The notes under the pieces are model-generated. The model saw nothing but the letters and a program-made list of their open reading frames with translations, was not told where the DNA came from and ran no database searches. Positions 1-64,000 of a stretch of 64,000 bases of DNA are shown here, piece by piece. The position numbers and the translations under genes were made by a program. How positions within the stretch are numbered: the first letter of the stretch is position 1; the number at the start of each line of letters is the position of its first letter. The stretch comes from Bacteroidetes bacterium CG12_big_fil_rev_8_21_14_0_65_60_17 (GTDB lineage Bacteria > Bacteroidota > Rhodothermia > Rhodothermales > UBA10348), in assembly GCA_002787815.1 (NCBI GenBank), contig PCUY01000062.1, forward strand, positions 7,323 through 71,322. Direction: 5' to 3'.

Positions 1-783
1 TTCCGCAACGAGATCGTTGCACGCCAGTTCATTTTCAGGATGCGGGAGTTCGAGCAGATGGAAATGCAGTACTTCGTGAAGCCGGGCGAGCAGATGGAGG
101 CGTTTGAGGCGTGGCGTGAGAAGCGCATGCAGTGGCACGTGGACAACGGCATCCGGGCCGGGAGGCTCCGCTGGCACGAGCACGAGAAACTGGCGCACTA
201 CGCCGATGCGGCGTGGGATATCCAGTATCAATTCCCGATCGGGTGGCAGGAGGTGGAAGGCATCCACAGTCGGACCGATTTCGATCTGAAAAGCCACCAG
301 GAACTCTCGGGCAAGAAACTGGAGTACTTCGATCAGCAGACACAGGACCGGTATATACCGTATGTGGTCGAAACGTCGGCGGGCCTGGACAGGACGTTCC
401 TGATGACGCTCTGCGATGCGTACACGGAAGAAGAGGTGGACGGGGACATGCGGTCGGTGCTGAAATTCCATCCGGCGGTTGCACCCATCAAGGTCGGTAT
501 CCTGCCGCTCGTGAAAAAGCATGGCATGCCCGAGATGGCACACGCCGTGGAGGCCGACCTCCAGGAGCATTTCCACACGTTCTACGATGAAAAGGGGGCC
601 ATCGGGCGCCGGTACCGCCGTATGGACGAGGTCGGTACGCCCTGGTGTGTCACCATCGACGGCGACTCGGTCGAGGACGCTACGGTAACCGTCCGGGATC
701 GCGACTCGATGGCGCAAGACCGGATTCCGGCGGACAACCTGGCCACATACCTCTTTGACAAGCTCCGGAATTGGAAGGCCTGA
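1..783 (+). CDS. glyQS: Glycine--tRNA ligase (alpha2 type), 5'-truncated by window edge
   Basis: Frame open from base 1: FRNEIVARQFIFRMREFEQME (class II motif 2), EVEGIHSRTDFDL, PYVVETSAGLDR, anticodon-binding domain GAIGRRYRRMDEVGTP. Confidence 0.95.
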   Translation, partial: FRNEIVARQFIFRMREFEQMEMQYFVKPGEQMEAFEAWREKRMQWHVDNGIRAGRLRWHEHEKLAHYADAAWDIQYQFPIGWQEVEGIHSRTDFDLKSHQELSGKKLEYFDQQTQDRYIPYVVETSAGLDRTFLMTLCDAYTEEEVDGDMRSVLKFHPAVAPIKVGILPLVKKHGMPEMAHAVEADLQEHFHTFYDEKGAIGRRYRRMDEVGTPWCVTIDGDSVEDATVTVRDRDSMAQDRIPADNLATYLFDKLRNWKA

Positions 784-919
784 TGGCGTGCTCCACTTCT
801 TCAGCGCACTGTTAATATCTGCGTAATATGGAACGTCCGGCCTGTGGACGGAATTCACGTGATTGCATCCCACCGGTGCGCCCGGTGGCGATCATCGTTC
901 AAAACAGGAGAGGCCTTCC

Positions 920-1900
920 ATGCTGATTGACCCTGACATCGGATATGTGAACGAGGATGTGGATCCGACGCTTGACATAGTTGACGAAATTGATCGTCTT
1001 CGGCGAGAGAAGAACGCCGTCATTCTGGCGCATTATTACCAGGAGGCTCCCATCCAGGATCTGGCCGACTATATCGGCGACTCGCTCGGCCTCGCGCGCC
1101 AAGCAGCCGACACGGACGCCGACATCATTGTATTCGCAGGCGTCCACTTCATGGCGGAAACGGCCAAAATTCTGAATCCGTCCAAAAAGGTGCTTCTTCC
1201 GGATTTGAATGCCGGATGCTCGCTGGCCGATGCCTGTCCAGCGGACGAATTTGCGGCCTTCAAGGCGCGGCATCCGGGTCACACGGTGATTTCCTATATC
1301 AACTGCAGCGCCGCGACCAAGGCGCAGTCGGATATCATTTGTACGTCGTCGAATGCCGAGCACCTGGTTCGCAGTCTGCCGGAAGACGAGCCCATTATTT
1401 TTGCCCCCGACCGCAATCTGGGGGCGTGGCTCAACCGGAAGACAAATCGCAACATGGTGCTGTGGGACGGTGTCTGCATAGTGCATCAGACGTTTTCGGA
1501 GAAGAAACTGGTGCGGCTCAAAATGCGGTATCCGGGGGCGCCGGTGCTGGCCCACCCCGAGTGTGACGAGCCGGTGCTCAGGCAGGCGGATTTCGTCGGA
1601 TCTACCAGTCAGATCCGCTCGTATGCCCGCGATTCGGACCAGGACACGTTCATCGTGGCCACCGAAGAGGGCATTCTGCACCAGATGCAGAAGGACTCTC
1701 CGGAGAAGACGTTCGTTCCGGCGCCGCCCGACAGCGGGTGCAACTGTAATCAATGCCCGCACATGCGCCTGAACACGATCGAGAAACTGTATCTCTGCCT
1801 GAGGCACGAGGCCCCGGAGATCACCATGGACGAGGAGATCCGCAGGCGCGCGCTCGTGCCGATTGAGCGCATGCTTGAAATGAGTGCGGCCGTAGTGTAG
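920..1900 (+). CDS. nadA: Quinolinate synthase A
   Basis: [50 protein letters not shown] motifs with three Fe-S cysteines; AGGAG upstream of ATG 920. Confidence 0.96.
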
Positions 1901-1917
1901 GGCCTGTCAACAGGCCC
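1900..1917. repeat. 18-bp palindrome GGGCCTGT-CA-ACAGGCCC; arms identical to the termini of the 21918-22217 element
   Basis: Read directly; lies between convergent genes and overlaps the last base of the nadA TAG. Confidence 0.6.
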
Positions 1918-1935
1918 TGGGGCCGGCCATTCGGC

Positions 1936-3339
1936 TCAGAAGTCGAACCTCAGTCCCAGCAGCGGTTCAAAGCGGCGCTGTACCACAAATTGTTCCCGGC
2001 CTCCGGGTCCCGTGCCGGACGGCACGAACGTATACCGGGCCTCGGTCCGTGCCCAGAGGGCACCGCGGATGTTGTAGGTAAAGTCGAACACGAGCGCATT
2101 CTCGTCACCGGCCTCCCCGAAGAGGGAGAAGAATCCGTCCAGTCCCGCGCGATCCTGGCCTATGGACAATTCCAATCGCTCCAGGCGCAGGAACAGGCGG
2201 AGGTGGTATTCACTGAGGTCCTGCGTGCCATGGTGGCGCAGGAACTGGTACCAGAGCTCGAACCGCTGGAAAAAGTGTATCCGTAGTTCGGTCCAGACCG
2301 AGTTGTCGCGGAATACGAATTCGATGGGTACGCCGGCCAGGAATTCGTTGTCATCGCCGGGCAGTACAATACCGTCGCGTGTGGCGTCCGGATCGGCAAT
2401 CAGATTGGCGCGGCGACTTCGGACGGTGTAAAGGCTGCCGAAATAGCCGGGCTGGAACGCAGCCCCGTTGAAATGCAGGGCCAGGCGGAGTTGCAGTCGC
2501 GCAATGTCTATGAAGTTGTTGTTGATGAGATCGGCCCCGACGAGGACACCACGACCCATGGTCTGGATCTGGGCTACCGATGCGAACGGTTCGAAGGAGA
2601 ACGAACCGGCTTCAAATGCCGTCATGCGGGCATCGACTGACCAGGCCACGAGCGGGTCGCCGGCGCGGCCCGTGGCCGAGCGGTCCGTGAGCGCGGAGCC
2701 TGCCAGCCAGAGACTGGAGAGTCGGGAGGACTGCGCAAAGAACGGGCGAAAGGCCAGACGTCCTGCGAAAAGCCGGGACCGTGTCAGGTCTTCAACAATG
2801 ACCTGGGCCTGCACGCTGCGTTCACCGAACGATGCTTCAACGCCCGCCGACCGTGTATCCCAGGCGTTCTGCGTGGAAAAAAAATTGACCAGGTGGCCCA
2901 CTCCCAACCGGCTGCGGTCCAGGGGTCCGACACGGATGTACGTAGCCGAGTTCCGGGGTGTCCAGCGGGCGAAATCCACAATGCGGATGGCATCGCGCCA
3001 CTCATCAAAATCCTCTTCGAACGTGCCAAAGATTCCCGTCCGGGCCGCGGCATCGATCCGCAGGCTTGCCTGTGAGCGTTTGACGTGCGCCGCCAGGCGC
3101 GTAGCCCCTCGCCACTGGGGCCCGATCAGGGAAAAGCCTCCATACGCGGTTACACCCGCCTCGGTATCCCACCACGCCAGCGCATTGTATTCGGAGGGAT
3201 CATCGAGCGATCCGAATGTATGCGTCTGTGATGCAGCGGGAGCGGCCTGCAGGCCGAACACGCACACGCAGGCCGCGACGGCCGCTGCGACCGTGCGCGA
3301 CGGTACACCATCGATTCGGGGTGGGGTGGGATGCGTCAT
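1936..3339 (-). CDS. Hypothetical exported protein, probable outer-membrane beta-barrel
   Basis: Signal-peptide-like N-terminus (AAAVAACVCVFGLQAAPAASQ), amphipathic strand pattern, C-terminal LGLRFDF ending in Phe; start uncertain. Confidence 0.6.
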   Translation of the reverse strand: MTHPTPPRIDGVPSRTVAAAVAACVCVFGLQAAPAASQTHTFGSLDDPSEYNALAWWDTEAGVTAYGGFSLIGPQWRGATRLAAHVKRSQASLRIDAAARTGIFGTFEEDFDEWRDAIRIVDFARWTPRNSATYIRVGPLDRSRLGVGHLVNFFSTQNAWDTRSAGVEASFGERSVQAQVIVEDLTRSRLFAGRLAFRPFFAQSSRLSSLWLAGSALTDRSATGRAGDPLVAWSVDARMTAFEAGSFSFEPFASVAQIQTMGRGVLVGADLINNNFIDIARLQLRLALHFNGAAFQPGYFGSLYTVRSRRANLIADPDATRDGIVLPGDDNEFLAGVPIEFVFRDNSVWTELRIHFFQRFELWYQFLRHHGTQDLSEYHLRLFLRLERLELSIGQDRAGLDGFFSLFGEAGDENALVFDFTYNIRGALWARTEARYTFVPSGTGPGGREQFVVQRRFEPLLGLRFDF

Positions 3340-3411
3340 GTCGTGGGCAACAAGGATGCGTGAGCCGTGTTCAAACGGTTCCAAAATAGGGTTCAACACA
3401 ACGTACAAACC

Positions 3412-4050
3412 ATGCCGCTGACCGGCCTTCCGCTCTTTCCGCTCGATATCGTTCTTTTTCCGGACGAAGGGCTACCCCTGCACGTTTTCGAGGAGCGGTA
3501 CCGCCAGTTGCTGAAGGATTGTCTCAACGCGAACGTGCCGTTCGGTCTCATCCGGTATACCAACAGTACGTTTGAGGATGTGGGTTGTACGGCGCGAATC
3601 AAGGACGTGGTGGAGACGCATACTGACGGTTCGAGCGACATCATCGTGGTTGGAGAGGAACGATTCCGGCTCCTGGAGCTGCAGGGAAATCGGATGTACC
3701 GCACGGCCGACGTGGACATCGTGGCTGACGTTCCGGCCATCGTAAACGATGAGGAGCGGGAGCGCCTCGTGGCACAGCACATTAAACTGCTCGAGCTCGC
3801 AGGACGGATTCCCTCACCGAGTTCCTATGAGGACCGGGATCGGCTTTCCTACTTTGTGGGACGTAATGCCGGGCTCTCGGTAGATCAACGGCAGATGCTC
3901 CTCGAAATGCGAAACGAAGCCCAGCGTATCCATTACCTGGTCGGTCACCTGGAAGCTTTCATTCCGGCTGTCGAGGAGGCGGAAGACCTGAGACGGAAAA
4001 TTACATCCAATGGCCACTTCCCTGATTTTCCACTCCGGCACGATTTTTGA
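3412..4050 (+). CDS. Stand-alone LON substrate-binding (N-terminal) domain protein
   Basis: LPLFPLDIVLFPDEGLPLHVFEERYRQL, VGCTARI, GEERFRL; no AAA or protease domain. Confidence 0.88.
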   Translation: MPLTGLPLFPLDIVLFPDEGLPLHVFEERYRQLLKDCLNANVPFGLIRYTNSTFEDVGCTARIKDVVETHTDGSSDIIVVGEERFRLLELQGNRMYRTADVDIVADVPAIVNDEERERLVAQHIKLLELAGRIPSPSSYEDRDRLSYFVGRNAGLSVDQRQMLLEMRNEAQRIHYLVGHLEAFIPAVEEAEDLRRKITSNGHFPDFPLRHDF

Positions 4051-4098
4051 CAATTTACAGGGCGAACTGATTTCCCATTGTTTTCCCGTCACACCGCC

Positions 4099-5508
4099 GT
4101 GAATCGTACGTTCGCACTCGCAACGGGTCTCTCTCTGAGACATGTCCTGCTGACATGGATACTTCCTGGAACTCTCGTCGTGTTGTTGGCAAGCCTGGGT
4201 CTCGCCTGGTTTGTTCAGAGAGGAATTACGACGAACCGCTGGTCGACTGAGCGCGCCACCGTGGACGCCGTTTTTCACTCGCACGAAATGATTACCGGAA
4301 CACGTCCCCATTTGGCACAATTGGCCGCATCCAGTGGGTTTGAGCGTATATGGGTGGTAGATGCGACGGGGCGCGTACTGGCGTCCTCGCTCAGAGCTGA
4401 TGTTGGAAATCTGCTGGACGCGTGGTGGTGGAACCGGGTCCAGGCAGCCGGGGAGGGATTCGAAGCACAGCAGGTCAGGTATGGATCTGCCGACGTGGTG
4501 TTGCTCTCGCGCCACGATGCGTCGCTCGGGCGCTGGGTGATAGCCGTTGCCGCATTGCCCGCAGCCGGCGTAAACCCCGGTGCGTGGCTGCTCATTCCGG
4601 GAACGGGACTCCTGCTGTGGTTTGTTTGCGTAACACTGGTGTTTGTCCTCGTGACACGTGGGCTTCACGCGCCAATTCGTCGACTCGACGAAGCCCTGCT
4701 TGCCTCCCTGCGCGGTGAAGATGTGTCCGATTCCTCGCTGGACCGCCTGGAAGCGAACCTTGTACCCCGGCTTGGCGGACACGCCACCGGCGTAATCGAC
4801 GTTCTGCGTCTGTCCATGCGGGCAAAAGCGAGGGTGAAAGACCTTGAGACCAGGTTGCAGTCCGTGCTCGACGCACTTCCAGGTTTTGCCGTGATTATCG
4901 CGTCAGACGAAAGTATTCTGGCCGCAGGACGCCGCGTTGTGGATGCGCGGCCCGGCCAGCCGTTCCCCGATACGCTCGGTGCACTCGGTGATCGGATGCC
5001 CGTGGAACGGATCCGTCGCTGGTTGCAGCGCACGGGAAGCCGGGGAGCCGGCGTTCATCAGGTACGGATCGACAGGGAGCAGATGCTGTCCATCCAGCCT
5101 GTTGCATGGAATGGTCGGGTTGCCTCGCTGGCCTGCGTTTCCGGGGCAGGTGATCCGGACATGCCGGAAAGTGACGGTTTTGTCGATATTCTGCACGCAG
5201 CTGGTGTGCATGCGATGGTTTTTGACGAGGAGGGACATTTTCTATTCCAGACGGCCGGGCTCGAGGCGACAGACCTCAAGTCATTCCGCGAACAGTGTCT
5301 GGTCTCTGAGAGTGACAGGCAGGCATTTGCCGCGTGGCTGCAGGAGCGTCCTGACGAAACAAGTATTCCACTCTCCCTCCGGATGGGACGTGCACTCGTT
5401 GGACCACTCGAATGGAGAGCCTCGGAAATCCTGTTCGCCGGGCGCGAATCAGGTTTCCTGTGGGCAGTAGAGCCCGAAAAGAAGGCAACTGCGGAACCCA
5501 TCATCTGA
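4099..5508 (+). CDS. Membrane sensor-like protein (2 TM, Cache-like extracytoplasmic domain, HAMP-like and degenerate PAS-like segments), no kinase core
   Basis: TM ILPGTLVVLLASLGLAWFV; IWVVDATGRVLASS; second TM then RGLHAPIRRL; RLQSVLDALPGFAVII and AMVFDEEGHFLF PAS-like starts; start uncertain (4078 or 4099). Confidence 0.6.
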   Translation: MNRTFALATGLSLRHVLLTWILPGTLVVLLASLGLAWFVQRGITTNRWSTERATVDAVFHSHEMITGTRPHLAQLAASSGFERIWVVDATGRVLASSLRADVGNLLDAWWWNRVQAAGEGFEAQQVRYGSADVVLLSRHDASLGRWVIAVAALPAAGVNPGAWLLIPGTGLLLWFVCVTLVFVLVTRGLHAPIRRLDEALLASLRGEDVSDSSLDRLEANLVPRLGGHATGVIDVLRLSMRAKARVKDLETRLQSVLDALPGFAVIIASDESILAAGRRVVDARPGQPFPDTLGALGDRMPVERIRRWLQRTGSRGAGVHQVRIDREQMLSIQPVAWNGRVASLACVSGAGDPDMPESDGFVDILHAAGVHAMVFDEEGHFLFQTAGLEATDLKSFREQCLVSESDRQAFAAWLQERPDETSIPLSLRMGRALVGPLEWRASEILFAGRESGFLWAVEPEKKATAEPII

Positions 5509-5526
5509 GAATGATTTAACGAGGCC

Positions 5527-5799
5527 ATGGACGTACAGACTGCATCGGAACTCAAACAGGCCCTGGCTCGCGTCAGGGGTTTGCTCTCGCGTATCCATCA
5601 CGACGTGAACAACCCTCTGTCCGTCCTTTCTGGCAACGTGGAACTGCTTCAGGAACTGGTTTCGGTATTGGGGATGGAAGAAGAGCTCCGCGAGCCTCTC
5701 GCTGACATGCTGGAAGCGGTTCAGGGTCTGGGCGACTCCATTGATCGACTCATGGTGGTCCGGGGTATGCTCTCCGAACTGGAGTCGAAAGTGGATTGA
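5527..5799 (+). CDS. Small protein consisting only of a HisKA (dimerization/phosphoacceptor) domain
   Basis: H-box LSRIHHDVNNPLSVLSGNVELL followed by a second helix; 90 aa, no HATPase_c; GAGG upstream. Confidence 0.8.
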   Translation: MDVQTASELKQALARVRGLLSRIHHDVNNPLSVLSGNVELLQELVSVLGMEEELREPLADMLEAVQGLGDSIDRLMVVRGMLSELESKVD

Positions 5800-5867
5800 T
5801 TTTTACCCTCTGAAACAAGCAACAGTCTATAGACACGAAGCGTTACGGCACTTTATACACCTTCAAC

Positions 5868-8800
5868 ATGCGACCCATGGGCCGTTTTGTGCGTGCTTCT
5901 TCGATTCCAACGCGCTTGTTTCTTCTTTTCGTCCTGCTGTCTGCGGCAACAGCCCAGGCCCAGGATCTGAGAACGACCGTCATTGAGGACGACGGAACAC
6001 GCCTCGTTCTGGAATTCAGCGTGGACTGGTCGCAATCCCTTGCGGCAGCTGTCGATTCCTCGGGTATCACGGAGTGGACACCCGCGGAGTTGGACGTATT
6101 CGCCGCCGGTCTGGCCTCGGCGTCATACACCCTCGATTTACCCGTTCTGGAGCGTCCCGTAGTGCGCGTGACAAGCAGGCAATACGATGAAGTGCAGGTC
6201 ATGGAGCCTGACGCTTCGGCCCAGGGGTTCAGCCAGGGGGAAGTCGACCTGGTTGGCCTTGGTATGTACCGGAAGCGTCCTGTCGTGGATGTGGTGGCGG
6301 GACTCGTACGTGTGAATCGGCAGCAAGGTGTGTTGCAGCGCGTGAGACGGATGCGCGTGGATGTAACACGTCCGGAAGTATCGGGCGTAAGTCCCCGAAC
6401 AGCTGCAGCTGCCCGCTCGGCGTCTGTCGTTACAGACAGCAAGCTGGCCGATGGATTGATTTTCAAAGTACTCGTGGAAGAGGAGGGGGTGTTGCGTGTA
6501 GATCGAGGCACGATTACGGCACTGGGTCTGGATCCGAACACGGTCGATCCGGCCCAGGTTCGGATCCTCGGTAACGGTGGACGGCCACTGCCGGCACTCA
6601 ACAGTGCACCCCGTCCGGTTGACCTGGTGGAGCAGGCGGCGGTACGTGTCGGTGCAGGAGATGGTCGGTTCGATGCGTCGGATGCGGTGGTGTTTTTTGC
6701 CGACGCGCCGCGCAGATGGTTCTACAACCGTGATTCGCTCGAATTCGATCACTTCGTGCACCCGTTTTCCAACGAAAACGTGTATTTCATCAAAATTGAC
6801 CCTGTACCGGGTTCGCTCACGAGTGTTGAACCATTCCTGGATGTGGCCGCTACTCCTTTCGAAACGGTAGACGGTTTTTATGCGCTCGACGTGGAAGAAT
6901 TCAACTGGTCGCGCGAACACGGATCGGGGCAGGACTGGGTCTCGAACCCCATCCGTTCCGGCAGTCAGAGACGCTTCCTGACCAACCATGTGCTTCCCGG
7001 ACTCGTTGCGGGGACAATCCGCATCCAGGCACTGACCGCCGTGAGCTCGAATCCGGCGGCAACCGTCGCGTTTGAGTCGGACGGAGTGGTGCTGGGTCAG
7101 CGGACCGCACCCGGAATTACGCGACCGGGTGCAGAAAACCCGTCGGCAGTACACACAGAGTTGGAATTCACACGGACCATGGCGGCCGGAGAACCGCTCA
7201 ATCTGACCATGCGCCTGCTCCAGCAGACCAATGAGCCTGAGGCGGCTCTTGACTGGCTGCGTGTCTTCTACGAAAGACGACTCACGGCGAGCGACGACAG
7301 ACTGGTGTTCTTCACGCGAGCCGGTGCGGCCGGAGACCATGAGTACGTTCTGGATGGATTCTCGGCGCGGCCTGTTGTACTGGACGTGACCGGAGGACAG
7401 GCGACACGTGCACTGGAGGTGAGACAGGCTGGCAGCACATGGCGTGTACAGGTCCGCGCCTCGGACGTGCAGGACGGCCCACGTCGTCTGGTTGCGTTCG
7501 TCCCGGGATCGGCATCGTCGCTTGGCGCATCGGACGCCGTCGCCGTACCGAACCAGAACATCCGCGCCACGATCGGTCTACCCGAGTTCATCATTGTGAC
7601 CGCCGAGCCGTTCCGCCCTGCCGCCAACAGGCTTGCCGACCGGCGCCGCAGCCAGGGGCTGTCCGTGGCCGTCGTATCCATCGAAGAAACCTACAACGAA
7701 TTCTCCGGGGGTGTACCGGACATGCGGGCCATTCGGGACCTGTTCAAATTCGTATATGACCAGGCCCGGACCGATGCCCAGAGGCTGCGTTATGCACTCC
7801 TTCTCGGCGATGGCCACTTCGACTATCGGGGATTGTCGGGCCTGCAGGGGGCGCTGGCCAACCATATACCCCCGTATGAGACGGAAAACACCATTTTTAC
7901 GGACGGTTCGTATACGTCAGATGATTACTTCGGTCTGCTCGATGACAATGAGGGAATCTGGGAGTACACGGGCTTTACCGGAACGACATTCGAGCGGCTT
8001 GATCTGGGCATTGGCCGTTTTCCCGTCCAGACGGTGGCGGAAGCCGAACTGATGGTGGACAAAGTCGAGACGTATGAGGATCCGGCGACGTTCGGGCCGT
8101 GGCGAAACGTCTATACGGCCATTGCCGATGACGGGCCGACGGGACTGGCCGGGATCAAGAACGACTTCGATCTGCATATGGCCAACGTCGACCAGGTGGC
8201 CGAACTCATCCGGGGCGGGCTCTATCCGGAGATCAACATGGACAAGATCTACGGGGAAAGCTTTGACCGTGTCTTCCTGAACGGCTTCAAGATTCCGGAG
8301 GCGCGGCGTGAGATCCTGGCATCGATGAACCGTGGTGGACTGATTTACAACTACTCGGGCCATGGTGGACCGGAGGGGCTTGCCCAGGAAGAAATCTTTA
8401 CCAAGGAAGATGCGGCCGCGCTCACCAACGGGGACCGCCTGACCATTTTCCTGACAGCCACGTGCTCGTTTGGATGGTGGGATCTCGAAGACACCCAGAG
8501 TGGGGCCGAAGTGCTGCTTACCAATCCGAACGGTGGCGCCGTGGCGCTGTTGACAACAGTCCGTCTTGTGTATACATCCGGGTCGAACACGACGCTGAAT
8601 GCGGGGTTGAACAGGGCGCTCAATATTGCGTTGTTCACGAAGGACGAGGATGGTCGCCCTAAACGGCTGGGGGATGTGCTCCGGGAGACCAAGAACACGA
8701 CTGTTGGACTGCAGGGCAACAGTCGCAAGTTCAATCTGCTGGGCGATCCGACACTTCGTGTGGGACTGCCGACGAACAAGGCGATTGTGGAGCAACTGGG

Positions 8801-9878
8801 AGATACGGATCTGTCGGCCTCTGAAGGACAACTCAAAGCGCTTGACCGGGTACGCATCCGGGGACGGCTCCAGGATGCATCGGGAGGTTTCCTGTCGAAT
8901 TTCAACGGTCGGGTACAGATTACCGTTTTCGACGCCCTTCGTCGCGTCCCGGTGCAGGTACGGCTGAATATGCCTACTCCGTTCTACAACCAGCGGGAAG
9001 ATGTGATATGGCGGGGCAATGTGCAGGCTACGGGTGGAAGGTTCGAAGCGGAGTTCGTGGTGCCCAAGGACATCAGTTACTCGAACGAACCGGGGCGGAT
9101 TTCCGTCTACGCCTTCGATAACGAAGGACACGCCCTGGGCTTCACGGAGTCGTTCATAGTCGGTGGCACGTCGGATAATCCTCCCAATGATTCCGAGGGG
9201 CCGAATGTGGATCTGTTCATGAACGATTCCACGTTCGTGGACGGGGGCACAACGGGCCCGGATCCAACGCTTCTGGTCCGCCTCTTCGATGAGAGTGGGA
9301 TCAATACGGTCGGCGCAGGGGTGGGGCATGAGTTGTTGCTCGTGGTCGACGACAACGAGGATCAGGCGGTCGATATTGCGTCGGCGTTCGTGGCCGATGA
9401 AAATTCATTCCAGAGCGGAGAAGTGCGGTGGCCGCTGACGGATCTTGAGTCCGGCCTGCATACCGCTCGTGTGCGTGCGTGGGACGTGCTGAACAACTCG
9501 TCCACGGCGGAAATTTCATTCGAGATCGCAAACGATGAGGTACTCGACGTACGTAATGTGTATAACTATCCCAATCCCATGAATAGGGAAACACGGTTTG
9601 TGTTTGAGCATAACCAGCCTGCTGGAACATCTGCCCGTGTTGAAATTCGTATTTTCACGCTCAACGGACAGGTCATTCGAACCATACCCACGGAAGAGGC
9701 GTTACCGGAAGGTATACTGGGCTCAGGCCCGGTACAGGTCGTGTGGGATGGCCGGGACGATGATCTCGGAAGACCAGCCACAGGCGTGTACCTCTACAGG
9801 GTGCGCATTGAGACAGATGCCCCCGACGGCTCGCGACAGGCGAGCGATCACATTGAGAAATTGGCCATCATACGGTAG
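5868..9878 (+). CDS. porU: Type IX secretion system sortase PorU (peptidase C25/gingipain fold with C-terminal CTD)
   Basis: YNEFSGGVPD, LLLGDGHFDY, SDDYFGLLD, IGRFPV, catalytic YSGHGG and TATCSFG, LLGDP, GINTVGAGVGH, AWDVLNN, YNYPNP...GVYLYR; directly upstream of porV. Confidence 0.93.
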   Translation: MRPMGRFVRASSIPTRLFLLFVLLSAATAQAQDLRTTVIEDDGTRLVLEFSVDWSQSLAAAVDSSGITEWTPAELDVFAAGLASASYTLDLPVLERPVVRVTSRQYDEVQVMEPDASAQGFSQGEVDLVGLGMYRKRPVVDVVAGLVRVNRQQGVLQRVRRMRVDVTRPEVSGVSPRTAAAARSASVVTDSKLADGLIFKVLVEEEGVLRVDRGTITALGLDPNTVDPAQVRILGNGGRPLPALNSAPRPVDLVEQAAVRVGAGDGRFDASDAVVFFADAPRRWFYNRDSLEFDHFVHPFSNENVYFIKIDPVPGSLTSVEPFLDVAATPFETVDGFYALDVEEFNWSREHGSGQDWVSNPIRSGSQRRFLTNHVLPGLVAGTIRIQALTAVSSNPAATVAFESDGVVLGQRTAPGITRPGAENPSAVHTELEFTRTMAAGEPLNLTMRLLQQTNEPEAALDWLRVFYERRLTASDDRLVFFTRAGAAGDHEYVLDGFSARPVVLDVTGGQATRALEVRQAGSTWRVQVRASDVQDGPRRLVAFVPGSASSLGASDAVAVPNQNIRATIGLPEFIIVTAEPFRPAANRLADRRRSQGLSVAVVSIEETYNEFSGGVPDMRAIRDLFKFVYDQARTDAQRLRYALLLGDGHFDYRGLSGLQGALANHIPPYETENTIFTDGSYTSDDYFGLLDDNEGIWEYTGFTGTTFERLDLGIGRFPVQTVAEAELMVDKVETYEDPATFGPWRNVYTAIADDGPTGLAGIKNDFDLHMANVDQVAELIRGGLYPEINMDKIYGESFDRVFLNGFKIPEARREILASMNRGGLIYNYSGHGGPEGLAQEEIFTKEDAAALTNGDRLTIFLTATCSFGWWDLEDTQSGAEVLLTNPNGGAVALLTTVRLVYTSGSNTTLNAGLNRALNIALFTKDEDGRPKRLGDVLRETKNTTVGLQGNSRKFNLLGDPTLRVGLPTNKAIVEQLGDTDLSASEGQLKALDRVRIRGRLQDASGGFLSNFNGRVQITVFDALRRVPVQVRLNMPTPFYNQREDVIWRGNVQATGGRFEAEFVVPKDISYSNEPGRISVYAFDNEGHALGFTESFIVGGTSDNPPNDSEGPNVDLFMNDSTFVDGGTTGPDPTLLVRLFDESGINTVGAGVGHELLLVVDDNEDQAVDIASAFVADENSFQSGEVRWPLTDLESGLHTARVRAWDVLNNSSTAEISFEIANDEVLDVRNVYNYPNPMNRETRFVFEHNQPAGTSARVEIRIFTLNGQVIRTIPTEEALPEGILGSGPVQVVWDGRDDDLGRPATGVYLYRVRIETDAPDGSRQASDHIEKLAIIR

Positions 9879-9939
9879 ATCCTTATTGAAAAAAGCGTTA
9901 CAAAGTCCTTTCAATACGCAAAACAAACCTGGTAAAGGT

Positions 9940-11091
9940 ATGAAAACGGGGTTTAACCGGATCGTGATCGCATGTGCTGTCCTGGTGGCAGTCGCTTTGC
10001 TGCCGCAGGCGGCAGCAGGCCAGGCGGGCACCTCCGCCGTTGTATTTTTGAAAATCGAGCCGGATAGCCGTGCGGCCGGGATGGGTAACGCCGGGGTTGC
10101 ACTCGCGGACAATGCCAGTGCCATTTTCTGGAATCCGGCCGGACTGGCGTTCCAGACCGGTACGGAAGCGGCCATTACGCACTCGAACTGGCTGCCGGAG
10201 TTCAATGCAGGACTCTTTTACGAGTATCTGACGGCAAAACACCACGTTCCGGGAGTCGGTACGTTCGGTGGACACCTGACGTATCTGTTCCTGGGTGAAC
10301 ATGACGGCCGGGATGACCAGAACAATCCTACAGGCACGTTCCGGTCCTACGACCTGGCGACGGGCCTTTCCTATGGCGTGAAGGTCACCGAGCGCTTCGG
10401 TATCGGTACGAGTCTCCGCTTCATTTACTCCAACCTGGCGCCGGGCCAGACCATTGGCGCGGAGCAGACCAAGGCAGGGGTTGCGACAGCATTTGACCTG
10501 GCCGGTCTCTACCGGAGTGGTCAGTTCGGTCTCGGCGGTGAGGCGAAGGGAACCCTTTCACTCGGTTTCAACTTGGCCAACATGGGGTCGAAGATCAGCT
10601 ACTCGGACAATGCACAGGCCGATCCCATCCCAACCAACCTGCGGTTGGGCTATGCTTTCAAGGTCGACTTCGATGAGTTCAATTCCCTGACGTGGGTGAC
10701 CGACTTCAACAAGGACATGATTTCGTTCTCGGGCGAAGGTGCAGACCGCGAGGCAGATCCGTTCTATGAGGCCATTTTCTCCTCCTGGAAGTCGGTCAAG
10801 GTCCAGACCAATTCGCTGTCCGAGGACGAGGCCGAGTTCAGGAATCTCTCCGTGCTGGATCAGATGACGATTGGCACCGGTATCGAGTACTGGTACAACA
10901 GCCAGTTTGCACTGCGTTCCGGATATTTCTACGAAAACCCGAACAACGGCAACCGCAAGTTCCTGACATTGGGTGCTGGCGTCCGTGTGAATATTATCGG
11001 TGTTGACTTTTCCTATATCTATGCTCTTGAAGAGGACTCACCGCTGTCCAACACAATGCGGTTCTCGTTGTTGGTCGACTTCAAGAAATAG
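9940..11091 (+). CDS. porV: Type IX secretion system outer-membrane shuttle PorV
   Basis: FLKIEPDSRAAGMGNAGVA, AIFWNPAGLAF, RFIYSNL, NMGSKISY, PTNLRLG, GIEYWY, LRSGYFYE, GNRKFLTLGAG, PLSNTMRFSL. Confidence 0.93.
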   Translation: MKTGFNRIVIACAVLVAVALLPQAAAGQAGTSAVVFLKIEPDSRAAGMGNAGVALADNASAIFWNPAGLAFQTGTEAAITHSNWLPEFNAGLFYEYLTAKHHVPGVGTFGGHLTYLFLGEHDGRDDQNNPTGTFRSYDLATGLSYGVKVTERFGIGTSLRFIYSNLAPGQTIGAEQTKAGVATAFDLAGLYRSGQFGLGGEAKGTLSLGFNLANMGSKISYSDNAQADPIPTNLRLGYAFKVDFDEFNSLTWVTDFNKDMISFSGEGADREADPFYEAIFSSWKSVKVQTNSLSEDEAEFRNLSVLDQMTIGTGIEYWYNSQFALRSGYFYENPNNGNRKFLTLGAGVRVNIIGVDFSYIYALEEDSPLSNTMRFSLLVDFKK

Positions 11092-11094
11092 TGC

Positions 11095-11763
11095 ATGAAC
11101 AGCACCCTTGTTTCTGGTATGGGGCTGGTCATGATAGCCGTAGGGGTGGGGTTTCTGTACTTGCTCTTCCGGGACAATGAGGCCCGATGGCCGCGCGATA
11201 CAATGGAATGGGTCGGGACCGTGTTGTCGGTCCTGCTGATCGTGTTTGCCATTGCACTGATCGTCCTCTCCAGGCAGCAGGCGGCGGCGGATGAGATGCA
11301 GCGCGAAGTTGCGGCGACGGCGTCGGCATTCCAGGATGTACAACTCGAGGTACCGGCTGAAAATTTCCCATTCCAGCTACTGGACACGGGCGAGGCGCGC
11401 GACGTGGCATCCTATCGCGGTCAGGTCGTGGTGGTGAACTTCTGGGCTACCTGGTGTGCACCCTGTCTCGAGGAGCTGCCGGCACTGAACCGACTACAGG
11501 CATCATACGCGGACCAGGGACTGCGGGTCATTGCCATTTCAGATGAAGATCCGGCCGAGCTGATGGCCTTCAGGCGACGCGTTCCGCTCGACGTCGACAC
11601 GGCATTCATGCCGTTTGGCACCGATTTGCCAACACCATTCACAGGGGCCTTCGATGTGCGTCCCACGTCGTACATCATAGACCGTGACGGGGTCGTGCGG
11701 CGGTATCTGCTCGGAAATCGGAACTATGGCTTCTTCGAAAAGGCCATCACTCCCTATCTCTGA
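11095..11763 (+). CDS. TlpA/ResA-like thiol-disulfide oxidoreductase with N-terminal membrane anchors
   Basis: VVVNFWATWCAPCLEELPAL, PTSYIIDRDG. Confidence 0.9.
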   Translation: MNSTLVSGMGLVMIAVGVGFLYLLFRDNEARWPRDTMEWVGTVLSVLLIVFAIALIVLSRQQAAADEMQREVAATASAFQDVQLEVPAENFPFQLLDTGEARDVASYRGQVVVVNFWATWCAPCLEELPALNRLQASYADQGLRVIAISDEDPAELMAFRRRVPLDVDTAFMPFGTDLPTPFTGAFDVRPTSYIIDRDGVVRRYLLGNRNYGFFEKAITPYL

Positions 11764-11768
11764 CGCAT

Positions 11769-13106
11769 ATGTTCTCCTGGAACCCCGTTCTGGCCAGTAC
11801 GCTGCTTCTGCTTGGAGTGGTGTCCTGGGTAGCCGGGTGGAGGCACCTCGGAGCCGTCGGCGCCGTATCTGCGGAAACCGTGCGTCGATGGGTGCAGGTC
11901 GGGGCTGCCCTGTCAGTTGTCCTGGCCGTGCATGTTGTACCACGCGCTGGAATGCTCTACGTGGCAGCTACGCTTGTACCGCTGGTGTCGTTCTACGTGA
12001 CTACCCGGCTTGGGGGACAACATAGGTGGACGTGGCTCATGGGCGCTGTTCCGGGATCGCTTGCACTGTTGGTATTGTTGCCGTTCTGTTGGGAGTACAC
12101 GGGTGACGGGGGGTGGATACCGGGTGTGACGGGAGCCGGTAGTGCGGTCGAGACGTTCCTGCTCAGACGTGCTGTGGGAATACCTGATGGAGCTGGTATG
12201 TATGCGCTGCAGGCCGCGTTCCTGCTGGTGGCGGTCGCAGATCCCATGGCTACCATGGTGGGGCGTCACCGCGGTACCGCCGAGAAGTCCACATCGGGCA
12301 GTATAGGGTTCTTCCTTGTGGCCTCGGTTCTGCTCCTCTCGCTCAATGGTGTGATCGCGCTGCGGTATGGCCTGACGGATCTGGATGGATCCATGGCCTG
12401 GGCGGGCGTCATTGTCCTGGCCGCTGCCGCTACGTCGGCTGAACGCGTTGTTGCCGGTCGATGGGACGATTTTTCCATTGCCATTGTGACGGCTGCGTCG
12501 GCGCTTCTTTTTGCCATATTTCCCGACAGCTTCGGGGACCTGTTGATGGCTGCCGTGGTGGGCTCCCTCATGGCATGGTTGGGTTTCCGTTATGACATGG
12601 TTACGCGGCGGGGTGCTACGACGGTGGGACTCCTGACAACGTTCGTATGGTGGATCGGAGGATGGCCCATGGTACTTCCCGTGCTGCTGACTGCCCTGGT
12701 GACACGGGGACGTACGGCTGTTGATCTGCTCTCACTTCACGTCGTTGCCTGGACATCTGCGACGGGTATCGCCTTCTCCGGTGTTGCCAACACGCCCGGT
12801 GTACTCTTTTTCAGTGCTACGCTCGTCTCATCCTGTGCCGCGGCGGCCGCATCCACCAGGCATTCGGTGCCGCAACAGGCATTTCTGGCGGGAATGATTG
12901 TCGCGTCGTCCTGGTGGATGCTTCCTACCGGTGTCGGTCCGGTTGCCATGTTGGTGTTGGTTGTGTCGGGCACGCTCGGAGCACAGGTGGCTGGCGCCCT
13001 GATGCGCCACAGGGGTGAAATGGTGACGATTACAGGCCGGAACTTGATTTGTACTTTTTTCGGCGCGTTCTTGGGGGCGATTCCAGTCCATTTCATCACC
13101 TTCTGA
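11769..13106 (+). CDS. Polytopic membrane protein, divergent phytol/dolichol-kinase-like N-terminal part plus DUF92-like C-terminal part
   Basis: Very hydrophobic; ADPMATMVGR...EKSTSGSIGFF resembles the DxxAxxxG/KSxEGS motif; C-terminal NLICTFFGA. Confidence 0.5.
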   Translation: MFSWNPVLASTLLLLGVVSWVAGWRHLGAVGAVSAETVRRWVQVGAALSVVLAVHVVPRAGMLYVAATLVPLVSFYVTTRLGGQHRWTWLMGAVPGSLALLVLLPFCWEYTGDGGWIPGVTGAGSAVETFLLRRAVGIPDGAGMYALQAAFLLVAVADPMATMVGRHRGTAEKSTSGSIGFFLVASVLLLSLNGVIALRYGLTDLDGSMAWAGVIVLAAAATSAERVVAGRWDDFSIAIVTAASALLFAIFPDSFGDLLMAAVVGSLMAWLGFRYDMVTRRGATTVGLLTTFVWWIGGWPMVLPVLLTALVTRGRTAVDLLSLHVVAWTSATGIAFSGVANTPGVLFFSATLVSSCAAAAASTRHSVPQQAFLAGMIVASSWWMLPTGVGPVAMLVLVVSGTLGAQVAGALMRHRGEMVTITGRNLICTFFGAFLGAIPVHFITF

Positions 13107-13115
13107 TAATTTCCC

Positions 13116-14417
13116 ATGCCCTGGTATAAAAAACTGCATTGGCAGATCATTATTGGTCTGATTCTCGGCCTCGTATTTGGTGTTGTTTCGGCCGTGATGG
13201 GCTGGGGTGCGTTCACGACGGCATGGATTGCTCCGTTCGGGACGATTTTCATCAACCTGCTGAAGCTGATCGCGGTGCCGCTCATCCTGGCATCGCTCAT
13301 CACGGGTGTTACCTCACTGTCCGACCTGAAAAAATTGAGCCGGATTGGTGGGAAGACCATCGCTATTTACATGGGCACGACGGTGATTGCGCTGGTAATT
13401 GGGCTTACCATCGTGAACGTGATGCAGCCGGGCAAGACCGTACCCCCGGAAATGCGCGAGAAGCTGGAAGCGACCTATTCAGGCGATGCATCTGCCCGGA
13501 CGCTCCTGGCCGATGAAGCCAAGCAGCGTGGACCGCTGCAGCCCATCGTTGATATGGTACCGGAGAACATCGTGGGAGCGGCAGGAAGCAATCGGAACAT
13601 GCTCCAGGTGGTTTTTTTCGCCATTTTCGCTGGTATCGGGCTTCTTCTCATTCCAAGAGAGAATGCAGAGCCCATCATTTCGTTTTTCAGCAGTTTGAAT
13701 GACCTGGTCATCAAGCTGGTGGAAATCATCATGATCACGGCGCCCGTAGGTGTTTTCGCCCTGTTGGCCGACACCATATCAAGTATTGCAGGAGACAACA
13801 TTGCGCAGGTACTGGAGCTGCTGGCGGCACTTGGCTACTACATGATTGCCGTCATCCTGGGGTTGTTCCTGCACATGCTGTTCACCTACTCGGGTATGAT
13901 CAAGCTGTTTACTCCGAGGACACTCGGGCAGTTTTACCGGGCCATCGGTCCGGCACAGCTGGTGGCTTTTTCCACGTCATCGAGTGGCGCTACGCTGCCT
14001 GTGACCATGGAACGTTGTGAGAAGGAACTGGGCGTTTCGGAGGAGGTGTCTTCGTTTGTGCTACCGCTTGGCGCGACCATAAATATGGATGGAACGGGGC
14101 TCTACCAGGCTGTTGCGGCTGTGTTCATTGCGCAGACGTTGGGTATGGGACTGGACCTGGCCGCGCAGCTTACGATTGTTTTCACGGCGGTACTGGCGTC
14201 GATCGGTACGGCAGCCGTGCCGAGTGCCGGTATTGTGATGCTGGTCATCATCCTGGAGGCCGTGGGCGTGCCCAGTGCAGGAATTGCGCTTATCCTGGGT
14301 GTGGACCGCATTCTGGATATGCTTCGCACAGTGACCAATGTGACGGGCGATGCAGCCGTGGCGACGGTGGTGGCCGCGAGCGAAAACCAGTTGGGCCCCA
14401 TACAGTCGGCGGCCTGA
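13116..14417 (+). CDS. Dicarboxylate/amino acid:cation symporter (DAACS, GltP-like)
   Basis: AFSTSSSGATLPVT, PLGATINMDGT, GTAAVPSAG, VDRILDMLRTVTNVTGD. Confidence 0.95.
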   Translation: MPWYKKLHWQIIIGLILGLVFGVVSAVMGWGAFTTAWIAPFGTIFINLLKLIAVPLILASLITGVTSLSDLKKLSRIGGKTIAIYMGTTVIALVIGLTIVNVMQPGKTVPPEMREKLEATYSGDASARTLLADEAKQRGPLQPIVDMVPENIVGAAGSNRNMLQVVFFAIFAGIGLLLIPRENAEPIISFFSSLNDLVIKLVEIIMITAPVGVFALLADTISSIAGDNIAQVLELLAALGYYMIAVILGLFLHMLFTYSGMIKLFTPRTLGQFYRAIGPAQLVAFSTSSSGATLPVTMERCEKELGVSEEVSSFVLPLGATINMDGTGLYQAVAAVFIAQTLGMGLDLAAQLTIVFTAVLASIGTAAVPSAGIVMLVIILEAVGVPSAGIALILGVDRILDMLRTVTNVTGDAAVATVVAASENQLGPIQSAA

Positions 14418-14687
14418 CGACGAACCGCGAGTGGCTTTGTTGGTCTCAGTTACCTTATCATTTTGAGACAGGCCAGGAGGAGCGGAGGTGAAATCGCTGT
14501 TTTCAGGCGATCGGAAGGGAGTAACTTATTTTTGGCATAATCTTGGATAAGGCACTGTGCAGTTCATTGCTGTGTTGCTGCCTCTCCGCAGCTTTGTACC
14601 TCCTGGAGAACGGTCGGGCAGGGCCCGCTGAAAGCGGGCCCTGCCGACTCTCCCTCATTCCGGGAGCTGCAAAAAGCGGAAGGATAC

Positions 14688-14732
14688 AAAAAGCCCCGGG
14701 CAACGTCATGTCTCCATGATGCCACACGGGGC
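14688..14732 (-). terminator. Probable intrinsic terminator downstream of tRNA-Arg
   Basis: Minus strand GCCCCG...CGGGGC stem followed by TTTTT. Confidence 0.6.
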
Positions 14733-14735
14733 GAG

Positions 14736-14809
14736 CGCGCTTGGGAGGATTCGAACCCCCGACCTTTGGAACCGGAATCCAACGCTCTATCCAACTGAGC
14801 TACAAGCGC
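14736..14809 (-). tRNA. tRNA-Arg(CCG)
   Basis: Reverse complement GCGCTTGTAGCTCAGTTGGATAGAGCGTTGGATTCCGGTTCCAAAGGTCGGGGGTTCGAATCCTCCCAAGCGCG; cloverleaf, anticodon CCG, CCA not encoded. Confidence 0.96.
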
Positions 14810-14915
14810 GAAGAGAGGCAATATAGCGATGAATGCCCGCAGACGGCAACAGCCGTCCCTGGGTCGGGCCCACATTACAGAAACTTTAATACGCTGTGAG
14901 CCTCCGGCAGCATCC

Positions 14916-15704
14916 ATGACCGACACCGCACTCATACAGCAGTTCAAGGTAGATCCATCCAGAGGGTACGCCGCTCTGCTGGACCACTACACACCCATCA
15001 TTCTGCGCATGATCCGGCGATTCCTCAGCGACCCGGACGAGGTCATGGAGACCTATACCGCCATCTGCGAGCGTCTTCAGAACGAAAATTTCAAAGCACT
15101 CAGAGAGTTCCGCATCAACAGTGAACTTACTCCATGGTTGAGCGTCGTCGTGGCCAATGCATGCCGCGACCGTTTTCGCAAGAATCGGGCAACGTCCACG
15201 CCCCGATCCGTTCTGGACCAGCTCACGGAGCGAGAACAGAAAGTATTCAAGTACTACTATCAGGATCACATTCCCCAGTCGGAAATCCCCGATATCATCC
15301 ACGGCCAGAATCAGCTGACGTGCACCAGTGTGGACGTGAACCAGGCCATTACCAAGATCGACTCGCTGCTGTCTATCAACAAGCGGTGGCACCTTTTGGC
15401 GGCACTGCGCGCGAACAAACCGGCGGTATCGCTGGAAGACCTGGAGGCGGTCGGTCTGTCTCCTGTTTCCGACATGGAGCGACCGGACAACGTAAAAGAC
15501 GACGAAGAGCGGGTGACGAGGCTGAATCTGGCCGTCGAAGAACTGGATCCGGAAGACCAACTCCTCATTCTGCTCCGGTTTGACCACGGAATGCGCGCCG
15601 AACAAATTGCGAAGGTCATGCATTACGAGAACCACAAGTATGTGTATACTCGTCTTCGAACCATCGTGAACCGGCTGCGTCGCTCCATGACTCCCGTGTC
15701 ATAG
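14916..15704 (+). CDS. Sigma-70 family (ECF-like) RNA polymerase sigma factor
   Basis: Region 2 LLDHYTPIILRMIRRF...WLSVVVANACRDRFRK; region 4 LDPEDQLLILLRFDHGMRAEQIAKVM...VYTRLRTIVNRLRR. Confidence 0.85.
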   Translation: MTDTALIQQFKVDPSRGYAALLDHYTPIILRMIRRFLSDPDEVMETYTAICERLQNENFKALREFRINSELTPWLSVVVANACRDRFRKNRATSTPRSVLDQLTEREQKVFKYYYQDHIPQSEIPDIIHGQNQLTCTSVDVNQAITKIDSLLSINKRWHLLAALRANKPAVSLEDLEAVGLSPVSDMERPDNVKDDEERVTRLNLAVEELDPEDQLLILLRFDHGMRAEQIAKVMHYENHKYVYTRLRTIVNRLRRSMTPVS

Positions 15705-15731
15705 GCCAGCCCCAACCCGAGCACAGAACCA

Positions 15732-16685
15732 TTGTTGTCCTTTCCCCTTGACGGACGCCTGGAGCGGGCCGCGCTCAATCCGCTTCTTGCGGCAGTACTG
15801 GGGCTCCTGGTGGCATTCGTCCTGTTCCAGGGCATCAGCACCCTGGTTGCGTTCGGTCTCATTCTGATCTGGCACGCGGTGCCTCTTTCCGAGCTCGTGG
15901 CGGACATGCCTGCGGTGCTTGAAACGCATGCTGCAGACCTGATTGTAGCCAATACGGTGGGCCAGGTGTTTGGTCTTCTCGTTCCATCCATTCTATTTGC
16001 CCGGCTACACAGTTCGGCGTGGCCGGGCATGTTGCGTGTCCGCCGCGCGCCGGTCGTGTTTACCATCGTCTCGGTAGTTGCCCTGCTGGCGCTCATACCT
16101 CTTGTCCAGGCGCTTGGTGCGTGGGCCGATTCGTGGCCGTGGCCGGAATCCATCCGCCACTTTGAGCAGGGTCAGATGGATTTGATTGAGCGTATTCTGT
16201 TACAGGATTTCCCGCTCGTCTTTTCGATTTCCATGCTGGCCTTGACGCCGGCCATCTGTGAGGAATTCCTGTTCCGGGGGTATGTACAGCGCCAGGCCGA
16301 GCGGTCACTGGGTGCATTGCACGGTGTGCTTTTTTCAGGTATCGTATTCGGGCTCTATCACCTGCGGCTGACCCAGGCACTTGCACTCTCGGTGCTTGGT
16401 ATCTACCTGGCCTGGATTACGTGGCGGTCGGGCAGTATTCTGCCGGCGATTTTGGTACACCTCGTGAATAATGCGCTTGCCGCCGTGCTCGGAAAGCTGT
16501 CGGCAGTCGGAGATCTGGAGGTGGACCTGGAAACCTTTCAGGTGCCATGGCCTATAGTTGCGGGAGGGGTGGCTGTATTTGCCCTGCTCGTGATCGTCAT
16601 GAATCGCGTTGCCGGCAGTCCCGTTTCCGAAGACGATGTCCCATCCGACAGGCTGCCTGCGCAGCCGGAGCAGCCGAATGAGTGA
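15732..16685 (+). CDS. CPBP (Abi/CAAX-like) intramembrane metalloprotease
   Basis: PAICEEFLFRGY, FGLYHL, AILVHLVNN. Confidence 0.92.
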   Translation: MLSFPLDGRLERAALNPLLAAVLGLLVAFVLFQGISTLVAFGLILIWHAVPLSELVADMPAVLETHAADLIVANTVGQVFGLLVPSILFARLHSSAWPGMLRVRRAPVVFTIVSVVALLALIPLVQALGAWADSWPWPESIRHFEQGQMDLIERILLQDFPLVFSISMLALTPAICEEFLFRGYVQRQAERSLGALHGVLFSGIVFGLYHLRLTQALALSVLGIYLAWITWRSGSILPAILVHLVNNALAAVLGKLSAVGDLEVDLETFQVPWPIVAGGVAVFALLVIVMNRVAGSPVSEDDVPSDRLPAQPEQPNE

Positions 16686-16977
16686 ACAACGACGACGCGA
16701 TGGTTGGGTATCCGTGTTTTCGACCGGCACGGATTACGAGGCCGAATTGGTTCAGAGCCGTCTGCGCGATGCGGGCATGGAACCTGTCATCCATTCCAAC
16801 CGGGATCATGCGTACAACCTGAACGTCGGGACGATGTCGACGGTGAACGTCATGGTTGCTCCGGACGAGGAGCAGCAGGCACGTGAGCTTCTGGCATCGC
16901 ATCCGTTTTCTGACGAGGAACTGACGAATATGGCCCTTCGATCCGATCCCGACCGCCCTCCCGACAGCACACCGTGA
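16678..16977 (+). CDS. DUF2007-like small protein
   Basis: WVSVFST..YEAELVQSRLRDAGM...VNVMVAPDEEQQARELL; overlaps both neighbours (operonic). Confidence 0.75.
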   Translation: MSEQRRRDGWVSVFSTGTDYEAELVQSRLRDAGMEPVIHSNRDHAYNLNVGTMSTVNVMVAPDEEQQARELLASHPFSDEELTNMALRSDPDRPPDSTP

Positions 16978-17795
16978 TTCCGTCCGGCATGAAGCGTGTG
17001 GCAACGGCCATTCTGGGGGGCGCGGGCATGGTGCTCAGTCTCTGGTTGGGACCCCTCTGGTTCTGGATCGTAGTGATGGCGGTGGCGCTTATTGCCCAAT
17101 ATGAGTTGCTGCACATGCTCCGCCTGCGGGACATGCCTGTGGATTATGTGGTTGCGATCGTAGCCGGGTTCTTCGTCATGCTGCACGTGGTCTGGGCGTA
17201 CTGGTATGCAGGCCTCGGTGTCGTATTCCTGTTTTACATTCTTCAACTGCAGTCCAGGGGAAGCGAGAAAAGACCGATGGAACGCCTGGCGGGTTTTACG
17301 CTGTCACTGCTCTGGCCGGTGGCAGGGCTGTCGTTTCTTGCCGGTATGTATGTGCAGCTTCACGCTGCCAGTGGCCGTCAGGTTGCCTTTCCGTTGATGT
17401 TGGTGCTGCTGCTTCTCGTCTGGGCGTCAGATTCTGGTGCATATTATGCCGGCAGGGCCCTGGGGCGCCACAAACTTGCACCAGCTGTATCACCGGGAAA
17501 GACGTGGGAGGGGGCGGCTGGAGGGCTTGTTGCTGCCCTGGGTATAGCCTGGGCGGCGGTTTCGTATGGTCCGCTTGAGATTCCGATGTACCACGCCTTG
17601 GCTCTCGCGCTGATAGCCGCCACGGTAGGTCCGGTGGGTGACCTGCTCGAGAGCCTGTTCAAGCGCAGTGCCCGGATAAAGGATTCAGGGACCTGGCTTC
17701 CCGGGCATGGCGGATTCCTGGACAGATTCGATGCGCTCATTCTCGTTGCGCCGGCATATTGGATCTACTGGAACGTGATGAATATCATGCCGTAG
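16974..17795 (+). CDS. cdsA: Phosphatidate cytidylyltransferase
   Basis: WASDSGAYYAG, SPGKTWEG, GDLLESLFKRSARIKDSGTWLPGHGGFLDRFD. Confidence 0.95.
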   Translation: MIPSGMKRVATAILGGAGMVLSLWLGPLWFWIVVMAVALIAQYELLHMLRLRDMPVDYVVAIVAGFFVMLHVVWAYWYAGLGVVFLFYILQLQSRGSEKRPMERLAGFTLSLLWPVAGLSFLAGMYVQLHAASGRQVAFPLMLVLLLLVWASDSGAYYAGRALGRHKLAPAVSPGKTWEGAAGGLVAALGIAWAAVSYGPLEIPMYHALALALIAATVGPVGDLLESLFKRSARIKDSGTWLPGHGGFLDRFDALILVAPAYWIYWNVMNIMP

Positions 17796-17824
17796 ACATG
17801 GCTTGAACAGTTTTCAGGTCTGCC

Positions 17825-18031
17825 ATGGGCTTGTTTGGTCCCTCAAAAAGGAGTCGATACCGCCGATTCTCCTATGAACCCCGGTATTATGATCCGGAAC
17901 GGGAAGAACGTCTCTCCCGCCGGATGAACGTCATGTCACGTACGCGTCGTCGTCGCAGCCCGGCGGGAATCATCTATTTCGGCCTGTTGCTTGCATTTGC
18001 CATCTGGATCTATCAGAGTATCAGCGTGTGA
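17825..18031 (+). CDS. Small basic hypothetical protein with C-terminal TM helix
   Basis: RRFSYEPRYYDPEREE plus hydrophobic tail; stop overlaps mutL start (GTGA). Confidence 0.7.
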   Translation: MGLFGPSKRSRYRRFSYEPRYYDPEREERLSRRMNVMSRTRRRRSPAGIIYFGLLLAFAIWIYQSISV

Positions 18032-19917
18032 GCCATCGGGAGAAGGACGGCATCATTGCCGTGATGCCCCCCACGCTTTCCAACAAGATTGCGGCGGGTG
18101 AGGTGGTACAGCGACCGGCCTCGGTCGTCAAGGAGCTCGTTGAAAACGCGCTCGATGCGGGTGCGGAGCGGGTCGATGTCCACCTGCAGGGGGCCGGAAG
18201 TACGTTGATCCAGGTCGTGGATACCGGATCGGGAATGAGTCCATCCGATGCCATCATGGCTTTTAAGCGGCATGCGACGAGCAAAGTTCGTGAAGTTGGC
18301 GACCTGGAGCGTATCCACACGTTGGGTTTCCGGGGAGAAGCGCTCGCCTCCATCGCATCTGTTTCGCAGGTGGAGCTGCGTACGTGCCGGAAAGAAGATG
18401 AAGTCGGGACACGTGTGCGGCTCGACGGAGGGGAAGATGCCCGACAGGAGCCGGGACCGGCTGCCGTGGGGACGTCCATTGCCGTCCGGAATCTGTTTTT
18501 CAATGTACCCGCCCGTCGCAACTTCCTGAAGCGCCCGCAGACGGAGCTCAAGCATTGTATGGATGTCGTGACCGTTCTGGCACTTTCTCATCCGGGTGTG
18601 CATTTCCACCTCGAGCACGACGGGAATGAGCTGCTCGACGTGAAGGCCGAGTCCACGGGCACGTTTTTCGATAAGGTGACGCGCCGGGCCGCTGATCTGG
18701 CGAGCGTACCGGATGCCAGCGAGTTGATTGACGTGGAGGAGTCGACCAGTTATCTGAGGGTAAGGGGTGTTCTCGGTCCCCCGGATGTGTACCGCAAGAG
18801 TCGCGGACAACAGTACCTGTTCGTCAATGGTCGCTATGTTCGGCACCGTTCCCTGGAACACGCGGTGCTGTCGGCCTATGAGTATCTCCTTCCGGAGGAC
18901 TCATACCCTTTCTTTGTGCTGTTCCTGGATATTGACCCGCGCCATGTGGATGTGAATGTGCACCCGGCCAAGGCGGAGGTCAAGTTTGACGATGAGCGCG
19001 GGGTGTACAGCATGTTGCGGACGGTGGTCAAGCGGGTAGTCAGCGTGCACAGCCTGACACCAGAGCTGGGGGGAGGACGCGACGAGCCGCGATCCAGACG
19101 ACAAGGGGTTTCCGGATACGCGGGGCTGCAGATTGATTTGTCGGAGCACGGTCCCGACCGGCGTACGGATTCAAAAAGGGACGGTTCAAAAAGGGACGGT
19201 TCAAAACGCGACGTTGCACCGGATTGGGTCCGGCAGGAGCACCCGGGCCGGGTAGCCGGTACGCGTGCGGAGGCGGGACAGCTTTCGACGCAATTGCTCG
19301 GTCCTGCGCTTGCACGGACCGACGACGATGCCCCGGAGACACACCCACCGGACCAACTTCTCTGGCAGGTTCATGGCGCATACATCCTGACGCAGATCCG
19401 ATCCGGCCTGGTGATCCTGGACCAGCAGCGGGCTCATGAACGTATTCTCTACGAACAGATCCTGGCTACGCTCGACGGCGGGGTCGGAATGAGTCAACAA
19501 CTGCTCTTCCCCCAGACCGTGTCACTCTCGCCCAGTGACTTTGCGCTCTACTCCAGCCTCGAGAAGGAACTTCAGCAGCTCGGGTTCGATGCCGAGCCGT
19601 TCGGAGGCAACACAGTCATTGTTCGCGGCGTTCCTGCGGACATCCGGAATGGCGACGAGCGCTCTGTCCTGGTAGATGTAATCCAGTCTTTCCAGGAAGA
19701 AGAAGCCACTTCAGGGCAATCCGCCCGTACGGATCGACTGGCCAGGGCCGTGGCACGCCGGAGTGCCATTCGGGCTGGGACCCGTCTGTCAGGAAAGGAA
19801 ATGCGTGCCCTGATAGATCAACTCTTTCAGTGCAGCGAGCCCTACCATGCACCCGACGGTCGCTCTACGCTGGTAAAACTGTCCGTGGATGAGATCCGCT
19901 CCAGATTTGATCGTTGA
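18028..19917 (+). CDS. mutL: DNA mismatch repair protein MutL
   Basis: NKIAAGEVVQRPASVVKELVENALDAGA, RHATSK, GFRGEALASI, DVNVHPAKAEV, C-terminal DQQRAHERILYE. Confidence 0.97.
   Translation: MSHREKDGIIAVMPPTLSNKIAAGEVVQRPASVVKELVENALDAGAERVDVHLQGAGSTLIQVVDTGSGMSPSDAIMAFKRHATSKVREVGDLERIHTLGFRGEALASIASVSQVELRTCRKEDEVGTRVRLDGGEDARQEPGPAAVGTSIAVRNLFFNVPARRNFLKRPQTELKHCMDVVTVLALSHPGVHFHLEHDGNELLDVKAESTGTFFDKVTRRAADLASVPDASELIDVEESTSYLRVRGVLGPPDVYRKSRGQQYLFVNGRYVRHRSLEHAVLSAYEYLLPEDSYPFFVLFLDIDPRHVDVNVHPAKAEVKFDDERGVYSMLRTVVKRVVSVHSLTPELGGGRDEPRSRRQGVSGYAGLQIDLSEHGPDRRTDSKRDGSKRDGSKRDVAPDWVRQEHPGRVAGTRAEAGQLSTQLLGPALARTDDDAPETHPPDQLLWQVHGAYILTQIRSGLVILDQQRAHERILYEQILATLDGGVGMSQQLLFPQTVSLSPSDFALYSSLEKELQQLGFDAEPFGGNTVIVRGVPADIRNGDERSVLVDVIQSFQEEEATSGQSARTDRLARAVARRSAIRAGTRLSGKEMRALIDQLFQCSEPYHAPDGRSTLVKLSVDEIRSRFDR
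19170..19214 (+). repeat. 15-bp tandem repeat (TTCAAAAAGGGACGG x about 3) in the MutL linker
   Basis: Encodes SKRDG-SKRDG-SKRD; third copy imperfect. Confidence 0.85.
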
Positions 19918-21340
19918 ATCGGTCCAGGCCAGCCTTTGCGGGTTGTCGGACCAGACCCTGCTTCTCGGATGCAGTGGGGGGGTGGACTCAATGGTCCTGG
20001 CGCGTACAATGCTCGAACTTGGCCAATCGTTCGAGGTGGCGCACGTGGATTACGGTCTGCGGCCGGAATCGGCGGCCGATGCAGAGCTCGTTGCCCGCTG
20101 GTGCGGTGACCACGACGTTCCCGTTCATGTGCTCCGGGCCGGGACAGCACCGAAGACGGGTTCGCTGCAGGCATGGGCCCGCAACGTGCGTTACCATTTC
20201 TTCGCGGAAACGGTGGCCTGGCGAGAGCTCGCTGCCGTCCTGGTTGCCCATCATGCTGATGACCAGGCAGAAACAGTTGCGCTCGCCCAGGAGCGGGGCG
20301 GTGGTGTGGACGGCCTCTCGGGTATGTCCCCTGTGGCATACCTGCCGGTAGCATCCGTGACGGGGCGACGGTACCGGTTGTTGCGCCCGCTGCTGGAAAC
20401 GGCGCGATCGACCATCGAGTCGGCTGCCGAAGCGTGGAATGTGCCGTACAGGAGCGACAAATCGAACGAGGACATGCGATTCAGACGTGCTGTTGTTCGT
20501 CGGGACATGACAGCACTTCGACGTGAGGTGCTGCTGCGTACGGCCCGGTCGTCACAGAAGCAGGCTGAAGAGTGGCTGGATGAATTGCCGGTGCAACTCG
20601 TTGGGACGCTTACGTCCAATGCGCCCGACTATCGGAGAATTCCACTGGAAGCGCTGCAAGAATTGTCTGACGACCATCGGGCCTGGTATCTGCTTCGCCT
20701 GGCTGCGGCACTGCACCCGGCAGCCCCGCGCCGTCGAAGTTGGGTCGACGCGGTGAACAATCTGGTTCAGAGCCCGCCGGGATCTAGGCTCTCGGTCGGT
20801 GTCATTGAGGGTGTCCGGGATCGGGAGTCGATTTTTGTATACTCGAAGCCTTTCAGGCGGCGCGTCGGGGAAGAGACACAGGAGCGCACGGTAGACCTGC
20901 CCCTGGCACGCGGAGAGCGGCTGTCGGAGCATTTTGGTGTGGGGACGCTGCGGATTTCCCGGCTTTCCGGCCGGCGCATGGACGAGAGCGTCCATTCCAC
21001 TGCAGATACGGACCACGCCGGGATGCAGCCGATCTGGCTGGACCCTGCGTCGGTGGTGGGTCGCGTCCGCGTGCGACGCTGGGCAGCGGGAGATCGATTC
21101 ACTCCACTTGGCGCACAGGGCAGTACGAAGATCAAAGCGCTCCTGACCGGGAGCGCGGTTCCGCCGTCGCTCAAGCCGTACGTACCGGTGCTTGTCGACG
21201 ACGCTGGCATAATGTGCGTTCCTGGGTACAGGGCGGCCGAACGGTTTCGCGCGAGGGACGCGACGCAAGAAATGCTTTGCGTGGAGTGGGAACCGGGCAG
21301 TGCGTATTTTCAGCGCGCCCCGGATTGCACTCATCCATAA
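19889..21340 (+). CDS. tilS: tRNA(Ile)-lysidine synthetase
   Basis: CSGGVDSMVL PP-loop, AHVDYGLR, AHHADDQAET, RPLL, DKSN, C-terminal RRWAAGDRF; start approximate. Confidence 0.92.
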   Translation: MRSAPDLIVESVQASLCGLSDQTLLLGCSGGVDSMVLARTMLELGQSFEVAHVDYGLRPESAADAELVARWCGDHDVPVHVLRAGTAPKTGSLQAWARNVRYHFFAETVAWRELAAVLVAHHADDQAETVALAQERGGGVDGLSGMSPVAYLPVASVTGRRYRLLRPLLETARSTIESAAEAWNVPYRSDKSNEDMRFRRAVVRRDMTALRREVLLRTARSSQKQAEEWLDELPVQLVGTLTSNAPDYRRIPLEALQELSDDHRAWYLLRLAAALHPAAPRRRSWVDAVNNLVQSPPGSRLSVGVIEGVRDRESIFVYSKPFRRRVGEETQERTVDLPLARGERLSEHFGVGTLRISRLSGRRMDESVHSTADTDHAGMQPIWLDPASVVGRVRVRRWAAGDRFTPLGAQGSTKIKALLTGSAVPPSLKPYVPVLVDDAGIMCVPGYRAAERFRARDATQEMLCVEWEPGSAYFQRAPDCTHP

Positions 21341-21351
21341 CAACGCCTGCC

Positions 21352-21927
21352 ATGCCTCCTCCCGCTCTGGAACATCACTCGGACCGCCACATCTCCGTTC
21401 GGGGCGAGCCCTTCCGCGTCTACATTGATCGGAACCGCATTGCCCGGCGCGTCGAGGAGCTTGGCGAGCAGATTTCAAGGGATTACGAAGGGAAGCGTCC
21501 GATCCTGATTGGTGTGCTGAACGGGGCCTATATCTTTCTGGCCGATCTCATGCGTGCCATCCGCATTGATTGCGAGGTCGACTTCATGAAGCTCTCCTCC
21601 TATGGCGCAGACAAGATTTCGAGTGGTACCGTCAGGTCACTGAAACGGATTGACGCGGATATCAAGGGACGCCACGTCATTATTGTGGAGGACATTGTGG
21701 ATACGGGTCTGTCCATGGAGTACATCCTGGACAGGCTTGCCCGCGAACGTCCGGCCTCCATGCAGGTGGCCACCATGTTGCACAAGGCGGCGGCCACAAA
21801 AGTGGATCTGGAACTGCGCTACGTCGGATTTGAAATTGACAACCTTTTCGTCGTCGGATACGGTCTGGACTATGGCCAGGTGGGACGCAATCTGAAGGAT
21901 ATTTTTATTCTTGACTCGGGCCTGTAA
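21352..21927 (+). CDS. hpt: Hypoxanthine phosphoribosyltransferase
   Basis: GVLNGAYIFLADL, VIIVEDIVDTGLS, FVVGYGLDY. Confidence 0.96.
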   Translation: MPPPALEHHSDRHISVRGEPFRVYIDRNRIARRVEELGEQISRDYEGKRPILIGVLNGAYIFLADLMRAIRIDCEVDFMKLSSYGADKISSGTVRSLKRIDADIKGRHVIIVEDIVDTGLSMEYILDRLARERPASMQVATMLHKAAATKVDLELRYVGFEIDNLFVVGYGLDYGQVGRNLKDIFILDSGL

Positions 21928-22217
21928 ACACAACGCCAGAACCCGCTGTAGCAGACGAACGCGCCGGTACTCGGCGCGGGCGCTTATCAAGGCGTGAGGA
22001 GCGAAGTATGGCAGCTCCACTTGGCGAAGTATTTCGCAAGAGTGATGAACAACACAGAGAAACGCCATTTTCGACGCTACCCTGCGGGACGGGGCCAATT
22101 TCTTGTCCGCCATCGTTGTTCTCACCTCGAGTAACGCTGCTACACTTCGGTTCGTCTGCCTTGGCGGACAGGAATTTTGCTACCGTCAGCGGGCTCTGAC
22201 GTAGTGTTAACAGGCCC
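21918..22217. mobile_element. 300-bp non-autonomous MITE with about 31-bp terminal inverted repeats and a 2-bp TC target duplication
   Basis: Left GGGCCTGTAAACACAACGCCAGAACCCGCTG vs reverse complement of right end GGGCCTGTTAACACTACGTCAGAGCCCGCTG (4 mismatches); TC on both flanks; excision restores hpt GAC-TCA-TAG. Confidence 0.8.
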
Positions 22218-23510
22218 TCATAGAACGGCCTCCTCCATGTGGGAAACAAGGCGAGCCACATCTTCGAACGAGTTGTAGAGGGGGACGGGTGCGGCCCGGA
22301 TGATATCGGGTTCACGCCAGTCGCAGCGCACGTCCGCCTGTACAAGCTGGTCGTAGACGCTACGGCCGTCAGCACGCACGACGCGCAGGGACAGTTGCGC
22401 TCCGCGCTGTCTGGGATCGGAAGGTGTGATTATTTCGATGTCATCGGGTAACCGTTCTGACAGAGCCTCCTCCAGGAATCGGGTGAGGAGCAGGCTTTTT
22501 TCCCGGAGGGCGGCCATGCCAACAGCATCGAAGGCATCGAGAGCCGCGTCCAGACCCGCGAGCATCAGGATGGAGGGATTGGAGAGTTGCCAGCCCTCGG
22601 CGCCCTCGGCGGCCCGGAATGTGGAATCCATGCGGAAACGATCGGCCAGATCCACGCCCCACCAGCCCGCAACGTGGGGCCGGGCGGTGTGGCGGTCGTG
22701 CACGAATATGGCGCTCGGCCCGCCCGGCCCGGAATTCAGGTATTTATAGGTGCACCAGGCTGCAAAATCGACACCCCAGTCATGGAGCTTCAGCGGTACG
22801 TTGCCGGCGGCGTGCGCCAGGTCCCAGCCGGCCAGGGCCCCCACATCGTGCAGCCGGGCCGTGATGTTGCCGATGTCCATGAACTGCCCGGTCCAGTAAT
22901 TCACGCCGCCGACCAGTCCGAGTGCGACGCCTTCTCCATGTTCACCAAGTGCCGCGGCGAGTGCGCTGTCTGTAAGCATGTCGCTGTCACCGGGCACAAG
23001 GATTGCCGTTTCCGGGTCCATACCGTGGAGCGCCAGGTGTGATGAGACGACATGCGTGTCGGACGGAAACGCGTGCGGCTCCATGAGGATGCGGAATCGG
23101 CCCTGTTCGGGCCGATAGAAAGCGGTCAGGAGCAGGTGAAGGTTCACCGTGAGGCTGTTCATGACCGTTACTTCACGGGATTCCGCTCCGACGATGGGCG
23201 CCAGCCGCTCGGCAAGCGGCCGGTGATATGTCGTGAACGGTCGCTCGCCGGAAAAATGACCGTCAACCCCGCGCGTAGCCCAGGCCTCAAGTACGTCCTG
23301 CACGCGCTGGGCCGTGACACGCGGCTGCAGTCCCAGTGAGTTGCCGGTGAAATACAGCACGCGGTCTCCCGCGGGAGTTCTGGGCCAGTAAAACGCCTCA
23401 CGCCAGGCCGACAGCGGGTCGTCGCGGTCCAAGGCACGGGCCCGGCGCAGCCACGCCGCAGCTGTGCTCCGCTCATTGCCGGGCGAGAGGTCGGTTTTAC
23501 GATGTGTCAT
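22218..23510 (-). CDS. kynU: Kynureninase
   Basis: YFTGNSLGLQP, MNSLTVNLHL, FPSD, WDLAHAAGN, DFAAWCTYKYLNSGPG (PLP lysine), QRGAQLS, APVPLYNSFED. Confidence 0.95.
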   Translation of the reverse strand: MTHRKTDLSPGNERSTAAAWLRRARALDRDDPLSAWREAFYWPRTPAGDRVLYFTGNSLGLQPRVTAQRVQDVLEAWATRGVDGHFSGERPFTTYHRPLAERLAPIVGAESREVTVMNSLTVNLHLLLTAFYRPEQGRFRILMEPHAFPSDTHVVSSHLALHGMDPETAILVPGDSDMLTDSALAAALGEHGEGVALGLVGGVNYWTGQFMDIGNITARLHDVGALAGWDLAHAAGNVPLKLHDWGVDFAAWCTYKYLNSGPGGPSAIFVHDRHTARPHVAGWWGVDLADRFRMDSTFRAAEGAEGWQLSNPSILMLAGLDAALDAFDAVGMAALREKSLLLTRFLEEALSERLPDDIEIITPSDPRQRGAQLSLRVVRADGRSVYDQLVQADVRCDWREPDIIRAAPVPLYNSFEDVARLVSHMEEAVL

Positions 23511-24337
23511 GGATTCGTGTGCCGGCTGCGTTGGCTGACGTCGGGATAGAAAAGGGGCCGGCTGGGCGCGGCATCGGAATCGAACGGGGGAATCTGGATA
23601 TCCAGCCATCCGTGGCCATCCTGCACATTCCCGGGAATGGCAATGAGTTCCGTGATGGTCATTGTGCGTGGATCGGGGCCTGGAGTAACGGGGTCCGGTT
23701 CGACCGAGCCGGGTGCCATTCCCCAGAACGCCCGATGGGCAGCCAGGCGGCCGCCGTCATCCATAGGATCGACCGACGGCGCATCGATCAGCAGGTGCTC
23801 GAATCCGGCGGTCCGGATCCAGGTGGCGGCTTCCACGGAAAGGTGGCGGCCACGCGCCGCCGCCTCTCCTTGACTGTCACCGTCGATCCGCGTCTGCGTT
23901 CGGAGAATGATGGCCCGCGGCACGAGGGTGTCAGCATGGCCAGTTCCAGGCGTGATGCGTTCGACGGACGATTCAAGCTCCCGAGCCGACACGCCGAACC
24001 GGTGCGCCTCAGAGCCGCGTCCTTCCGGCAACGTGACAGAGACGAGTATGGCCCTGATCGGACCTGGTCGCCACGTGTCCATGAGCGACATACGCCTTTG
24101 CGTTATGTGGCCTACGCACTCGGTGTGCGTTCCGTGGACATGAGGCGTAATGGTCAGTGTCTCCACGTTGCAGGACGCGCCACCAGCGACCTGCCCACAG
24201 AATCCGTCTGTGCGGGCCCACTGTCGCGAAGCACTCGGCAGGTTGAACAGAGCGGTCTGCGAGCCGTCGAATCGGATGGGGACGGACAGGTCGATGGGGC
24301 TGGCGTCGAACGGACTGGGGGAGGAATTCGGAGCCAT
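23507..24337 (-). CDS. Cyclase-family metallohydrolase (putative kynurenine formamidase, KynB-like)
   Basis: PHVHGTHTECVGH, HLLIDAPSVD, TITEL, DAAPSRP; overlaps kynU start. Confidence 0.85.
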   Translation of the reverse strand: MAPNSSPSPFDASPIDLSVPIRFDGSQTALFNLPSASRQWARTDGFCGQVAGGASCNVETLTITPHVHGTHTECVGHITQRRMSLMDTWRPGPIRAILVSVTLPEGRGSEAHRFGVSARELESSVERITPGTGHADTLVPRAIILRTQTRIDGDSQGEAAARGRHLSVEAATWIRTAGFEHLLIDAPSVDPMDDGGRLAAHRAFWGMAPGSVEPDPVTPGPDPRTMTITELIAIPGNVQDGHGWLDIQIPPFDSDAAPSRPLFYPDVSQRSRHTNP

Positions 24338-25653
24338 CAGCTTCGGACGAGGACTTCTTTTGGATAACAGATCCAGGTACGCTCCTTCCGGGCCCAGGTC
24401 TCCGGCCGCATTACCGTACCAGCGACATCGGCGAGCTCTTCAATCCGCCCATCGCGCCTCAGTATGCCGATGCCGTCCCGGTCTGCCGTATAGGCTTCGT
24501 GCCGTGTCGTTTCCGAGCCCACGAAATGCGCCAGATTCCGCTCCGTGTCCGGTATGTCGTGCATTCGAAGCCATGCGGCAACACGATCCTGTAGCGCCCC
24601 GGTCGCAGGCACGTCATGGTCCTCGTCCAGGAATGAGACCCGGAAAAAATCACGCGTCAGGAAGCGTTGACACAGTTGGGCCAGCACGGGATCGTGTGAC
24701 GCACTCCACGTCTTGAGGCTGAAAATGATATCCGTATCGTCCAGATCGACAAACGCCGACAGCACGTCACTCCGGTCCAGGTCATCCGGTCCGAAAGTGT
24801 GTTCGAGAAAGAACATGAACCGGGGAGATGCACCCGTTGAGACGTCCACTTCTTCCTGCCCCATCCGGCCGTGGATGTGGTCCCGGACGCGGCCAATGAT
24901 GCTCTTCATGAGGAAGTCACCGGAGAGTACCGTCTTGTGCAGGTAAACCTGCCAGTACATGAGGCGCCGGGACAACAGGAAGTTTTCTACGGCGTATCGC
25001 CCTTTGGCCTCGACCACGAGTCGATCGCGGCCCAGTCGATGGTCGTGCACCACGCGAAGCGTCCGGATAATGCGTCCAACGCCCACCCGCCCTTCGACGA
25101 CGCCCGTGTAGTAGGAGTCGCGGCGCAGGTAGTCGAGCCGATCCATGTCGAGCTGACTGGAGAGCAGGCTGTGCAGCCAAGCCGGCGGAAGGTCCGTACC
25201 GCACTCCCTGTCGAAAACCGAGAGAGCCCTGGACAGCGCACCGTTGAACCTGTCATTGAGCCTCAATATCAGGGCCCGGGAGAGGCGTTCGTGCTCAATG
25301 CCCGAAATGAGGGTGTGTTCAAGCGTGTGTGAGAAAGGTCCGTGTCCCACATCGTGCAGCAGCGCTGCAATGAGCGCCGCCTGGACGTCCTTTGCCGGCA
25401 GTTCGGTTCCTTTTTCCCGAAGCGATACAAGGGCATCGTGCATCAGCGCCATGGCTCCGAGAGCATGCCCGAACCGGGAGTGTTCAGCACCCGGGAACAC
25501 CATGTGACCCACACCCAGCTGCCGTATGCGGCGCAGGCGCTGCACTTCCGGAGTCTGGACCAGATCCAGTACCAGATCCTTGGGTACGGACACGAATCCG
25601 TGGACCGGATCCGAGAAAAGTTTGAATCGACCAATCACGGAAGTGTCTGACAT
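24337..25653 (-). CDS. HD-domain phosphohydrolase (YwfO/SAMHD1-like dNTP triphosphohydrolase family)
   Basis: DPVHG, QRLRRIRQLG, HSRFGHALG, LLHDVGHGPFSH, LDMDRLDYL, MYWQVYLHKT. Confidence 0.9.
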   Translation of the reverse strand: MSDTSVIGRFKLFSDPVHGFVSVPKDLVLDLVQTPEVQRLRRIRQLGVGHMVFPGAEHSRFGHALGAMALMHDALVSLREKGTELPAKDVQAALIAALLHDVGHGPFSHTLEHTLISGIEHERLSRALILRLNDRFNGALSRALSVFDRECGTDLPPAWLHSLLSSQLDMDRLDYLRRDSYYTGVVEGRVGVGRIIRTLRVVHDHRLGRDRLVVEAKGRYAVENFLLSRRLMYWQVYLHKTVLSGDFLMKSIIGRVRDHIHGRMGQEEVDVSTGASPRFMFFLEHTFGPDDLDRSDVLSAFVDLDDTDIIFSLKTWSASHDPVLAQLCQRFLTRDFFRVSFLDEDHDVPATGALQDRVAAWLRMHDIPDTERNLAHFVGSETTRHEAYTADRDGIGILRRDGRIEELADVAGTVMRPETWARKERTWICYPKEVLVRS

Positions 25654-25693
25654 GTTGTATATAACCTGCTCACGAACGGTAACATACGCAGAC

Positions 25694-27157
25694 GTGTTCA
25701 CTCCTCCACATATCGGTCCGGACGTTTCTGTCGTGCTTGACGTGCCGGATGCGTACCGGCCCGTGGCCTGGTACGGAATCCGTATGGCCCTCATGCCTTT
25801 CAGGCTTCGTCCGGTTCCGGTTGCGGCATCCGAAGCCGACGTGGACGGATCGGGTATCTGGTACGCCTGTCCGGGAGACACCGCGGTCGGCGCAGTCGTG
25901 CCGGGAAATGGGTGGTTCCGTGTCGTGGCGCCCGCGGGGACGGCTGGCACGTTCCTGGAGCGCCGGCCGCTTCGGGCGGCTGATGTACCGTTCGAGGGTG
26001 ACATACCGGTTCTGTTTCCGTGTGAGGGTGACATCTCCTTCGACCCCATTGCCAGCGTTGCATACCTTCTCGGTCTGTGGCATGAGACGATGACGACCGC
26101 CCGTGATGAACACGGTCGCATCCAGGATCACGACATGTTTTCTGCGCAGTTGGGCGTCTCGGATCGCCCCATAGCTGACCAGATCCGGTTGGCATTCGGA
26201 AGCCTGTTGGCTCGTCATGGTCTGGAGATGGAGCGCCGGACGTTCGGTGACGGCTCGTGGGCGTTTTGCTCGACTCACGACATTGACTACGACCGCAAGT
26301 GGCGAAAAGGCATTTTCTACCGGGAAATCGTGGAGCGTGGCCTGCTCGGAAAAAGTACCGACGTGCATCGATCCGGCGGCTGGCGCATTCGTGGCCGGTG
26401 GCAGCATGTCATGGGCGCCGTCCGGGGAGCAGGCCAGGCCGTCCGTGGTGACGACCCGTTCCGTCAAGCCACGGTACGCATGCGCGAGGAAGTTGTGGCC
26501 CGCGGAGGCCGGGGCACGTTTTTCTTCAAGGCCGGAGCCCATGGATTCCGTGATGTAGCCTACAGTCTCCGGTCCACCTTCATGCAGAACCAACTGCGGG
26601 CTCTGCGCAGGGACGGCTTCGGGATTGGGCTGCATCCATCCTATTTTGCCTGGGACCGGCCCGACTGGTTGCACACGGAACGCGAAAAACTGGGTGCCGC
26701 CGCGGGGCTGCCCATGGATTCGGTCCGCATGCACTACCTGCGATGGTCGCATCCGCTGACACCGCGAATGTTGGCCGAGGAGGGATTCCGGATAGATTCG
26801 ACGGTCGGATTTTCCGCGTCGGCAGGTTTTCGGGCGGGTACATGTCTTCCATTTGCGCTCTTCGATACGGTTTCCATGGAGGAAATGGGCATGTGGGAAG
26901 TCCCGCTCATTGCCATGGAATCGGCCATGTTCAACAGAATGGGAGCTACCGGCGCCGCCGCCGTGGACGTGACCCGGCATCTCATGCGCACATGTGAAGA
27001 GATGGGAGGTGTATTCACGGGGTTGTGGCACAACACGTTGTGGGATGAGGACGACTTTCCGGAGTGGGGCTACCATTTCACATGGTCGCTCGACCGGGCC
27101 CTGAGGCGCCATGCCGCCATGCTGCGTGTGGACGAAATTCCGGGGGCGTGGTCGTGA
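25694..27157 (+). CDS. Polysaccharide deacetylase-like (CE4/NodB-fold) protein
   Basis: RDEHGR, STHDID, GTFFF, IGLHPSY, RMHYLR, DSTVGF, GFRAGTCLPF, LWHN. Confidence 0.8.
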   Translation: MFTPPHIGPDVSVVLDVPDAYRPVAWYGIRMALMPFRLRPVPVAASEADVDGSGIWYACPGDTAVGAVVPGNGWFRVVAPAGTAGTFLERRPLRAADVPFEGDIPVLFPCEGDISFDPIASVAYLLGLWHETMTTARDEHGRIQDHDMFSAQLGVSDRPIADQIRLAFGSLLARHGLEMERRTFGDGSWAFCSTHDIDYDRKWRKGIFYREIVERGLLGKSTDVHRSGGWRIRGRWQHVMGAVRGAGQAVRGDDPFRQATVRMREEVVARGGRGTFFFKAGAHGFRDVAYSLRSTFMQNQLRALRRDGFGIGLHPSYFAWDRPDWLHTEREKLGAAAGLPMDSVRMHYLRWSHPLTPRMLAEEGFRIDSTVGFSASAGFRAGTCLPFALFDTVSMEEMGMWEVPLIAMESAMFNRMGATGAAAVDVTRHLMRTCEEMGGVFTGLWHNTLWDEDDFPEWGYHFTWSLDRALRRHAAMLRVDEIPGAWS

Positions 27158-28140
27158 CGAGTACGAAGGATATCGAATGGGCGGCACGCATCCTGCGTCG
27201 GGGTGGACTGATTGCGTTTCCGACCGAGACGGTCTACGGCCTGGGGGCACACGCTCTCCTGCCCGAGGCGGTCCGTGCCATATTCAAGGCAAAGGGAAGG
27301 CCTTCGGACAATCCGCTCATCGTCCACATTGGACGACGGGAGGATGTGAGCCGGATTGCGCGGGACGTGCCGGAGAGCGCGCTCCGGCTCATGAATGCGT
27401 TCTGGCCAGGCCCCCTCAGTATCGTATTGCCGAGACGATGGGACGTACCCGATGTGGTGACCGGGGGAAGGGACACGGTGGCCATCCGCATGCCCGATCA
27501 TCCGGTGGCCCTGCGCCTGTTGCAGGTGGCCGACGTGCCGGTGGCGGCGCCGAGCGCAAACCGCTCCGGAGCACCAAGTCCGACTACCAGCCAGGCGGTA
27601 CTGGAGGACCTTGGAGACCGGATTGACGGTGTACTTGAAGGGGGAGTCCCCCGCGTCGGTCTGGAGTCGACCGTGGTGGATTGCACGGGTATCCAACCGG
27701 TCGTACTGCGCCATGGCGGCATCCCGCTGGAGGAGCTGCGCCTCGTCGAGCCCGACATTCGCGTTGCCACGACGGCAGAGCTCGGCGCCGGTCGAAGCCC
27801 GGGTGCGCGACATGTGCACTACCGGCCGCGTGCCCGGGTCTGGATCGTGACTCCGGGAGATGCGGCGCAGGGTGGCATGCCCCCCGGGAGCGCATGGATC
27901 GGGCAGTCAGAGCCGGCGGACCGGGGGTACGGACTGACACCCTGGGCAAAAATCGAAGTGGTTCCGGATGTGGAAACCTATGCGCGTCGCATTTTTGCCT
28001 TTTTCAGGGAGTGTGACAGGGAGGGTATAGCGCATATCCATTGCGAAAATGTGCAGCCGGGTGGTCTTGGGGAGGCGCTCATGGATCGTCTGCGGCGGGC
28101 GGCCGGTGACGATTCCATCCCGGGGTATACGGGGCCTTGA
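27154..28140 (+). CDS. sua5: L-threonylcarbamoyladenylate synthase (Sua5 type)
   Basis: FPTETVYGLG, KGRPSDNPLIVH, FWPGPL, AAPSANRSG, GLESTVVD, C-terminal SUA5 domain (SPG..HY, ALMDRLRRAA). Confidence 0.95.
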   Translation: MTSTKDIEWAARILRRGGLIAFPTETVYGLGAHALLPEAVRAIFKAKGRPSDNPLIVHIGRREDVSRIARDVPESALRLMNAFWPGPLSIVLPRRWDVPDVVTGGRDTVAIRMPDHPVALRLLQVADVPVAAPSANRSGAPSPTTSQAVLEDLGDRIDGVLEGGVPRVGLESTVVDCTGIQPVVLRHGGIPLEELRLVEPDIRVATTAELGAGRSPGARHVHYRPRARVWIVTPGDAAQGGMPPGSAWIGQSEPADRGYGLTPWAKIEVVPDVETYARRIFAFFRECDREGIAHIHCENVQPGGLGEALMDRLRRAAGDDSIPGYTGP

Positions 28141-28200
28141 AGATGTACAGGGGCTTGAAGAGGTGCGGGGAAGACGTCTCGGTCGGAACCCGGACTGTTC

Positions 28201-29001
28201 TCAGAACCGGACCCGGAAGCCGAGCGTCTGGGCACTGGTAATGGGTTCAAATGACGGCCCGTCACTTTCCGTGTGGCGCGCACCGTGGCGCCGGGAGAGC
28301 CACCAGGCGGTCGTCGTGCCCATGAACGCGCCTGCAAGGACATCCGACGGCCAGTGGAAAGCCAACACGATGCGCGATGAGGTGGTCGCGAGCGCTAGTC
28401 CCCCCAGAATCCACATGGATGGTTCAGGGTAGTAGAACACCCAGGGCATGACCCCGGCGAAAACCGTCGTGGCGTGGCCACTCGGGAATGACGAGTTGCC
28501 GGAGAATGGCTCGAAGGAGTCGGCACCCATGTCCTGGAAGGGACGCGCCCGTCCTATGGCGACCTTCAACACATTGGTGCCCAGATTGGCGAGCGCAAGG
28601 GCTTCAAGGCTTGTGAAGGCAGCATCCTGTGCCCGCGTGCTTCCTTCGAACAGGGTTCCAACAAAGATTACGAAGGCCAGGGGGCGCATGGCGTCCGCAT
28701 CTCCAAACTCCTCGGCAGCCCGGAAGAATTCCTCAGCGCCGAGGGACCGTGCTTCCCGGGAGAGAGTTGCGTCCCATGCCGATGTGGTGGCAATAACGAG
28801 GCCGGCCGTACCAAGGCGCAGTGGCGGTGTCCGGACGAGCGCCGTGGGTATGGCCCGGGCATCCGAGGATAGCCAATGAACAAACCGAAGGGGGTCATCA
28901 CTGGACTGGGCATGTGCGTTGTCCGACCCCTGTGCGACGAAGGACAGGGCGACAATGGCCGCCAACAGGAGGGGGCGTATGTGCAGGTGTGGCAGTGCCA
29001 T
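28201..29001 (-). CDS. PAP2-family phosphatase
   Basis: KVAIGRARP, SFPSGH, SRIVLAFHWPSDV. Confidence 0.9.
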   Translation of the reverse strand: MALPHLHIRPLLLAAIVALSFVAQGSDNAHAQSSDDPLRFVHWLSSDARAIPTALVRTPPLRLGTAGLVIATTSAWDATLSREARSLGAEEFFRAAEEFGDADAMRPLAFVIFVGTLFEGSTRAQDAAFTSLEALALANLGTNVLKVAIGRARPFQDMGADSFEPFSGNSSFPSGHATTVFAGVMPWVFYYPEPSMWILGGLALATTSSRIVLAFHWPSDVLAGAFMGTTTAWWLSRRHGARHTESDGPSFEPITSAQTLGFRVRF

Positions 29002-29076
29002 CTGAAACGTGTATCTTCGCGGGTACGGAGGGACAGATTACGGTCTCCAGAATATAGGATCCATCCAGAAATCACC

Positions 29077-29532
29077 ATGAGCGACATCCGTATACGCCGG
29101 GCAGGGGCCCGGGACGTGGCGCAACTGGCACCCCTGTTTGACGGGTATCGGCAGTTTTACGGAAAACAAAGTGATCTACCCGGGGCGCACCTCTTTTTGA
29201 CCCGGCGCCTGGAGCGGGGAGAGGCCGTTGTATTTCAGGCTGAGACAGATCAGGCCGTTGGGTTTACGCTGCTTTACCCCATTTTTTCATCGGTGCGCAT
29301 GTTGCCTGTGTGGGTACTCAACGATTTGTTCGTCGATCCTGATTTCCGCAGGTTGGGTGCAGGCCGAAAGCTGCTCCTGCACGCGGAGGAATTTGCCCGC
29401 GCGACGGGTGCGGCCGGGCTGGAGCTTGCCACGGAGAAGGACAACACAGGCGCCAAATCGGTGTATGAGCGCCTGGGGTGGACACTCGACAAGGCATTCG
29501 ATCACTACTCGCGGGACTTCGGGACGCCATGA
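29077..29532 (+). CDS. GNAT family N-acetyltransferase
   Basis: LFDGYRQFY, LNDLFVDPDFRRLGAGRKLL, NTGAKSVYERLG. Confidence 0.92.
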   Translation: MSDIRIRRAGARDVAQLAPLFDGYRQFYGKQSDLPGAHLFLTRRLERGEAVVFQAETDQAVGFTLLYPIFSSVRMLPVWVLNDLFVDPDFRRLGAGRKLLLHAEEFARATGAAGLELATEKDNTGAKSVYERLGWTLDKAFDHYSRDFGTP

Positions 29533-30497
29533 CTGCGAAGGCGAGCGTGCGCAGCATGCAGCTGCCGGAATCGGAAGGGCCTGCGTTGTTGGTGCATGGT
29601 GGCGCGTGGGACATTCCTCCCGGGGAGTGGACAAATCATGAACGTGGCCTCGGGGAGGCGCTGTCGACCGGTGCCGCGATGCTGCTGGAGGGCGCAGCGG
29701 CGGTCGATGTGGTTACCGAGGTGGTCGCTGGCATGGAGGCGCATGGCGCGTTTGATGCCGGCAGGGGGTCGGTGCTGACCCGGGGTGGATTCGTGGAAAT
29801 GGATGCTGGTATCATGTGTGGCCGCCGCGCCGCATACGGCGCGGCGGCCCTCTTGCGGGAAACGGTGCATCCGATTCGTCTGGCCCGGGCGCTGATGGAG
29901 GCGGAGCACGCGCTCCTCCGTTTTGCGGCCGGACCGGAGGCCGATCGAATGGCCGGCATGTTCGGTCTGCAACAGGAACAGAACCCGTGGTTTGTGAGTG
30001 CCCGGGAACGTGACCGTCATGAGGCCATTGCCCGCGATCTGGGCACATTCCATCCAAGCCAGCCGTTCCACGGCCGCGGCACACCTCGCGGGACGGTTGG
30101 CGCCGTGGCCCGTGATCTCAGCGGTGATCTCGCGGCGGCAACGTCGACGGGAGGGACCCCGTTTCGGCCGGAAGGGCGCATTGGAGACACGCCGTTGCCC
30201 GGATGCGGGTTTTTTGCGGATGACGTTGCCGCCGCGAGTGCGACCGGGTGGGGAGAGGCCATCTCTGCATCGATACTCTGCGCCAGGGCGGTTCTGGATG
30301 ACATGTCGCCCGTCGAGGCCGCGAATTCCCGGGTCCGGGACATGTACAGGCGTATTGTGGCGCCGGACGGAGGGGGCGCGACCGGCGGGTTGATCCTGCT
30401 TACGGCGCGCGCCGGCGGGGCGGTGGCCTGGACCACGCCCCGCATGGCGCGCGCCGCATGGAGCGCTGATGGGACATCATTTTTGGTCGTAGATTGA
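29529..30497 (+). CDS. Isoaspartyl peptidase / L-asparaginase (Ntn hydrolase)
   Basis: LVHGGA, FDAGRGS, EMDAGIM, GTVGAVA (Thr nucleophile), AATSTGG, GRIGDTP, TGWGE. Confidence 0.9.
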   Translation: MTAKASVRSMQLPESEGPALLVHGGAWDIPPGEWTNHERGLGEALSTGAAMLLEGAAAVDVVTEVVAGMEAHGAFDAGRGSVLTRGGFVEMDAGIMCGRRAAYGAAALLRETVHPIRLARALMEAEHALLRFAAGPEADRMAGMFGLQQEQNPWFVSARERDRHEAIARDLGTFHPSQPFHGRGTPRGTVGAVARDLSGDLAAATSTGGTPFRPEGRIGDTPLPGCGFFADDVAAASATGWGEAISASILCARAVLDDMSPVEAANSRVRDMYRRIVAPDGGGATGGLILLTARAGGAVAWTTPRMARAAWSADGTSFLVVD

Positions 30498-30519
30498 TGA
30501 GCGGTTCACCCCATCCACC

Positions 30520-32046
30520 ATGCTGTTGACTCCTTTTTCCGGATCCCGTCTGTGTATTGCCGTCGTGCTGCTGGGTGCGTCCGTACTGCAGGGATGTGCA
30601 GTGTTTTCGGGTACGCGTCTCCCCGACGAGGCGACACTGCGAGCCGCGGTACCGGCACCGGAACGGGAATTTCGGGCTGCCTGGGTGGCAACGGTGGCCA
30701 ATATTGACTGGCCCTCGGCTCCGGGACTGGCCGTATGGCAGCAGCAGGCTGAACTGCGAACGATCCTGGACCGGGCTGCAGCCATGGGACTCAATGCCAT
30801 TGTCCTGCAGGTGCGACCGACAGCCGATGCGTTCTACGACAGTCCGCTGGAGCCCTGGTCGTGGTATCTGAGCGGGAAACAGGGAACAGCCCCGTCACCG
30901 CCATACGACCCGCTGGCGTTTGCCATTGAGGAGGCCCATCGCCGGGGGCTCGAATTGCACGCCTGGTTCAATCCCTACCGTGCGCTGCATCCAACCGCCC
31001 TGGACTCGGTGAGCGCACTGCACGTATGGCGGCGGCTACCGGATGTGACGGTGCCTTACGGAGAACTTGTATGGATGGACCCGGGAAGTCAGGCTGCGAC
31101 GGAGCAGTCGTTGGCTGTAATGCTGGACGTTGTTCGCCGCTATGACGTGGATGGGATACACCTGGACGACTACTTTTATCCGTATCCCGTGACCGGAGAT
31201 AATGGCCAGCTGGTTCCGTTTCCTGACTCGTTGTCCTTTTCGGGGGATGCTGCGGACCGGCTCCCGCTCGACGATTGGCGGCGTCGGAACGTGGACACAT
31301 TCATCCGCACACTGTATGAGGAGGTCAAGGCGGTCAAGCCGTGGGTAAAGGTGGGTATTTCTCCGTTTGGTATCTGGCGACCTGGATACCCGGCGTCCAT
31401 TACGGGTTTTGACCAGTATGAAGGCTTGTTTGCAGACGCCCGGAAGTGGCTTCGCGAGGGCTGGATTGATTATTTCTCGCCTCAACTCTACTGGGCCATG
31501 GACAGCAGCGGTCAGAGTTATCCGAAACTGTTGGATTGGTGGATCGGGGAGAATGTCCATGGACGGCATATATGGCCGGGAAACTATACGAGCCGGGTCA
31601 TCCTGGATGGGAATGCCCATTGGGATCCCGCCGAAATTGTCCGGCAAATCAGACATACGCGATCGACGCCGGGTGCCACGGGCAACGTTCATTTTTCCAT
31701 GCGCGCCCTGATGCCGGCGTCACACGGGATGGGACGTGCTGTTGCGCAGGAATACGCCAGCCCTGCGCTCATACCAGCCAGTCCATGGTTGGACGACGCA
31801 CGTCCGGAGGCGCCGCTCGTATCGGTGACGTCCACACACGTCGCCATCCAACCGCAGGGGGACGTGCAGGCGCGATGGTGGTCCATTCACTGGTTCGACG
31901 GAAGGCGGTGGGATTTCGACGTCATTCCGGCCTGGCAGCAACGACTTTCCGTTCCCGCCGGTGTCGACCCTGAATATCTTGCCGTGCGCGCGGTGTCGCG
32001 TACGGGTATTGCTTCCTTACCCTCACTTCTGCGGATACGTGACTGA
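30520..32046 (+). CDS. GHL10/DUF187 glycoside hydrolase lipoprotein (YddW/DigH-like)
   Basis: Lipobox LQGC; EFRAAWVATVANIDWPS, LQVRP, HAWFNPYR, YDVDGIHLDDYFYPY, GISPFGIW, PQLYW. Confidence 0.92.
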   Translation: MLLTPFSGSRLCIAVVLLGASVLQGCAVFSGTRLPDEATLRAAVPAPEREFRAAWVATVANIDWPSAPGLAVWQQQAELRTILDRAAAMGLNAIVLQVRPTADAFYDSPLEPWSWYLSGKQGTAPSPPYDPLAFAIEEAHRRGLELHAWFNPYRALHPTALDSVSALHVWRRLPDVTVPYGELVWMDPGSQAATEQSLAVMLDVVRRYDVDGIHLDDYFYPYPVTGDNGQLVPFPDSLSFSGDAADRLPLDDWRRRNVDTFIRTLYEEVKAVKPWVKVGISPFGIWRPGYPASITGFDQYEGLFADARKWLREGWIDYFSPQLYWAMDSSGQSYPKLLDWWIGENVHGRHIWPGNYTSRVILDGNAHWDPAEIVRQIRHTRSTPGATGNVHFSMRALMPASHGMGRAVAQEYASPALIPASPWLDDARPEAPLVSVTSTHVAIQPQGDVQARWWSIHWFDGRRWDFDVIPAWQQRLSVPAGVDPEYLAVRAVSRTGIASLPSLLRIRD

Positions 32047-35032
32047 TTTCCTTCCTTTTCGTTTGCTTCTCCTGGTGCTTCTGGCCGGGTGTACCTCGAC
32101 CCGGGCCACACGTGTTGCAGATACGCCCCACGACCGGTTCACGTGGCATCTGGAGCAGGTGCTTGCGAACTGCGACTGGTGCCATGACGACTCCGGGCTG
32201 GATTCGCTGGTCATTGACCCTGCTGCACAGCGACTCGAAGTCTACTTCAACGACGCATTCGCCCAGGTACCTTTTCGCGACAGCACGCTGATGGCGTTCG
32301 AGGGGGACGTGCTCCGCGGCATACCGGAGGAACTGGCCGCTTGGCATGTTGACCTGGCAAGTCTGGGAGCTCCGCTCTCCCGCCTAGTACCCAACCTCTA
32401 CTCCCGGAGACCCGACCCGGAGAAGACGCCCGTCAGTGACGATGCAGTGCGGCCGCTGGTCGATCCGGTGAACAGTCCGTGGCGACAGGGTGCACTCCGT
32501 GGGCGCCACATCGCGGTATGGCCCAGTCATGGCTGGTACTGGGAAGGTGCACTGGAACGGTGGGAATGGCAACGTGCTCGTCTCTTTCAGACCGTCGAGG
32601 ACCTGCTTCCCTTCTCGTTTGTGGTGCCCTATCTGGCGCCCATGTTGGAGCGTGCCGGCGCCAATGTGCATATGCCCCGCGAACGGGACATGCAGATGCA
32701 CGAAGTTGTTGTCGACAACGACGGGATGTCGGACGCGCGGTCGCGATATCTGGAAGTGGGCCCTGAAGGTGCCAGCTGGAGGGCCGGAAGGGGTGACGGG
32801 TTTGCCTTTCGGGAGCGGTGGCAGACGGGTGAGAATCCGTTCGAGCAGGGTACCTATCGCATTGCAGACGCCAGCCCGGAGCCGACGGCGGAGCTTGCCT
32901 GGGTTCCGGATATTCCTGAGGCAGGCAGGTATGCCGTGTACGTGTCATGGGCCAGGCTCGATGCGGCTGCTCCCGATGCGGAATACGTAGTACATCATAC
33001 GGGAGGTAAGACATCGTTTCGGGTGGATCAGCGAATGGGGGGTGGAACGTGGGTCTATCTGGGGACCTTCCGGTTCGAGGCCGGGGTTTCGGCCGAGAGT
33101 GGAGCAGTCAGGTTGTCCAACCGGAGTCGCCGGGAGGGGGCACTTGTGTCGGCCGATGCGGTCCGGTTTGGAGGGGGAATGGGTAATGTGGAGCGGGGTG
33201 GCCAGGTGAGTGGTCGACCCCGTTTCATGGAGGGTGCCCGATACTTCATGCAGTACGCCGGCATGCCTGCCGACTTGGTGTACAATGTGACCGAGTCTAC
33301 CAACGATTATGTGGATGACTACCGGGGACGTGCCGAATGGGTCAACTATCTGCGTGGACGGCCCGAAGGACCCAACAAGAACCGTCTGGCCGGGGGGCTC
33401 GGTATACCGATTGATCTGTCTCTGGCGTTTCATACAGATGCCGGTGTAACCCGTTCGGACTCGACCGTGGGTACGCTCATGATCTATTCGTCCACGGGTA
33501 TGTTGGGCGAGCGTTCGTTCCCGGACGGCATGTCCCGGTTTGCGAACCGGGATCTGGCTGACATCATGCAAACCCTGATCGTAGAAGACATTCGCGCGCT
33601 CTACGATACGTCCTGGACCCGGCGGGACATCTGGGACAGGGACTACAGTGAAGCTGTTCGGCCGAACGTGCCCGGCGTGCTTTTGGAGTTGCTTTCCCAT
33701 CAGAACTTCGCCGACATGCAATTCGCACTCGACCCGCGGTTTCGGCATGATGTGGCGCGTTCCATCTACAAGGCCATGGTCCGGTTTCTGGCTGCTCAGC
33801 ATGGGGAGCAGCCGGTGATTACCCCGCTGGCACCCGATCATCTCTCGGCTGTCTGGAGCCCTGGCGGAACACTTGAACTGTCCTGGGAGGGGCGGGAGGA
33901 TCCGCTGGAGCCCTCGGCAAGCCCCGCTGCCTATGTGGTTTACATGCGCCGCTCCGATGGAGGTTATGACAATGGCCGACTGATCCAGGGAAACCGGCTG
34001 GTTTTGAGCCACATGGAGCAGGGCGTGGTGTATGGGTTCCGGGTATCGGCCGTCAACAGAGGGGGGGAAAGTCTCCCGTCGGAGGAAGTAGCGGTTGCAT
34101 CTGCCGGCCCGGGCGCTCCCACCATGCTGGTGGTTTCGGCGTTCGACCGACTGGCGGCGCCCGCATCCATCGATGAAAACAGATTCCGTGGATTCGGCTA
34201 CGTACAGGATGAGGGCGTCTCCGACGGTTGGGATCCGGCCTTTGTCGGTCATCAGTATGATTTCGATCCGGATTCCCGGTGGTTGGACGATGACTCACCG
34301 GGACATGGAGCCAGCTATGCGACGTGGGAGGCTGCACCGACGGTGGGCAATACGTTCGACTATGCGGCTGTACATGCCCGCGCGGCACTCGGGGCAGGTT
34401 GGAGCGTGTCTTCCGTGAGCGATGAGCGCTTTGTGGCGATGGATCCAAGCCCGTTCGACGTCGTGAATGTTGTACTCGGCGAGGAACGGAGAACGCATGG
34501 TCCTGGACGTGGTGACACCTCGTTTGAGGCACTGCCACCGGGTGTACGCGAATCCCTGTCACTGGCCCGGAGCGCTGGGGCTTCGCTGCTTCTTTCCGGC
34601 GCTCATGTGGCGACCGACAGTGCGGGTCCCCTTGCCGACAGTCTGTCGCGGGACTGGGCCGAGCGGGTTCTACTCTTCCGGTGGCGCACGGACCATGCCT
34701 CCGAGCGGGGCGACGTGAATGTCGTGTCCGAAATGCTGCAGGATGATGGTGCACCGGGCCAGGGAGCGCTGTCCAGTCTCGTATTCAATACCAGATTCGG
34801 ACAGTCCGTTTACCGGGTGGAAAGCCCGGATGCGCTGGAGCCCGTCAATGCGGCAGAGACGCTCTTGCGCTATGCCGACAACAACATGAGCGCTGCGACG
34901 GGGCATCCCGGGCCCACGGGAGTTGTCGTGCTCGGCTTCCCATTCGAAACCATTCGTGGCGAAGACGTGCGGCGAGACTTCATGCGCCGACTGCTTTTCT
35001 ATCTTCACCCCGAATATCCATATGAGCGTTGA
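32039..35032 (+). CDS. Large lipoprotein: Amidase_3-like catalytic domain with inserted golvesin/xanthan-lyase-like beta module plus FN3 (often annotated 'xanthan lyase')
   Basis: Lipobox LAGC; HIAVWPSHG, WQRARLFQTVEDL, LERAGANV..PRERD, GGTWVYLGTF, ADAVRFGGG, LAFHTDAG, LLELLSHQNF, FN3 FRVSAVNRGGES. Confidence 0.82.
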   Translation: MTDFLPFRLLLLVLLAGCTSTRATRVADTPHDRFTWHLEQVLANCDWCHDDSGLDSLVIDPAAQRLEVYFNDAFAQVPFRDSTLMAFEGDVLRGIPEELAAWHVDLASLGAPLSRLVPNLYSRRPDPEKTPVSDDAVRPLVDPVNSPWRQGALRGRHIAVWPSHGWYWEGALERWEWQRARLFQTVEDLLPFSFVVPYLAPMLERAGANVHMPRERDMQMHEVVVDNDGMSDARSRYLEVGPEGASWRAGRGDGFAFRERWQTGENPFEQGTYRIADASPEPTAELAWVPDIPEAGRYAVYVSWARLDAAAPDAEYVVHHTGGKTSFRVDQRMGGGTWVYLGTFRFEAGVSAESGAVRLSNRSRREGALVSADAVRFGGGMGNVERGGQVSGRPRFMEGARYFMQYAGMPADLVYNVTESTNDYVDDYRGRAEWVNYLRGRPEGPNKNRLAGGLGIPIDLSLAFHTDAGVTRSDSTVGTLMIYSSTGMLGERSFPDGMSRFANRDLADIMQTLIVEDIRALYDTSWTRRDIWDRDYSEAVRPNVPGVLLELLSHQNFADMQFALDPRFRHDVARSIYKAMVRFLAAQHGEQPVITPLAPDHLSAVWSPGGTLELSWEGREDPLEPSASPAAYVVYMRRSDGGYDNGRLIQGNRLVLSHMEQGVVYGFRVSAVNRGGESLPSEEVAVASAGPGAPTMLVVSAFDRLAAPASIDENRFRGFGYVQDEGVSDGWDPAFVGHQYDFDPDSRWLDDDSPGHGASYATWEAAPTVGNTFDYAAVHARAALGAGWSVSSVSDERFVAMDPSPFDVVNVVLGEERRTHGPGRGDTSFEALPPGVRESLSLARSAGASLLLSGAHVATDSAGPLADSLSRDWAERVLLFRWRTDHASERGDVNVVSEMLQDDGAPGQGALSSLVFNTRFGQSVYRVESPDALEPVNAAETLLRYADNNMSAATGHPGPTGVVVLGFPFETIRGEDVRRDFMRRLLFYLHPEYPYER

Positions 35033-35034
35033 CC

Positions 35035-36336
35035 ATGGCTGAACCTCCCGCATCGACCCTGCAGGAACGCCGCAGGGCGTGGAAATGGATTCCTTCGCTC
35101 TATTTCGCCGAGGGTATCCCGTATGTCCTCGTAATGACGGTTTCGGTGGTCATGTATAAACGGCTGGACATTTCCAACGCCGATATTGCGCTGTACACAA
35201 GCTGGCTCTATCTGCCGTGGGTCATCAAGCCGCTCTGGAGCCCGGTTGTGGACTTGTTGGGTACGAAGCGCGCATGGATTACCGGTATGCAGCTTCTTGT
35301 GGGAGCCGCACTGGCCGGCGTGGCCTTTACGATCCCCATGGACAGCTTTTTCCAGTGGTCCCTGGCGTTCCTGTGGCTGGTCGCCTTCAGCAGTGCAACG
35401 CATGACATAGCTGCGGACGGGTTCTACATGCTGGCCATGGACGATGCAAACCAGGCGTGGTTCGTGGGTATCCGCTCAACGTTCTACCGACTGGCCATGA
35501 TCACCGGCCAGGGATTGCTTGTCATGCTGGCCGGATGGTTGGAGGTCAGGCAGTCCTCGGTCCAGGAAGCCTGGGCGGTTACGTTCGGCATCGTGGCTGC
35601 CGGGTTCCTGCTGCTCATGGTCTGGCACCGTTTCGTGCTGCCGGTGCCGGACGAGGATGCGCCAACGGCCCGGGCATCGGGCGCAGCCTTGCTCTCCGAG
35701 TTTCTGGCAACCTTTGTCTCGTTTTTCCGGAAACCGGGAATTGGAATCATTCTTGCATTTTTATTGCTGTATCGCTTTGCTGAAGCGCAACTGGCAAAGA
35801 TGGCCTCCCCGTTCCTGTTGGATTCCGTGGATGCAGGGGGGCTTGCCCTCACAACGGCCCAGGTCGGACTTGTCTACGGGACAGTGGGTGTGCTGGCACT
35901 GACGCTCGGTGGAATCCTGGGCGGAATGATGGTTGCACGGAACGGGCTCAAGTACTGGCTATGGTGGATGGCTATTGCCATAAACGTACCCAATGCCGTC
36001 TATATTTTCCTGTCCTGGTCCATGCCCACATCGCTGCTCGTGGTCAACGCCGCCGTGGCCGCAGAACAATTCGGATACGGTTTCGGATTCACGGCGTACA
36101 TGATGTACATGATTTACGTGTCTGACGGGCCCCACAAAACGGCCCACTTTGCACTCTGTACCGGATTCATGGCACTGGGGATGATGCTTCCCGGGATGGT
36201 ATCCGGTTGGATCCAGGAAGCACTGGGCTACAAGATGTTCTTCGTGTACGTGCTGATCGCGACCGTTCCCGGATTTGTTGCTACGGCGTTGATACCACTG
36301 CGGGAGTCATTCGGGCGCGGGGAGCAGGCGGGATGA
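35035..36336 (+). CDS. ampG: AmpG-family MFS muropeptide permease
   Basis: SLYFAEGIPY, LPWVIKPLWSPVVD, SATHDIAADGFY, TAHFALCTGFMALGMMLPG. Confidence 0.85.
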   Translation: MAEPPASTLQERRRAWKWIPSLYFAEGIPYVLVMTVSVVMYKRLDISNADIALYTSWLYLPWVIKPLWSPVVDLLGTKRAWITGMQLLVGAALAGVAFTIPMDSFFQWSLAFLWLVAFSSATHDIAADGFYMLAMDDANQAWFVGIRSTFYRLAMITGQGLLVMLAGWLEVRQSSVQEAWAVTFGIVAAGFLLLMVWHRFVLPVPDEDAPTARASGAALLSEFLATFVSFFRKPGIGIILAFLLLYRFAEAQLAKMASPFLLDSVDAGGLALTTAQVGLVYGTVGVLALTLGGILGGMMVARNGLKYWLWWMAIAINVPNAVYIFLSWSMPTSLLVVNAAVAAEQFGYGFGFTAYMMYMIYVSDGPHKTAHFALCTGFMALGMMLPGMVSGWIQEALGYKMFFVYVLIATVPGFVATALIPLRESFGRGEQAG

Positions 36337-36340
36337 TTTT

Positions 36341-37750
36341 TTACCATCCTACGCGTCGTACCGTGGGCTTCGGATCCTCTTCTTCGACTGGGGAAGAAGG
36401 ACTGTTTGTGGCACGGCCCCATGCGGAATGGGCATCCAGAATCCGGCCTGATTTTTTTTCTTGAGTAATCGGGTTTCTGTCCGATACCGTTTGTGAAGGC
36501 GCGTCAGGGGCTGGCAAAGCGGCAAGGATCGGCCCGGACGGGACCGATACCGGCGGTGAAGAAAGCCGCTCAAGTCGGCTTCCGGGGTAGTAGAAGGCCA
36601 GGATATCCCGGTGGTCATGTCCCTCGAGGGCACGACCGTGGGCGCCCCACTGGCTGAGGCCTACGCCATGGCCGAAACCGCGACCTTCAAGGTGGTAGGA
36701 TTTTCCCCGGTCATCCAGGGAAAAAAACGTGCTTCGTGCCGATTTCGGGCCGTAGGCATCCGCCAGAAGCGCGCGGAATGCCGTGCCGCTCACGACGCGG
36801 TCGCCCGAGCCCTTCGCCCGGAGTTCAATCGTACGTACACGTCCGTCCGGGGCTGTATCAAGGACACGTACTTCGTGGATCGAAGCACCATAGCGGCGCG
36901 AGAGCAGATCGTGCATCACGTTCTTGTCTACGTCGAACTGCCATTCGGAATAGGGCGAGACCGCATCGAATGGATCTTTGCGAGCCGCGAGGTATGGACG
37001 GGAAGGCGTATCCCATACGCTCGTATTGCTGGCCGTGTATCCACCGTTCGATGCCGAGTAAACGGCCTCCACCAATTCATTACCGTGCAAAAGTACGTAT
37101 CCGGCGGTGTCGTTTGCCGCCTTTTGGGCGGCAGGTGTCGTGAATGACAGTCCTCGAAAGACCTGGCTCCGCTCATCGTCATGCAGCAACTGCCCGGACT
37201 CCTGGGTCGCGAGGGCATAGGTCCTGGCGACCACGGCCATGGCACGCGTACCTTCGGTGTCCTTCAGGCCGTACTCGGCTGAGATGACCGCTGCCACATA
37301 CTCTTCGAGCGGAACGACGTTCACAATTCGGGGATGACCCGTCTTCGGGTGTAGCAGAAACTCCAGTGTTCCACTGTATGTGTTTGCACCTATCTGGAAT
37401 ACGTGTTCCGGCTCCGTGGTCAACGCGAAAGAGTGCCCACGTACCGCGTTGTCGTTCCAGGAGAGTTGGACGCCGCGATCGCTTTTTGCGGCAGAAAGCG
37501 CTGCTCCCGGGGGAAGAGGGTACGTGCGCTTCGAATCTGTATCGACGAGTATGGCCCCGATCGGAGGAACGCGCACGATGGTTTTATCAATTTCCCGGGA
37601 GAGGAGCACACGAACGTGCATCCCGGCTACGTCCTGGGCCTGGGCCGGCGTAATCCCGGATCGATCAGAGAAGACGGCCACAACCAGCAAGAGAAATATG
37701 GAGCGGGCCAGGGTGGATGGTGTGGGAGACGTGAAGCGTTGTACGGGCAT
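36341..37750 (-). CDS. SpoIID/LytB domain lytic transglycosylase
   Basis: VNVVPLEEYVAAVISAE, AMAVVARTYA, SQVFRG, YSASNGG, GRGFGHGVGLSQWGA, ILAFYYPG. Confidence 0.92.
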   Translation of the reverse strand: MPVQRFTSPTPSTLARSIFLLLVVAVFSDRSGITPAQAQDVAGMHVRVLLSREIDKTIVRVPPIGAILVDTDSKRTYPLPPGAALSAAKSDRGVQLSWNDNAVRGHSFALTTEPEHVFQIGANTYSGTLEFLLHPKTGHPRIVNVVPLEEYVAAVISAEYGLKDTEGTRAMAVVARTYALATQESGQLLHDDERSQVFRGLSFTTPAAQKAANDTAGYVLLHGNELVEAVYSASNGGYTASNTSVWDTPSRPYLAARKDPFDAVSPYSEWQFDVDKNVMHDLLSRRYGASIHEVRVLDTAPDGRVRTIELRAKGSGDRVVSGTAFRALLADAYGPKSARSTFFSLDDRGKSYHLEGRGFGHGVGLSQWGAHGRALEGHDHRDILAFYYPGSRLERLSSPPVSVPSGPILAALPAPDAPSQTVSDRNPITQEKKSGRILDAHSAWGRATNSPSSPVEEEDPKPTVRRVGW

Positions 37751-37929
37751 AGTGGCGTTCCTGGTTGGTGTCTCCGGTATCGACGATCGCCATGTGCAAT
37801 TTAAGTAATGCCGAATGGCGCCGATCAGGCTTCACCATTCACACGTGAAACGGTACCGTTCGAGGGGCGCTCAGTACCACTCACTTTGCACGTCGCTCTT
37901 TTTCCGTAACGCTCCGTAACAAATCCTGG

Positions 37930-38047
37930 TTCTTGTTCATCCTATTGACGGGTGAGCTACTGTGGCATCTCTGAGAAGGGTGAACCACAACGGTAGCTGC
38001 AAAGAGACCTCCGGTGAAGTGGGTGCACCGGGGGTCTCGTTTTTTTT
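37930..38047 (+). ncRNA. Candidate orphan small RNA (structured stem-loop plus intrinsic terminator)
   Basis: AGCTACTGT/ACGGTAGCT stem enclosing a GAGA-tetraloop hairpin, then a 13-bp stem and T8 on the + strand although both flanking genes are on the - strand; 5' end unknown. Confidence 0.45.
38004..38047 (+). terminator. Intrinsic terminator
   Basis: GAGACCTCCGGTG-loop-CACCGGGGGTCTC-G-TTTTTTTT. Confidence 0.8.
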
Positions 38048-38077
38048 GTGCGTTGCGAACAGGCTCTGGCCTTGGTA

Positions 38078-38923
38078 TCAGCTCAGCACCATGTCAAGAA
38101 GGTGGCCCAACTCATCCTTGAGAGAGCGACGATCCACAATCCGGTCAATGAACCCTTTTTCGACCAGAAATTCGGAAGTCTGAAAGCCTGACGGCAGGTC
38201 CTGCCCCATGGTCTCACGTATGACCCGGGGGCCCGCGAACCCGATGAGAGCACCGGGTTCCGCCAGGTGGAGGTCGCCGAGCATCGCGAAAGATGCGGTT
38301 ACACCACCAGTTGTCGGGTTCGTGAGCAATACCAGGAAGGGCAGACCTGCGTCGTCAAGTTTTGCCAGGTGGGCGCTTGTTTTGGCCATCTGCATGAGGG
38401 AGAGTGCTCCCTCCATCATGCGAGCGCCTCCGCTCTGACTGATGACCAGCACAGGCCAGTTGTTTTCATAACCCCGTTTGATGGACCGGGCAATGACTTC
38501 GCCAACAACGGAGCCCATACTGCCCCCGATGAACCCGAAGTCCATGGCCGCAACGGACGTATGGTGACCATTTATTTTGCCTGCCGCTGCACGCGCGGCA
38601 TCGGTCAGTCCCGTCTTGGCACGTGTCTGCTCCAGGCGATCTGCATACTTCTTCCTGTCGGCGAACCCGAGCGGATCGGTTGGTGTCAGGTTCTGGTCGA
38701 AGAGTTCATATTCTTTCTCGTCGAAGAGCAGGTCGAAGTACCCGATACTGGACATCTTGAAGTGATAATTGCACTTGGGACATACCAGGAGATTTCGTTC
38801 GATTTCGCGTCTGTTCACCGTGTCGGAGCACCCCGTGCATTTGACCCATTGGCCGTCGGGGACTTCGATCTGCTGGCTGGTTTTGGTCTTGATACCAGCC
38901 GATTTTCGCATGAACCAGGACAT
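38078..38923 (-). CDS. accD: Acetyl-CoA carboxylase carboxyltransferase beta subunit
   Basis: WVKCTGC...VCPKCNYH zinc finger, FIGGSMGSVVGE, SGGARMMEG, PTTGGVTASFA, IGFAGPRVI. Confidence 0.97.
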   Translation of the reverse strand: MSWFMRKSAGIKTKTSQQIEVPDGQWVKCTGCSDTVNRREIERNLLVCPKCNYHFKMSSIGYFDLLFDEKEYELFDQNLTPTDPLGFADRKKYADRLEQTRAKTGLTDAARAAAGKINGHHTSVAAMDFGFIGGSMGSVVGEVIARSIKRGYENNWPVLVISQSGGARMMEGALSLMQMAKTSAHLAKLDDAGLPFLVLLTNPTTGGVTASFAMLGDLHLAEPGALIGFAGPRVIRETMGQDLPSGFQTSEFLVEKGFIDRIVDRRSLKDELGHLLDMVLS

Positions 38924-38947
38924 AGAACCTCGTGAGTGATCGTGTTG

Positions 38948-39646
38948 TCAGGACCCGCCGGAGGGCAACCGGTCAAAAATACTGCCGCGGCGAGGTTTTG
39001 CTGCCACTTCCTTCAGATAATACGGTTCAAACGTGGCTGCGTCCGCTTGAAGGTAAGCATCGGGGTGCTCATGCACGAGTCGAGCGGCCCACGTGGCACT
39101 GGCCTGGACGTCTGTTTCATGTGGCGTAGAGGAACAGGGAAGTCTGGACAACCAGGCGGAAATATCCGACTCCGGGACCACGGTATCGGGCACGATGGCC
39201 TGCGGTTGAGGCCGAACGGGGAATTCAGGTCCAGCAGGCACCATGCGATACGCCCCCATATACCACTCACCCTCCCGCGCCCGGAATCGAGGTACTATTG
39301 TGACAGGCGCCATTCCAGGATCATGCCCTGCCAACTCTTCGTGCCAGGAGACAAATGCCATGACTTCCAGCGTGGAGACCGCATAGAGGGACGCACCCAG
39401 TGCAAGGCACAGACCTTTTGCCGAGGCAAGGCCGATCCTCAGCCCGGTATACGAACCAGGCCCGGCGAGCACAACAATGCCCTCCACGGGCCCCTCTCCC
39501 GCAGAACCGAGTAAATCGGCCACGAAGGGGGCCACCAGCCGGGCATGGGATCGGGGCTCGTGCGAAATGTGCTCTTTGATGCCGGCGCCGTCAAAAAGCG
39601 CGACGGAGCAGGTCTCCCTTGATGTGTCGATAGATAGCAGCTTCAT
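38948..39646 (-). CDS. tsaB: tRNA threonylcarbamoyladenosine biosynthesis protein TsaB
   Basis: LLSIDTS..CSVAL, GPGSYTGLRIG...KGL, FEPYYLKE. Confidence 0.92.
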   Translation of the reverse strand: MKLLSIDTSRETCSVALFDGAGIKEHISHEPRSHARLVAPFVADLLGSAGEGPVEGIVVLAGPGSYTGLRIGLASAKGLCLALGASLYAVSTLEVMAFVSWHEELAGHDPGMAPVTIVPRFRAREGEWYMGAYRMVPAGPEFPVRPQPQAIVPDTVVPESDISAWLSRLPCSSTPHETDVQASATWAARLVHEHPDAYLQADAATFEPYYLKEVAAKPRRGSIFDRLPSGGS

Positions 39647-39798
39647 GAGCCGTAACCGAATCCGCACTGGTCCCGTGGGGTTCCCGAGTCGGAGAAACCC
39701 CTACAATGCTGGATGGACGAGCCGGAGTTGACTTAATGAAGGGTGCGCGTATTTTATCAGCCCGTAAACCGGATCGCCAACCAGACCGTCAGGTGATT

Positions 39799-41916
39799 AT
39801 GAAAGTATATGATGCAGATCACATCAGAAACGTGGCCCTCGTGGGGCACCAGGGCAGTGGAAAAACCATGCTGGCTGAATCCATGCTGTATGCTGCAGGT
39901 GGCCTGAAGCGCATGGGCAGTATAGAGGAAGGGACCACGATCAGCGATTACCACGCCAGTGAAAAGGAGCGCGGGATGTCGGTATTCGCATCGCTCCTGC
40001 ACGTTGAGTATCTGGGCAAGAAAATCAATGTGATGGATACGCCAGGTTATCCGGATTTCGTGAGTGAAGTTGCAGCTTCGTTGCATGTCACGGATTCGGC
40101 CCTTTTTGTCATCAACGCAGGGGAAGGTGTACAGGTAGGTACCGAACTGGCGTGGCGTTCGGCCGTGCGGCAGAATACGCCCTCCATGTTCGTCATCAAT
40201 CACCTGGACAAGTCCGACTCGAATTTCAGGGACGTCATTGCTCAGATAAAAGATCGATTCGGGCGCGGTGCTACCGTTGTGCAGATTCCTGGTGGATCCG
40301 GCAGTCGCTCCATCATTGATGTGCTTGTCATGAAGCAGATCACATTCGATGACCACGGCCGGATGACCCTTTCCGGGATCGACGCCGCGTTTGTCGATGA
40401 GGCGCAGCAGCTCCACAATGAACTGGTCGAAAACATTGCTGAGAATGATGAGAGTCTGATGGATCTGTATTTCGAAAAGGGTACGTTGACCGAAGACGAA
40501 ATGAGGGCCGGTTTACGCGAAGCCATGATTCGGCACCAGTTGTTTCCGATCTTCCTGACGAGCGCGACGAAGAACATTGGTGTTTCGCGCCTGATGGAAT
40601 TCGTCGGAAACGTATGCCCGACGCCCAATCAGATGCCGCCTGCACCGTTGGTCAACGGCGGGGCCATTGCGCCAGACTCGGGGGCGGAGCCTGTTGCACT
40701 CATTTACCACACGACGTCGGAAGCCCACGTCGGTGATTATTCGTTCTTCCGGATATACTCGGGAACGCTCGATACAGGCATGGACCTGGTAAATGCCGAG
40801 ACCGGTGTGACCGAGCGCCTCGGACAGATTTTTACGATCAACGGACATGATCGTGATCCGGTCGGAAAGATGTACGCGGGGGATCTTGGAGCACTCGTGA
40901 AGCTCAAGAATACGCATACCAACAACACATTGCACCTGAAGGGAAGCAAGGCCGTGGTTGAGCCCTTCGAGGTACCATCTCCCCGGTACTCTGTCGCTGT
41001 CGTCTCGGTACGCGATGGAGAGGAGGACAAGCTGGCAGCCGGGTTGCACCAGTTGCACGAAGAAGATCCTTCGCTGCAGATAACCCATGACCAGCTGCTC
41101 AGTCAGATCGTTTTGAGTGGTCAGGGAGAAATGCACCTCGAAATCGCAAAATACAGACTCAAAAACAGGTTCGGGGTCGACGTCGAGTTTATAAAGCCCA
41201 AGGTAGCATACCGGGAAACCATCCAGATGCAGGCCCGGGCAAAATATCGTCACAAGAAGCAGACGGGAGGTGCCGGTCAATTTGCGGATATATCCATGCT
41301 GATTGAGCCGCTCAATGGCGAATTCGTGCCGCCGGACGATATCAAGGTTCGAGGCGAACACACCGAAACTACCGCCTGGGGGTCTACCATTCATTTTGTA
41401 GATGCGATCGTGGGTGGCGTGATTGACATGCGCCGCTTTTTCGGAGCCATACAGAAAGGGGTGCTGGAGGTGTGTCAGCACGGCCCCGTGGCAGGGTATC
41501 CCGTCGGCGATGTCCGCGTCGTCATCTATGATGGGGGCATGCATCCTGTCGATTCAAACGAGGCGGCATTCAAGTCGGCGGCACGGGCATGTTTTCGGGA
41601 CGCGTTCCGACAGGCAAAGGCCGTCATGCTGGAGCCGGTGCATCATCTGGAAGTCCTGATCCCCGATTCTTATACGGGTGATATAATGGGAGACCTCAAT
41701 ACACGACGAGCGCGTATCCAGGGCATTGAGTCCGAAGGCCCGTTCCAGAAAGTTGTTGCCGATGCCCCGGAAGCGGAGCTCCACCGGTACTCCACGTCTC
41801 TGCGGTCCATGACCCAGGGTAGGGGGCTGCATCGATCCGAGTTTGCTGGTTACGAACCCATGCCCAGGCATGTACAGGATGAGATTGCATCGGCCGCTGT
41901 ACACGATGAAGAGTAG
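39799..41916 (+). CDS. fusA: Elongation factor G paralog (EF-G2 type)
   Basis: IRNVALVGHQGSGKT, DTPGYPDF, EEDPS, GQGEMHL, KKQTGGAGQF, HPVDSNE, LRSMTQGRG; not in the str operon; switch I RGMSV and G4 NHLD are non-canonical. Confidence 0.9.
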   Translation: MKVYDADHIRNVALVGHQGSGKTMLAESMLYAAGGLKRMGSIEEGTTISDYHASEKERGMSVFASLLHVEYLGKKINVMDTPGYPDFVSEVAASLHVTDSALFVINAGEGVQVGTELAWRSAVRQNTPSMFVINHLDKSDSNFRDVIAQIKDRFGRGATVVQIPGGSGSRSIIDVLVMKQITFDDHGRMTLSGIDAAFVDEAQQLHNELVENIAENDESLMDLYFEKGTLTEDEMRAGLREAMIRHQLFPIFLTSATKNIGVSRLMEFVGNVCPTPNQMPPAPLVNGGAIAPDSGAEPVALIYHTTSEAHVGDYSFFRIYSGTLDTGMDLVNAETGVTERLGQIFTINGHDRDPVGKMYAGDLGALVKLKNTHTNNTLHLKGSKAVVEPFEVPSPRYSVAVVSVRDGEEDKLAAGLHQLHEEDPSLQITHDQLLSQIVLSGQGEMHLEIAKYRLKNRFGVDVEFIKPKVAYRETIQMQARAKYRHKKQTGGAGQFADISMLIEPLNGEFVPPDDIKVRGEHTETTAWGSTIHFVDAIVGGVIDMRRFFGAIQKGVLEVCQHGPVAGYPVGDVRVVIYDGGMHPVDSNEAAFKSAARACFRDAFRQAKAVMLEPVHHLEVLIPDSYTGDIMGDLNTRRARIQGIESEGPFQKVVADAPEAELHRYSTSLRSMTQGRGLHRSEFAGYEPMPRHVQDEIASAAVHDEE

Positions 41917-41924
41917 GCCGCCCG

Positions 41925-42941
41925 GTGTCGCGTAAGGAAATTCTCCGTGGCGTCTACGAGGAGAACAGACGCATTGCGGAAAGCGGAGACCGGAAATCGA
42001 CAGCGGGGGACAGTCGCAGATTCGGGCCGGGAACGCTGGTGGTCGCAGCTGTTCTCCTGGCGGCGGTCGGCGTCGTGTTGTGGGACAATACGTCCCGCCA
42101 CGACGGAACGGAATCCAGTTCGTCGTCAACGTCGCCTGACGCCCGGTTTGAAATGGCCATTCCGGACGACCCGGGGCTGCGTGCGTTGGAATTACCGGAA
42201 GGCATGTCACTCGAGCAGTTGACCAGTTCGGCCGTTCCCATTGCTGATCTGTTTGATCTTGGTGTACGTACCATTATTATCGACGCCGGACATGGTGGGG
42301 TGGACAGTGGGGCCAGGTCCCGCATTGGACTCCAGGAGAAAGACATCACGCTCGATGTCGCGAAAAGGCTGTCAAGGCGTCTTGAGCGCTACGGCGTTTA
42401 TGACGTTCTGATGACGCGGGAGGCGGACTCGTCATTGACTCTTCGTCAACGCGTCGATTTTTCGAACAGCCAGGGAGCCGACATATTCGTGTCCATCCAC
42501 GTCAACTGGTTCCCATCGGATTCGGTCTATGCACTCGAGACGTACTATTTCGGTGGACAAGCCGATGCCGTCGCCCTGAGACTGGCTGAACGCGAGAACC
42601 GGAACTCGGATTACACCGTGGCTGAATTCAATCGTCTCATGTCACGGATGTCAGACCGGATGAAAGGAGAGGAGTCACGACGTCTTGCCCTGGCTGTACA
42701 ACGAAGCATGATTCGCAATACCCGCCGCGAGACGGGGCCGGTGGAAAATTGGGGGATCAAATCAGGTCCTTTCGTAGTGCTTGTTGGAACGGACGCCCCT
42801 GGCATCCTAGCTGAAATTGGTGTAATTAGTAATGGGCCTGAAGCGGAGCGTCTTGCGACGGTCGAATACCGGGAACGGTTGGCCCTCTACCTCGAAGAAG
42901 GGATTATCAATTATTTGAATCAAATGGCATCCAACGAGTAA
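41925..42941 (+). CDS. Membrane-anchored N-acetylmuramoyl-L-alanine amidase (Amidase_3, AmiA/B/C-like)
   Basis: TM LVVAAVLLAAVGVVLW; IIIDAGHGG, EKDITL, FVSIHVN, LAEIGVISN (Zn ligands and catalytic Glu); ALRLAERENR blocking helix. Confidence 0.92.
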   Translation: MSRKEILRGVYEENRRIAESGDRKSTAGDSRRFGPGTLVVAAVLLAAVGVVLWDNTSRHDGTESSSSSTSPDARFEMAIPDDPGLRALELPEGMSLEQLTSSAVPIADLFDLGVRTIIIDAGHGGVDSGARSRIGLQEKDITLDVAKRLSRRLERYGVYDVLMTREADSSLTLRQRVDFSNSQGADIFVSIHVNWFPSDSVYALETYYFGGQADAVALRLAERENRNSDYTVAEFNRLMSRMSDRMKGEESRRLALAVQRSMIRNTRRETGPVENWGIKSGPFVVLVGTDAPGILAEIGVISNGPEAERLATVEYRERLALYLEEGIINYLNQMASNE

Positions 42942-42943
42942 TT

Positions 42944-43984
42944 ATGGCTGCAGAAAAAAAGACTACTAAAAAGAAGGCATTGTCCAATGTCCTGTATATC
43001 GGGATGGATCTGGGTACGTCCCGAAGTGCCGTGGTAGCCAGCAATGGCAAGCGGGACTGGGTCCACAGCTATGTGGGATGGCCCAAGGATTTTGTTGCCC
43101 GTAAGCATTTGGGAAAGGATGTATTGTTCGGAGAGGAGGCGTTGGACAATCGGTTGTCCGTACACCTTTCCAGACCGCTCGAACAGGGGGTTATCCGGGA
43201 TGGTACTGTTCGGGACGAGGATGCTGTCCGGGAATTGGTGCATTATCTGATCGAGGCGGCAGCTCCCGGCGATTCGACTGAAGTGTATGCGGCCGTGGGT
43301 GTGCCCGCTGAAGCGCTTCGCGTCAACAAAATGGCCATCAGGGATGCCGTCAAAGAATATGCGGACAGGTTGATGGTCGTCTCGGAACCGTTTGCCATCG
43401 CGTATGGCATTGGCATTCTGAACAATGCGCTTGTGATTGACATCGGGGCGGGGACCATGGATTTCTGCATAATGCATGGCACCATGCCAACGGAGGAAGA
43501 TCAGCGCACACTGACCGTGGCTGGCGACTATATTGACAGGCACCTGCTCGATGTACTGTCGGAAAAGTATCCAAACGCCCGTTTTTCTGAACCCCTCATT
43601 CGCCAGGCAAAAGAGCAGGGAGCCTTTGTAGGGAGTGGTAAAAACAGGGTCAAGGTCAAAGTACCTGTGGACGGGGTGACGACTGAGCTCGACATTACAC
43701 CCGAAATGCAGCGGGTCTGCGCAAGTATCGTACCCGTCATAACGGAAGCCATGATGGACTTGATATCAGAATACGAACCTGATTTTCAGGATGAAGTAAA
43801 ACAGAATATCTATCTGGCAGGCGGGGGAAGTCAGATCCATGGATTGGACAAAGCACTTGTCGATGCGCTCAAGGACCATGGGTCGTTGAACGTGAAAGTA
43901 ATCGATGATCCGCTCTACGCCGGTGCAGAAGGTGCCCTGGCTCTGGCCCAGGACATGCCGGACGAATATTGGGAAGACATGTGA
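42944..43984 (+). CDS. Actin-like ATPase of the MamK subfamily
   Basis: IGMDLGTSRSAV, SYVGWPKD, GVPAEA, VVSEPFAIAYG, DIGAGTMDFC, AGDYID, QNIYLAGGGSQI, GALALAQDMPDEYW; these match recalled MamK signatures rather than MreB (DLGTANT/EPMAAAIG/DIGGGT). Confidence 0.85.
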   Translation: MAAEKKTTKKKALSNVLYIGMDLGTSRSAVVASNGKRDWVHSYVGWPKDFVARKHLGKDVLFGEEALDNRLSVHLSRPLEQGVIRDGTVRDEDAVRELVHYLIEAAAPGDSTEVYAAVGVPAEALRVNKMAIRDAVKEYADRLMVVSEPFAIAYGIGILNNALVIDIGAGTMDFCIMHGTMPTEEDQRTLTVAGDYIDRHLLDVLSEKYPNARFSEPLIRQAKEQGAFVGSGKNRVKVKVPVDGVTTELDITPEMQRVCASIVPVITEAMMDLISEYEPDFQDEVKQNIYLAGGGSQIHGLDKALVDALKDHGSLNVKVIDDPLYAGAEGALALAQDMPDEYWEDM

Positions 43985-44000
43985 CGTAGCCATTGAACAG

Positions 44001-44035
44001 ACAAAGCCCCGCTGGGTATTCCAACGGGGCTTTGT
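44001..44035. terminator. Bidirectional hairpin terminator between the actin gene and tRNA-Met
   Basis: ACAAAGCCCCG...CGGGGCTTTGT inverted repeat. Confidence 0.7.
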
Positions 44036-44108
44036 GGCGCGGGAGAGACTTGAACTCTCGACCTCCGGGTTATGAATCCGACGCTCTAACCACCTGAGCT
44101 ACCGCGCC
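44035..44108 (-). tRNA. tRNA-Met(CAT), elongator type
   Basis: Reverse complement GGCGCGGTAGCTCAGGTGGTTAGAGCGTCGGATTCATAACCCGGAGGTCGAGAGTTCAAGTCTCTCCCGCGCCA; G1-C72 paired so not initiator; Ile2 cannot be fully excluded. Confidence 0.93.
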
Positions 44109-44190
44109 TGATGTGGGCCGAAAATACGATGGCAGGGATCGCGGATCAACGCCCCATGGGGATCGGGGTTCTTTCTTCATTACAGTTTAT

Positions 44191-45345
44191 ATGGGCTGGG
44201 ACAGACTGATAGGACAGGACAGAGTGAAGCGCGTGCTTTCGAGCGCTGTTGCTTCAAAGAGGGTTGCCCATGCGTGGCTGTTTCACGGCCCGCCCGGCTC
44301 GGGCAAGCGCGCCGCGGCCCTCGCGTTTGCCCAGGCACTGCAGTGCAAGGAGCGGTTCGATGGCACGGTCTGCAATTCGTGTTCGGCGTGCCACAAAGTG
44401 CCGCGTATGTTGCATCCGGACGTTCATGTTCTGATTCCACACGCCAATGATGCGAAGCCGCAGGACCTTGGCGCTCGTGTGGCGCTTCTGGCTGAGTCTC
44501 CCTACGCAGTCATTGATTATTCGCGTCGACCTGACCTAAACGGTTCGGGAGGAACAGGAAACAAACAGGTTGCCTATCTCCTCGGCCAGGTACAGGAAGA
44601 GTTGCAGGCTCCCATGAAATACCGACCTGTGGAAGGATCCTGGCGCATTTCCATAGTGACGTCGGTGCATTCCATGCGAACGGCGGGTGCCAACGCCTTC
44701 CTGAAGCTGCTGGAGGAGCCCGGACGGGATACGGTATTCATTCTTCTGGCGGAAAGGCTGGATCAGGTATTGCCTACCATCCTGAGCCGTTGTCAACAGG
44801 TTCGGTTCTCCCCGCTCGAAGTGGATGAGATGGCCAATGGCCTCGTTCAGGAAGGGTTGGCTCCCGCCGACATGGCGGCCGTCCTGGCGAGGATGGCAGA
44901 TGGTTCGTACGAGCAGGCTCGTGAGCTGGCCCTGAGCACGGAACTGAGGAGTTCGAGGGATCTGGTTCTGGACTTTCTCCGGCAGGCTTTCAGAGCGTCG
45001 GGAGATGACGTCATGTCGCGAGTGGACGAACTTGCCTCACACGGGCGGGAATCTGTCAAATTTCATCTGCATGTCCTGCTTGGGCTGATTCGTGACCTGC
45101 TCTTGTACGCTGAGGTCGGGTCGCATGCCCCGATTGTCAATCTGGATTGGCAGGACGTGTTGTCAAAGTTTTCCAGGGGACTGCCGCATGCACGGCTGGA
45201 TGTCATGGCTGAAGCCGTGGAATACGCCATGTACATGGTGGACCGGAACGTGAATCAGCGAATAGCGCTTGCCCATCTGGCGATTGTCCTTGGCAGGTCC
45301 ATGCAGGGAGATACTCAGGTGAAGCCCGTGCCCCGGTTGGAGTGA
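44191..45345 (+). CDS. holB: DNA polymerase III delta' subunit
   Basis: LIGQ, HAWLFHGPPGSGK, CNSCSAC zinc motif, HPDVH, ANAFLKLLEEP, LPTILSRCQ. Confidence 0.92.
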   Translation: MGWDRLIGQDRVKRVLSSAVASKRVAHAWLFHGPPGSGKRAAALAFAQALQCKERFDGTVCNSCSACHKVPRMLHPDVHVLIPHANDAKPQDLGARVALLAESPYAVIDYSRRPDLNGSGGTGNKQVAYLLGQVQEELQAPMKYRPVEGSWRISIVTSVHSMRTAGANAFLKLLEEPGRDTVFILLAERLDQVLPTILSRCQQVRFSPLEVDEMANGLVQEGLAPADMAAVLARMADGSYEQARELALSTELRSSRDLVLDFLRQAFRASGDDVMSRVDELASHGRESVKFHLHVLLGLIRDLLLYAEVGSHAPIVNLDWQDVLSKFSRGLPHARLDVMAEAVEYAMYMVDRNVNQRIALAHLAIVLGRSMQGDTQVKPVPRLE

Positions 45346-46550
45346 CGTTCCAGGATGGCCTGTGCACATTCCACGTACCGGTCCAGACTGCTTTCGCGCG
45401 TGTAGAATCTGCTTCGCCGGATGGCGTTGTTACTCCACGTAGCCACGGTTCTTGCGGGGTCCGACCGGGTTTTCCAGATCGGGTCCAGATCCAGGTCGGT
45501 CCAGGAGATGAGCGGCCCCAGGTCATGCTGACCGACTTCCCTGCCAAGTGGCCCATCGGAGTCGCACACGGCCAGGATGGGTGCCCCGGCAGATATGGCG
45601 GGGATGAGTTTGGATGGAAGGAACGCGTGGCCTGCCCCTTGGCGCTCCGTGATTACATAGAAGTCGCACCAGGAAAGCCAGTCAGCGAGTTCTTCTTCAG
45701 ATGTCAATGGATGAAGAAGAAAGCGGGAGTCTCCGATGTTATTCAGCCATATCCGGAGTTCTTCAACACGTGCACCTCCCGCGTGTATACGGAATTCAAA
45801 CGCATCGCTCCGGTGGTGCATGGCCATACAGAATGAAAGCAGGTCCTGTTTGGCACCCACGTTCCCCGAGTAGAGTAACCGAAGAGGATTATGTGTTTCG
45901 GCTCTTGTTCGTGATTGCAGGGAGAGCATTCGGGCCATGTCGGCATGAAGCCAATTCGGCAGACAGAAAATGTGTTTGGGAGCACCGGGAATCTGGCGGA
46001 GTGCACCCACCATGGAGCCGGAAATACTTGACCAGGCATGGGCGCGCCTGAAAAGGGTGTTCTGGACCCAGAGCATGAGTCGGGCGGACGCTCCGGCAAG
46101 TCCTCCTGCGACGGCGGCCTGAGCAGACAGATCCTGGACATTCAGCCATAACGGAGCATGCGAAAAACGTGAAGCTGCTACACCGTAGGCTACAGATGCA
46201 ATGAGCGGGCAGAAGGCCATGACCAGGTCGTATTCTCCACGAGACGGTCGTCTTCGCATCAGGGACAGGAAGAAAGAAGCCTCATGAAGCAGACGCTGGG
46301 GCAAGCTGTTCGGGTTGCCCGGGATGTAGAGGCCGTGTCGCTCAATGCGAAGTCCGTGCTCCCGACTTTCTTCGATCATGATCCCGTTTTTGCCGGATTT
46401 GTCTTGCCACTCGGGGTAATAGGAAAAAGCACATTTTACCGACACATCCCATCCGCGTTCTGCAAATCCGTTGCACAGGTCCGTGAACAGGATACCACCA
46501 CCGAGGTCAGGTTTGAATACGTTGACTATGACAAGAAGACGGGGTTTCAA
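45315..46550 (-). CDS. GT4-family glycosyltransferase (WcaI-like)
   Basis: FKPDLGG, YYPEW, LNVQDL, LPNW, LLYSGNVGAKQDL, FLPSKLIPAISAGAPIL; start approximate (TTG). Confidence 0.85.
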   Translation of the reverse strand: MKPRLLVIVNVFKPDLGGGILFTDLCNGFAERGWDVSVKCAFSYYPEWQDKSGKNGIMIEESREHGLRIERHGLYIPGNPNSLPQRLLHEASFFLSLMRRRPSRGEYDLVMAFCPLIASVAYGVAASRFSHAPLWLNVQDLSAQAAVAGGLAGASARLMLWVQNTLFRRAHAWSSISGSMVGALRQIPGAPKHIFCLPNWLHADMARMLSLQSRTRAETHNPLRLLYSGNVGAKQDLLSFCMAMHHRSDAFEFRIHAGGARVEELRIWLNNIGDSRFLLHPLTSEEELADWLSWCDFYVITERQGAGHAFLPSKLIPAISAGAPILAVCDSDGPLGREVGQHDLGPLISWTDLDLDPIWKTRSDPARTVATWSNNAIRRSRFYTRESSLDRYVECAQAILERHSNRGTGFT

Positions 46551-46584
46551 GGCGTTCTGAATGGACGAATCGTGCGTTGCAGAT

Positions 46585-46618
46585 AAAGAAAAAAGCACAG
46601 CCGCGGGGCGGCTGTGCT
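46585..46618 (-). terminator. Intrinsic terminator
   Basis: Minus strand AGCACAGCCGC-CCC-GCGGCTGTGCT followed by TTTTTCTTT. Confidence 0.8.
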
Positions 46619-46685
46619 GATTCTTTCCAACACCTTACTGATTGAGCGACCAGAAGGTACTGGTTCGGAGCGGAAGTAGCCGGAG

Positions 46686-46778
46686 CTACAGAAGTTGAAA
46701 CACCATGAGGACAATCAGACCTACGACGCCCGCTCCAAACGTCATCGTTCTGATCGCACGATCGACGGGATTACGCAT
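46686..46778 (-). CDS. Candidate 30-aa single-pass membrane peptide
   Basis: MRNPVDRAIRTMTFGAGVVGLIVLMVFQLL; AT-rich region upstream and terminator downstream. Confidence 0.4.
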   Translation of the reverse strand: MRNPVDRAIRTMTFGAGVVGLIVLMVFQLL

Positions 46779-46925
46779 ATGGGCGTGGCTGAATGGTTCG
46801 GTAGGAAGGCGAGACAGGCGGAAAGTACGAAGCGTGCTCCCGGAGTAAAACGAATAGTCCTTGGAAACGACACACATATGTTAAATTCACACTATCTTCA
46901 CATAATCACTTGGTTATTCCAGTGT

Positions 46926-48425
46926 TTACAGTTCGTTTTCGTCTTTAAGCGCTGCATGTTCAACCGGAACGGGATAATTCCGGGAGAAACAGGCATTGCA
47001 GTAGCCCAAGTCTGACGTATTGGCTGCACGAACCGCCCGCATCATACCGTCAATGGACAGGTATGCCAACGAGTCCACCTCCAGCCATGCTGCCATGGCA
47101 TCAATGTCACCTTCGAAACGGTTGGCCAGAAGTTCGTTGTGCGTCGGAAAGTCCATTCCGTAAAAACAGGGAGATACAACCGGGGGAGACGAGACGCGGA
47201 AGTGGATCTCCCGTGCTCCCGCTGCTCGAACCATGCGGACAAGCTGACGGGCAGTGGTACCACGAACAATGGAGTCATCGACCATTACGACGATCCGATC
47301 CTTGAGAACGCCTTCAACCGTGTTGAATTTGGTCCGGACCCTCTGTTCACGGGCTGCCTGCCCCGGGGCTATGAAGGTGCGTCCAACATAGTGGTTTCGA
47401 ATAAGCCCGATTTCGTACCTGCACCGGTTCCCCAGTTTCTCGCACTCACTGACGTACCCGAGTGTGGCCGTATTGGAAGAGTCCGGAACGCTGATCACAA
47501 TCGGGCGCTGATCCTCGGGACCAACACGGGGAACGGGAGCATCATGGGCCAATTCCTTGCCCAACTTGCGTCGCACCTTGTCTACCATTTCGCCGAAAAT
47601 CTTGGAGTCGGGCCTGGAAAAATAAACGTATTCAAACACACACTGACTTACGCCGTTATTACAAGCAAGGTGGATGGAGTGGAAATCCTCCGAAGCACAG
47701 CCATGGTCGTCAATTACGAGCACCTCGCCCGGCTCGATATCCCGCATGTACGACGCGCCGATCAGATCAAATGCACATGTTTCCGATGCGACGCAATAGC
47801 CGGAATCCTGGGCAGACGTCCCTTTCAGTCGGCCGAGAGCGAGGGGCCTGAATCCATTGGGGTCTCGCACGGCAATGAGCTCGTTATCTGTCAGGATGAC
47901 CAGCGAAAAAGCACCTTCGAGCTGCGATACCGCATCGACGATCTTGTCGATCTGTTTTCGGCGCGTACTCTGTGCAATGAGGTGCAGGATGAGTTCAGAA
48001 TCGGATGTGCTCGAAAAAAGTGTGCCCCGCTCAATGAATGAGTTTCGGATTTCACGGGCGTTCGAAATGTTGCCGTTGTGGGCGAGAGCCAGGTTTCCGT
48101 CCCGATAATGGACGCGAAACGGTTGGATGTTCGTCGCGTTGTTTGAAGCACCTGACGTGGAGTAGCGGTTGTGACCAATGCCACTGCGGCCCAGGAGGGT
48201 TGTCTCGAATATGGTCGCATCTTCGAATACATCGAGGACAAGTCCTGCCCCCTTGTGTGAAGGCATTACTTTGCGCCCTCGAGCCTCATCGAACACACTC
48301 GTCACAATTCCTGCCGATTCCTGCCCGCGGTGTTGAAGAGCGTGGAGCGAGAGGTAGATCTTGTGTGCGGCATCGGCGACGTTGTACATGCCGGCGATGC
48401 CGCAGGAATCTTTGTGTTGGCGCAT
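46926..48425 (-). CDS. purF: Amidophosphoribosyltransferase
   Basis: Short propeptide then CGIAG, LQHRGQESAG, GHNRYST, AHNGN, CVFEYVYFSRPDS, VDDSIVRGTT, PCFYG, YCNACF. Confidence 0.97.
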   Translation of the reverse strand: MRQHKDSCGIAGMYNVADAAHKIYLSLHALQHRGQESAGIVTSVFDEARGRKVMPSHKGAGLVLDVFEDATIFETTLLGRSGIGHNRYSTSGASNNATNIQPFRVHYRDGNLALAHNGNISNAREIRNSFIERGTLFSSTSDSELILHLIAQSTRRKQIDKIVDAVSQLEGAFSLVILTDNELIAVRDPNGFRPLALGRLKGTSAQDSGYCVASETCAFDLIGASYMRDIEPGEVLVIDDHGCASEDFHSIHLACNNGVSQCVFEYVYFSRPDSKIFGEMVDKVRRKLGKELAHDAPVPRVGPEDQRPIVISVPDSSNTATLGYVSECEKLGNRCRYEIGLIRNHYVGRTFIAPGQAAREQRVRTKFNTVEGVLKDRIVVMVDDSIVRGTTARQLVRMVRAAGAREIHFRVSSPPVVSPCFYGMDFPTHNELLANRFEGDIDAMAAWLEVDSLAYLSIDGMMRAVRAANTSDLGYCNACFSRNYPVPVEHAALKDENEL

Positions 48426-48484
48426 GTGGCAGGATGGAGATGGAGCGGAACGGCCCGGAGCCTTGCGGGCTGCGTAGATGAGGT

Positions 48485-49876
48485 CTACTGCGGAGCGCCC
48501 GCGTCGGTTTCTGCACATTTCATGCGAACGCGGACGACACGATTGTTTTCGACCTCCTCTACCGTGAATTCCAACTGATCGTGTTGGAATGTATCGCCGG
48601 GGTTGGGAATTTCGCCAGCCAGATGAAACATGAGACCGCCGAGTGTCTCGAAGTCAAATTGCTCCGTATCCATTCTGACATTGGCAATATCATTGATTTC
48701 GTCCAGGTCAATGCGGGCGTCGAACATGTACTCCGTGTCGGAGAGTCGCTCATACTGGTCGAATTCGGTCTCATCCTGTTCGTCGCGGATATCCCCGACA
48801 ATTTCTTCCAAGACGTCTTCCAGGGTAACCAGACCGGCTGTCCCTCCATATTCGTCAACGACCATGGCGATGTGGGTTTTTCTGGTCTGAAAATCGGCAA
48901 GCAGGTCATCCAGCTTCTTGAACAGCGGGACGAAAACGGCTGGTCTTGCTATTCGTGTCCAATCCACTTTTTCCTGATCTGGATGCTCGGTCACGAAACG
49001 CAGAATGTCCTTGGCGTAGATGATGCCCAGGATATTGTCAAGGTGTCCTACGTACAGCGGTATGCGCGAGCGGCCACTTTGCCGGATGAGCATGATGGCG
49101 TCCATGATACTCGCATCGGCCGGGAGCGCGACCACGTCCAGGCGGCTTACCATGATTTCGCGTACACTTGTCTCCCCGAATTCCACGATGGAGTGGATGA
49201 GCTCACGTTCCGTTTCCTCGAGGTGGCCATGGGCTTCGCCGATTTCAGCCATGGTTTTCAGGTCATCGGCAGACAGGCGGCCAGCCGTATCGTGAAAACG
49301 GGCATTGAAAGACTTCATGGTTCGAGCCAGGAGAAACGAAAGCGGGTACAGCACGCGATGCAACGCAAGCAGTATGCCACTTATGCGCTTGGCAAATGTT
49401 GCAGGACTTCGATTGGCGAGCAACTTCGGCGTGATTTCCGATACCACGAGAAGCACGAACGCGAGAACGACGACCTCCGTCAAAACTGTCACCCACGGAT
49501 TCCACCCATTCGTCTGGGCGATACTGTGTGTCAGCAGGGCGGCCAGGATAGCGGCTGCCACATTGACCAACGTATTCAGTATCAGGATGCTGACCAGTAC
49601 CGAGCGTGGCGTTTCCAGGAGGTGCAGTACGCGGGTAGCCCCCGGTGATGGGTCGTTCGCCAATCGTTCCCTCGATCCACTGTCCAGTGAAAAGAGGGCA
49701 ACCTCTGAACCGGAGAAAAGTGCAGACAGGAGGAGTAGGCAGACGATCCCCATCAACCCTGCCAGCATGGCGGCATCTGACAGGATTACGGCGTCGGGAA
49801 AATCCTGTGCAATGTTCCCGGCGTAATCCAGCGATCGGATCAGAAGGAACAAAGACGGAGGCTCATCGGGGTCCAC
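48485..49876 (-). CDS. gldE: CNNM/HlyC-CorC family membrane protein with CBS pair (GldE-like)
   Basis: [60 protein letters not shown]; near ssb as in Bacteroidota. Confidence 0.8.
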
Positions 49877-49886
49877 GGTCGGATAG

Positions 49887-51254
49887 CTAGAAATATTGTT
49901 GCGTCACGATAACATAGACAAGGATACCGGCGACAGCAACGGGGCACACGAACTTTACGAGAAAGCCGAAGAGCGACGTGGCTGGCATGCGATGTCCACT
50001 TGATTGCAGTGCGGCAAGCGCTGCAGGAATACCCCACTTCCATCCGGCAAAAACGCAGACCATGAGTGCGCCGATGGACAGGGAGTAGTTGCCCCAGATG
50101 ATGTTCTGCAGGCTGAGGAAGTCAATGCCAACGCCCGGAAGGTCGAAAAAGAACGATCCCTCCGCCTGGGATAATGCGCTCGGGATAGCCAGCGCGAAGC
50201 ACGCCGTTCCCAATATGGTTACGGCCTTTGTACGACTCCATCCTTTTTCATCCACAAAATAGGAGACCACAACTTCAAGCAGCGAGATGGTCGAGGTCAG
50301 GGCGGCTATGGCCAGGAGCGCATAGAATGCGATGGCAAAAATCTGCCCGGCGGGAATCTGTGCGAAGACCGTCGGCAGCACGACGAACACCAGCCCCGGG
50401 CCAGCCTCCGGAGCAACGCCAGCCGAGAAAAGCGCCGGAAATATGATCAGACCGGCGAGCAGGGCTATGCTCGTGTCGAAGATGGCCACGATGATACCCG
50501 CCTGATGGATGTTTTCCCGTTCGGGGAAATACGAACCGTAGGTGATCATGGCCCCCATGCCGAGCGACAAGCTGAAGAGCGCCTGCCCAAGTGCCGCGGC
50601 CATGACACCCACTGTGATCTTGCTGAAGTCCGCCGAGAAGATATAGGAAAGTCCCTCGGTTCCACCGGGTAGTGTCATGGCGCGGATGGCCATACCCACC
50701 AGCATGACGAGCAGAATGGGCATAAGGATGGTGGTGGCCTTCTCTATGCCACCTGAAATACCGCCGCGCACGATGACAGCGGTAATGGCAAGGAAAACAC
50801 CCGCCAGGAATACCATGAGGCCGGGGTTGCCGATGAGTGCCCCGAACACCGCACTGCTTTGTTCGGCAGTTGTTACGCCTTCCAGTGCGCCGGAGACAGC
50901 TCCCCAGAGATAGGACAGCGTCCAGCCGGCAATGACTACGTAAAAAGAGAGGATCACGAACCCAGTCAGGATGCCAAGCCCTCCGAGCCAGTGCCAATGC
51001 GTTCCGGGTGCCAGGGCGGCGAACGCGCCCACTGGATTGCGCTCCGTCTTGCGTCCGATGGCCAGTTCCGACAGTACGACGGGCACGCCGATGGCGAAGA
51101 CGAAAAAGAGGTATATAAGCACAAAGGCACCACCGCCATTTTCACCGGCCGTGTACGGGAAACGCCAGATGTTGCCGAGGCCGATTGCTGAGCCGGCAGC
51201 AGCCAGGATAAAACCCATTTTGCCACTCCATTGACCGCGCGCTGCAGATGCCAT
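49887..51254 (-). CDS. Sodium-dependent transporter, NSS/SNF family
   Basis: GFILAAAGSAIGLGNIWRFPY..GENGGGAF, QALFSLSLGMG, GPGLVF. Confidence 0.95.
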   Translation of the reverse strand: MASAARGQWSGKMGFILAAAGSAIGLGNIWRFPYTAGENGGGAFVLIYLFFVFAIGVPVVLSELAIGRKTERNPVGAFAALAPGTHWHWLGGLGILTGFVILSFYVVIAGWTLSYLWGAVSGALEGVTTAEQSSAVFGALIGNPGLMVFLAGVFLAITAVIVRGGISGGIEKATTILMPILLVMLVGMAIRAMTLPGGTEGLSYIFSADFSKITVGVMAAALGQALFSLSLGMGAMITYGSYFPERENIHQAGIIVAIFDTSIALLAGLIIFPALFSAGVAPEAGPGLVFVVLPTVFAQIPAGQIFAIAFYALLAIAALTSTISLLEVVVSYFVDEKGWSRTKAVTILGTACFALAIPSALSQAEGSFFFDLPGVGIDFLSLQNIIWGNYSLSIGALMVCVFAGWKWGIPAALAALQSSGHRMPATSLFGFLVKFVCPVAVAGILVYVIVTQQYF

Positions 51255-51307
51255 GTGTTCTTTACCTAGTGTGGTGATTGGATCGGTCCAATAACCCCCA
51301 CAGACCC

Positions 51308-51351
51308 AAAAAAAGCAAGCGGGGCAACGCGTTTTGACGCTGCCCCGCCTG
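51308..51351 (-). terminator. Intrinsic terminator downstream of ssb
   Basis: Minus strand GCGGGGCAGCG...CGTTGCCCCGC followed by T7. Confidence 0.75.
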
Positions 51352-51388
51352 AAAGTGCCCAACAGAGTGCTCGCCGGGCGGCCTGCTG

Positions 51389-51883
51389 TCAGAACGGCAG
51401 GTCGTCGTCGGGCTCGAACGTGTAGTCGTCTCCGGAATCTGCAGCTGCCGAAGACGTTGCCGCCGAAGGTGCTGCTGCCTTGGTGGCACCCGCTGGCTTG
51501 GCTGACCTGGCAGCTGGAGCGCTGTCCGAGTAACTGGACCCGCTGTCTCCACGGCCGGAGAGCATCATCATCTCTCGTGCCTTGACCTCCGTGACATACT
51601 TCGTATTGCCATCCTTGTCGTCGTAGGAACGGGTCTGAAGCGAGCCCTCGAAATACACCTGACTGCCTTTGGTGAGGTATTCGTTGCAGATTTCCGCGAG
51701 TCGGCCCCACGTGACCACGCTGTGCCACTCGGTCCGCTCGACCCACTCGCCCGATGCGTCCTTGTATGATTCGTTCGTTGCCAGACGCAGATTGCATACG
51801 GCTGTTCCGGATCCTGTATAGCGCAGTTCCGGATCCTGCCCCAGATTACCCACCAGAATAACCTTGTTTACTCCTCTTGCCAT
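51389..51883 (-). CDS. ssb: Single-stranded DNA-binding protein
   Basis: [34 protein letters not shown], acidic tail DDDLPF. Confidence 0.97.
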
Positions 51884-52008
51884 GATTTTACTTACACCTC
51901 CCGTGTCTCTGAATTTCTTTGATAGCTGTTTTCCCGTAATGACGGTCTATTCATAGAGCCGTAAACTCATCAAACGTAACTTACCGAACGCAACATCCAA
52001 GGTTCGGC

Positions 52009-52818
52009 ATGCAGGAGAAGATCTACGAGAAAAGTTTTCAAGAGTCGGCCGATGCCCTCGAGGCGTGGAACGACTTCGTCGCCATTGTCCGGCAACTACG
52101 CAGGGATTGCCCCTGGGATCGCAAGCAGAACCACGACAGCATAAAACACCTGCTCATAGAGGAAGCCTACGAAACGGTAGAGGCCATAGACGACGAGGAC
52201 TGGCCAAGCCTGCGCAAAGAACTTGGAGATCTGCTCCTGCACGTTGTGTTCCATGCCGTGATCGCTGCAGAAACCGGGTCTTTCACGGTCAAGGATGTGA
52301 TTGAGTCCGAAACGGAAAAACTGGTCCGGCGGCATCCGCATGTATTTGGAGATACGCACGTGGGAGGTGTCGAGGACGTGCTCACCAACTGGGAATCGAT
52401 CAAGATCCGGGAGGGAGAGAAGACATCGGCCATGGAAGGCGTTCCCCGGCATCTGCCGACACTCCTCCGGGCCTACCGGATGCAGGAGAAGGCCGCCGGT
52501 GTCGGTTTTGACTTCCCGACACTGGACGATGCGTGGGACAAGGTGGCGGAGGAACTTGCTGAATTCCGGGATGTGGTGGCGAACAACGAATCCGAGGCGA
52601 GGAAGGAGGAAGAACTCGGGGACCTGCTGTTTTCCATCGTAAACCACGCACGCCGGGCCGGAATCAACCCGGAAAATGCACTTTCACGGACGAACGACAA
52701 ATTCCTGCGTCGCTTCCGCGAGGTGGAGGACCGCCTCCGCGCCGAGGGTCTTTCCATTGTGGATGCGACGCTTGAGCAGATGGATGCGCACTGGGATGCG
52801 ATCAAACGCCGGCCCTGA
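52009..52818 (+). CDS. mazG: Nucleoside triphosphate pyrophosphohydrolase MazG
   Basis: CPWDRKQ, EEAYE, ELGDLLL, KLVRRHPHVFG, second EELGDLLF domain. Confidence 0.95.
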   Translation: MQEKIYEKSFQESADALEAWNDFVAIVRQLRRDCPWDRKQNHDSIKHLLIEEAYETVEAIDDEDWPSLRKELGDLLLHVVFHAVIAAETGSFTVKDVIESETEKLVRRHPHVFGDTHVGGVEDVLTNWESIKIREGEKTSAMEGVPRHLPTLLRAYRMQEKAAGVGFDFPTLDDAWDKVAEELAEFRDVVANNESEARKEEELGDLLFSIVNHARRAGINPENALSRTNDKFLRRFREVEDRLRAEGLSIVDATLEQMDAHWDAIKRRP

Positions 52819-52833
52819 TACGTCCGACACGCA

Positions 52834-54177
52834 TCAGTTATCGGCGGGCAGTACTGGAACGGGCGCACGGCGCCCTTCATCCCTGTCCAGGAACTCCTCA
52901 TAGAGCTCGATCTGGCGGTTCGTAATGGGTAGGTTGAAGCCGTCAATGAAGAGCGCTGTGATCTGTGTTTTCGGTTCAAAGGGGTCGCCCGTTGCTACGA
53001 ACAGATTCGCTTTCTTGCCGACTTCGAGCGAGCCGTAGTCATCTTCAATACCCAGCACTTCGGCAGCCGTCAATGTGACCGCCCGCAGGGCATCTTCACG
53101 CCCCATGCCATAGGCGGCAGCAAAGCCGGCATTGAAAGGCAGGTTGCGTACGTTCTCGGATTCCCCACTTCGCAGGGCAACCGTGACCCCCGCCTGGCTC
53201 ATGAGCCCTGCGTTGGCATACGCTTTGTCGAACCGGTCTGAATTACGCGTGGGCGTGGCCAGGACCGGCCCGGCGAAGACGGGTATGCCGGCGGCGGCAA
53301 GCTTGTCGGCCACGCGCCAGCCCTCACTCACCCCGCTGAAAACGACGTGTTCGAGGCCACGGTCTTTTACCCACTCGATGGCCGCCTCGATGTCCTGGGC
53401 GGCGTTCACTCTGATCATCAATGGCATGTCGCCGCGTATCACATTCCTGAGAGCCGCCATTTCGGGAACGTATTCCGGCTTCTTTTTTCCTGATGGATCT
53501 TCCTCCCAGGAAGATGCTATCCGGTGGTGGAGCTCGGCCCGGTCCCAGACCTCATTCAACTTGTCCATGGCCTCGCGATACCGTTTCTCCGGGTCATCGC
53601 CATCGTCCTGACTTCGAAAGGAAAACCGGGGAGGGGATTTCCTGGGAAACTCCAGTACCATGAGCCGCACGCCGCCGGCAGTCATCTGCTCGGGCGTGTA
53701 TCCATACAGATTGATGGCGGCGGCCATACCAGGAAACAGGCCTCCTGACGGTTCCGATATGACCGTTGTCACGCCACTCACGCGTGTGACCGGGATGGCG
53801 ACCGCATTGGGGTTGACTGCCGTAAGGGCGTCCATCTGGGGCGTCAGATCTCCGATCTCATTGGTGTCATTCGTCTCATTGACCGATCCGATCTCAACGA
53901 GTCCGAGTTGCGTACCGGTATCAATCATTCCCGGATAGACGTGCTGGCCCCCGGCATCGATCACTGTCGCATGGGCAGGAACCGTGACGTCCGCGCCCAA
54001 CGCGGTAATCCGATCTCCTTCAATGATGATGGTGCCCTGTTCGAGGACGCCGTCGGAGACCGTTTCGATACGGGCATTCGTGATGGCGTACGTTCCCTGC
54101 TTGGGTCCGCTGGCGTCCTGGTCGACACGCTGCACGAAGAGGGATGCAGCGAGCAGCAGAAGAGCTGATAAGTTCAT
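52834..54177 (-). CDS. Exported amidohydrolase-fold protein lacking metal ligands
   Basis: Signal peptide; YPGMIDTGTQLG (no HxH), GSLEVGKKANL. Confidence 0.85.
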   Translation of the reverse strand: MNLSALLLLAASLFVQRVDQDASGPKQGTYAITNARIETVSDGVLEQGTIIIEGDRITALGADVTVPAHATVIDAGGQHVYPGMIDTGTQLGLVEIGSVNETNDTNEIGDLTPQMDALTAVNPNAVAIPVTRVSGVTTVISEPSGGLFPGMAAAINLYGYTPEQMTAGGVRLMVLEFPRKSPPRFSFRSQDDGDDPEKRYREAMDKLNEVWDRAELHHRIASSWEEDPSGKKKPEYVPEMAALRNVIRGDMPLMIRVNAAQDIEAAIEWVKDRGLEHVVFSGVSEGWRVADKLAAAGIPVFAGPVLATPTRNSDRFDKAYANAGLMSQAGVTVALRSGESENVRNLPFNAGFAAAYGMGREDALRAVTLTAAEVLGIEDDYGSLEVGKKANLFVATGDPFEPKTQITALFIDGFNLPITNRQIELYEEFLDRDEGRRAPVPVLPADN

Positions 54178-55529
54178 GGCGTGATATCGAAAAGGTCAAA
54201 GAAATCAATGACGTCGTGAATGTGATGGCGCCCGGTTTCCTGCTCGATGTACGTATCCAGGTCGGCACTTGGTGATATCTGGAGACGGACATCGTCAGGG
54301 TCGTTCTCGCGGTCGAAATAGCGCACGCCGTCGACGAACGTCAGGTCTGTGACGGCATAGATGCTCAGCGGGTGGTCACTGAAAACGGCCAGATCGGCGT
54401 CTTTTCCCACTTCAATTGAACCGACCCGATCGTCAATGCCCAGCTGTTTCGCCGGGTTGATCGTGATGAGCGCAAGGGCTTCATCATCGGTCAGATCCCC
54501 ATACCGCTGGCTCTTGGCCGCTTCATGGTACAGGTGTCGGTCGAGTTCAGCCGAGTCGGAGTTGATGGAAGTCACCACACCATTGCGCGTGAGAATGGCG
54601 GCGTTATGTGCGGTAGAGTAGTAGACCTCGAATTTGTACGACCACCAGTCAGAAAAAACCGAGGCCGTGGCTCCGTAGGCCGCGAGTTCAGGTGCCACCT
54701 TGAACGCCTCGTTGGCGTGTTGGAATGTGATCTTGTCCACGCCATAATCGGACAGGACCCGTACAAGCATGAGGATTTCGTCGGCCCGGTAACTGTGGCT
54801 GTGCACGAGGATATCCCCCCGCAGGATGTCGGCCATGATCTCCAGGCGTTCGTTGTAGGCGGGGGGTATGGCACGCGTGTCCGTGATGGCATGGTAGGCA
54901 TCCCATGCCTCCATGTACCGCTGCCCTCTTTCGAATGCGTTGCGAAGTACCTGCTCGACACCCATCCTTGTCGCCGGCACGATGGCACCCGTTCCCCCGC
55001 TGCCCCGCCGACCATGAACACGCGTTGGGTTCTCGCCAAGGGCAAATTTTATCGTACGGGGGGCACCCTCGAACCGAATGGCGTCCGGGTTGGTCGCTCC
55101 CCAGCGATGCTTGATGGTTTCATTCTGCCCCCCGATCACGTTCGCCGAGCCGTGCATGATATGCGATGTGGTTACACCACCGGCCAGTGCGCGATAGATA
55201 CCGATATGATACGGATTGGTCACGTCCTCCATGGTTACTTCGGCGGTGACCGGTGACGACGCCTCGTTCACACTTGACAGTGCGATATGGGCATGGGTGT
55301 CGATGATTCCCGGCATGACATATTTACCGCTCACATCAACGGTTTCCACGCCGCGCGGGGCACGTAGATTTCGGCCAACTCCCGTGATGATGCCATTTTC
55401 AACGAGCACATCTGCATTCTGCAGCGTGCCCTGCGTTACCGTCAAGACGGTTCCTCCGCGCAGCAATACGTTCTGGGCTGACACTGGTAATGCCGTGAGC
55501 ACGGCCAGGAGTAGAAGGGATGTTCTCAT
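54174..55529 (-). CDS. Exported metal-dependent amidohydrolase (catalytic residues intact)
   Basis: Signal peptide; PGIIDTHAH, KFALGENP, HSHSYRADE, FQHANE, INSDS, GSIEVGKDAD. Confidence 0.9.
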   Translation of the reverse strand: MRTSLLLLAVLTALPVSAQNVLLRGGTVLTVTQGTLQNADVLVENGIITGVGRNLRAPRGVETVDVSGKYVMPGIIDTHAHIALSSVNEASSPVTAEVTMEDVTNPYHIGIYRALAGGVTTSHIMHGSANVIGGQNETIKHRWGATNPDAIRFEGAPRTIKFALGENPTRVHGRRGSGGTGAIVPATRMGVEQVLRNAFERGQRYMEAWDAYHAITDTRAIPPAYNERLEIMADILRGDILVHSHSYRADEILMLVRVLSDYGVDKITFQHANEAFKVAPELAAYGATASVFSDWWSYKFEVYYSTAHNAAILTRNGVVTSINSDSAELDRHLYHEAAKSQRYGDLTDDEALALITINPAKQLGIDDRVGSIEVGKDADLAVFSDHPLSIYAVTDLTFVDGVRYFDRENDPDDVRLQISPSADLDTYIEQETGRHHIHDVIDFFDLFDITP

Positions 55530-56923
55530 TGGTTTTCGTAGTTCACTGGTGTTCCATCCACGAATACGCGGACTACTTTCATGTCGTCAGAGAATAGGTC
55601 TCCTTTGACAAGGGTCAGATTGGCCATGTATCCTTCGGCAATCCGCCCCTGGGTGGCACTGACGCCTGCAAAGGCGGCCGCATGGGTCGTCAGTGCAGCC
55701 AGTGCTGCGTCGGTTGAAAGTCCGGCATCCACCATGGCTCGCAGATTGGGCATGATGTCTCTCGTCTTCATGCCATAGGTCGTAAAGGCAAATGCCAGTC
55801 CTTCCTGCTCAAAAAGCGCCGGCATTCCCACGTATTGTTGGCGGGAACGGAGTTGTCGTATTTCAAGGTTCCGTCGCTCCGCCTCAATGTCCCTGTAGGT
55901 CGGCGTGCGCAGGTCCGGATCCACCTCGAAGGCCTCCAGCATGGACATCAGGGAATCGTCCTCGATTTCCTTCATCCAGTCGGATTTTTCCGGAAACGCC
56001 AGCGTGACGGCAAGCGGCACGCCTGCATCCCGGAGCACTGGCACCGCATCGAACCCGCCCGACAGGCCGGCCAGTTTCAACCGGAAACCAAGTGCATCCC
56101 GGAGATCCAATGCGCGGTGGATCTCCAGGGCATCGCTCGTGAAGACGAGCAGCGCCTGCTCCTGCCGGGCGACGGGGAAAAATGCCTCGTGAACAGGATC
56201 CTGCGGAGGGCGGGAGAGCCCCGACGGATTGTCAGCATACATGGACTCGATGGCAAGGCGCCGTTCCGATTCCCTGTACAACTGGCGGACCTTGGCCATG
56301 ATGCCCATGGGCGTACCGGGGTACACCCCTCGTGCTCCCTCGAACTGGAGAAAGAGATCGGTCGGTCCGCCATAACGCATTGACGTACTGTGCAGCAGCG
56401 CCACGGCGCCCGACCCCGGCAGCATGCCACCATGCGGGACGACGTGCGCGGCCGTGAATCCGAGCTTGCGGTACGCATCTACCGATTTGTCCGACGGGTC
56501 CATCAGGTCGCGGACGTCCACATGTGGCTGGATGCCGGCACGCTCGGGCGGTGGGTTCGATCGATCCGGGACGGGGGCCGGATTGTCCGGGCGCCCGGGT
56601 TCGGGAATACCGGCATGCGAGAGGGCATCGATGAAGCCGGCCACGACGGTTACGGAGTCGCCGTCGATGGTGGATGCATCCCACGGTATGGTCACATTCC
56701 GTCCGACAGCTTCGATGACGCCGTCGCGCACGATGATTGTACCCCGCTCAATGACCCTCCCGGGCTCCTGCACAATGCGTGCATTCTGGATGGCCCACGC
56801 GCCGGTGACATGGGGAATATCGTCCGTGGACTGCGCCCGGGATTCGATCGCCGTTGCCGCGCCCAGAAGGCTCATCAGGAGGAGCGTGCCACCTGTGCAC
56901 GCCAGAAGGAGTTTTCGCTGCAT
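55526..56923 (-). CDS. Exported amidohydrolase-fold protein with degenerate metal site
   Basis: Signal peptide; AGFIDALSHAG, YPGTPMG, GRIAEGYMANL. Confidence 0.85.
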   Translation of the reverse strand: MQRKLLLACTGGTLLLMSLLGAATAIESRAQSTDDIPHVTGAWAIQNARIVQEPGRVIERGTIIVRDGVIEAVGRNVTIPWDASTIDGDSVTVVAGFIDALSHAGIPEPGRPDNPAPVPDRSNPPPERAGIQPHVDVRDLMDPSDKSVDAYRKLGFTAAHVVPHGGMLPGSGAVALLHSTSMRYGGPTDLFLQFEGARGVYPGTPMGIMAKVRQLYRESERRLAIESMYADNPSGLSRPPQDPVHEAFFPVARQEQALLVFTSDALEIHRALDLRDALGFRLKLAGLSGGFDAVPVLRDAGVPLAVTLAFPEKSDWMKEIEDDSLMSMLEAFEVDPDLRTPTYRDIEAERRNLEIRQLRSRQQYVGMPALFEQEGLAFAFTTYGMKTRDIMPNLRAMVDAGLSTDAALAALTTHAAAFAGVSATQGRIAEGYMANLTLVKGDLFSDDMKVVRVFVDGTPVNYENQ

Positions 56924-56954
56924 GGTGGTGAAAGCTGCTTGGAAAAGATTGCGT

Positions 56955-57233
56955 TCAGGCCTCTGCGGACCATTCGTCGACGACGCCAAGGATGATGACG
57001 TTGGCTGGCACGTCGGATGCCTTCATGAGCTGCTGCACGGCAGCACCCTCACGGGCAACCACGACGATATCATCAACACCGGCGCCATACCCCGGGTCCA
57101 TGGCCAGCATATCGAGTTCACCGTCCAGGTCGCCAAGTGTGTCGACCGGATGCACGATCAGCAGTTTGCCATTCCTGAGGGGTTCTTCTTTCCGGGTCGA
57201 TACGATGGTACCCGTAACGCGGCAGAGTTGCAT
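56955..57233 (-). CDS. Bacterial microcompartment vertex (pentamer) protein, EutN/CcmL family
   Basis: MQLCRVTGTIVSTRK...LRNGKLLIV, AMDPGYGAGVDDIVVVAREG, VPANVIILGVVD; 92 aa. Confidence 0.88.
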   Translation of the reverse strand: MQLCRVTGTIVSTRKEEPLRNGKLLIVHPVDTLGDLDGELDMLAMDPGYGAGVDDIVVVAREGAAVQQLMKASDVPANVIILGVVDEWSAEA

Positions 57234-57317
57234 GTGGGTGGGATCACATTGAACAAATTCGTCCCACAATGTACACAGTTCGACCGGATTGTTCCGGCAA
57301 AAATCCATACCCAGACC

Positions 57318-59081
57318 CTATTTCACCAGGAGGCGAAGCTCTTCAATGCGCCGGACCACCGTTTCGCGGTCCATGGTACGATAGCGCTCCGGGAGCAGGG
57401 CGCGGGAAGTGCACTCCATGACAGCGACCAGGGTCTGGAGCTCCACTTCCAGCGGGTAGGTGGGCGGCATGAAGTCCTCGACCACTTCCTGCAGTATGCG
57501 TGGCGTCACGTGCCCCTTCGTACGACCATCGGCGGCCGCCCGGAATCGGGCCCGAATCAGGAGTGCCTCCATGTCGGCACCGGAAAACGTGCGCTCGCCG
57601 TTGAGGAGTGCATCGGGAACGTCACTCATTTTCAGGTCCACTCCGGTACGTTTCATCATCACGGTAAGCAGTTCTTCTCGCTCGGCCCGCGTGGATGGAT
57701 AGAAGAGGGCAATGTGCTCTTCGGCCCGCCCCTGCCGCTTGAGATCGACCGGCATGTAGTCCGGGCGGGCCGTCAGCAAAAAGAAAATGATCTTTCCGCG
57801 GTGCTCGGTCTTACTCATGAACTGTGCAATCTGTCCGAACACGCGTTTCGATACACCGGAGTCACCGCCGGCATCCCGGTCTCCGAGTGCGGCATCGGCC
57901 TCGTCAATCATGACCGCGACCGGTGTCATGGCTTCCAGCAGGGCCAGGATCTTTTCCAGGTTGGCCTCGGTCTGTCCCTGCCACTGGCTGCGGAAATTCT
58001 TCAGCTTCACCATCGGGATGCCCAGCTCTCCGGCGAAGCAGAGGATGCTGAATGTCTTGCCCGTGCCGACGGGGCCACTGACGAGGTAGCCCATGGGAAG
58101 TACATCCCGGAAACCGGCCTGAAGTGCTTTTGCCGCTTTTCTGAGATGCGACTTGGCTTCCGTGTGACCGGCCACGTGGTCCAGCGTCAAATCCGTTTCA
58201 ACGAACTCCAGCATGCCATAGGCTTCGGCTTCAATGAACTCCTTCTTCAGGTCGGACAGCGTATCGAACGTAAGTTCCGTTCCGTTTTCAAGCACGTCGG
58301 CCAGGATGGTCCGCAGCTGGATGAAGCCGAGACCGGCGGTCTGAGCGGCCAGCGCGTCCACATCGACTTCCGACCGGCCGGCGAATACGTCCTCGCGACC
58401 GCGCAGGTACCACGATGCAAATGCGTGGCGCGGGGCTTCCGAAGGAATGGGGATCTGGATTTCCGCCGTGTACGGGCTCTGCACCATCTGCTGGTTCAGT
58501 TCCGACAGGTTCTGGGCTACGAGCGTGACTGTGAAGTCACTGGCCATGAAGAGCGGATCGTGGGACCACTTCTGGAGGAAGACCAGTGCATTGCGGTCCT
58601 CGGACGAATACGAACCTGCGTCCGACATCGGAACCACTGTCTCCGCGTAGTCAATGACGCACGCAATGCGGACCCCGTCGGCCAGGCGAATGCGGAAATA
58701 ATTCTCAAGGATGGAGAAGACCCGGACCGGGTCTTTGGGGAGCTTCTGCGCATATTCGGTGCCGAATATGGTGTCATAGCCGCTGAGGGCCTGATTGAAG
58801 TCCCGCCGGGACGCTTTGTCGGCAAAGTGGATACCGCTCGAGCGGTCGAAGAACAGCACCACGTCGCGCGAGGCGAACAGATCGCCCACCAGGAAATCGG
58901 TGAGCGACACGTAGGTGTCATCGCCCTGCTCATCCCGCGTGGGCACGAGATCCCGGACCGCGCCATACAGAATGAACTGCGTAAGGGTCTTCGTGAAATA
59001 CTTGCGGGCAAATTCGCGCGCCCATGCAGGGTAATGAGCGGTGTATTTTTCCAGCAACGATGGCTCTCGGGCGTCAGGCAA
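57318..59081 (-). CDS. AAA+ ATPase with degenerate N-terminal and intact C-terminal AAA module (Ycf46/SpoVK-like)
   Basis: Walker A GPVGTGKT, Walker [30 protein letters not shown]; TTG start overlaps fbaB stop. Confidence 0.88.
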
Positions 59082-60153
59082 TGGTCACGTCTTTGTTGAG
59101 ATAAATGTCCTGGATGGCGTTCAGGATGCCAACGCCTTCATCCATGGGGCGCTGGAACGCCTTGCGACCCGAAATCAGGCCCATACCACCAGCGCGCTTG
59201 TTGATTACGGCAGTCCGGACGGCCTGTTGCAGATCATTGTCACCAGAGGCCCCGCCTGAGTTGATGAGCCCCGCTCGTCCCATGTAGCCGTTGGCCACCT
59301 GATAGCGCGTCAGGTCGATCGGATGGTCGGACGACAATTCCGTGTAGATGCGCTCGTCGAGCTTCCCGTAGCTGGAATTACCCGAGTTCAATGCCTTGTA
59401 ACCGCCGTTCTGGGTCGGCTGCTTCTGTTTCAGGACATCGGCCTGTATAGTCGCGCCCAGATGGTTGGCCTGTCCTGTCAGGTCCGCACTCGTCTCATGA
59501 TTCACACCGTCCACCTTGAATCCGGAGTTTCGCATGTAGCACCACAGGATCGTCATCATTCCCAACTCGTGCGCGATAGCAAACATTTCCGAGACTTCCT
59601 CGAGTTGCCGGTTCGATTCCTCCGACCCGAAATAGATAGTGGCACCGACGCCCACGCAGCCCATGTTCCAGGCCTCTTCAATACGCGAAAAAAGGATCTG
59701 GTCGTAGGTATTCGGGTGGGTGAGCAGCTCGTTGTGGTTGAACTTCAGGATGAACGGAATGCGGTGGGCATACCGGCGGGCGACCGATCCTAGCACGCCG
59801 TACGTGGAGGCGACACCGTTGCATCCACCCTCGATAGCCAGTTTGACAATGTTTTCCGGGTCGAAATAGATGGGGTTTTTGGCGAAAGAGGCGCCTGCTG
59901 CGTGCTCAATGCCCTGGTCGACGGGAAGAATGGACACGAATCCCGTACCGCCGAGCCGGCCATGACCGAAGAGCTGCTGCATGGAGCGCAGGACCTGGGG
60001 ATTGCGGTCGGAGTCCATCCAGACCCGCTCGACGAAGTCCGGCCCTGGAAGGTGCAGCAGACTCCTGTCAATGGTCGTGCTCTTGTGCTCGAGCAGGTGG
60101 GAGGCTTCGTCGCCCAGGATGTCGGCAATGCGGGTAATGGAAAGATCAGGCAT
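59074..60153 (-). CDS. fbaB: Class I fructose-bisphosphate aldolase
   Basis: [48 protein letters not shown] (Schiff-base Lys), [20 protein letters not shown]. Confidence 0.96.
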
Positions 60154-60186
60154 GGGGTCGTCCGAAAATATGTTGGTTACCCCATG

Positions 60187-61323
60187 TTACCGGTTTTGAG
60201 GCCATCGGGCAAGACGGAGTTCTTCCGGAATCGCTTCCGGAGAGCGGAAATAATGGTGAAGTTCGTCGGCCAGGAGGGGAGCGAGCAGCAGTCCTTTCGA
60301 ACCAAGACCGGCAAAAACCCACACTTCCGACTGCCCGGGTACGGGGCCGATCATGGGCAGGCGTGTGCCGGGAACGGTGGCCCGGCAGCCCGCAAGGCGC
60401 TCCACGATGCGGGCGTTTTCCAGGGCCGGGACCATGCGGGATGCCCTTGCCATGAGGGCGTCTCCCATGTTCGGGTCGGGGGTCAGGTCCACGAATGTAT
60501 GTTCGTACGTACTCCCGACGAACAACGTGTCGCCCTCGTCAACGATATACCCGTGACCCGAGAGTGCGGGCAGGGGAAGCAGGCCTACGGGACGTTCTAT
60601 GCGTACGGACTGCCCTTTGACCGCGTGCAGGTGGAGTCGTGGCAGGCGGGTGTGCAGGAACGTACTCGACCACGGGCGCAGAAGGTGGTTTCCAATGCAG
60701 AGCAACAGGCGCCGCGTGTGGACCGTACCATCCACGCCGCCCAGTTGCACTTCGAGAAGAGCCTGGGCCGCCGGTTTGGATTCATTGCCTGCGCGCCAGG
60801 AGACGAGCGTCGCGGGAAACCGTACGTCAGCGCCCCTGGCCCGGGCCAGATCCACAGCCGCACGGACAAGTCGTGGAATGGAAACCGCGAAACCGGCTTG
60901 GACCACCAATATTCCGTATGGTGCATGGACCTGCGGCCAGTCCCGGGGCGCTGGAATCCATGTTCCGAGGTCGGGATGCTCCCGGGCCGCCCTTTCAAAA
61001 TCCTCCGCCTGGGCCTCGTCCTGGGCCGGCCGGAGCACGCCCCGGGCGTGCGGTGCTCCCCGTCCGCAGTGCGCAGGCGCGGCATGCACTGTGTGCTCCA
61101 GAAGCCTTTCGAGGGCTGACAGCGCCTCTCTGGCTCTCCATGGCGGACGTGCACGGCGCGCCATGAGGGGGTTCACGAGACCGGCACCCACGCCACTGGC
61201 ACCAGCCGCCGGGCCTGTGGCATCGACCAGGAGCACACGCTCGTGCCTCGAGAGCGATGCGGCGGCACAGGCACCCGCCAAACCTGCACCGACTATCAGC
61301 GTATCATATGCACTCTTCACCAT
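60187..61323 (-). CDS. FAD-dependent oxidoreductase (DAO / MnmC C-terminal-like)
   Basis: IVGAGLAG, GASGVGAGLVNP, VKGQ, VGSTYE, LPMIG, GLGSKGLLLAP. Confidence 0.88.
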   Translation of the reverse strand: MVKSAYDTLIVGAGLAGACAAASLSRHERVLLVDATGPAAGASGVGAGLVNPLMARRARPPWRAREALSALERLLEHTVHAAPAHCGRGAPHARGVLRPAQDEAQAEDFERAAREHPDLGTWIPAPRDWPQVHAPYGILVVQAGFAVSIPRLVRAAVDLARARGADVRFPATLVSWRAGNESKPAAQALLEVQLGGVDGTVHTRRLLLCIGNHLLRPWSSTFLHTRLPRLHLHAVKGQSVRIERPVGLLPLPALSGHGYIVDEGDTLFVGSTYEHTFVDLTPDPNMGDALMARASRMVPALENARIVERLAGCRATVPGTRLPMIGPVPGQSEVWVFAGLGSKGLLLAPLLADELHHYFRSPEAIPEELRLARWPQNR

Positions 61324-61399
61324 TGTCCTCACGGTACCGTCCCGTTACCATGCGTACGTTACGTACTACCGATCACTTCAGCACAGTATAGATTCCGAC

Positions 61400-62539
61400 A
61401 TGAATCCAAGGGAATCCGATACACTCATCATTGGGGGAGGCATCATTGGGCTCTCCATTGCATGGCGACTGGCACGGACCGGACACCGCGTAATTGTCCT
61501 GGAGCGCGGTTCGGCCGGTGGCGAGGCCTCGCGCATGGCCGCCGGTATGTTGGCGGCGACGGCCGAGGTCGGGTATGAGGAGTTCGATCTCTACGCCCTG
61601 TGTACGGACGCGGTCAGGCGGTGGCCATCGTTCGCATCCGAACTTGAGGAAGACAGCGGTATTTCCGTTGATTTCCGCTCCCAGGGTACGATGGTCGCTG
61701 CCCGGGACCCGGATGCGGCCAGCGCGCTGCGCCGCGCGTTCGAATTCCAGCAGGAACACGGGTTCGAGGTTTCGTGGCTGACGCGGGCCGAGGCGCTGGA
61801 CCGCGAACCGTTCCTGTCACCGCGCATAGCAGCTGCCGTCTACGCTGCGGATGACCACTCTGTTGATAACCGCGCCGTTACGCGGGCCCTTGTTGCCGCC
61901 ATACGTGCGCTCGGTGGTCGCGTCGAAGAAGAGACCGAGGTGACGGATGTCTTGATGGATACGCAAGGCGGAGACCACCGCGTGCACACCGCCCCTGGAA
62001 ACGCCGATTGGTCCGCCGGGCAGATTGTCCTGGCGGCCGGAGCGTGGTCGCATGACCTGGCCGGGCTGCCGGAAGTGGCCCGGCCACCGGTGCGTCCGGT
62101 CAAGGGCCAGATTCTGACCCTGCGCATGGAGGCTCCGTTTCGGCTGGAGCATGTTGTGCGCGGCACGCGCGCCTATCTGGTGCCGCGGACCAATGGTCGA
62201 CTGGTCGTAGGCGCAACGAGCGAGGAAATGGGCTTCAACACCGAGCTTACGGCAGGTGGCCTCTGGTCTGTTCTCGACGGTGCGTGGGAGCTTGTGCCCG
62301 GCATCCTTGACCTGCCGGTAATGGAAACCAGTGTGGGACTGCGGCCGGGCAGCCGGGACCACCAGCCCATTGTTGGCTGGAGCGACGTTCCCGGCCTTTT
62401 CGTGGCCACCGGCCATTACCGGCATGGTGTCGTCCTGTCTTCTTCAACCGCCGACGCTGCCGCCAATGTGCTGCTGGGCGGCGACATGCCGGCCATTATG
62501 CATCCGTTTTCTCCCACCAGATTCCGGGTAGAGGCATGA
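61400..62539 (+). CDS. thiO: Glycine oxidase ThiO
   Basis: IIGGGIIGLSIAW, ASRMAAGML, PVKGQ, YLVPR, GLRPGS, TGHYRHG; adjacent to thiS/thiG. Confidence 0.93.
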   Translation: MNPRESDTLIIGGGIIGLSIAWRLARTGHRVIVLERGSAGGEASRMAAGMLAATAEVGYEEFDLYALCTDAVRRWPSFASELEEDSGISVDFRSQGTMVAARDPDAASALRRAFEFQQEHGFEVSWLTRAEALDREPFLSPRIAAAVYAADDHSVDNRAVTRALVAAIRALGGRVEEETEVTDVLMDTQGGDHRVHTAPGNADWSAGQIVLAAGAWSHDLAGLPEVARPPVRPVKGQILTLRMEAPFRLEHVVRGTRAYLVPRTNGRLVVGATSEEMGFNTELTAGGLWSVLDGAWELVPGILDLPVMETSVGLRPGSRDHQPIVGWSDVPGLFVATGHYRHGVVLSSSTADAAANVLLGGDMPAIMHPFSPTRFRVEA

Positions 62540-62754
62540 GTGCACCACATTGTCAGGTCAACGGAGAAAAGTACGCCCTGCGGATCGGAACCACGATTTC
62601 GGACCTCATTCGAGCGGAAGGCCTCAATCCGGAATCCGTCCGGGGCGTTGCGGTGGCCCTGAACAATACCGTAATTCGCAAAAACGAGTGGTCCGGGACC
62701 GTTGTGAACGAGGGTGACAGGATCGAAATTGTAACCGCACAACAAGGCGGGTGA
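62536..62754 (+). CDS. thiS: Sulfur carrier protein ThiS
   Basis: VNGE, VAVALN, GDRIEIV, C-terminal GG. Confidence 0.95.
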
Positions 62755-63554
62755 GCGCTATGGAACAGGAAGACTACTTTGAAGTCGGTGGCCTGCAGCT
62801 CCGGTCGAGACTGCTTATCGGGTCGAGCGGGTATCCAAGCCCGCAGGTCATGCTGGAAGCCGTCGAAGCATCCGGAAGTGAACTGCTCACGGTGGCCATA
62901 CGGCGCGTGAATCTGGGCGATATGTCGGGCGAGAGCCTGCTTGGTATGCTCAAGTCGCTGCCGGTTCACCTGCTCCCGAATACGGCGGGGTGCTACACGG
63001 CCAGGGAAGCGGTACTCCTGGCGGAACTGGCACGCGAAGCCCTCGAAACGAACCTCGTAAAACTTGAGGTGATCGGGGATGACGAGACCCTCATGCCCGA
63101 TGTGGAGCAGCTTCTCCAGGCGGCTCGCACGTTGATCGATTCAGGATTTACCGTCATGGCCTACGCGAACGATGATCCCATAACGTGCCGGAAGTTGGCC
63201 GATATGGGGTGTGCTGCCGTCATGCCGCTCGCATCTCCCATCGGGAGCGGTATGGGGCTCACGAACCCGTACAACCTGGCTCTCATCCGCGAACTCATCC
63301 CGGATGTCCCCCTTCTGGTGGATGCGGGCATTGGTACCGCCAGCGACGCAGCGCATGCGATGGAGCTCGGATACGACGGCATACTCCTGAATACGGCCGT
63401 GTCACAGGCCAAACATCCGGTCCAGATGGCGACGGCCATGCGGTATGCTGTGAACGCCGGACGCATGGCCTGGCTCGCGGGTCGCATTCCCCGACGACGC
63501 TATGCGCAGGCGTCCTCGCCGAGCGAAGGTCGTATTGAAGCCACTCCGACATGA
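62751..63554 (+). CDS. thiG: Thiazole synthase
   Basis: [39 protein letters not shown]. Confidence 0.97.
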
Positions 63555-64000
63555 AAACGCTGCCCAGACTCCTCCTGATTGCTGACCGGTTTACGCGTCC
63601 TGACGTGGCGCACCGGGTTCGCATGGCGGTACAGAGGGGAGTTCCGTGGGTGCAATTTCGGGATCATGAGGCATCGATGGATGCGATAGAGTTCACGACG
63701 GAAGCGCTCCTTCGCGACCTGTACAGGCTCAACCCGGATGTCCTGGTGTCCATGAACTCCCATCTCACCCGTGCTGAGGCGCTGAATTTACCGCTGCACA
63801 CGGGGTTTCACGGCGTATCGACGACCGAGGCGGTCAACGTACTGGGAGACAACCACCTGGTAGGCACGTCTGTACATTCCCGTTTTGAGGCCGTGGATGC
63901 GTTCCGGGATGGCGCAAAATATGTCACATTCAGCCCGGTTTTCGATTCCCCGAGTCATCCGCAGCAGAAAGGATGGGGCGTCGATATGCTGGCGAAGGTG
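63551..64000 (+). CDS. thiE: Thiamine phosphate synthase / TenI family, 3'-truncated by window edge
   Basis: Own translation [13 protein letters not shown]...VQFRDH...VGTSVHS...[16 protein letters not shown]; ATGA overlap with thiG; not in the ORF track because no stop occurs in the window. Confidence 0.8.

Follow-up and report, generated by a model that had tools for sequence, protein, structure and literature searches.

A MamK-like actin encoded with a membrane-anchored peptidoglycan amidase: a candidate system for guiding cell-wall cleavage from the cytoplasm

The spatial confinement of wall-cutting enzymes is a long-standing question, and the known answers are FtsZ/FtsEX-EnvC, MreB-RodZ and, recently, bactofilin-LmdC. 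A gene pair in the 64,000-nucleotide stretch of DNA analysed here (the window) raised the question of whether an actin of the MamK branch might do the same. An earlier sequence-only reading of the window had proposed that such an actin binds the cytoplasmic tail of a membrane-anchored amidase encoded next to it and so localises wall hydrolysis. On balance we think it probable that the amidase tail is held by a MamK-like filament, which would set the sites of wall cutting from the cytoplasm. The pair would then be a candidate fourth solution, widespread and compact, made of one actin-like ATPase, one bitopic amidase and a mutable 10-residue docking motif.

The locus and its conservation

The features of the locus, in window coordinates, are as follows.

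41925..42941, plus strand: amidase gene; 338 aa, GTG start, bitopic Amidase_3 peptidoglycan amidase (ORF list and Pfam PF01520)
41934..41975, plus strand: cytoplasmic helix motif K-E-I-L-R-G-V-Y-E-E-N-R-R-I, amidase codons 4-17; predicted actin-binding peptide
42030..42092, plus strand: single membrane helix (signal anchor, N-terminus inside), amidase codons 36-56; from the structure model
42093..42260, plus strand: periplasmic linker, variable and low-confidence, amidase codons 57-112; from pLDDT and alignment
42261..42938, plus strand: amidase catalytic domain with AmiA/B/C-type regulatory insert, codons 113-338; from alignments
42567-42605, plus strand: insert helix within the catalytic domain, about residues 215-227 of the amidase
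42944..43984, plus strand: actin gene; 346 aa, ATG start, MamK-family actin-like ATPase of the amidase-linked clade
44001..44035, plus strand: hairpin, possible terminator, 17 nt past the actin stop codon and shared with the converging tRNA-Met gene
44034-44108, minus strand: tRNA-Met gene, abutting the hairpin

Both open reading frames were reproduced with their coordinates, as was the 2-nt spacing between them, the junction reading TAA-TT-ATG. A terminator had also been placed behind the pair. A strong hairpin is indeed present there (region energy -37.8 kcal/mol, z -3.2 on folding), but its U-run is short and a consensus terminator scan called no terminator 3' of the actin gene.

The adjacency of the two genes recurs in other genomes. 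Of 25 related loci, 23 have the amidase gene immediately before that of the actin, and in the remaining two there is no upstream DNA. Across 41 related genomes the actin was present in 25 and absent from 16. An orthologous amidase (E <= 2e-72) was found in 24 of the 25 actin-bearing genomes, always adjoining the actin and, contig ends excepted, matching from residue 2-4; in the 25th the actin lies at the end of a contig. The orthologous amidase was missing from all 16 genomes lacking the actin, where the best matches were to paralogues (E >= 2.5e-31, catalytic domain only). We also collected 80 loci, spread over about ten phyla and selected from at least 406 relatives on the actin alone. An amidase was encoded directly upstream on the same strand in 77 of them, with a gap of -7 to +149 nt between the amidase stop and the start of the actin match. 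This set spans Desulfobulbaceae, Nitrospirota, Gammaproteobacteria, Rokubacteria and Gemmatimonadota, as well as Acidobacteriota, Aminicenantes, Schekmanbacteria, Syntrophobacteraceae and Rhodothermales. Apart from these two, no genuine gene family occurred in more than 7 of the 80 loci; two big clusters, one on the minus strand in 78 loci and one of Arg/Ala-rich frames in 16, were set aside as out-of-frame shadows on the basis of position and composition. Within the amidase-linked clade, one locus (L120) lacks an amidase over the 246 nt of upstream sequence present on its contig. At L122, which belongs to a sister clade, the upstream gene encodes a 276-aa non-amidase protein with a similar motif at its C-terminus.

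Judged by this strict co-occurrence and adjacency over about ten phyla, the amidase and the actin are probably one functional unit. The sequence-only reading had set the pair in a Rhodothermota-like organism. The host is of the Rhodothermales by the source names of proteins 80-98% identical to its own, but the unit is found in about ten phyla and is no peculiarity of Rhodothermota. Rhodothermaceae bacterium RA encodes an actin 64% identical to this one, and the pair also occurs in several relatives whose genomes are a single contig.

Family membership of the two proteins

The actin had been likened to Magnetospirillum MamK rather than MreB from its motifs. It passed the NCBIfam MamK model NF040964 marginally, by 2 bits (402.4 bits, cut-off 400), and its orthologues scored 394-423 bits, several of them just under the cut-off. 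Both NCBIfam MreB models were failed, at 87.6 bits against 293 and 69.6 bits against 366. Among PDB chains the actin aligned without gaps over 332 residues to Magnetospirillum MamK 5ljw (query 14-345 to chain 9-340, 262 bits), with BeeR 8r2n at 151 bits and MreB chains at about 60 bits. The family scores and this gapless alignment indicate that the motif likeness to MamK is real. The actin also shares the ATP-binding motifs of MamK (5ljw, 5ljv, 5jyg), and these (D22-L-G-T-S, E148 in S-E-P-F, D166-x-G-A-G-T and G293-G-x-S) show no variation among 20 orthologues; a C-terminal L-A-x-D/E-M/L-P-x-x-Y-W segment is common to both proteins. A PDB MreB chain, under entry 2wus, is among the structure matches of the actin. 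An MreB identity was rejected on the family scores, the true MreB of this genome being encoded elsewhere.

In a quick IQ-TREE search the actin grouped with the MamK side, away from MreB. It fell within a 45-row amidase-linked clade (SH-aLRT 97), apart from a 13-row clade (SH-aLRT 99) that contains P0145, the one stand-in in the tree for a named Magnetospirillum-type MamK. P0145 reaches 508 bits against the MamK family model and 463 bits against the MamK chain of the PDB, and it was taken as the stand-in because all 80 sampled loci lie nearer the amidase-linked clade. On this phylogeny the actin is a member of a separate, widely spread sister clade, and neither a displaced nor a typical magnetosome MamK. 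The two also differ in their partners, the constant partner here being a wall amidase and those of MamK being MamJ/MamY-type proteins. Long proteins (523-1232 aa) with a C-terminal actin domain were considered as amidase fusions and rejected on their N-terminal parts, which are acidic or Ser/Lys-rich and gave no Pfam match and no tail motif.

BeeR of the Verrucomicrobiota is a MamK relative found in non-magnetotactic bacteria; it has a disordered N-terminal domain of 30-50 residues and forms a three-stranded tube (PMC11929497). The actin described here differs from it, failing the BeeR model NF053558 at 219.2 bits against a cut-off of 530, and PMC11929497 reports no link to an amidase.

The sequence-only reading had assigned the pair a role outside magnetosomes, and the genome is consistent with this. 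Searches of the 95.5%-complete genome with the NCBIfam profiles for MamP (27.5 bits, cut-off 300), MamQ (100.8, cut-off 250) and MamO (97.6, cut-off 800) reached no cut-off, and the MamI profile gave no match, a model that matched in no control genome either. A magnetosome island in this genome was rejected on these searches, and the genome differs in this respect from that of a magnetosome MamK. A separate MreB is encoded on contig C51 (463 bits, Pfam model), and MreC is present too. Two further Amidase_3 paralogues are encoded in the genome. With its own MreB, MreC and these paralogues, the genome carries the pair as an extra system and not as its rod machinery.

The amidase scored 148.4 bits against Pfam Amidase_3 (PF01520; cut-off 27), and the best fold match of its model was E. 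coli AmiA 8c2o (TM-score 0.85 on target, Foldseek E 4e-19). The zinc ligands had been described as intact: H123, E138, H192 and E297, by homology the zinc and catalytic residues, do not vary across 20 orthologues. The autoinhibitory-helix insert is present as well. The catalytic domain aligns as a single stretch, insert included, to AmiA 8c2o (99.5 bits), Bartonella AmiB 3ne8 and AmiC 4bin, whereas with insert-free chains of the CwlV or AmiC2 type the alignment stops at the insert (1jwq) or splits in two (5emi). The model places the insert helix at 215-224, and the insert residues A221, E224 and N225 are invariant in 20 orthologues. In its catalytic fold and insert the protein therefore resembles E. 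coli AmiA, AmiB and AmiC. It differs from them in lying far from the NCBIfam equivalog cut-offs (97.5 bits against 400 for AmiA), in having no AMIN targeting domain and in carrying a membrane anchor and a cytoplasmic motif at the N-terminus, the E. coli enzymes being soluble in the periplasm.

The cytoplasmic tail and its predicted contact with the actin

The N-terminus had been read as a charged tail followed by a membrane helix, and the structure model agrees, placing one helix in the tail (3-22) and a second, hydrophobic one at 36-56. The uncharged segment of the latter is 21 residues long with a mean Kyte-Doolittle value of 2.3 and has R-R just N-terminal to it; pLDDT falls below 50 for residues 54-112. 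Within the N-terminal 112 residues the only conserved portion among 20 orthologues is a motif in the tail, with the consensus hydrophobic-L-R-x-V-Y-E-E/D-N. E12 and N14 are invariant in this set and L7, Y11 and R16 nearly so, and the motif Asn was found in each complete N-terminus read. Two orthologues (L019 and L026) have two copies in tandem. In other phyla a regular expression recovered the motif in 67 of the 71 N-termini, 12-39 residues ahead of the membrane helix. In the genome of the window the strict motif occurs once, in the amidase, and in no other protein.

AmiA and AmiC of E. coli are exported by the Tat pathway. Of 91 orthologues of the amidase, 48 have R-R directly ahead of the hydrophobic segment, so a Tat-type signal that is cleaved later may be conceivable. 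The length and marked hydrophobicity of these segments in the orthologues (uncharged residues, median 24; Kyte-Doolittle mean in the best 19-residue window, median 2.15) are however closer to those of a membrane anchor than of a Tat signal. Cleavage of the N-terminus is also not easily squared with a conserved motif on the cytoplasmic side.

Modelling of the actin with the amidase tail placed the tail helix in a groove of the actin, and all three runs gave an ipSAE of 0.82, against 0.00 for the best of three controls. In calibration 58 of 80 solved complexes passed the mark, and so did 2 of 110 mismatched pairs, counts that apply only approximately here because we supplied our own alignments. 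The three runs shared at least 74% of their contacts, with partner pLDDT of 62-67. Amidase residues 2-21 lie within the predicted interface, and on the actin the groove comprises the 143-146 strand, residues 154-160 and 179-181, and the segment 334-346 at the C-terminus. By homology we take this groove for the cleft of subdomains IA and IIA to which ParR binds on ParM and WH2 domains on actin. The score expresses the confidence of the model, to which memory of solved structures with a peptide in the cleft of an actin-fold protein, ParM-ParR or actin-WH2 among them, may contribute.

Motif and groove also vary together between clades. Where the tail has the V-Y-E-E/D-N motif, the actin has N/D160, T180, M/I/V181, L334, M338 and Y342; in acidobacterial clades with an A-V-R/Q-E-N motif, it has L160, R180, Y181, I334, A338 and D342. 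Fixed differences between the two groups fell at 4 of 20 predicted interface positions and 10 of 310 others (one-sided Fisher p = 0.007, a value that overstates the case because related sequences are not independent). The count excludes L079, L093 and L118, which have aberrant or truncated C-termini, and three rows of a third group, and the covariation amounts essentially to one deep split plus that small group. Taken together, the conserved motif, the contrast of 0.82 with 0.00 and the clade-wise covariation at the predicted contacts support the suggestion that the actin binds the tail, as a predicted interaction.

A proposed role, its alternatives and related systems

In the mechanism that we favour, the amidase would span the inner membrane, its N-terminus facing the cytoplasm, while a long flexible linker would carry the autoinhibited, AmiA-type catalytic domain on the periplasmic side. 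The tail helix, with its invariant Asn, is predicted to dock into the actin groove. ATP-dependent filaments of the actin would then gather, position or move the amidase within the membrane, and the cell would thereby determine from within where peptidoglycan is cleaved. Localisation of wall hydrolysis by the filament is an inference; it would have a parallel in bactofilin and the M23 peptidase LmdC and, less closely, in MreB and RodZ. Such a pair would offer a simple two-component model of a cytoplasmic polymer controlling a periplasmic enzyme.

In MreB-RodZ, too, a bitopic membrane protein holds an actin-like filament through its cytoplasmic portion, and this connects wall synthesis with the cytoskeleton. 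Unlike the amidase, RodZ makes the contact by a helix-turn-helix fold and lacks any enzyme domain. ParM-ParR serves plasmid segregation through a DNA-bound adaptor, a short terminal helix of the partner lying in a hydrophobic cleft. The interface predicted here uses the equivalent strand and C-terminal segment, but nothing in the amidase-actin unit points to DNA. For bactofilin BacA and the M23 endopeptidase LmdC, the accessible part of Pohl et al. (eLife 2024, PMC10945521) describes clustered genes forming a conserved module, in which recruitment of LmdC needs a conserved cytoplasmic motif of the hydrolase. As far as that part of the paper goes, the two systems have in common the clustering of polymer and hydrolase genes and a cytoplasmic motif on a bitopic hydrolase, known in our case from sequence and prediction. 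The components differ: theirs are a nucleotide-independent bactofilin, an M23 endopeptidase and a beta-hairpin motif, ours an actin-like ATPase, an Amidase_3 enzyme and a predicted helix.

It is possible that the roles are reversed, the amidase domain or just the bitopic protein as a whole anchoring the filament to wall and membrane, and the filament positioning some cytoplasmic object, for instance an inclusion, an organelle, a chromosome region or a protein complex, much as MamK positions magnetosomes. The established role of MamK is the positioning of cytoplasmic organelles (PMC11929497). Magnetospirillum MamK also keeps T, V, L, L, P and Y at groove positions 180, 181, 334, 338, 339 and 342, so the groove may be a general adaptor site, and the non-amidase protein at L122 with its similar C-terminal motif would fit such a site. 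We nevertheless consider the reversal unlikely. The invariant catalytic residues and regulatory insert favour an active, regulated enzyme over a mere anchor, no conserved third gene among the 80 loci offers itself as cargo, and the strict motif is confined in this genome to the amidase.

On ParM the ParR groove is also a filament contact and is accessible solely at the filament end. If the groove of our actin likewise doubles as a filament contact, the tail could bind monomers or filament ends alone, and the mechanism would be a different one. The tail might then act on the actin as a regulator or end-binding factor comparable to ParR, a formin or a capping protein, controlling assembly from monomers or filament ends while growing filaments push or spread the amidase; the tandem motifs of L019 and L026 would suit the end of a double-stranded filament. 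Alternatively it might be an export mark, by which the uncleaved precursor is kept on the filament and exported at chosen sites before the signal is removed, as the R-R in 48 of 91 orthologues would allow. The hydrophobic segments, being anchor-like (median 24 uncharged residues, Kyte-Doolittle 2.15) and less like those of Tat signals, count against this, and we give the regulator and export readings together little credence.

Adjacency by itself is no proof of binding, 7 of 44 blind-picked neighbours also pass the complex test and NCBI labels the actin a MamK family member, but that the two are merely co-transcribed neighbours without physical contact, or the actin an ordinary displaced magnetosome mamK, is very improbable given their adjacency, co-presence and co-absence over about ten phyla while the surrounding genes differ, the conservation of a cytoplasmic motif on a periplasmic enzyme, the complex prediction of 0.82 against 0.00 for controls, the lack of any magnetosome gene at cut-off and the separation of the clade from the P0145 stand-in.

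Our preferred reading, of an amidase held by its tail on the filament, can be extended to the history of the family. Holding a membrane-anchored autolysin, and so patterning the cleavage of peptidoglycan, might be the widespread, perhaps original, job of MamK-branch actins, with magnetosome MamK a later recruitment; we put this forward as a speculation that we rather doubt. If true, a helix in a barbed-end-type groove would be the general way in which the family picks up its clients, across at least ten phyla. Our literature search, which left subscription journals and supplements outside, found no description of a pair of MamK-like actin and amidase, and the accessible part of PMC10653835 does not mention an amidase. 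In the part of 10.1101/682252 that was available, citing Lefevre et al. 2013, some non-magnetotactic genomes are said to contain MamK homologues. For the many genes annotated as 'MamK family' in non-magnetotactic bacteria the pair provides a concrete candidate function, and the predicted groove suggests where adaptors may bind on magnetosome MamK.

Identity of the gene pair

An amidase and an actin are encoded on the same strand, at the positions claimed in the sequence-only reading and with the junction TAA-TT-ATG between them.

Features of the pair and its surroundings
39706-41916, + strand, EF-G2-type paralogue (NCBIfam NF009381, 832 bits)
41925-42941, + strand, amidase gene, 338-aa ORF
42944-43984, + strand, actin gene, 346-aa ORF
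44001-44035, hairpin downstream of the actin gene
44034-44108, - strand, tRNA-Met (CAT) gene, converging on the actin gene and abutting the hairpin

The EF-G2-type gene upstream ends 8 nt before the amidase and is syntenic with the pair in many Rhodothermales loci; no such synteny was seen in the other-phylum loci among the matches listed. Past the hairpin and tRNA-Met gene, downstream of the actin, the next gene is holB. Its longest ORF begins with a GTG at 44113, and because this is just 5 nt from the tRNA-Met gene the true start probably lies further inside, near Met27.

The actin scored 402.4 bits against the NCBIfam MamK family model (cut-off 400), compared with 219 bits for the BeeR model (cut-off 530) and 88 bits for MreB (cut-off 293). 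The solved Magnetospirillum MamK chain aligned to it without gaps at 262 bits, solved BeeR and MreB chains reaching 151 and ~60 bits. The protein is thus MamK-like rather than MreB-like, as first proposed. Proteins 80-98% identical to it carry the source names of Rhodothermales bacteria. Searching the 2.9 Mb assembly (95.5% complete), we found a true MreB encoded on another contig (Pfam model, 463 bits), together with MreC; two Amidase_3 paralogues are present besides the paired amidase. Models of four magnetosome proteins all fell far below their cut-offs. MamI gave no match in this 95.5% complete genome, the same model being silent in control genomes too, and the best matches in the genome were 27.5 bits for MamP (cut-off 300), 100.8 bits for MamQ (cut-off 250), to a LemA-type protein, and 97.6 bits for MamO (cut-off 800), to HtrA-type proteases. 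Given the separate MreB and MreC, and magnetosome models nowhere near their cut-offs, we therefore ruled out the actin as either the rod-shape actin or part of a magnetosome island.

Conservation and phylogeny

A MamK-like actin is present in 25 of 41 genomes of the same order (about 394-423 bits, one being split across two contigs) and absent from 16. In 23 of these 25 the gene immediately upstream is the amidase; the two others have DNA that stops at the actin. Of the 25 genomes with the actin, 24 also have an amidase orthologue (E <= 2e-72), each time at coordinates adjoining the actin, with alignments beginning at residue 2-4 save at contig ends. None of the 16 actin-less genomes has an orthologue, only catalytic-domain paralogues (E >= 2.5e-31); the two genes are therefore present together or absent together. 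Across the phylum the actin occurs in 7 of 301 sampled genomes, every one in this order. On one contig of a relative (G002:C91) the whole pair occurs twice, at 102544-104606 and 128965-131027, in inverted orientation with identical scores. Since this genome is rated 6% contaminated, the doubling could be either genuine or an artefact of assembly.

We also searched one genome per species, using an alignment of distant actin relatives that held no amidase sequence. At least 406 stretches encode an actin relative, and 80 loci are among the matches listed, with source names from Desulfobulbaceae, Nitrospirota/Thermodesulfovibrionales, Gammaproteobacteria, Rokubacteria, Gemmatimonadota, Acidobacteriota (Thermoanaerobaculia, Holophagales), Aminicenantes, Schekmanbacteria, Syntrophobacteraceae and Rhodothermales. 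In 77 of these 80 listed loci an Amidase_3 gene stands upstream on the same strand, its end -7 to +149 nt from the start of the actin match. The adjacency first seen in the window is thus found in other genomes, within the order and beyond it. The exceptions are a locus without upstream DNA (L111), one with no amidase in its sole 246 nt of upstream DNA (L120), and L122, where a different, non-amidase gene precedes the actin. Clustering the ORFs of the 80 listed loci returned no third common gene, the next real family occurring in 7 loci. Flanking genes change from one phylum to the next, and the two genes accordingly behave as a module complete in itself. Downstream of the actin, 7 of the 80 have a receiver-domain-like gene (L055:7030-8184, and six further loci from Nitrospirota or 'delta').

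For the phylogeny, a quick IQ-TREE search was run on 118 rows, with the genome's MreB as outgroup; the rows combined 50%-identity representatives, the actins of 33 of the 80 listed cross-phylum loci and the Rhodothermales orthologues. Every amidase-linked actin fell within a single 45-row clade (SH-aLRT 97). The stand-in for magnetosome MamK, P0145 (508 bits on the MamK model, 463 bits on solved Magnetospirillum MamK), sits apart in a 13-row clade (SH-aLRT 99). Branching among the amidase-linked actins is out of step with the phyla, with Gammaproteobacteria beside Syntrophobacteraceae and a Rokubacteria row within Acidobacteriota, which suggests that the module was transferred between lineages. 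A tight clade of 523-1232-aa relatives (P0128-P0144) carries the MamK-like domain C-terminally; their long, acidic/Ser/Lys/Pro-rich N-terminal regions gave no Pfam match and lack the amidase tail motif.

The amidase and its proposed role

The enzyme is an Amidase_3 protein (PF01520, 148 bits). Single-stretch alignments cross the AmiA/B/C regulatory insert, and the core of this insert, L-A-E-R-E-N, is aligned with the equivalent AmiA segment, in agreement with the autoinhibitory helix read earlier; by sequence the amidase is of the regulated AmiA/B/C kind. Its model most resembles the fold of E. coli AmiA (TM-score 0.85 on target), and the enzyme scores below all three equivalog cut-offs, for AmiA, AmiB and AmiC.

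The best-supported explanation, and one we consider reasonably probable, is a two-component unit of actin and autolysin. An ATP-dependent MamK-like polymer would grip the bitopic autolysin through a predicted cytoplasmic helix, and this grip would organise the site of wall cutting. In place of a cleaved signal and targeting domain the amidase has a putative membrane anchor; that it is a mere anchor for a filament with another job seems unlikely to us. An N-in topology fits, because basic residues stand ahead of the hydrophobic segment. Among 91 orthologues, 48 have R-R just before this segment, so export by a Tat-type route, or cleavage at a later stage, may also apply. We think it improbable that the tail marks a pre-protein, or else acts on filament ends.

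Tail motif and predicted contact

Within amidase residues 1-112, conservation across 20 aligned orthologues is limited to a short stretch, 4-17, in which all 20 share E12 and N14 and nearly all share L7, Y11 and R16. This stretch is followed by a variable basic linker, a hydrophobic helix and a variable periplasmic linker. The structure model has helices at 3-22 and 36-56, low confidence over 54-112 and a confident catalytic domain. Of 71 readable N-termini from other phyla among the matches listed, 67 matched a regular expression for the motif, 12-39 residues ahead of the hydrophobic segment. The four that it missed, and one N-terminally cut frame, have motif variants by eye, and the motif Asn is present in every N-terminus read. 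Two amidases (L019, L026) carry tandem copies before the membrane helix. Within the genome that the window comes from, no protein but this amidase has the strict motif. That a periplasmic enzyme should conserve such a peptide on the cytoplasmic side would call for a cytoplasmic partner.

At the sister-clade locus L122, the gene before the actin (2796-4004) encodes a 276-aa, Glu/Gln/Leu-rich protein (1956-2786, +) whose C-terminal end, hydrophobic-L-x-x-L-F-E-A-N, resembles the tail motif. This is one case and could be chance; it hints that partners of this actin family may share the motif as a portable docking peptide.

Complex prediction from the actin alignment and that of amidase residues 1-36 gave an ipSAE of 0.82 in all three runs, against 0.00 for the best of three controls. 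For calibration, the method's mark was passed by 58 out of 80 complexes of solved structure and by 2 out of 110 mismatched pairs, rates that are approximate here because our own alignments were supplied. Between runs at least 74% of contacts agreed, with partner pLDDT of 62-67. Solved structures of actin-fold proteins with a peptide in the cleft may have contributed to this pass. The predicted interface comprises amidase residues 2-21 (closest contacts through L7, V10, Y11 and N14) and actin residues 129-133, 143-146, 154, 159-160, 179-181 and 334-346, which in the actin fold would correspond to the IA-IIA subdomain cleft together with the C-terminal segment.

Clades with the V-Y-E-E/D-N motif have actin N/D160, T180, M/I/V181, L334, M338 and Y342, and the acidobacterial clade, with A-V-R/Q-E-N, has L160, R180, Y181, I334, A338 and D342. 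At these positions a small third group (Gemmatimonadota, Schekmanbacteria) carries residues of its own. Between the two large groups, fixed differences are seen at 4 of 20 interface positions and 10 of 310 others (p = 0.007), a count that leaves out six rows (the third group and three with aberrant C-termini) and rests on one deep split. The covariation is consistent with the predicted contact, short of proof. That actin and amidase make no contact at all we regard as very improbable.

As far as computation reaches, alignments and models support the sequence-only interpretation of a filament acting with the amidase, and with it a putative cytoskeleton-guided wall hydrolase, an already known kind of system. 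Among described systems the nearest is the pair of bactofilin and LmdC, an M23 peptidase; for that pair, clustered genes, direct binding and a conserved motif on the cytoplasmic side have been demonstrated (PMC10945521). Our literature searches found no published link between the MamK family and any amidase. MamK homologues in non-magnetotactic bacteria are already in print (10.1101/682252; BeeR paper, PMC11929497). The actin N-terminus (42944-42990, +) carries a Lys-rich extension of ~10-17 residues in 20 aligned Rhodothermales orthologues, reminiscent of BeeR's disordered N-terminal domain or of a membrane-binding tail.
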